Part shown: positions 1-39,644 of the stretch, piece after piece
Layout: the number at the start of each line of letters is the position of its first letter
Numbering within the stretch: position 1 is the first letter of the stretch
From: an uncultured bacterium
GTDB lineage: Bacteria; CAIJMQ01
Assembly (NCBI GenBank): GCA_964573245.1
Contig: CAZNJA010000007.1
Span: 2,581-42,224, forward strand
DNA: 39,644 nt
Direction of reading: 5' to 3'
The notes under the pieces: generated by a model
Told to the model about the DNA's origin: nothing
The model's input: the letters and a program-made list of their open reading frames with translations, nothing else
The model's database searches: none
Program-made: the position numbers and the translations under genes

Positions 1-1498
1 CCCAGATACGCACATCCACACCATCATACCGGTTGAGATAAGTACTGCCTACTTCTTCATGGGCATAGGTAATATAAACATTACCGTTTAAATCAACAGC
101 AAGTTGTGGAGCCCCACAGGCCTGAGTACCGGAGTCAATGGGGTTGCCATTACTGAAGGTATCAGTCCAACCACCACTGCTCCAGATTTTTACATCTTCA
201 CCGTCATAACGGCTTAAATAGATACCCAAATATAATCCTCCATTACGAGACTGTACGCCACCCTGCCCATACATGTAAACAACATACACCATACCACTTG
301 GACCAACGGCGAGCTGGGGATTGTAGGCATAACCATCACCCGGGTCTATAGAGTCCCCATTAGTAAAGTCACTTATCCAATTAGCAGTATTATTGTCCCA
401 GATACGCACATCTGTGCCGTCATAACGGTTGAGATAAACGCTATCTACTCCTCCTTCATGAGCGTAGGTAATATAAACATTATCATTTAAATCAACAGCA
501 AGTTGTGGTCCCCCACAGTTCTGTGTACCGGGGTCAATAGGAACGCCTTCTGTTAAGGTAGTCGCCCATCCACCATTGCCCCAGATTCGTACACCATTTG
601 TATCATCATACCGGCTTAAATAGATACGAGCGACTCCTCCTAAAGACTGCACATAGACAACATATACTCTACCGCTGGAATCAACGGCTATCTGGGGTAA
701 GTTGGCATGATTATCTGTGGTTGTATCAATGGGGTCGCCGAGAGCAAAGTTGGTTATCCAGTCTGAAGTGTCATTATCCCATATACGCACATTATCACCG
801 TCACACTGGTTTAAATAGATATGATTGTTCTCATTATCAGATTGGTAATAAGTAACATACACCTTACCGCTGGAATCAACGGCTATCTGGGGGGCGTAGG
901 CACTATTATCTTTAGCATCAATCGGGTCGCCGTTACCAAGTATGTTTACTGCCACCCAGCCGCAGGTATCCCATATCCTCATATTGCCGTCATAACGGCT
1001 TAAATAGATATCATTGGCTGCCCCGTTAGACTGCTCATAGACAACATACGCCTTACCGTTAGAATCAACGGCTATCTGGGGGTGGGAGGCACCATAAGTT
1101 GTAGCTGCATCAATCGGGTCGCCGCCGGCGAAGTTGGTTATCCAGTTTGGAGTATCATTATCCCAGATACGCACATCTGTACCGTTATAACGGCTTAAAT
1201 AGATACGATGGGCCAACGCACCATCATGCTGGTAATAAGTAACATATACTCTACCGCTGGGAGCAACAGCCATCTGCGGGGAATATGCAGGAGAACCTGT
1301 AGCTGCATCAATAGGGTCGCCGCCGGCGAAGGTAGTTATCCAGCTTGAAGTGTCATCATCCCAGATGTCTACTCCTTCTGCAAAGCAGGGGTTGTTCATT
1401 AATGCAACAAACCCTAATACAAAACTAAGAACCAATACTAAACTTTCTACTTTTCTTTTTCTACACCAACTTAATTTTTGAATACTAATCCTTTCCAT
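1..1498 (-). CDS. Secreted tandem-repeat protein (probable beta-propeller), truncated at the window edge
   Basis: Manual translation from ATG 1498 (AGGAGG RBS at 1504-1509) stays open to base 1. It begins with a signal peptide MERISIQKLSWCRKRKVESLVLVLSFVLGFVALMNNPCFA, followed by 7 complete 60-72 aa repeats (IWD..W...F..GDPID....PQ[IL]AVD..G.VY..Y.....IYL[SN]RYDG). Confidence 0.9.
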   Translation of the reverse strand, partial: MERISIQKLSWCRKRKVESLVLVLSFVLGFVALMNNPCFAEGVDIWDDDTSSWITTFAGGDPIDAATGSPAYSPQMAVAPSGRVYVTYYQHDGALAHRIYLSRYNGTDVRIWDNDTPNWITNFAGGDPIDAATTYGASHPQIAVDSNGKAYVVYEQSNGAANDIYLSRYDGNMRIWDTCGWVAVNILGNGDPIDAKDNSAYAPQIAVDSSGKVYVTYYQSDNENNHIYLNQCDGDNVRIWDNDTSDWITNFALGDPIDTTTDNHANLPQIAVDSSGRVYVVYVQSLGGVARIYLSRYDDTNGVRIWGNGGWATTLTEGVPIDPGTQNCGGPQLAVDLNDNVYITYAHEGGVDSVYLNRYDGTDVRIWDNNTANWISDFTNGDSIDPGDGYAYNPQLAVGPSGMVYVVYMYGQGGVQSRNGGLYLGIYLSRYDGEDVKIWSSGGWTDTFSNGNPIDSGTQACGAPQLAVDLNGNVYITYAHEEVGSTYLNRYDGVDVRIW

Positions 1499-1536
1499 AA
1501 AATCCTCCTTTTTATTTTATATAAATAGTATTGACC

Positions 1537-1565
1537 ATTATAGAAAAGAACAAAAGTTATTTCAA
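1537..1565 (-). promoter_or_regulatory. Sigma70-type promoter of the repeat-protein gene
   Basis: Minus strand TTGAAA-17 nt-TATAAT. Confidence 0.6.
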
Positions 1566-1578
1566 AAACATCAATTTT

Positions 1579-2637
1579 TTATTGGGTCTTTCTTAGAGAG
1601 ATAAACCTTTTCTTGATATAGTCAACCCTTGCACTAATATCATCATACACAAGAACAGCTGAAATTACAGCAACACTATCTGCACCTGACTTTATTACTT
1701 CACAAATATTTTTTTCGTTAATCCCACCGATAGCAACTATTGGTATGGATATCCTTTTCTTTGTTTCTTTTATAACTTTTATTCCCAAAGGTGCAGGGAT
1801 ATCTTTCTTTGTAGTTGTTCGGAAAATAGGACCTAATGCAACATAATCAGCGCCATTCTTCTCTGCTTTTATTGCTTCTTTTACACTATCGCAGGATATT
1901 CCTATAATTTTATCTTCCCCGAGAATTCGCCTCGTTTCCTTTATAGGTAAATCATCTTTTCCCAGATGCACACCATCAGCATCTGAAGAAACGGCAATAT
2001 CAACTCTATCATTTACAATAAATAAAACATCTTTTGGAATTAAACTTCTTATCTTTGTAGCTTTACTATAAAGCTTTTTATCGGAACCTTCGGAACCTGT
2101 TTTATCACGCAACTGAATTGTATCGACATCACCTTTAACCGCTTCCTTCACGATTTCCTCGTTTGATTTGCCTGCTATTTTTTCATCGGTAATAACATAA
2201 AGCCCTAGATGAGATACACGCTCTTTTCGGTATACTAACAACTGGATTTTTTTCTGAAGTGTGTATAAATTGAACCTTATTTTCTTGATTTTTGCGGTAG
2301 ATTTTGGATTGATAAGTCTTGAATATTCTTCCAGAACCCTTATGCTCTCCTCAACTCTGGAAAAATTGGAAGCAATTATTTCCTGAAAATTTTTTCTCTT
2401 TTTTTCTTTTCTACTCTTCCCGATATCTGTTTGGCTTCGTCTTGAGGCAAGAAGTTTGATTGATGATATATCAAGCAACAAGGGAACACGTGAAATTTCG
2501 TGCCTTAAACTTCTTAATCTGTCGGCAAATTCTTTTTTCCCAAAAATAAAACGCAGATTGTCTTCTATTACTCTTATGCCCTCTCTTGCCCTGTTTATAT
2601 TAGCGTCAATTATGAGATATATCTTTCTATCGGTCAT
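1579..2637 (-). CDS. thiE: Thiamine-phosphate synthase with N-terminal ThiD2 domain
   Basis: N-terminal IDANINRAREGIRVIED repeated as NFSRVEESIRVLEE (ThiD2); ThiE motifs QLRDK, IVNDRVD, GVHLG, TTTK, AIGGI. Confidence 0.93.
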   Translation of the reverse strand: MTDRKIYLIIDANINRAREGIRVIEDNLRFIFGKKEFADRLRSLRHEISRVPLLLDISSIKLLASRRSQTDIGKSRKEKKRKNFQEIIASNFSRVEESIRVLEEYSRLINPKSTAKIKKIRFNLYTLQKKIQLLVYRKERVSHLGLYVITDEKIAGKSNEEIVKEAVKGDVDTIQLRDKTGSEGSDKKLYSKATKIRSLIPKDVLFIVNDRVDIAVSSDADGVHLGKDDLPIKETRRILGEDKIIGISCDSVKEAIKAEKNGADYVALGPIFRTTTKKDIPAPLGIKVIKETKKRISIPIVAIGGINEKNICEVIKSGADSVAVISAVLVYDDISARVDYIKKRFISLRKTQ

Positions 2638-3113
2638 TGTTCTTTTATCTTCTCGATTATCTTTGAAGTGGAATAGCCTTTAACTTGCGGGATGATTACT
2701 ACTTTGCCGCCGTTTGCTTCAACTATGTCCCTGCCTACAACCGTTTCTATCTTCCAATCTCCGCCTTTTACCAGAATATCGGGTTTTAATTCGGATATGA
2801 TTTTATGAGGGTTTTCTTCGCTAAATATAGTGACAAAGTCCACCATTTGAAAAGCGGCAAGGACTTCGGCTCTTTCATCCTCGGCAAATATCGGGCGGTC
2901 TCCTCCTTTTAATCTTCTTATTGAATCGTCGGAGTTTATAGCCACGACCAGCAAATCGCCTTCACTTTTCGCTTTCTTCAGCAGAATTATATGCCCTTTA
3001 TGAATGAGGTCGAAACACCCGTTTGTAAATACTACTTTTTTGTTTTTCTTTTTTTCTTCAAGGAGTTTTTCTTTGAGCAGATTTAAGTCTTTTATTATTT
3101 TACAGTCAGCCAA
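2634..3113 (-). CDS. rfaE2: D-glycero-beta-D-manno-heptose 1-phosphate adenylyltransferase
   Basis: FTNGCFDLIHKGH, NSDDSI..LKG..RP, LVKGGDW, STS.II. Confidence 0.93.
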   Translation of the reverse strand: MADCKIIKDLNLLKEKLLEEKKKNKKVVFTNGCFDLIHKGHIILLKKAKSEGDLLVVAINSDDSIRRLKGGDRPIFAEDERAEVLAAFQMVDFVTIFSEENPHKIISELKPDILVKGGDWKIETVVGRDIVEANGGKVVIIPQVKGYSTSKIIEKIKEQ

Positions 3114-3489
3114 TGCTTTCTCCTATCGCCGTTGCCATAGCATATTTTCTGTCATGGGAAATGCTCAATGCTATGTTTTTTATGCCTTTCTCTTCGGCTA
3201 TGAATTTGGTTTTACATTTAAGAGATATAGACGGCTCGCCGTTTTTATTTTTAAGTACTTCTACGTCTTTCCACCTAACGCCCAATCCCCAGCCCGTCTT
3301 CAAAACCTTGAATACCGATTCTTTTGCGGCGAACCTGCCCGCATAATTTATCCACGGAGATTCTTTGCTCTGGCAATATTTTTTTTCGTTAGCGGTAAAT
3401 ATAAGATTCAAAAAACGTTCGCCCCTTGTCTCTATTATTTTCTTTATTCTTTCTACGCTTATAATATCCGTTCCGATTCCTATAATCAC
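3106..3489 (-). CDS. acpS: Holo-ACP synthase
   Basis: GIGTDI, AGRFAAKES, LSISHD. Confidence 0.95.
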   Translation of the reverse strand: MIIGIGTDIISVERIKKIIETRGERFLNLIFTANEKKYCQSKESPWINYAGRFAAKESVFKVLKTGWGLGVRWKDVEVLKNKNGEPSISLKCKTKFIAEEKGIKNIALSISHDRKYAMATAIGESIG

Positions 3490-3495
3490 GCGGTA

Positions 3496-3545
3496 ATTAT
3501 ATCATTTTGCAGAAACTTGTATGCTACTTTCTGTTAACCTATAAT
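3496..3545. promoter_or_regulatory. Divergent acpS / alr promoters
   Basis: Plus strand TTGTAT(3517)-17-TATAAT(3540); minus strand extended -10 TGA-TATAAT (3504-3496), 6 nt before the acpS GTG. Confidence 0.55.
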
Positions 3546-3557
3546 GCCATATAAAAT

Positions 3558-4661
3558 ATGCGACCGACAAAAGTTATAATATCCTTAAAAGCCGTTCAAA
3601 ACAACATAAAAGGTATCAGAGAAAAAGTAGGCAAAGATGTAAAAATTCTCGCATGCGTCAAGACCGATGCCTACGGCCACGGCATTAAGCGCATTTCCAA
3701 AGCGATACGGAAAAAAGTGGATTATCTCGGTATCGCGTCTATAGACGAAGGAGCGCTTTTAAGAAAAATAGGTATTAAACTGCCTATTCTCGTCTTAAAC
3801 TGCATTTTGCCGGAAGAAGCAAAAGAAGTTGTTAAACACAATCTCTCACAGACATTATGTTCTCTTGACATCGCATATGCTTTGGACAAAGAGGCTTCAA
3901 AGAAAAATAAGAAAGTAAAAGTTCATATAGATATAGACACAGGGATGGGAAGAATCGGAATAAGGCAACCGGATGCGATGGGTTTTATCAAAAAGGTCAG
4001 CAAATTAAACAACCTTATTATAGAAGGCATATATACCCATTTCCCGTCCGCAGACGATAATGGGAATTTCACGCATAAACAAATTAAAATCTTTGGGCAA
4101 GTTCTAAAAAGGATAAAGGCAATCGGCATAGATATCCCAATTAAACATACAGCAAATAGTGCTGCAATTATGAACTTTCCCAAAAGTTACTTTAATATGG
4201 TTCGTCCCGGTCTCATGCTCTACGGATATTATCCGTCAACCAATGTGAAAAAAACCGTTAAACTAAAGCCGGCTTTTTCTTTAATGACCAAAATAGTATG
4301 CTTGAGAAAACTTCCGAAAGGCACAACCATAAGTTACGGCAGGACATTCACTACCAAACGTTCCTCGCTTATCGCCACACTTCCCATAGGATACGGCGAA
4401 GGATACAGCAGAGCTCTATCGGATAAAGGAGAGGTCCTTGTCCGAGGCAAAAGAGTCCCAGTCGTCGGAAGAGTATGCATGGACCAGACGATGATAGACG
4501 TAACCAAAGTGCCGCAAGTAAAGATAGGGGATGAAGCAATTTTAATAGGCAGGCAAAAAGGCAAAACAATTACCGTTGAAGAAGTTGCATCTAAAATCGG
4601 TACTATACCCTATGAAGTGGTTTGTATGATAGGAAAAAATACAAAAAGAACTTACAAATAA
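3558..4661 (+). CDS. alr: Alanine racemase
   Basis: VKTDAYGHG PLP-lysine motif, DTGMGRIG, ANSAA, VRPG, ISYG, GRVCMD. Confidence 0.97.
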   Translation: MRPTKVIISLKAVQNNIKGIREKVGKDVKILACVKTDAYGHGIKRISKAIRKKVDYLGIASIDEGALLRKIGIKLPILVLNCILPEEAKEVVKHNLSQTLCSLDIAYALDKEASKKNKKVKVHIDIDTGMGRIGIRQPDAMGFIKKVSKLNNLIIEGIYTHFPSADDNGNFTHKQIKIFGQVLKRIKAIGIDIPIKHTANSAAIMNFPKSYFNMVRPGLMLYGYYPSTNVKKTVKLKPAFSLMTKIVCLRKLPKGTTISYGRTFTTKRSSLIATLPIGYGEGYSRALSDKGEVLVRGKRVPVVGRVCMDQTMIDVTKVPQVKIGDEAILIGRQKGKTITVEEVASKIGTIPYEVVCMIGKNTKRTYK

Positions 4662-4663
4662 AG

Positions 4664-4772
4664 GATACTAGATGCCTGATACCCTCCACTGAAAATTGGC
4701 GGGCAAGCTCGATACTCGTAAAAACAAATAATAAAAATCTTTAACTAGAATCAAGCACCTAGAATCTAGTAT
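4664..4772. repeat. Heptamer arrays in inverted arrangement, interrupted by a small hairpin insert
   Basis: gatacta gatgcct gatac[26 nt]tc gatactc (4664-4717); ctagaat caagcac ctagaat ctagtat (4745-4772). Confidence 0.65.
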
Positions 4773-4792
4773 AAAACTATAAGGAGAATCCT

Positions 4793-5668
4793 TTGGACAT
4801 AGAACAAATATTAGACGATAAATATACAAAAGGATATGCAGACCTACATCTGCATACCGTTTATTCGGACGGCGAATATACGCCGGATAGTATTGTGCAA
4901 AAAGCTGTATCGGAAAACTTCCGCGCGATTGCGATAACCGACCATGACACAGTTGACGGTGTAGCCTCTGTCATCCAAGCAGCAGGTGAATCAATTGAAA
5001 TAATACCCGGCATAGAACTATCTGCCGAAGTTACTGCTTCGGAAGAAATTCACATTGTCGGACTATTCATAGATTATAAAAATCCTGAATTTTTGAAAAT
5101 CCTAAAAGGGTTATCTTTGGGAAGAAAAGACAGAATGAACGACATGTTGAAAAAATTGGGCGAAATGGGCATGCCTATCACGATGAAAGAAATAGAAAAA
5201 TTCAAAACCAAGGACGTAATCGGGCGACTCCATCTTGCGCAGGCAATGGTCGAAAAAGGTTATGTAAAAACTACAAACGAAGCGTTTAATAAATTTATCG
5301 GCGATGATAAGCCCGCTTATGCAAACAGAAACCGTCTTTCTTCAAAAAAAGCGATATCGCTGATAAAAGAAGTTGGCGGCATCTCAATAATTGCCCATCC
5401 GCACCTTTTAAAAAATGAAAACGTTATTCCTCAACTTATAGAAGAAGGGATTGAAGGAATTGAAGTTTATTTCGCAGACCACGGAGAAAATCCTTCATCC
5501 AAATATATCGAAATAGCAAAAAAATATAATCTTCTGATATCCGGCGGGTCGGATTGCCACGGGCTTTCAAAAGGGAAAATATTATTGGGGAAAGTAAGAG
5601 TTCCGTATCAGGCAATAGAAGAAATGAAGAAATGGATAGAGAAGAGAAAACAAGATAATAGATACTAG
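4793..5668 (+). CDS. PHP-domain metal-dependent phosphoesterase (TrpH/YciV-like)
   Basis: DLHLHTVYSDG, ITDHDT, PGIELS, AHP, GGSDCHG; TTG start with AAGGAG RBS. Confidence 0.9.
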   Translation: MDIEQILDDKYTKGYADLHLHTVYSDGEYTPDSIVQKAVSENFRAIAITDHDTVDGVASVIQAAGESIEIIPGIELSAEVTASEEIHIVGLFIDYKNPEFLKILKGLSLGRKDRMNDMLKKLGEMGMPITMKEIEKFKTKDVIGRLHLAQAMVEKGYVKTTNEAFNKFIGDDKPAYANRNRLSSKKAISLIKEVGGISIIAHPHLLKNENVIPQLIEEGIEGIEVYFADHGENPSSKYIEIAKKYNLLISGGSDCHGLSKGKILLGKVRVPYQAIEEMKKWIEKRKQDNRY

Positions 5669-5688
5669 CTTCTTGATACTGGATACTA
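5654..5688. repeat. Heptamer array (GATACTR) overlapping the PHP stop codon
   Basis: gataata gatacta gcttctt gatactg gatacta. Confidence 0.65.
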
Positions 5689-5708
5689 GTAACCAATATT
5701 AACTTTTT

Positions 5709-5729
5709 ATCCCGACATAACGTCGGGAT
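5709..5729. repeat. REP-like hairpin
   Basis: ATCCCGAC-ATAAC-GTCGGGAT, perfect 8-bp stem, no U-tract on the plus strand. Confidence 0.65.
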
Positions 5730-5745
5730 CGTTATTAACCTTTAA

Positions 5746-6855
5746 ATGATAAACGTCCTGCGTGTTGTATCAAATCTGGGAACCGGGGGTGTTCAGAGAA
5801 GATTGGTCTCGCTTCTTCCGTATATTGACAACAAAAAATTCAATATCACTGTATGTGCTTTTAAAGACGGTCCCCTAAAACAAACTTTGACCGAAGTTGG
5901 TTCTAAAGTCTTTATAGTTCCCAGAAAATTTAAATTTGACCCGCTCTGTATAATCCGTCTGTTCAAAATCATAAAGTCCGAGAAGATACAAATAGTTCAT
6001 ACGCATGCGCATAAACCCAACACAACAGCGCGAATAGCAGCAATTTTGGCTCGGGCTCCCGTAATAATTGCCAATGAACATAATGTTGATGAGTGGAAAA
6101 GCACTTTTCAGAAATTAATAGACTGCTTTTTATCCCGTTTTACCAACAGAATAATAGTAGTATCAAAAGGCGTTCAAAAATTCTGCCAGTCAACAGGCAT
6201 TCCGTCCTGCAAATTCCGCCTTATTTATAACGGTGTTGAAGTCGATAAATTCAAGAACAAAAATTTCAGAGAGATAAAAAGAAAGGAACTGGGCATAAAT
6301 GAAAACGCCTGCGTAGTAGGAACGGTGGGAAGAATACATCCCCAGAAAGGCCATGAATTTTTAATCCAAGTAGTTGAAAAACTTTTAGTAGAGCATCAAT
6401 CGCTTATATTCCTAATAATCGGCGAAGGATATTTGAAGAATGAATTTATACTTAAAGTAAAATCCTTAAACTTAAGTAAAAACATTCTATTCTTAGGTGA
6501 AAGAGAAGATATACCCGAACTTCTTTCCTGTATGGATATATTCGTTTTACCTTCAATTAGAGAAGGATTCCCAAATACCATTCTGGAAGCGATGGCTTCT
6601 TCCCTGCCTGTTGTAGCAACAGACGTGGGAGGAGTAAGAGAATTAATTATAGCAAATGAAACCGGTTTTATAGTTCCACCCGCAGACATTCCTGCGTTAT
6701 ATGAGAGTTTATCAAAATTGATAAAGGACAAGGACTTAAGGGTTCAAATGGGAAACGCCGGATTTGAACGGGTGAAAGAATTTTCTATTGAAAAAATGGC
6801 TAAAGAAACAGAAGATTTATATCAGGAATTGATTAAGAAGAATTTTGTTGCTTAA
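5746..6855 (+). CDS. Glycosyltransferase family 4
   Basis: GGVQR, VGRIHPQKG, PSIREGFPNTILEAMA, TDVGG. Confidence 0.93.
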   Translation: MINVLRVVSNLGTGGVQRRLVSLLPYIDNKKFNITVCAFKDGPLKQTLTEVGSKVFIVPRKFKFDPLCIIRLFKIIKSEKIQIVHTHAHKPNTTARIAAILARAPVIIANEHNVDEWKSTFQKLIDCFLSRFTNRIIVVSKGVQKFCQSTGIPSCKFRLIYNGVEVDKFKNKNFREIKRKELGINENACVVGTVGRIHPQKGHEFLIQVVEKLLVEHQSLIFLIIGEGYLKNEFILKVKSLNLSKNILFLGEREDIPELLSCMDIFVLPSIREGFPNTILEAMASSLPVVATDVGGVRELIIANETGFIVPPADIPALYESLSKLIKDKDLRVQMGNAGFERVKEFSIEKMAKETEDLYQELIKKNFVA

Positions 6856-7850
6856 TTTGGCATTACGACAAAATCAACAATAACCGGGTAATGGTCTGAA
6901 CCTACCCCGGGCCCAATCTCTTTTCTGATAATTTCTATACCCTTTGAATAAAGGCAATGGTCAATTGGAATAAGTAATAATGGATTGTGAGACGGCCATG
7001 TAGGTTGTACGCCCCTGCCTTGCGAACTGTCTTTCAATCCGCTTTCCCTTAATAATTTCCGGAAATGCCAACTCCACAGAGATATATTAAGGTCGCCTAT
7101 TAAAAGCACAGGGGATGGAGCATCTCGAATGAATCGCGGCAATTCTTCAAGTTGTTTATTCCTCAAAATGGAATATTCTTTACTCGTAGGCGGCAGAGGA
7201 TGAGTGGCCAAAATAACAAATTTGCCATTATTTGTCTCAACCTCAGCAAAGATAGATGGAATATCAGCATCGCCAATATATATAATGTCGGCTTGTGTTA
7301 ATGGATACTTGCTATAAAGAGTTATTCCAAAATTATCTTCACGCGGTTGAATTTTTGAGTAGAGATACAGATTTGATAGTAATTGCAAACCGCTAACCCA
7401 CTTATCATCTATTTCTTCCAGCACAACAATGTCAGGATTATAATCCTGAATGACTTTACTGACTTTAGCTATACTCCCAAACTGAGTATTCACATTTAGC
7501 AACAAGATGCGTTGTGATATTTGCGAATTCAAATCGTTTGTTGTTCTACCAAGATATAGCGGAAGAATTGTAGATAAATTTACAATAGCCAAAAGCCCAA
7601 AACAGAGGGCTATCTTGTTATAATTTCTGGGAATAAGAAGTAGTAAAGAAACAATACTAAGACCAATAAAATACTGGACGCGGAAATGAGAAAATAAGTC
7701 TAAGAACCAATATAAAAAACCCAAGAAACCCAGAATAGTACTTATTGAAATGACAACGCCAGCTGCAATAATAATTCCCCATGCATTAAAACTGAACCTA
7801 AAGAAATCAGGTACTTTCTCCATGAAAACATTTAAGTTTCTACAAGCCAA
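6852..7850 (-). CDS. Membrane-anchored endonuclease/exonuclease/phosphatase (EEP) family protein
   Basis: N-terminal TMs with DLFSHFRVQY; LLNV, LEE, GDLN, PTWP, IDH, GSDHYPV. The start may be the Met 9 codons downstream. Confidence 0.88.
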   Translation of the reverse strand: MACRNLNVFMEKVPDFFRFSFNAWGIIIAAGVVISISTILGFLGFLYWFLDLFSHFRVQYFIGLSIVSLLLLIPRNYNKIALCFGLLAIVNLSTILPLYLGRTTNDLNSQISQRILLLNVNTQFGSIAKVSKVIQDYNPDIVVLEEIDDKWVSGLQLLSNLYLYSKIQPREDNFGITLYSKYPLTQADIIYIGDADIPSIFAEVETNNGKFVILATHPLPPTSKEYSILRNKQLEELPRFIRDAPSPVLLIGDLNISLWSWHFRKLLRESGLKDSSQGRGVQPTWPSHNPLLLIPIDHCLYSKGIEIIRKEIGPGVGSDHYPVIVDFVVMPN

Positions 7851-7865
7851 TTAATCATTGAAAAT

Positions 7866-8663
7866 TTATACTTCAACACTCGCTTGAGACCCTGTTCTGT
7901 TATCATCTTGTTTTCTCCAATTCATATAGCACCATCGCAGAATGGGGATACTGACCAGAGCAAGCGGTAGAATAGCAAGCTCAATCCACCACATCGATAT
8001 TTGACCTATCTTTCCTGAGACATGCACAGCTCCAGCAATACCGTCAAGCAGGGTAAAAATTAGAAATCCCCAGAAGACCATCATGGGTTTCCGATTAGTT
8101 ATACCTAACAAAACCAGTGCGCGAGAAGAGGTATGACATAATATTGCAATGATCCTCTCAGCCGGCCCAAGAAGCCAGAATAGCGGACTCATTTTAGCTA
8201 CCGCTTCAATTGCTTCACGAGCCTTCTCTGTACCCGGAAGCCCTGCAAGCATAACGAGGATACCAATCAGACTGGCTATCCCCAAAAGAAATGCTTCAAA
8301 AGCACCGGCACCTACGCCAACTCCGATAGCTCTTTCTGCATCTCGCCCGAGCTGTCGCCAGATAAGAACAGCAATGACAGTTAAACCTATTTCAAATAGA
8401 CTGGATTGAATACCTATGAACAGTCCACCGCTAAAAACCAAGAGGGAATACGAAAAGCGCTCCTTCATAAATCCGAGCACTGCTTTATTTGTCAATAGAG
8501 CACATATTACTTTGAGTATAACAGCAACAGTCCACAAGCCAGCGCCTACCCAGAACCATTTGATTGGAAGACGTGACAAACGCCGCCAATAGACCACGGC
8601 CGCACCGGCAACAATCATCATGCCAAGTGCGGGCACCAAAGAAATTATCAGGTTATTGTCCAT
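7866..8663 (-). CDS. YhfC/PrsW-like intramembrane glutamic protease
   Basis: Multi-TM; GVGAGAFEA and ERIIAILCH motifs. Confidence 0.7.
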   Translation of the reverse strand: MDNNLIISLVPALGMMIVAGAAVVYWRRLSRLPIKWFWVGAGLWTVAVILKVICALLTNKAVLGFMKERFSYSLLVFSGGLFIGIQSSLFEIGLTVIAVLIWRQLGRDAERAIGVGVGAGAFEAFLLGIASLIGILVMLAGLPGTEKAREAIEAVAKMSPLFWLLGPAERIIAILCHTSSRALVLLGITNRKPMMVFWGFLIFTLLDGIAGAVHVSGKIGQISMWWIELAILPLALVSIPILRWCYMNWRKQDDNRTGSQASVEV

Positions 8664-8758
8664 TTCTACTATCCCTGTAATGTATTTTAACTATACAGAA
8701 AAAATCCATTACCTCACTACAAATCTACACTTCAACACATCAAAAAATAAAATAAGAA

Positions 8759-9625
8759 TTATTCTTTCTTCTTTCCCTTAAGCGGCAATACTCCTGCCAA
8801 TTCGCCTATCACATTAACTAATTCTGAATCTGTGGGAACAACTACTTTCGCATTATTTCTTAAGGAAACCTCAACGGCTTCAAGTTTTCTTAAAAGTTGA
8901 GCATTGCCGACAAAATATTTTTCTGCGGCTTCATTCACTAATTTTATTGCTTCGGCTTCACCTGTGGCTTGTAAAATCCGCGCCTGTTTAACACCCTCCG
9001 CTTTCTTGATCTCTGCTCTCTTTTCGCCGTCTGCTACGGTTTCTCTGGCTGTAGCATAATCAACAGCAGCTATCTTTTCATTCTCGGCTTTTACCACTTT
9101 ATTCATAGTTTCCTGCACATCTTTTGGGGGGTCTATTTCTTTTAATTCGGTGCGGACAATGGTAATACCCCAGTTTTTAGTCTCTTCAAGAAGCGTTCTA
9201 TGCAATTCGGAATTTATTTTCCCCCTTTCACTATTAGCAGATTTTAAAGTTAGTGTTCCGATAATATTTCTTAAGGTAGTGCGCGCAAGGTTAACTATCT
9301 GATATTTATAAACGTTAACATTATACTGGGAGTTTCTTACATGCTCTTCATCCGGATTAACTTTAAAATAAACCTGGGCGTCCACTCTGGCATTTAAATT
9401 ATCGTTGGTAATAATTTCCTGCGGTTCTGCATCAATCATTTGTTCTGTTACGTTTACAAGATAAATCTTTTCGATAACAGGCATAACCCAGTTGAAACCC
9501 GGGCTTGCAAAACGGTTATATCTACCTAATCTTTCAACCAATCCTCTAGTCGTGGGACGGACTATGCGGATACCGATTAAAAATATAAAAATCACTATAC
9601 CCAAAAAAATAGTAAAACCATTCAT
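8759..9625 (-). CDS. SPFH/Band-7 (stomatin-like) protein
   Basis: N-terminal TM, GLVERLGRY, QEIITNDN...VDAQVY, TTLRNIIG, C-terminal coiled coil. Confidence 0.93.
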   Translation of the reverse strand: MNGFTIFLGIVIFIFLIGIRIVRPTTRGLVERLGRYNRFASPGFNWVMPVIEKIYLVNVTEQMIDAEPQEIITNDNLNARVDAQVYFKVNPDEEHVRNSQYNVNVYKYQIVNLARTTLRNIIGTLTLKSANSERGKINSELHRTLLEETKNWGITIVRTELKEIDPPKDVQETMNKVVKAENEKIAAVDYATARETVADGEKRAEIKKAEGVKQARILQATGEAEAIKLVNEAAEKYFVGNAQLLRKLEAVEVSLRNNAKVVVPTDSELVNVIGELAGVLPLKGKKKE

Positions 9626-9786
9626 AATCTAACCTCCTTTTTGGTTATTGATATTTTAGTTTATGGCATTATTCATTAACAAATCTATACCTTAACCTAC
9701 TAAAAATCAAATAAGACTTTAAATCTTTTATTTATTCTTATCGGCTTCAAGTTTTGGTTCGTTTAAGTTGCCATTTATTCTGCCGG

Positions 9787-10260
9787 CTATCTTCTGCAAA
9801 TTTTCACCTCATTAGCCAGAAAAGAAAAAATGATTAAAACTGTCCCCGTTAAAAGTTCGGCCCCTATCAGTAAAAGGAGACTTGCCTTTTCAGGAGAAGA
9901 AAATTTAGGAATGGCAATAAGAACATTGGAAATAAATACTATCAACAGTTCAATCCCCAAAACTCGCAAAACACGTTTAAAAAAGACATTTTTGATAAGC
10001 CCCTTATAAAAATAATCTTGGACAAAAACAATAAACCCCAATATTGCGACCCCAACAACTACAACAAAAACTTTGTCAAATAACGTTGCGACAGCTTGTC
10101 CTATCCATTCGTTTAAAACAAAATTAAAGAATAACATGCGCAAGACTGTCCTTGCCATAAAAAAGATAACAATCCCAAAGACTACGCTTAGGGCCCAAGA
10201 TAAGTAAAATAAAACTGTATGGTACCACTTTATTCTTTTATCCAAGCCTAACTCATCCAT
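9787..10260 (-). CDS. Hypothetical 4-TM membrane protein
   Basis: 157-aa ORF with four hydrophobic segments. Confidence 0.7.
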   Translation of the reverse strand: MDELGLDKRIKWYHTVLFYLSWALSVVFGIVIFFMARTVLRMLFFNFVLNEWIGQAVATLFDKVFVVVVGVAILGFIVFVQDYFYKGLIKNVFFKRVLRVLGIELLIVFISNVLIAIPKFSSPEKASLLLLIGAELLTGTVLIIFSFLANEVKICRR

Positions 10261-10271
10261 TGCGCTTGCAA

Positions 10272-10300
10272 GTGACTACACGGATAAATTTCCGTATAAT
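10272..10300 (+). promoter_or_regulatory. Putative waaF promoter with a palindrome in the spacer
   Basis: GTGACT-17-TATAAT; TACACGGA-TAAATT-TCCGTATA inverted repeat. Confidence 0.4.
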
Positions 10301-10346
10301 GCAAGTGTATTCTACTATATTGAAAATATAAATACTAAAGCGAAAA

Positions 10347-11342
10347 ATGAAAATTATCGTCCGCAGTCCGAACTGGATAGGAGACGCTGTTCTTTGCTTA
10401 TCAAGCATCGCATATATCAAAGAAAAAATACCTCAAGCCCATATTGCAATTCTTGCGAAAAATTGGGTTAAAGACATTTTTTTAAATCACCCCGCGGTTG
10501 ACGAGATTATTTCGCTTGATAAATCTAAGACCGCCCTCATCAGGGAAATAAAAAAACGAAATTTTTATACGGGTGTGCTTTTCACAAACTCTTTTTCTTC
10601 GGCTTTTTTGTTCTTTATTGCCGGTGTCAAGAAACGAATTGGGTATAAAACTGACCTAAGAAGCATTTTCTTAACGGACGGTTTTACGCTTCCTAAAAAT
10701 TTAGAAAAACTTCACCAGAGGGATTATTATTTTGAAATAGCAAAAAAAATAATTCCGGAGAATGGAACCCCTAAAAATCCAATCCTTTATCTCACTGAAA
10801 AAGAAACAGAAAGAGCCCATTCTATTTTGAAAGATTTCGATATTTCAGGTGGGACAAAAATCATCGGCATATTCCCCGGCGCAAGTTATGGACCGGCAAA
10901 AATGTGGGGCGTGGACAAATTCAAATTACTTGCGAAAGAGATTACAAAAAATAAAAACGCAAACGTTTTGGTTTTTGGTGGAAATAAAGAAAAAGAATTG
11001 GCAAATAAAATACAAAACAAAACAGACAGTATAATCAATCTGTGTGGGAAAACTACGGTAAGAGAACTGATGGCTTTGATAAAAAGATGTAATGTTTTTA
11101 TAACAAACGATACTGGCCCGATGCATATAGCTTCGGCTTTGAATGTTCCGATAATTGCTATTTTTGGTCCCACGAATCCCGACAGAACTTCGCCGCTGGG
11201 AGCTTCTGCCATCATTAAGAAAGAGGTGAACTGTGCCCCATGTAAGCACAGAATCTGCCCCCTTAAAAATCATGAGTGCATGGAAAAAGTAAGCGTCGAA
11301 GAGGTTCTTAAAGCAGTAGAAAATATACTTAGAAAATTATAA
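10347..11342 (+). CDS. waaF: Lipopolysaccharide heptosyltransferase II (GT9)
   Basis: PNWIGDAV, PGASYGPAKMW, TNDTGPMHIA, IFGPT. Confidence 0.9.
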   Translation: MKIIVRSPNWIGDAVLCLSSIAYIKEKIPQAHIAILAKNWVKDIFLNHPAVDEIISLDKSKTALIREIKKRNFYTGVLFTNSFSSAFLFFIAGVKKRIGYKTDLRSIFLTDGFTLPKNLEKLHQRDYYFEIAKKIIPENGTPKNPILYLTEKETERAHSILKDFDISGGTKIIGIFPGASYGPAKMWGVDKFKLLAKEITKNKNANVLVFGGNKEKELANKIQNKTDSIINLCGKTTVRELMALIKRCNVFITNDTGPMHIASALNVPIIAIFGPTNPDRTSPLGASAIIKKEVNCAPCKHRICPLKNHECMEKVSVEEVLKAVENILRKL

Positions 11343-11413
11343 GCATTGCGTTTTGCGCCTTGCACACAATGCTGTTTTAAATATATAATTGCAAAATAAA
11401 CTTTCGAAAGAAA

Positions 11414-12676
11414 ATGGATAAAATCATAATTGACGGGCCCTGCCAATTAAAAGGGAAAGTAAAAGTATCGGGAGCAAAAAATTCCACCCTTCCATTAATG
11501 GCAGCATGTCTACTGTCCCCTTCCAAATTCGTGCTGAGAAATATCCCTCCGGTAGCCGACGCACACACAATGGTAAAACTGCTTTCTGCACTCGGCGCAA
11601 AAACAAAATGGCTGGACGAAAACGCAATATCCATAGATTCCACAAATATAAACACTTGGAAAGCGCCATACCAGATAGTCAGCAAAATGAGAGCATCCGT
11701 TTGCGTTTTGGGGCCGCTTATGGCAAGGTTCAAGAAAGCGGAAGTGTCGTATCCCGGCGGATGCGTAATAGGCACTCGCCCCATCGATTTGCACTTAAAG
11801 GGGCTGACAAAACTGGGCGCTAACATAGAATTAAAAGACGGTTATGTAACAGCCAGCGCAAAAGAATTAAACGGTTCGGCAATATACCTGGCAGGAGTTT
11901 ACGGTTCCACCGTCTTAGGGACGGCGAATATATTGATGGCCGCAACACTGGCAAAAGGCGAAACGATAATAGAGGGCGCTGCCTGCGAACCGGAGGTCGT
12001 GGATTTGGGAAATTTTCTCATTAAAATGGGGGCAAAAATAGAAGGGCTGGGAGGCCCTACAATAACTATAAAAGGCGTAAAAGAACTGCACGGAGCCGAA
12101 CATACCATTATAAACGACAGGATAGAAGCAGGAACATATTTAATCGGCGGAATTATATCCCGAGGAGAAGTGGAAGTCGAAAACATAAATCCAAAATTTT
12201 TGACGGTATTTATAGATAAACTGATTGAGTGCGGTGTTAAAGTCGAACAAACGGCAAAAAGCGTCAAGGTAAAAGCAGGAGACAATCTTAAATCTTTGGA
12301 AATCACCACACTTCCCTATCCGGGTTTTCCAACTGACTTACAAGCGCAAATGACAGCTTTTCTCACGACAATTCCCGGGATATCGTTCGTTCACGAGAAA
12401 ATATATCCTGACAGATTTATGTACGCAGCTGAACTTTTGCGTATGGGTGCGAAAATCATGCGTGAAGGCGCGACAACGATGATTCAAGGCGGGCAGTTAA
12501 TAGGAGCGCCCGTGATGGCTTCCGACTTACGGGCTTCAGCCGCCTTAGTTTTGGCAGGACTCGCGGCAAAAGGAAGGACAGAAGTAAACAGAGTCTATCA
12601 TATAGATAGAGGTTATCCGAAAATAGACAAAAAGTTGGCTTCTTTAGGCGCAAAAATAAAAAGAGTAAAAGCATGA
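11414..12676 (+). CDS. murA: UDP-N-acetylglucosamine 1-carboxyvinyltransferase
   Basis: SGAKN, PGGCVIGTRPIDLH (catalytic Cys), PYPGFPTDLQ, DLRASA, HIDRGY. Confidence 0.98.
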   Translation: MDKIIIDGPCQLKGKVKVSGAKNSTLPLMAACLLSPSKFVLRNIPPVADAHTMVKLLSALGAKTKWLDENAISIDSTNINTWKAPYQIVSKMRASVCVLGPLMARFKKAEVSYPGGCVIGTRPIDLHLKGLTKLGANIELKDGYVTASAKELNGSAIYLAGVYGSTVLGTANILMAATLAKGETIIEGAACEPEVVDLGNFLIKMGAKIEGLGGPTITIKGVKELHGAEHTIINDRIEAGTYLIGGIISRGEVEVENINPKFLTVFIDKLIECGVKVEQTAKSVKVKAGDNLKSLEITTLPYPGFPTDLQAQMTAFLTTIPGISFVHEKIYPDRFMYAAELLRMGAKIMREGATTMIQGGQLIGAPVMASDLRASAALVLAGLAAKGRTEVNRVYHIDRGYPKIDKKLASLGAKIKRVKA

Positions 12677-13926
12677 GAGTATTAAAAGAGAGTAAAAGGA
12701 TAAAGAATAAAACCACAGAAATTAAAGAACTGGGAATCGTAAAAAATATAATTTCTGAAGTAAAAGAAAAAGGCGACAAGGCTTTACGGGGATTTACTTT
12801 TAAATTCGATAAAATTGATATATCTTCTTTCAAAGTAAGCGCGCAGGAAATAAGAAACGCCGAAAAAAAATTGGACAAAAATTTTATAAAAGCGGTAAAA
12901 AAGGCAAAAGAAAGGATAGAACGTTTCCACAGAATACAAAAAGAAAGATTCAAGGACTGGCAGCAAGAAAAAGACGGAATTCTAACGGGCGAAATGTTTA
13001 GACCCTTGCAAAAAGTAGGAGTGTATGTTCCGGCAGGAAAAGCTCCTCTGCCGTCCTCTCTTTTGATGGGAGCAATCCCAGCCCAGATAGCAGGTGTAGA
13101 AAGAATAGTTATTGTGACGCCGCCTCAAAAGAATGGCTTTGTTGAACCCCATATACTCGCAGTAGCTAGTCTTTTGCACTTGAAAGAAATATATAAGGTC
13201 GGCGGGGCGCAAGCGATAGCTGCACTTTCTTACGGCACGGAAACTGTTCCGAAAGTGGACAAGATAGTCGGCCCCGGAAATCTTTATGTTACTTTGGCAA
13301 AGAAATTACTTTACGGAGAAGTCGGGATAGACATTTTGGCAGGTCCTTCCGAAGTAACAATCGTTGCCGACGATACCGCAAAAGCAGAATTCGTTGCATA
13401 CGACCTCCTATCCCAAACCGAGCATGGTCCACACTCTCCTGCAATATTGTTATCATCATCTGAAAAATTATGTAAGGAGGTAGAGAAAAAAATTAGAGTT
13501 ATTCTTTTAACTTGCGATGAGCATACAAAAAAATCTTGGCAGGATAATGGAGGAATTTATTTGGTCGAAAACTTAGAAGAAGCGTTTATAGAAGTCAATA
13601 AATCAGCGCCAGAACATCTGATTCTTGCAATTAAAAACCCTCATGCATCATTAGACAAAATAAAAAGTGCAGGCACGATATTCCTGGGGAATTATGCTCC
13701 TGTGACGCTTGGAGATTACATAGCAGGCCCCAATCACATATTGCCTACTTCCCAAACGGGGAGATGGGATTCTTCTTTAGGTATAAAAGATTTTTTGAAA
13801 TGTATTAATGTAGTCTCTGCCAATAAATCCTCGCTGGAGAAATTTGAACCCTTGTTAAAATCATTAACGGATGCTGAGAAGTTAAAATATCATTTTCAGG
13901 CAGTAAAAATAAGGAATAAAAATTAA
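12673..13926 (+). CDS. hisD: Histidinol dehydrogenase
   Basis: GVYVPAG, GGAQAIAAL, KIVGPGN, AGPSE, APEHL, GPNHILPT. Confidence 0.95.
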   Translation: MRVLKESKRIKNKTTEIKELGIVKNIISEVKEKGDKALRGFTFKFDKIDISSFKVSAQEIRNAEKKLDKNFIKAVKKAKERIERFHRIQKERFKDWQQEKDGILTGEMFRPLQKVGVYVPAGKAPLPSSLLMGAIPAQIAGVERIVIVTPPQKNGFVEPHILAVASLLHLKEIYKVGGAQAIAALSYGTETVPKVDKIVGPGNLYVTLAKKLLYGEVGIDILAGPSEVTIVADDTAKAEFVAYDLLSQTEHGPHSPAILLSSSEKLCKEVEKKIRVILLTCDEHTKKSWQDNGGIYLVENLEEAFIEVNKSAPEHLILAIKNPHASLDKIKSAGTIFLGNYAPVTLGDYIAGPNHILPTSQTGRWDSSLGIKDFLKCINVVSANKSSLEKFEPLLKSLTDAEKLKYHFQAVKIRNKN

Positions 13927-13943
13927 AAAAGGAGGGTAATAAT

Positions 13944-14651
13944 ATGAATAATTTAGTAAGAGGCAGGATTATTTTATTAATCCTTGCTTTTGGCGTTCTA
14001 GTATCAACGACGGCTTTTGCTCAAACAAAAGGTGAACTTACAGCAAGAATTGAAAGAGCTCAAGAGTATTTCGAGGATATTATGGAAGCACCGGATACCG
14101 CTATCCCAGAAGCACTCATGAGGAATTGTCACGGGGTCATAATTCTGCGTCAGTATAAAGCAGGATTTATTTTCGGCGTAAAAGGGGGCCAGGGAATAGT
14201 GCTCATAAAAGACAAAAACACAAACGAGTGGAGTCCTCCGGCATTCATAAAAACAGGCGAAGGAAGCTTTGGACTACAGATAGGCGGCCAGTCAATTGAT
14301 TCTATTTTTCTGATTATGAATGAGGACGGCATGGAAATGTTAAACAAAACTAAATTCAAGATTGGTTTGGATGCTTCAGCAGCCGTTGGTCCGGTAGGAA
14401 GAGATGCAGAAGTCAAGGTTAGCCCTGGGACAGCCATACTCGTATATTCAAGAGCAAAGGGACTGTATGCAGGAGCATCGTTCGAGGGCGGAATACTCTT
14501 AAGGGATGATATTGCCAATAGAAAGTTTTACAATATGGAAGACATTACAATCCAAAATATTCTTTTTGAGAACAAGGTGAAAATGCCCGACGAGGCAAAA
14601 CCTTTGGTGTCTGTGCTTAATGAATATATGGGCAAAGCCAAAGAAAAATAA
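13944..14651 (+). CDS. Secreted lipid-binding SYLF/Ysc84 domain protein
   Basis: Signal peptide; KAGFIFG..GGQG, WSPP, GSFGLQIGGQ, AAVGPVGR, YSRAKGLYAG. Confidence 0.9.
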   Translation: MNNLVRGRIILLILAFGVLVSTTAFAQTKGELTARIERAQEYFEDIMEAPDTAIPEALMRNCHGVIILRQYKAGFIFGVKGGQGIVLIKDKNTNEWSPPAFIKTGEGSFGLQIGGQSIDSIFLIMNEDGMEMLNKTKFKIGLDASAAVGPVGRDAEVKVSPGTAILVYSRAKGLYAGASFEGGILLRDDIANRKFYNMEDITIQNILFENKVKMPDEAKPLVSVLNEYMGKAKEK

Positions 14652-14668
14652 AAAGTGAATAAAAAATT

Positions 14669-15016
14669 ATGGTCGAAAAAATAGTAATCGAAAAAAGCGA
14701 GTTCCTTTTACTTTTGCTTAGCATGGGTATTCTGATTTTTTTAGCGGGCAATGCTTCAAAATTCAGGCAAATTCAACACTCTAAAACTTTGATTATAAGT
14801 TTTTTAATATTCTTTGTGGGATGGGTCGTAACCGTCCTCGAAGGGTTTTTCTGGGAATCAATTCTAAATCCTATAGAGCATATATGTTATATAGTGGGCG
14901 CTGTATTTTTAGCAATATGGTGCCGGAAAATTTTATGCAAATTTCCTAATGCCAACCGTTTTAAACCAGCGTCAAAGCAGCCAGAACGCGAAACAAAGAA
15001 TAAGGAGCCTCAATAG
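14669..15016 (+). CDS. Small 3-TM membrane protein, translationally coupled to the HD-GYP gene
   Basis: Three hydrophobic helices; its TAG overlaps the GTG start of the next gene. Confidence 0.75.
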   Translation: MVEKIVIEKSEFLLLLLSMGILIFLAGNASKFRQIQHSKTLIISFLIFFVGWVVTVLEGFFWESILNPIEHICYIVGAVFLAIWCRKILCKFPNANRFKPASKQPERETKNKEPQ

Positions 15017-17016
15017 TGGAGCACATAATAAGTTATCTGGATATTGTTTCTCTTTTGATAGTTTTTACAACATTTGTAATATTTGCGATCAGGCACAAGC
15101 GCTTTTTACATCCAGGGGTTAAGTTTTTCTTTGCGGGTCTTCTTTTCCTAATATTTTTTTACAACTTCTGTAATATCTTCGAGTGGACAAAAGTAAATAA
15201 AGCCCAAATAAATGATGCATTTGACGTTTACGGAGACTATTTGGGAGTATTAATACCAATGATGTGGGCATCCCTTTTCTATGCCCTCTTACAAGAATCA
15301 ACGGAAAACGAACTAAAAAGCCGTGATTTAAGGTTCAAAGAATTATTTAACGGGGCTCCCGTGGGTTATCATGAAATAGACACGAAAGGACGAATTATTC
15401 GTGTCAACCACACAGAATTACAAATGCTCGGATATACACTTCAAGAAGTGAAGAGACGCTATATATGGGATTTTACGGAAAATCCCGAACTCTCACATCA
15501 AGCCGTGATAAAAAAAACCAGAGGGGATATATCACCTGGTCACAGTTTCGAGCGCGTGTATCTACACAAAAATGGAACAAGAATACCTGTTTTAATCGAA
15601 GACAAAATATTGACGGATCAAAGGGGAAGAATCACGGGGATTCGCTCGACCATTCAAAATATAACCAATTACAGACGCGCGATTGAAGAACTAAAAGGAA
15701 GCGAAGAACTTAACAGGGCCCTATTTGAATATAACCCCATCGAGACCATAGTAGTCAATACCAAAGGAAAAATAACAGATTTTAATTTGGCAAAGAAAAT
15801 ATCAGGTAGCAGATTGCCCAATAAAGGCGATATTATGTATAAAGATTATGCGGGAGAACACGAAATCAACATGCATGCTGAACTGATGAATTGCATCCGT
15901 TCAAGAAAAACAAAAACTTTCCCTGCTCAGAAATATAAAGGTAAAATTCTCACAATAACAATAGCGCCTTTCCCAAAAGGAGCCATAATAACATCACAGG
16001 ACATCACCGAACGTAAATTTGTGGAAGAAGCCCTAAGAACAAGCGAAGAACGATACAGAGAATTATGGGACAACGCACCTGTCGCCTATCACATATTGGA
16101 TACAAAAGGAATTATTACTAGCGTCAACCACACCGAAGCAAAAATGCTTGAATATAAACCCGAACAAATGCTCGGGAAACCCATATTTGATTTTATATTG
16201 CCGGAGCAAAGAACGGAAGCAAAAAAAAGATTCCTGCAAAAATTAGAAGGCAAACACATCCCTGAAGCCAGAGACCGAATATACGTTACAAAAACCGGTA
16301 AAAAAATACACGTTACAATCGATGAAGTGTGGGAATACGACGAAAACGAAAAAATTATCGGGGTCAGAACCACAATGCTGGATATAACCGACCGTAAAAA
16401 AGCCGAAGAAGCATTGGCTAGAAGTTACAAGCAAATGCAAAAAAGTTTTGAGGAAACGATAACGGCATTGGCATCCGCGATGGAAACAAGAGATTTATAC
16501 ACTGCTGGGCATCAAAGAAGAGTCACAGAGCTTGCCAGCGCCATAGCAAAAGATATGGAACTCCCAAACGACAAAATTGACGCAATACGAATGGCAGGGC
16601 TTGTTCACGACATCGGCAAAATAGCAATCCCCGCAGAAATTCTCGGTAAACCCTCGAAGTTAAGCAAAACAGAGATGGACTTAGTTAAAACGCATTCGAA
16701 AGTAGGCTATGATATATTAAAAAACGTAGAATTTCCTTGGCCTGTGGCAAAAATAGTTCTTCAACATCATGAAAGAATAAATGGCTCCGGTTATCCAAAA
16801 GGATTACAAGGAGACGAAATACTTTTAGAAGCAAAGATTTTAGGCGTAGCCGATGTCGTTGAAGCGATTGCCACTTATAGACCTTACCATGAATTTTTTG
16901 GCATAGACGTAGCATTGGAAGAAATTTCGAAAAACAAAGGAATTTTATATGACCCCCAAGTAGCAGATGTTTGCGTGAAACTGTTCAGAGAAAAAAGATT
17001 TAAATTTAAAAATTAA
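15016..17016 (+). CDS. 3TM-PAS-PAS-PAS-HD-GYP cyclic di-GMP phosphodiesterase
   Basis: AAGGAG RBS with GTG start; PAS repeats (APVGYHEIDTKG, APVAYHILDTKG); YTAGHQRRV, HDIGK, HHERINGSGYP, ADVVEA. Confidence 0.92.
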   Translation: MEHIISYLDIVSLLIVFTTFVIFAIRHKRFLHPGVKFFFAGLLFLIFFYNFCNIFEWTKVNKAQINDAFDVYGDYLGVLIPMMWASLFYALLQESTENELKSRDLRFKELFNGAPVGYHEIDTKGRIIRVNHTELQMLGYTLQEVKRRYIWDFTENPELSHQAVIKKTRGDISPGHSFERVYLHKNGTRIPVLIEDKILTDQRGRITGIRSTIQNITNYRRAIEELKGSEELNRALFEYNPIETIVVNTKGKITDFNLAKKISGSRLPNKGDIMYKDYAGEHEINMHAELMNCIRSRKTKTFPAQKYKGKILTITIAPFPKGAIITSQDITERKFVEEALRTSEERYRELWDNAPVAYHILDTKGIITSVNHTEAKMLEYKPEQMLGKPIFDFILPEQRTEAKKRFLQKLEGKHIPEARDRIYVTKTGKKIHVTIDEVWEYDENEKIIGVRTTMLDITDRKKAEEALARSYKQMQKSFEETITALASAMETRDLYTAGHQRRVTELASAIAKDMELPNDKIDAIRMAGLVHDIGKIAIPAEILGKPSKLSKTEMDLVKTHSKVGYDILKNVEFPWPVAKIVLQHHERINGSGYPKGLQGDEILLEAKILGVADVVEAIATYRPYHEFFGIDVALEEISKNKGILYDPQVADVCVKLFREKRFKFKN

Positions 17017-17049
17017 AAACCCTCAACACACAAATTAAGGAATATAAAA

Positions 17050-18330
17050 ATGAACTATTTCAATTTTCAAAACGGCCATCTTTACTGTGAAGACATTCCG
17101 GTAAAAGATATCGCGGAAAAAATAGGAACACCGACTTTTATATATTCTTCGGCAACAATTAACCATCATTTGGGACTTTTCGAAGAAGCGTTCCAGGATT
17201 ATCCGCATCTTTTATGTTATTCCATGAAAGCTAATCCCAACTTAAGTATTCTTGCCATAATTGCAAAAAGGGGTTGGGGAGTTGACATTGTTTCAGGGGG
17301 AGAGCTCTTTAGAGCACTCAAGGCAGGCATTAACCCTAAAAAAATAGTTTTTGCGGGCGTGGGAAAAACTGAAGAAGAAATAGAAGAAGCAATAGATGCG
17401 GGCATATTCTTAATAAATGTGGAATCTGAAGAGGAACTGAAAACAATAAACAAAATAGGCAAAAAACGAGATAAAGAGGTCTCTATTGCGCTTAGAATAA
17501 ACCCCGAAATAGAGCCTGGAACACATCACCATATCGCCACCGGCAAAAAAGGGACAAAGTTTGGACTTTCGTTTGAACAGGCAAAAGATACTTTCTCAAA
17601 ACTGGAAGGACTGAAAAATATAAAAATGGAAGGGTTACACATGCACATTGGCTCGCAAATAACTTCCATCAAGCCGTATGAAGAAGCGCTTAATAAAATG
17701 GCGAATTTTATAGAAGAATTAAAACAAAAAAATATTTTTCTTCAGTGGCTGAATATCGGCGGAGGCATGGGCATAATTTACAAAGAGGAAACTCCTCCTT
17801 CTCCTTCGGAATTTGCCAAAAGGATTTTGCCGATAGTACGAAAAACAGAATGTAAATTAATCATAGAACCCGGGCGATTCATAGTGGGAAACTCAGGGAT
17901 ACTCATAAGCAAGGTTTTACGCGTGAAAAAACGCGAGGATAAAAATTTTATAATAGTGGATGCGGGAATGGACAATTTGATAAGAGTGGCTCTTTACGAC
18001 GCGCACCATGAAATTCTACCTGAAGAACAAAAGGAAGGAAAAATGAATGCGGATGTGGTGGGACCCGTATGCGAAAGTGGAGATTTCTTCGCAAAAAACA
18101 GGCAACTTCCGCCTTTTAAAGAAGGCGATTACCTTGCCATTGCAAGCGCGGGCGCATATAGCTTCAGCATGTCTTCGAATTACAATTCACGCCCCAGAGC
18201 AGCCGAAGTGCTCGTTGATAACCGAAGATGTTATCTGGTAAGAAGAAGAGAATCTTATTTAGACCTCATACAAGGCGAATCCATATCCCTGCGTTTGGTG
18301 GGCATAGAAAAAAAACGAAAGCTCTTTTAA
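17050..18330 (+). CDS. lysA: Diaminopimelate decarboxylase
   Basis: YSMKANPN, DIVSGGE, HIGSQ, EPGR, GPVCESGD, SNYNSRP. Confidence 0.97.
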   Translation: MNYFNFQNGHLYCEDIPVKDIAEKIGTPTFIYSSATINHHLGLFEEAFQDYPHLLCYSMKANPNLSILAIIAKRGWGVDIVSGGELFRALKAGINPKKIVFAGVGKTEEEIEEAIDAGIFLINVESEEELKTINKIGKKRDKEVSIALRINPEIEPGTHHHIATGKKGTKFGLSFEQAKDTFSKLEGLKNIKMEGLHMHIGSQITSIKPYEEALNKMANFIEELKQKNIFLQWLNIGGGMGIIYKEETPPSPSEFAKRILPIVRKTECKLIIEPGRFIVGNSGILISKVLRVKKREDKNFIIVDAGMDNLIRVALYDAHHEILPEEQKEGKMNADVVGPVCESGDFFAKNRQLPPFKEGDYLAIASAGAYSFSMSSNYNSRPRAAEVLVDNRRCYLVRRRESYLDLIQGESISLRLVGIEKKRKLF

Positions 18331-18373
18331 TTCACCATCCACCGTAATTAGAGCAAGACAAGAAAAAATAATA

Positions 18374-28180: not shown

Positions 28181-29866
28181 TTATCTTAACTTGATGTCTT
28201 CTACCTTAAGTATAACTGTATTTCGATTTGCCCATCTGTCTATTTGCGTGGTATAAGCTAAATCCAAAAAATCTTTTTTCCCAAACGTTCCTATGAAATC
28301 CGCTTTCCCAAACCCGATAACCTCTCTGTGAAAATTTTTGTCTTTAACCCAAAACTTTATATGGTTGGAGCCGACTTTCTTCGGTTCGGTTATCACCTGC
28401 AGATTTTTTGTTATAAAAATAGGTTCTTCATTATCCAAGCCAAAAGGAGAAAAAAGTTGGAATTCTTTTACCACTGAATCCGTCAAAACATCCAAAGACA
28501 TATACGAGTCCGCTATCAACGACGAGGTGAATTCTTCTATAGACAATTCCTGAGCCAATTTATTTATATTTTCTCTAAAGGGCTCTATATTATCCCTGAA
28601 AATCTCCAATCCGCAGGCGTATTTATGCCCGCCGAAATCCTTAAGCCACTGCCGCATTTTCGTCAAATTTTCGAACAAATTGAAATCGCCCACACTGCGC
28701 CCCGAACCCCTGCCGATTTCGTCATCCAAAGAAATCAAAATAGCGGGCTTTTCGAATTTTTCAGCAAGACGAGCCGAAACTATCCCAACCACGCCCGGAT
28801 GCCATGCTTCGCTTGCAAGCACAAGGATTCTGCTGTTAAGCAAATTAGAATCTTCCTGTATCATACCGACAGCTTGCTGGCAAATTTCCTCTTGCAGTTT
28901 CTGCCTTTGTTTATTATCTTCTTCCAGCAAAGAAGCAATCTGCAACGCTTCTTCTTCTGTTTCGCTTAAAAGCATTTTTACACATTTATCCGCTGTATCC
29001 ATTCTCCCGCCAGCGTTAATACGTGGACCCAAAATAAAAGCGATATCGCGGGCAGTGATATTTTTGCCGTTGATTCTTGCTGTTTTTTTCAACGCGTTGA
29101 TTCCGATTTTTTGGGAAGAATCGATTTTACTTAACCCGTATTTAACCAACACTCTATTTTCATCTATAAGCGGGACCACATCGCTTACTGTTCCAAGCGC
29201 GACCAAATCAAGGTGTTCTTTTGCAAAATCAAGTCCTTTTTGCTCCTGCAAAACTTGAGCGAATTTGAACACGACACCCACTCCTGCAAGTTCTTTGAAA
29301 GGATAGGAGCAAATTTTGGGATTTATAACAGCCAGCGCAGGTGGAATGCGAACACCTGCTTTATGATGGTCAAGGATTATCGTATCAATGCCTTTTTGTT
29401 TCGCCATTGATATCTCCTCATAGCCATCCATACCGCAGTCACAGGTTATTATTAAGTTTACGCCGTCATGCTCGGCTTTTTTTATAGCTTCTATGTTCAA
29501 ACCATAACCATCCTTTACTCTGTGCGGTACATAATAAGAAACATTCGCGCCGAGTCGTCTTAATGTGAGAACGAGCAGGCAAATCGATGTTATTCCGTCC
29601 ACATCGTAATCCCCATAAACAAGAATTTTCTCGCCCCTTGCTATCGCCTGAAAAACCCTGTCTGAAGCTTTGTCGATTCCGCCTAAAAGTTTTGGGGAAT
29701 GCAGATGAGATATGTTTCCGTTTAGAAATAGTTCGGCTTCCTGCACCGTTTTCACACCGCGGTTTATCAACAGTTGCCCGCTCCACGGGGAAATCCCCAA
29801 CGCGCTTGAAATTTTCCCCGCCAGAAACGGTTCGAATGGTTTTACTATCCAACGTTTGTTTTGCAT
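28181..29866 (-). CDS. recJ: Single-stranded-DNA-specific exonuclease RecJ
   Basis: GDYDVDG, DHH, LGTVSDV, PRINAGGR, GSGRS, GGH..ACG, PFG..N.EP. Confidence 0.97.
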   Translation of the reverse strand: MQNKRWIVKPFEPFLAGKISSALGISPWSGQLLINRGVKTVQEAELFLNGNISHLHSPKLLGGIDKASDRVFQAIARGEKILVYGDYDVDGITSICLLVLTLRRLGANVSYYVPHRVKDGYGLNIEAIKKAEHDGVNLIITCDCGMDGYEEISMAKQKGIDTIILDHHKAGVRIPPALAVINPKICSYPFKELAGVGVVFKFAQVLQEQKGLDFAKEHLDLVALGTVSDVVPLIDENRVLVKYGLSKIDSSQKIGINALKKTARINGKNITARDIAFILGPRINAGGRMDTADKCVKMLLSETEEEALQIASLLEEDNKQRQKLQEEICQQAVGMIQEDSNLLNSRILVLASEAWHPGVVGIVSARLAEKFEKPAILISLDDEIGRGSGRSVGDFNLFENLTKMRQWLKDFGGHKYACGLEIFRDNIEPFRENINKLAQELSIEEFTSSLIADSYMSLDVLTDSVVKEFQLFSPFGLDNEEPIFITKNLQVITEPKKVGSNHIKFWVKDKNFHREVIGFGKADFIGTFGKKDFLDLAYTTQIDRWANRNTVILKVEDIKLR

Positions 29867-30720
29867 TTTAGTGATATAAAATCTGTTAATATCCCTATCT
29901 CTTCCAAAGAAAGCGTTTCTCCGCGTATTGTCAAATCAATCGGTGAGTTTTCGAAAGAATTTGTTGGAAGATTTAACGGCTTGAGTGAGTTTTTTAAATT
30001 TTTTCTCCTCATCCTAAACATCGCGTCCGCTATTTTGAAAAACAACTCTTCATCCGAAACTTTTACCCTGGTGCTCTTTAGCGGTTTTAAAAGCACAATA
30101 GCCGAATCCACCTTTGGCGGAGGGAAAAACACATTCCTTGAAACTTTATGAATTATTTCGATATCCATATAAAATTGCACCTTCACTGTCAAAAAAGAAT
30201 AGTTTTCACTGCCGGGCTTTGCAACAAGACGCCTGGCGAATTCTTTTTGGAGCATAAGAATGATAGATGAAAACTTTTTCCGATAAGAAATCAACTTAAA
30301 AAGAATCGGGGACGCTATACTGTAAGGCGGATTAGAAACCACTTTCCAAGAAGAGGATCCTTTTAGAATACTTTCAAGGTCAATTTTTAGTATGTCCTCG
30401 TTGATGACCCTTACATTGGGATAAGAAACATCGACAACTTCCTTTAAAGAAAAAGCTGCGCCCTTATCTTTTTCTATCGCCGTAACATCCGCGCCTTTAC
30501 AAGCCAAAGCAAAAGTGAGCGTTCCTATACCAGCGCCTATCTCAAGGACTTTTTCCCCTTTCTTTATTTTCGCGGTTTCAATTATCTTCTTCAGTATATT
30601 TTTGTCCACCAAAAAATGTTGCCCCAAAAATTTTCTCGGACTAAGCCCTCTTTCTATCAAAAGATTTTTGACTTGAGTGGGTGTAGCCAAATCTAAATCA
30701 GGTTTATGTAAATTAGGCAT
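29845..30720 (-). CDS. rsmA: 16S rRNA m6,2A dimethyltransferase
   Basis: KFLGQHFL, EIGAGIG, SNPPYSI, MLQKE, FFPPPKVDSA; ATG at 30720 preferred as start. Confidence 0.95.
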   Translation of the reverse strand: MPNLHKPDLDLATPTQVKNLLIERGLSPRKFLGQHFLVDKNILKKIIETAKIKKGEKVLEIGAGIGTLTFALACKGADVTAIEKDKGAAFSLKEVVDVSYPNVRVINEDILKIDLESILKGSSSWKVVSNPPYSIASPILFKLISYRKKFSSIILMLQKEFARRLVAKPGSENYSFLTVKVQFYMDIEIIHKVSRNVFFPPPKVDSAIVLLKPLKSTRVKVSDEELFFKIADAMFRMRRKNLKNSLKPLNLPTNSFENSPIDLTIRGETLSLEEIGILTDFISLKCKTNVG

Positions 30721-30817
30721 TAGAGTATCTTTTTTTAGATGAACCCCTGCAACGTAAGACACTGGGAAAATATATTAGACCAAAGATTTAAAGCAAACTA
30801 TTGATCCCCTCCCCCAA

Positions 30818-31585
30818 TTAATATATGTCGTAGTCAAGTTCATTCTTCGGAGCACAATTTCTTATGTCAATAATTTTTTTAAACATATCTCTAATTCTTG
30901 ATTCAGTTCTTAGTTCAGTTGTATCTCTATACAAACTCTCCTGTACTGCTTTTAATCCAACCTCAAATTTATCATTATCAGGGTGATTCTTAAATTCAGG
31001 GTGCTGTAAATATATATCTGCTATTTCAGTTGTTGTATTGAATATTCCTAAAGAATAGGCAATGTCTGATATTTTTTCCATTATTTCTGGTTTAGGATAA
31101 GGTTTAATATTTTCGATTTGTTTTCCAACAGAACTTAAAGAATCTAAAATCTCTTTATCAAAAGATTTTAGGAATTTTACATTTTCTTTATTCCAACTCG
31201 CTAATTTTTCATGTATTGCTTTTAAAATAGCTTCAGTATTTTCGGTCTTCTTAAACTCTTCATAAGCATTACTAAAATCGATATCCTTCATCCCATCCTC
31301 TTTAGACATTAAATTAAACTTTAACAAAATCCTATACATAAGGACATTTAATGAGCTTGTAATGATATGTGCCTGCTCCTTGTTAATATCTTTGATCTTT
31401 TTATCTTTTCTTTTCCTAATTAAAGAATCAATTCCCCAAATAGTTAAAGATACTACTACCATCCCGCTGATTAAATTTATAAAGAAGCTGTTAATATCAG
31501 GGTGAATATCCAATTTGCAAAGTTTAAGAGTGATATATATAACTACCAGAATTAGCAAAATTATAACCACAATAATTTTTTCCAT
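30818..31585 (-). CDS. Hypothetical protein, 2 N-terminal TMs, very AT-rich
   Basis: 255-aa ORF; no motif recognised. Confidence 0.7.
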   Translation of the reverse strand: MEKIIVVIILLILVVIYITLKLCKLDIHPDINSFFINLISGMVVVSLTIWGIDSLIRKRKDKKIKDINKEQAHIITSSLNVLMYRILLKFNLMSKEDGMKDIDFSNAYEEFKKTENTEAILKAIHEKLASWNKENVKFLKSFDKEILDSLSSVGKQIENIKPYPKPEIMEKISDIAYSLGIFNTTTEIADIYLQHPEFKNHPDNDKFEVGLKAVQESLYRDTTELRTESRIRDMFKKIIDIRNCAPKNELDYDIY

Positions 31586-31600
31586 TTTAAAGTAGTTTTT

Positions 31601-31635
31601 TAACTTAAAACTTATAACTTACCACTTAATACTGT
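31601..31635. repeat. Heptamer array (NNACTTA)
   Basis: taactta aaactta taactta ccactta atactgt. Confidence 0.65.
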
Positions 31636-31637
31636 TT

Positions 31638-32873
31638 TTAAAGCGCCAATTTATATAGCCTTGCAATATCGTGTTCCTTAACTTCTACGGGATTGGCTTT
31701 TATAGGTCCCTGTCCGGTTTCTACTGCGCTTTTTACCATGTTGTTTATATTTCCCGGGTCAACACCTAATTCCTGCAATCCTTTATTCATGCCTATCTTT
31801 TCGAACAGTTCTTTTACTGCTTCGACTGATTTCATTGCTTCGTATTTGTTTGAGCCGAATGTTCTTCTGCCCATTGCGCCTGATGCAAGACAATATTTCT
31901 GCAGGGTCGTATTGTCGCCGTGTTCAATATTGAATTGCATGATATGCGGAGTCAAGGCGGCGAGCGTGGAACCGTGCGAGATATTAGGATAAAAGGCGCT
32001 TATCGGATGTGACATCGCATGTGGCAGTACAACGCGTGAGGTTGTTATTACAAGTCCCGCATAGGTGTCAGCCAAAGCCATGCCGCCTCTGCTTCTTAAA
32101 TTATCGCCGTCCCTGTGAGCTTCTATTAAATGATTGGATATAAGTTCAAGTCCCTGCAAAGCCATTTCTTCGGTGATGGGATTACAGCTTTTTGAAACCA
32201 GTCCTTCAAGGCAGTGTGTCAAAACGTCAACACCGCATTCGGCAGTAAGAGCCGGCGGCATATTCATTAGAATCTCCAAATCCACGACGGAGAGTTTCGG
32301 GAAGATATATTTCGAATATATTCCTACCTTATGTTTAAGTTCGGGGTTGGTTATTACGGAAAATCTGGTTACGTGAGAGCCGCTTCCTGAACTGGATGTT
32401 ATTGCGACGACGGGAAGCGTTTGTTCGGTTATCGGTTTGGGAGTGCTTTGCGATTGAGAGAAGGCCCATATCGGATGAAAATGTTGTTCCCCTGAACCGT
32501 CCGATGTTACATCGGACTGGTTCGGGGCTTTGCTATGTCCCGCGACTATGGCGATAGCTTTTGCCGCATCAATGGTTGACCCGCCGCCGAGTGCTATTAT
32601 TACATTACAATTATTTTTCAAGGCGACTTTCGCGCCTTTGTTCACTAATTCTGTCGTGGGATTGGGAGTGATTTTATCAAATAAAGTTACTTCTACTAAA
32701 TGGTTTTTCAGATGGTCGGTTATTTTTTGAGTAAAACCCAGTTGTTCCATGCTGTTTCTGCCTGTTACAAGCAAGGCTTTGTTTCCCAGTTTTTTGATTT
32801 CTTCGGAGATTTTTAAGGATACGCCTTTTCCGAAAAGCAGGTTTACTTTTGGAAGATAGAAATTAAAATCCAT
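31638..32873 (-). CDS. Iron-containing alcohol dehydrogenase with 13-aa palindrome-derived insertion
   Basis: PNPT, GGGSTIDAAK, SSGSGS, DVLTHCLE, HAMSH, HG. Confidence 0.92.
   Translation of the reverse strand: MDFNFYLPKVNLLFGKGVSLKISEEIKKLGNKALLVTGRNSMEQLGFTQKITDHLKNHLVEVTLFDKITPNPTTELVNKGAKVALKNNCNVIIALGGGSTIDAAKAIAIVAGHSKAPNQSDVTSDGSGEQHFHPIWAFSQSQSTPKPITEQTLPVVAITSSSGSGSHVTRFSVITNPELKHKVGIYSKYIFPKLSVVDLEILMNMPPALTAECGVDVLTHCLEGLVSKSCNPITEEMALQGLELISNHLIEAHRDGDNLRSRGGMALADTYAGLVITTSRVVLPHAMSHPISAFYPNISHGSTLAALTPHIMQFNIEHGDNTTLQKYCLASGAMGRRTFGSNKYEAMKSVEAVKELFEKIGMNKGLQELGVDPGNINNMVKSAVETGQGPIKANPVEVKEHDIARLYKLAL
32490..32528. mobile_element. 39-bp nested palindromic element, in-frame in the Fe-ADH
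   Basis: Minus strand GCCCCGAACC-A-GTCCGATGTAACATCGGAC-GGTTCAGGG, encoding APNQSDVTSDGSG. Confidence 0.75.
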
Positions 32874-32921
32874 TTTATCGCCCCCCTTTAAAATAGCCTT
32901 TAGTGTGTGGTATTTGCTTTT

Positions 32922-32956
32922 ACTATAAACTATTCACTATAAACCATAAACTGTCT
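32922..32956. repeat. Heptamer array (ACTATAA)
   Basis: actataa actattc actataa accataa actgtct. Confidence 0.65.
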
Positions 32957-33030
32957 TTGTATTTTGAGCTATTTTGCTCTTTAGGTCAAATTTTGTATAA
33001 TAAAGGGCTTTTTTAACCTAAGAGGAGAAC

Positions 33031-34107
33031 ATGACTAAATTACATGAACTAAAAAAAGCGGGGCAATCCCCGTGGTATGACAATATTACAAGAGAGCTTC
33101 TTGTTTCGGGGGGGCTTAACAAACTTGTAGGTAACGGCATTTTAGGGTTGACTTCCAATCCCACTATTTTTCAGAAAGCTCTGACGTCCCAGGCTTACAA
33201 AGCTCAATTGGACGAATTGAAAACCAGGAAGGTTAGTGTTGCCGAAGCATATGAGAAGTTGGTTTTCAAGGATATAGCGGATGCAGCAAATTGTTTTGCC
33301 GATGTTTACAAGACGAGCAAGGGAGAAGATGGTTACGTGAGTATAGAAGTTTCCCCGCAGTATGCTTATGACATCAACAAAACAATAGAGGAGGCAAAAA
33401 GGACTTTTGGGGTTTTAAGTAGTCCAAATATAATGATTAAAATTCCCGCTACAAAGGAAGGGTTCCCTGCGATAAAGGAAGTCATAGCGTCCGGAATAAA
33501 CGTGAACGCGACATTGATATTTTCGCTGTCTCACTATGAGCAGACGGCTAACGCATATATAGAAGGTCTCGAAAAACGACTTGCAGAAGGAAAAGATTTG
33601 TCAGGCATTCATTCAGTAGCCAGCGTGTTTGTTTCAAGAGTAGACAGTGATGTTGATAAGGCTTTAGACTCAAAAGGGAACAAGCAATTAAGAGGGCTTG
33701 CTGCTGTCGCTAACGCAAAGATAATCTACGAAAAGTTCAAAGAGATTTTTCACAGCGAAAGATTCAAAAAGTTACAGGAAAAAGGCGCAAATACACAAAG
33801 AGTGCTTTGGGCGTCTACTTCATCCAAGGACCCTGCTTATTCCAAAATTAAATATGTCGAAGAATTGATTGGATCCGACACTGTAAATACTATGCCTGAA
33901 GCAACAGTAGATGCTTTTCTTCAATCCGGCGAGGTGAAAGTTTCTATTGAAGCAAACTTACAGGAAGCGAAAAACGCGATTGAAAATTTGGCTAAAGAAG
34001 GCATAAATATCAATGCGGTTTGCGACAAGCTTCAATCTGTGGGAGTTGAAAAATTTATTGAATCGTTTGATTCCTTGATGAATTCTATTTCTAAAAATAT
34101 TTTATAG
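33031..34107 (+). CDS. tal: Transaldolase (long type)
   Basis: GQSPWYDNI, GLTSNPTIF, VSIEVSP, MIKIPAT, NATLIFS, VASVFVSRVD, LWASTS, VNTMP. Confidence 0.95.
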   Translation: MTKLHELKKAGQSPWYDNITRELLVSGGLNKLVGNGILGLTSNPTIFQKALTSQAYKAQLDELKTRKVSVAEAYEKLVFKDIADAANCFADVYKTSKGEDGYVSIEVSPQYAYDINKTIEEAKRTFGVLSSPNIMIKIPATKEGFPAIKEVIASGINVNATLIFSLSHYEQTANAYIEGLEKRLAEGKDLSGIHSVASVFVSRVDSDVDKALDSKGNKQLRGLAAVANAKIIYEKFKEIFHSERFKKLQEKGANTQRVLWASTSSKDPAYSKIKYVEELIGSDTVNTMPEATVDAFLQSGEVKVSIEANLQEAKNAIENLAKEGININAVCDKLQSVGVEKFIESFDSLMNSISKNIL

Positions 34108-34372
34108 AAAAATCCCTGAATTCGCCTGTATATCCTTCCAATTTGATATCGACATTTTTTACTGTTGCTTGGGGAGGTCCTTCTCGCGCCCATTCTATAA
34201 CTTTTCCTACGTTTTCTTTATTGCCTTCCAAAACTGCTTCCACTCGTCCGTCAGGCAGGTTTTTCGCCCAACCGGTAACATTGACTTCGTGAGATACCTG
34301 CTGCATTGTATAACGAAAAAATACACCCTGGACCCTTCCCGAAATGATTATATGCGCCCTTACTTTAGCCAT
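34091..34372 (-). CDS. acyP: Acylphosphatase
   Basis: ISGRVQGVFFR, GWAKNLPDGRVE, GPP; start at the MAKVRAH ATG. Confidence 0.95.
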   Translation of the reverse strand: MAKVRAHIIISGRVQGVFFRYTMQQVSHEVNVTGWAKNLPDGRVEAVLEGNKENVGKVIEWAREGPPQATVKNVDIKLEGYTGEFRDFSIKYF

Positions 34373-34389
34373 TTTATCTCGCCGATTAA

Positions 34390-34431
34390 AGTATAAAATA
34401 TTTTGAGATGTAATACAAAATAGGATACAAT
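34390..34431. promoter_or_regulatory. Overlapping divergent acyP / trpB promoters
   Basis: Plus TTGAGA(34403)-17-TACAAT(34426); minus TTGTAT(34418)-17-TATACT(34395). Confidence 0.6.
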
Positions 34432-34438
34432 AACACAA

Positions 34439-35647
34439 ATGAAAAACAAGTTACCTGACAAAATAGGCAAGTGGGGAAAGTTTGGGGGTAAATTTGTTCC
34501 TGAGACGCTTATGGTTGCCCTGGAGGAATTGTCTTCTGCCTATAGCAAGGCAATAAAGGACAACAAATTTAAAAAAGAACTTGCTTACTATCTTAAGCAA
34601 TATGCTGGAAGGCCTACTCCGCTGTATTATGCAGAAAGATTCAGTGAAAAGGCGGGGGTTAAAGTTTATCTAAAAAGAGAAGACCTTCTTCATACCGGCG
34701 CTCATAAAATAAATAATACGATAGGCCAGGCTCTTTTAGCTAAAAGAATGGGCAAAAAGCGACTTATAGCCGAAACGGGTGCAGGTCAGCACGGTGTAGC
34801 CACTGCAACGGTGGCCGCACTTTTAGGTATGCCTTGCGAAGTTTATATGGGTGAAGAGGATATAAGAAGACAGAAGCTTAATGTTTTCAAAATGCGGTTA
34901 TTAGGAGCAACAGTTATTCCGGTAAAAACAGGAAATAAAACTTTAAAAGACGCAATCAACGAAGCTTTAAGAGATTGGGTGACGAATGTAAAAACTACTT
35001 ATTATCTTTTGGGGTCGGTTGTCGGTCCCTATCCTTATCCTGTTATAGTCCGGGATTTTCAGACAGTAATAGGGAAAGAAACGAAACGGCAAATCCGCGA
35101 ACTTGAGGGCAGGCTGCCTGAATATATAGTTGCCTGTGTAGGCGGCGGCAGTAATTCTATTGGCATATTTTATCCTTTTTTCAAAGAAAGAAAAGTTAAA
35201 CTTATAGGTGTTGAAGCAGGGGGATTTGGGCTTGCATCCGGCAAGCACGGGGCTTCATTATGCAAAGGTAAAGAAGGAGTTCTTCATGGAGCTCGAACTT
35301 ATATACTGCAAGATAAAAATGGACAGATTTCTCCAACACACTCCGTGGCGCCCGGGCTTGATTATTCCGGCGTGGGGCCAGAACACGCATATTTAAAAGA
35401 AACAGGCAGAGCATCTTACTATACGGTGAAAGACAAAGATGCAGTTAACGCCTTTTTTATGCTCTCGCATCTTGAAGGTATACTACCTGCTTTAGAATCG
35501 TCTCATGCGCTGGCTTGGGTTAAAAATTTTTCTGCAAATTTCAAAAAAGGTGATATAGTCGTTGTCAATCTTTCCGGTCGCGGAGATAAAGATGTGGATA
35601 TCGTAGAAGAATGGACTCGCCCCGTTAGAGATTTAAAAAAACGCTAA
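34439..35647 (+). CDS. trpB: Tryptophan synthase beta chain (C-terminus supplied by an inserted element)
   Basis: [47 protein letters not shown]. Confidence 0.98.
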
Positions 35648-35720
35648 AGATTTATCAACCCAATGAAAAAGGGTACTTGTTATAATATTTATGAGCAATC
35701 TATTAAATCTCTAACGGGGT
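35617..35720. mobile_element. 104-bp palindromic miniature element (copy 2)
   Basis: 17-bp perfect arms CCCCGTTAGAGATTTAA / TTAAATCTCTAACGGGG; same termini as 19093-19167. Confidence 0.85.
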
Positions 35721-35732
35721 AAAAGGGAAACA

Positions 35733-36533
35733 ATGAACAGAATAGAAAACAAATGGAAGGGACTGAAAAAGAAAGGGTTAAAAGCATTTATCCCCTTTGT
35801 TACAGCAGGAGACCCCTCGCTGGAAGACACTTATAAACTTGTCTTAGAAATGGAAAGGCAGGGTGCGGATATTATTGAGTTGGGTGTGCCTTTTTCCGAC
35901 CCGATTGCAGACGGCCCCGTGATTCAGTTCTCCTCTCAAAGAGCTCTGGAAAAAGGAGTAACATTAAATAAAATTTTTGGTTTGGTCAAGGATTTAAGAA
36001 AAAAAACAGATATTCCTCTCGTCTTTTTGACATATTACAATCCTGTTTTTCATTATGGCGTTAAAAAATCCGTTGACGATTGTGTTGAATGCGGCGTTGA
36101 CGGTGTAATAATAGCCGACCTACCTCCGGAAGAAGCGAAAGAACTAAAAACATTTTCCAAGAAAAAAGGATTGGATACGATTTTCTTGGCAGCGCCTACA
36201 TCTTCAAAAGAGAGATTGCATAAAGTTGCCACAGCATCCGCAGGATTTATTTATTGTGTTTCGGTCGCCGGCGTAACAGGGGTTAGGAATTCATTAGCGC
36301 AGAGTTTAAAGAAAAGAGTTATGGACATTAAAAATCTCACTGATAAGCCTGTTGCCGTAGGTTTTGGCGTTTCGAACATCAAAACCGCAAGGTGGGTTGC
36401 TTCATTTGCCGACGGGGTCATTGTAGGAAGCGCAATCGTAAAAGTTATACAGAATAACCTTTACAAAAAGGATTTAATCAATAAAGTTGGGAAATTAGTT
36501 AAAGATTTGGCTTCGGCAATTCATAACGTTTAA
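35733..36533 (+). CDS. trpA: Tryptophan synthase alpha chain
   Basis: TAGDP, ELGVPFSDPIADGPVIQ, TYYNP, DLPPEE, GVTG, VGFG, ADGVIVGS. Confidence 0.98.
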   Translation: MNRIENKWKGLKKKGLKAFIPFVTAGDPSLEDTYKLVLEMERQGADIIELGVPFSDPIADGPVIQFSSQRALEKGVTLNKIFGLVKDLRKKTDIPLVFLTYYNPVFHYGVKKSVDDCVECGVDGVIIADLPPEEAKELKTFSKKKGLDTIFLAAPTSSKERLHKVATASAGFIYCVSVAGVTGVRNSLAQSLKKRVMDIKNLTDKPVAVGFGVSNIKTARWVASFADGVIVGSAIVKVIQNNLYKKDLINKVGKLVKDLASAIHNV

Positions 36534-36584
36534 TCGGGATGCAGAAATATTCGCGCTTTAGCGCGGAAAGCCCCATTCCATCGC

Positions 36585-37709
36585 ATGATAAAAACTTATC
36601 GCATATTTTATCTGATTACGGAACTTAATGTTGGTGGCGCTGAAAATTCCTTATATCAATTAGTTACACACCTCAATTCCCAGAAATTTTTACCTATAGT
36701 TTTTTCTTTAGGCGGTGAAGGTAAAATTGCACAGAAGTTAAGAGAAAAAGGAATCGAAGTAATTTGTCTTGGTGCGAAACATAAATTCGATTTAACAGTT
36801 TTTTTTAAACTGTTAAAATTTATACGCCTGAAAAAACCGCATATTCTCCACACCTATCTTTTTCATGCTAATTTTATAGGAAGAATCGCAGGCCGCATTG
36901 CAGGTATCCCCATCACAATTTCTTCAGTCAGGACTATGGAAAAACAAAAATGGCACCATGTGTATCTGGATATGCTGACCTCTTGGATGGTAAATAAAGA
37001 AATTTGTGTGTCTAAAGATGTAGAGGAATTTACTAAAAAATATGCAAAAGTTCCCGCTAATAAACTGACCACAATATATAATGGAATAAATTTTGAAGAC
37101 ACACATGTTACTAAAAATACAGAAGATAAAAAGAAGGAACTAAATATAAATCAATTTAATCCTATAATCGGTACTGTTGGCCATTTGACAATGGTTAAAG
37201 GGGTAAATCATTTGTTGCGAGTTTTCAAATTAGTCCTTAAATCTTATTCCAATGCTTGCCTTTTAATTGCAGGAGACGGGCCGGAAGAAAAAAAACTAAA
37301 AGAATTGACTTTGCGGTTAAATATTACTGATTCAGTTAAATTCCTGGGGTTCAGAGAGGATGCATTAGAAATTATTAACATAATGGATATTTTTGTATTG
37401 CCTTCCCTCTGGGAGGGTATGCCAAATGTCATTCTTGAGGCATGTGCTTTAGGTAAACCTGTAGTATCAACAAGTGTAGGGGGTGCTAAAGAAATAATTA
37501 AACACGGGGAAACGGGATTTTTAGTTCCTGTTCGTAACTACAAGGATTTAACCAAAGCCATAAAAACGCTTATTGAAAATCCAAAAAAGAGAGAAGAATT
37601 CGGCCGGAAAGGGAAAGAATTCGTGCTAAAAAATTTCTCTTTGGATAAAATGGTTAAGAGTACCGAGAAACTTTATGAGCAACTAATTTCTCAAATGCCA
37701 CTAAAATAA
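36585..37709 (+). CDS. Glycosyltransferase family 4
   Basis: GGAE, HTYLFHA, IYNGI, PSLWEGMPNVILEA. Confidence 0.93.
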   Translation: MIKTYRIFYLITELNVGGAENSLYQLVTHLNSQKFLPIVFSLGGEGKIAQKLREKGIEVICLGAKHKFDLTVFFKLLKFIRLKKPHILHTYLFHANFIGRIAGRIAGIPITISSVRTMEKQKWHHVYLDMLTSWMVNKEICVSKDVEEFTKKYAKVPANKLTTIYNGINFEDTHVTKNTEDKKKELNINQFNPIIGTVGHLTMVKGVNHLLRVFKLVLKSYSNACLLIAGDGPEEKKLKELTLRLNITDSVKFLGFREDALEIINIMDIFVLPSLWEGMPNVILEACALGKPVVSTSVGGAKEIIKHGETGFLVPVRNYKDLTKAIKTLIENPKKREEFGRKGKEFVLKNFSLDKMVKSTEKLYEQLISQMPLK

Positions 37710-37728
37710 TTTTTCTAAGAAAAACGTT

Positions 37729-39644: not shown

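Follow-up and report, generated by a model that had tools for sequence, protein, structure and literature searches.

Bacterial miniature elements (MITEs) such as Correia/NEMIS are small and gene-less, carry terminal inverted repeats, are bordered by a short target duplication, occur in many copies and affect neighbouring genes. The REP/REPIN sequences with their RAYT enzymes, and the IS200/IS605 elements, employ an HUH tyrosine transposase, make no duplication and have asymmetric ends with subterminal hairpins. The palindromic elements of Rickettsia are said to lie in frame in coding genes and to be translated as extra peptide segments while the gene remains intact. In the literature consulted here, Ssn/SRM comes nearest among published systems (Chenal et al. 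2025, Nat Commun 16:2388, PMC11893778): a single-domain GIY-YIG protein of ~90 residues accompanies a short hairpin repeat (NTS/SRM) that recurs tens to hundreds of times, as in the family described below. The repeat follows the SRM pattern HGTCWY..YYVSBRH..WNVSBRG..RNCYNB, single-stranded DNA is cut site-specifically beside the hairpin, and the authors remark that the repeat-gene-repeat arrangement resembles an insertion sequence.

The window, by which we mean the whole stretch of 39,644 nucleotides that was analysed, holds two copies of a short inverted-repeat element, one in a glycosyltransferase gene (copy 1) and one at the junction of trpB and trpA (copy 2; Table 1). Copy 2 is probably a MITE-like element without a gene, from a family of very small mobile elements that have as their ends the 13-nt inverted repeats (C/T)CCCGTTAGA(G/A)AT and whose complete form of ~280 bp carries a stand-alone GIY-YIG gene only; insertion into TNNA adds the core plus 4 nt, and here it has rewritten the tail of trpB. 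In openly accessible articles, including the main text of Chenal et al., we found no published element that combines inverted ends with a target duplication and carries a GIY-YIG gene only.

Table 1. Coordinates in the window of the two element copies and of the genes at the trpB/trpA junction.
Feature	Position	Strand	Remark
copy 1	19092-19170	+	flank TTCA, 71-nt core 19096-19166, flank TAAA
copy 1, left end CCCCGTTAGAAAT	19096-19108		
copy 1, right end ATTTCTAACGGGG	19154-19166		
trpB	34439-35647	+	last 10 residues (RPVRDLKKR and preceding changed codons) and stop supplied by the element
copy 2, left flank CTCG	35616-35619	+	weak form of the family's TNNA flank
copy 2, core	35620-35719	+	100-nt type, 13-nt inverted ends
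copy 2, left terminal inverted repeat CCCCGTTAGAGAT	35620-35632	+	translated as R-P-V-R-D in the new TrpB tail
copy 2, interior	35633-35706	+	trpB now stops in here, at TAA 35645-35647
copy 2, right terminal inverted repeat ATCTCTAACGGGG	35707-35719	+	reverse complement of the left repeat
copy 2, right flank TAAA	35720-35723	+	part of the AAAA of the sequence-only reading
trpA	35733-36533	+	start now 85 nt past the trpB stop

The element appears to have landed in the last trpB codons, upstream of the trpA ribosome-binding site, and the stop/start overlap of the two genes would have given way to an 85-nt spacer able to form a strong hairpin (the predicted single-stranded fold of copy 2 has -20.9 kcal/mol, z -6.2). 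The inverted repeat is open in the trpB frame, so that TrpB ends with element-encoded residues and an element-borne stop; in relatives the protein ends in EDYL* (G003), GSYIKEK* (G004), EDYINPVRN* (G001) or EDYINPVRD* (G002). The Shine-Dalgarno-like AAGGGA of trpA (35723-35728) lies outside the element and is retained, and AAGGAG occupies the equivalent position in the empty site of G004. Since the catalytic body of TrpB and the start signals of trpA are untouched, the insertion would be tolerated. An earlier reading of this DNA, made from the sequence only, had predicted that excision would restore the coupling of trpB to trpA, and it was right: removal of any 104-nt stretch across copy 2 gives TGG AC. 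... AAA CAA TGA, with TGA overlapping the trpA ATG (35733), and the comparison of trpB-trpA junctions that it had suggested revealed stop/start overlaps in the element-free relatives too (ATGA in G003, TAATG in G004). Contigs from four metagenome runs, which are blind to rare alleles, contained only the filled trpB allele and no joint across copy 2 that would indicate ongoing excision; metagenome contigs bridge the filled allele in X2 and X4, and in X7, where the strain is a related one, there is a break at 35616/35620. The left flank of copy 2 departs from the consensus at positions that vary in the family (in the flank logo of 51 copies in the window's own genome, G000, C is found at -4 in 12 and G at -1 in 9), and its right flank is either a duplicated target or four nucleotides that travel with the element. 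The interior of copy 2 is conserved in a subfamily of ~100 nt that is present in all four genomes of the genus, and it recurs in 11 of the 18 aligned copies of its size class. A simple scan for promoters and terminators inside copy 2 returned no two-hexamer promoter and no terminator. By eye, a TGTTATAAT box in copy 2 points at trpA and TATAAT-like boxes occur in members of the subfamily; these are not claimed as promoters.

Copy 1 is of a different, 71-nt Y-shaped type, with a predicted single-stranded fold of -26.9 kcal/mol (z -8.6) that includes a three-way junction. It is read through in frame and adds 25 residues to a 428-aa glycosyltransferase (ORF 18374-19660) whose orthologs are without these residues. 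At the DNA level the site is empty in G001, G003 and G004, a split protein match indicates the same for G005, and G002 has it filled; the presence of copy 1 in G000 and G002 and its absence from G001, the sister of G002, reflect either a precise loss or two gains. This glycosyltransferase copy is 96% conserved, against 79-88% in its surroundings.

The two window copies have in common the 13-nt inverted ends CCCCGTTAGA[G/A]AT and are otherwise unrelated in their interiors; arm extensions are complementary within each copy only and give stems of 16-17 bp. The matching ends, the unrelated interiors and the pairing within each copy had been noted in the sequence-only reading. With at most one mismatch, CCCCGTTAGA occurs 8 times in the window (1.63 expected; 8 reached in 0 of 100 shuffles), and the 14-mer ACCCCGTTAGARAT occurs 54 times in G000, its reversed control not at all. 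That genome, of 1.46 Mb, holds 51 paired copies of 29-153 nt, the shortest of which (29-50 nt) are plain hairpins. Among nine genomes of the phylum the family is confined to one genus, whose four genomes have 54, 30, 58 and 20 ends, and the other five genomes have none (reversed control 0). The logo is symmetric, TTNA followed by CCCCGTTAGA and RAT at both ends, and its conservation extends on each side 4 nt (TNNA) beyond the ends that had been drawn from the window alone; the arms of the copies in the genus agree at repeat position 10 in 92% of cases, against 54% when shuffled. The same ends with a different interior are seen repeatedly at several orthologous sites, which bears out the earlier suggestion of a non-autonomous mobile element with an exchangeable interior.

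Many copies lie within genes. With a frame open for at least 40 codons on both sides as the criterion, 19 of the 51 copies are read through in frame, and 12 of the 51 terminate a long ORF as copy 2 does in trpB, eight of these at the repeat's own TAG. In this in-frame insertion and read-through of short palindromic repeats, translated inside coding genes, the family resembles the palindromic elements of Rickettsia; it differs from these elements (RPE) in its host phylum and probably in sequence, and in that ends, a 4-nt gain and a candidate autonomous form can here be defined.

At all six loci where a filled site could be compared with an empty one (trpB against G004, the glycosyltransferase gene, three further loci and the full-length unit discussed below), the filled site has gained the core plus 4 nt. 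The full-length unit offers a clean duplication, with TAAA-core-TAAA in the filled site and a single TAAA in the G000 ortholog. Of the 51 G000 copies, 16 have identical 4-nt flanks, against 4.4 +/- 1.8 in shuffles (16 reached in 0 of 5000), and the remaining 35, both window copies included (CTCG/TAAA for copy 2, TTCA/TAAA for copy 1), have unequal ones; many of the unequal pairs lean to an inverted pattern, TTYA...TRAA, that simple duplication does not explain. Insertion into TNNA adds the core and 4 nt, most simply as a 4-bp target duplication. The earlier statement that there is no target duplication therefore stands for copies 1 and 2 and fails for the family. The one-sided AAAA, once taken as the mark of an oriented insertion, is the right-hand TAAA plus one base, and the same TNNA logo appears in both flanks.

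These observations bear directly on the proposal, made in the sequence-only reading, that an HUH single-strand transposase (IS200/IS605 or RAYT-like) moves the element, placing it in a fixed orientation beside a short target and leaving no duplication. The family does recall REP/REPIN-RAYT and IS200/IS605 in that hairpin repeats are linked to one small enzyme gene and single-strand structure is the likely recognition feature; the strong single-strand hairpins of its copies, the short preferred tetranucleotide adjoining the ends and the non-identical flanks of the window copies would all suit such an enzyme, as would the one match to PF01797 (Y1_Tnp) in G000. That sole match (32.7 bits), however, is a 436-aa, membrane-anchored-looking protein that by eye has SSDKVY at the HUH position. 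Moreover, the HUH enzyme, the absent duplication and the asymmetric ends that characterize those systems all have no counterpart here: the ends are symmetric inverted repeats with an equal flank logo on both sides, 4 nt are gained in every comparison, flanks are identical far above the shuffled level both in G000 and in the nuclease-bearing units described next, and the long copies with these ends encode a GIY-YIG protein, not a Y1 transposase. We consider mobilisation by an HUH enzyme extremely improbable.

Long copies with the same ends and an ORF, which the sequence-only reading had proposed to look for, do exist. In the sister species G003 a 280-bp copy has as its sole gene a GIY-YIG ORF whose residues 1-69 of 81 match PF01541 (E 1e-16). 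Among solved structures, 1zg2 (UPF0213, BH0048; E 6e-9) comes nearest, a protein that Dunin-Horkawicz et al. 2006 (PMC1564403) class with the bacterial Slx1-like proteins. By these matches, the gene of the long form is a predicted stand-alone GIY-YIG nuclease of 81-86 residues, of the Slx1/UPF0213-like kind. Its alignment has invariant Y, G, R, H and E columns, which we take to be the catalytic positions. An internally deleted copy of the unit that keeps the first 24 codons is found in G001, and two copies in G000 have recognisable 5' codons of the nuclease (scores 70 and 46, shuffled maxima 32 and 30); an intact unit with these ends was not found in G000 (93% complete), and the search of five genomes found only the one in G003. 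Six small GIY-YIG genes of G000 were considered as carriers and rejected, none being flanked by the family ends; some of them are neighbours of tRNA genes, and one carries inverted repeats of a different kind.

A search with a single protein query retrieved relatives of the nuclease from many phyla, and among the best 80 (65-79% identity) the same inverted repeats surround the gene in 73, forming units of 272-336 bp (272-283 bp in 65 of the 73, modal 277-279). The flanks of these units are identical in 30 of 73, against 8.7 +/- 2.4 shuffled (30 reached in 0 of 5000). The ORF, most often of 86 aa (27 of 73), runs through the right repeat, and in 46 of the 73 units the right flank supplies its stop codon as the first 3 nt. 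Where the repeats vary, the two arms mostly change together (28 in both against 6 one-sided at position 0, 27 against 2 at position 12), counts that are not phylogenetically independent. Since nuclease-bearing units of 280 bp have the same ends, copy 2 can be seen as a gene-less, MITE-like relative of this tiny GIY-YIG unit. The ends alone tie it to the long form: when the interiors of copy 2 and its ~100-nt subfamily were compared with those of nuclease units, none rose above shuffled controls, and derivation of the copy 2 interior from the nuclease gene is not detectable (score 33, shuffled maximum 32).

It might be argued instead that these are ordinary MITEs and that an undetected transposase, of the DDE type or another, recognises the 13-nt repeats and moves them in trans, with the GIY-YIG gene as a passenger or helper (for example in homing or maintenance). 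Inverted repeats together with a short duplication of the target typify DDE transposition, and both are present here; no strand-transfer activity is known for GIY-YIG nucleases, and the copy 2 subfamily has only its ends in common with the nuclease unit. In size, 13-nt inverted ends, target duplication, copy number (51 paired copies in G000), lack of genes, presence or absence at orthologous sites and effects on neighbouring genes, the family is like the Correia/NEMIS MITEs, though the two window copies themselves have unequal flanks. Unlike theirs, its partner element encodes a minimal GIY-YIG nuclease and not a DDE transposase. In 73 of the 80 loci, which come from many phyla, the nuclease ORF stands alone between the ends and continues through the right repeat into the flank, and larger units are not in evidence: of the seven pairs of ends that lie 300-4000 nt apart in G000, none makes up a unit with another gene, six of them joining the ends of separate small copies and the seventh, with one unpaired end, having as its only large ORF a host gene that by eye reads as tryptophanyl-tRNA synthetase, and among the matches listed for three sister genomes no end pair at IS scale was seen by eye. 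We therefore regard a separate transposase of this sort as rather unlikely.

A further possibility is a host-serving pair of repeat and nuclease of the Ssn/SRM type, in which a small GIY-YIG single-strand nuclease recognises the hairpins and modulates incoming DNA, and the repeats spread mainly by recombination. Single-domain GIY-YIG nucleases do bind hairpin repeats flanking their genes, as shown by Chenal et al. 2025 (PMC11893778), and recognition of both sequence and structure would fit the mirrored arm changes of the present family; its short copies are plain hairpins, and some copies, such as that in the glycosyltransferase gene, are far better conserved than their surroundings. The published SRM pattern, however, fits none of the 80 nuclease loci and one of 107 copies. 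The one match is a nested foreign ATTCCCGC...GCGGGAAT hairpin, which shows that the pattern works; the intended control locus (L055) also gave none, its hairpin loop being by eye longer than the pattern permits. Unlike the Ssn/SRM repeats, which are separate hairpins on either side of the gene, the ends of the present family pair with each other in a single stem around it, insertion is marked by sharp presence and absence at orthologous sites with a constant gain of 4 nt at TNNA, and many copies are translated inside genes (19 of 51 lie within genes, against the 2% given for NTS in PMC11893778). The nuclease, too, may differ from the Ssn family (cd10448), its nearest solved structure being a UPF0213/Slx1-like protein. 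A host-serving system of this type seems to us very unlikely.

We return to the nuclease-bearing unit as the candidate source of mobility, and infer that the nuclease moves the element. Acting in trans, it would recognise the stem formed by two paired ends, probably in single-stranded or extruded DNA, and would cut the base of the stem adjoining TNNA. To our knowledge GIY-YIG enzymes do not join DNA strands, and host repair or ligation would presumably finish the move. In its full form, which we advance tentatively, the 280-bp unit may transpose autonomously with a single protein, an 86-residue structure-specific GIY-YIG nuclease that would recognise the stem of the unit's own ends and cut at TNNA with a 4-nt stagger, with a stop codon borrowed from the duplicated target and the joining left to host repair; such an element could have spread over many phyla, seeding translated mini-copies in essential genes, the tail of trpB among them.

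The effect at trpB itself is modest: a housekeeping operon tolerates an insertion that changes the tail of TrpB and breaks the translational coupling of trpA. The family matters more than the locus: one copy in three is translated within a gene, as reported for Rickettsia, and the ends, the gain of 4 nt and a candidate for the autonomous form, with only a minimal GIY-YIG nuclease, are now defined, near-identical units being found in many phyla. If the nuclease moves the element, the chemistry of transposition would be new and its package very small, and compact DNA tools specific for structure and sequence might be derived from it; the idea of Chenal et al. (PMC11893778) that mobile elements gave rise to Ssn-like units of repeat, gene and repeat would become testable. 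If the 280-bp unit is autonomous, it would add a new class to the mobile DNA of prokaryotes and would be roughly the smallest autonomous element so far known.

The two copies of the element in the window, a 71-nt stretch in a glycosyltransferase gene (copy 1) and a 100-nt stretch at the end of trpB (copy 2), belong to a mobile element. A sequence-only reading had drawn attention to their matching ends and unrelated interiors, and both observations are confirmed: the ends match at the positions tabulated below, and the copies differ between them. The arms pair over 16-17 bp inside each copy. The single-stranded DNA fold of copy 2 has an energy of -20.9 kcal/mol (z -6.2); that of copy 1 is a three-way junction with -26.9 kcal/mol (z -8.6), and 0 of 200 shuffles are as good in either case. 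The window has 8 occurrences of the family 10-mer at one mismatch or fewer (1.63 expected). One exact CCCCGTTAGA 10-mer, at 1021-1030, has no partner end near it, lies in surroundings that resemble a repetitive coding stretch, and may be a chance match or a relic.

The genome of the window (G000; 1.46 Mb, 110 contigs, 38% G+C) holds 51 paired copies of 29-153 nt, when ends with at most one mismatch per 10-mer are paired at less than 400 nt, and 79 further unpaired matches, many of them expected by chance at this stringency. The 14-mer ACCCCGTTAGARAT has 54, 30, 58 and 20 occurrences in the genus (four genomes, G000 to G003) and is absent from five other genomes of the phylum that were examined; the reversed control gave none in any genome. 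End logos of the 51 copies have an identical pattern on both sides in inverted orientation, reading T at -4 (38/51 and 42/51), A or G at -1, and then CCCCGTTAGA, R, A, T, with no conservation past -5 or inward of position 13. The AAAA that the earlier reading took as a one-sided mark is thus the TNNA flank on the right, TAAA, with one further base.

For the family at large, contrary to the earlier claim of no shared target duplication, 16 of the 51 copies carry the same 4 nt on either side. Reassigning right flanks between copies at random gives 4.4 +/- 1.8 such matches, and none of 5000 shuffles gets to 16; matches in inverted orientation show no enrichment (3 vs 4.6). Ten more copies, in a list read by eye, mismatch at one position, and the window copies, with CTCG/TAAA (copy 2) and TTCA/TAAA (copy 1), are among the 35 with non-identical flanks. 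In many such pairs the left flank tends to TTYA and the right to TRAA, a lean that may come from decay, from membership in a longer repeat or from the mechanism itself. Each of the six filled/empty comparisons at orthologous sites gives a gain equal to the CCCC...GGGG core plus 4 nt; the full-length unit of G003 has a clean 4-bp duplication (TTTA in gene sense), within the G-F-T codons of a prepilin-like gene.

Features of the window, tRNA-side GIY-YIG loci, and filled versus empty sites (G000-G003, one genus; G004, sister genus; C, contig; L, locus)
Feature	Location	Detail	Basis
Copy 2, left end CCCCGTTAGAGAT	35620-35632	reverse complement at 35707-35719	sequence inspection
Copy 1, left end CCCCGTTAGAAAT	19096-19108	complement at 19154-19166	sequence inspection
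trpB	34439-35647	stops within copy 2 (13 protein letters not shown)	
trpA	start 35733		
tRNA-side GIY-YIG, G000	C1:10068-10280 (L045); C14:13250-13456 (L054); C23:234-437 (L049)		
tRNA-side GIY-YIG, G002	L046, L051, L053		
trpB site	G000 vs G004	gain 104 = 100 + 4	
Glycosyltransferase site	AATG TTCA[71]TAAA ATT vs AATG TAAA ATT (G003, G004)	gain 75	
Filled vs empty	G003:C56 vs G000:C39	gain 75	
Filled vs empty	G002:C86 vs G000:C9	gain 75	
Filled vs empty	G001:C4 vs G000:C47	gain 93 = 89 + 4	
Full-length unit	G003 ...AAAAG TAAA[280]TAAA ACC... vs G000 ...AAAGG TAAA CCC...	gain 284 = 280 + 4	

The mechanism first proposed, in which an HUH transposase (IS200/IS605/RAYT-like) moves the family without duplication, is wrong: the symmetric ends and the target duplication contradict it, and the only Y1_Tnp match in G000, a 436-aa protein, lacks the HUH motif (by eye). 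In this protein (C12:23931-24167; L033, ORF 1429-2739) a Y1_Tnp-like domain occupies the N terminus, a hydrophobic segment is present and the C-terminal part resembles the neighbouring 202-aa protein; it may represent an inactive transposase domain that has been domesticated.

The predicted coupling of trpB and trpA without the element is borne out in kind by overlapping stop and start codons at two empty junctions: in G003 (...GAC TAC CTA TGA ATA...) TrpB ends EDYL* with an ATGA overlap, and in G004 (TAT ATT AAG GAG AAA TAA TG) it ends YIKEK* with TAATG. The G004 junction aligns well to G000 minus 104 nt (TGG AC. ... GGG AAA CAA TGA). In G001 and G002 trpB is filled at the same codon as in G000 by a different core of about 130 nt, which looks composite. 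The filled allele is present in contigs of independent metagenome runs, and no contig in the runs examined joins across the element. The trpB stop lies 25 nt into the element, and the Shine-Dalgarno-like AAGGGA of trpA lies outside it. Copy 1 is in frame within a 428-aa glycosyltransferase ORF, to which it contributes 25 residues. Across G000, 19 of 51 copies are in a frame open for at least 40 codons on each side, 12 others terminate an ORF of at least 100 codons (8 of these at the repeat's own TAG), and core length plus 4 is divisible by three in 31 of 51. Several copies directly precede the G-F-T codons of prepilin-like genes: in G003 (L035, C13:9600-11700) three neighbouring genes each carry an element immediately before the G-F-T-x-x-E cleavage motif, and the same placement recurs in G000 at C4:23505, C13:1166, C53:8880 and C17:24155. 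The right end and flank (TCTAACGGGG TTTAC) translate as S-L-T-G-F-T.

In the size class of about 100 nt, the interior of copy 2 is common to 11 of 18 aligned copies, drawn from all four genomes of the genus, and is a conserved subfamily sequence rather than arbitrary cargo. Other size classes are mosaics built of nested hairpin modules (GGTCGCC...GGCGACC, CCTGCCCGC...GCGGGCAGG and GCTCCGACG...CGTCGGAGC recur, often adjoining the right end; examples include L091, L097, L099, G000:C17:9831 and C80:2931). Five orthologous sites (C70, C11:24698, C22:9709, C1:4584 and trpB) are filled in both species compared by elements unlike in size and interior, with element identity of 13-67% against 69-83% in the flanks. 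The glycosyltransferase copy behaves in the opposite way, with 96% identity between G000 and G002 against 79-88% in its flanks; G001 and G002 are sisters (identity 91.6% in TrpB, 93.3% in the glycosyltransferase), with G000, G003 and G004 about equidistant, so the absence of this copy from G001 implies a precise loss or two gains.

A longer copy that encloses an ORF exists in G003: it measures 280 bp, shares the family's ends, and its sole ORF encodes a GIY-YIG protein rather than an HUH enzyme (Pfam PF01541, E 1e-16), closest among solved structures to UPF0213 BH0048 (1zg2, E 6e-9), which the available part of Dunin-Horkawicz et al. (2006, PMC1564403) places among stand-alone bacterial Slx1-like nucleases. 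An alignment of 8 homologs shows invariant Y, G, R, H and E columns, and the G003 ORF continues in frame into a pseudopilin. Among the five genomes of the bacterial family this is the only intact nuclease unit with these ends. G001 has an internally deleted copy, consisting of the left end, the first 24 codons (71% identity), a hairpin and the right end, and two G000 copies, C56:4634 and C13:1166, keep an alignment with the 5' region of the nuclease gene (scores 70 and 46; shuffled maxima 32 and 30). For copy 2 with its subfamily there is no alignment signal to this gene (33 vs 32), and copy 2 is tied to the unit through ends and flanks only.

Scanning with the 81-aa G003 nuclease turned up more than 530 relatives; the 80 best (65-79% identity, plus the query's own locus L122; the most similar, not a random sample) come, by record titles, from Omnitrophota, Planctomycetota, Elusimicrobiota, many Patescibacteria, Desulfobacterota, Bdellovibrionales and others. 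At 73 of these 80, (C/T)CCCGTTAGAGA... and its complement enclose the ORF (modally 86 aa), and the units measure 272-336 bp (272-283 bp in 65/73; mode 277-279). Unit flanks are identical over 4 nt in 30 of 73, against 8.7 +/- 2.4 (0 of 5000 shuffles reach 30), and in 46 the ORF stop is formed by the right flank's first three bases (GGGG|TAA or GGGA|TGA). Repeat changes are mostly mirrored in both arms rather than one-sided (28 vs 6 at position 0, 27 vs 2 at position 12, 3 vs 0 at position 9), and the arms diverge from position 13; within the genus (103 copies) arm agreement is 92% vs 54% shuffled at position 10 and 93% vs 80% at position 11, the loci behind all these unit and arm counts being phylogenetically non-independent.

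Other GIY-YIG genes occur in the genus. Small ones (91-114 aa) adjoin tRNA-Gln, tRNA-Val and tRNA-Ser genes, and on G000:C1 the GIY-YIG gene has a 35-nt piece of the tRNA-Gln 5' half on both flanks, as though the unit had gone into a tRNA gene and brought or regenerated part of it. At L042 (G000:C27:11452-11649) a GIY-YIG gene with 49-52% identity to the G003 nuclease is bounded by another 14-nt inverted repeat (AAAGATGCGGGATT ... AATCCCGCATCTTT), and additional hairpins follow the ORF; this arrangement suggests a sister unit that has ends of its own. Among published systems, Ssn/SRM comes closest: in the available part of Chenal et al. (2025, PMC11893778), Ssn proteins are single-domain GIY-YIG single-strand nucleases with genes flanked by hairpin repeats, and the authors note the likeness of this arrangement to insertion sequences. 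There the gene is flanked by hairpins, whereas here a single stem encloses it; the SRM pattern, as that part of the paper gives it, matches 0 of the 80 nuclease loci and, among 107 copies, only a nested foreign hairpin. A 271-nt family copy (L116, G002:C36) encloses a canonical SRM-type hairpin (TGTCATTCCCGC...GCGGGAATC), and a separate GIY-YIG gene (L055, G002:C104) has SRM-type hairpins on its flanks; two repeat/nuclease systems thus coexist in the genus. No description of an element of the present type was found in the openly accessible literature searched.

An unseen transposase acting in trans is a possible but less likely mover of the family. Against it, the search turned up no larger unit that carries a different gene: G000 has 7 pairs of ends at a spacing of 300-4000 nt, of which six join ends of separate small copies, and the seventh (one unpaired end) has as its sole large ORF a host gene reading, by eye, as tryptophanyl-tRNA synthetase. 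That the GIY-YIG nuclease is the mobilising enzyme of the family is an inference; the best reading of copy 2 is as a gene-less relative of a minimal GIY-YIG unit.
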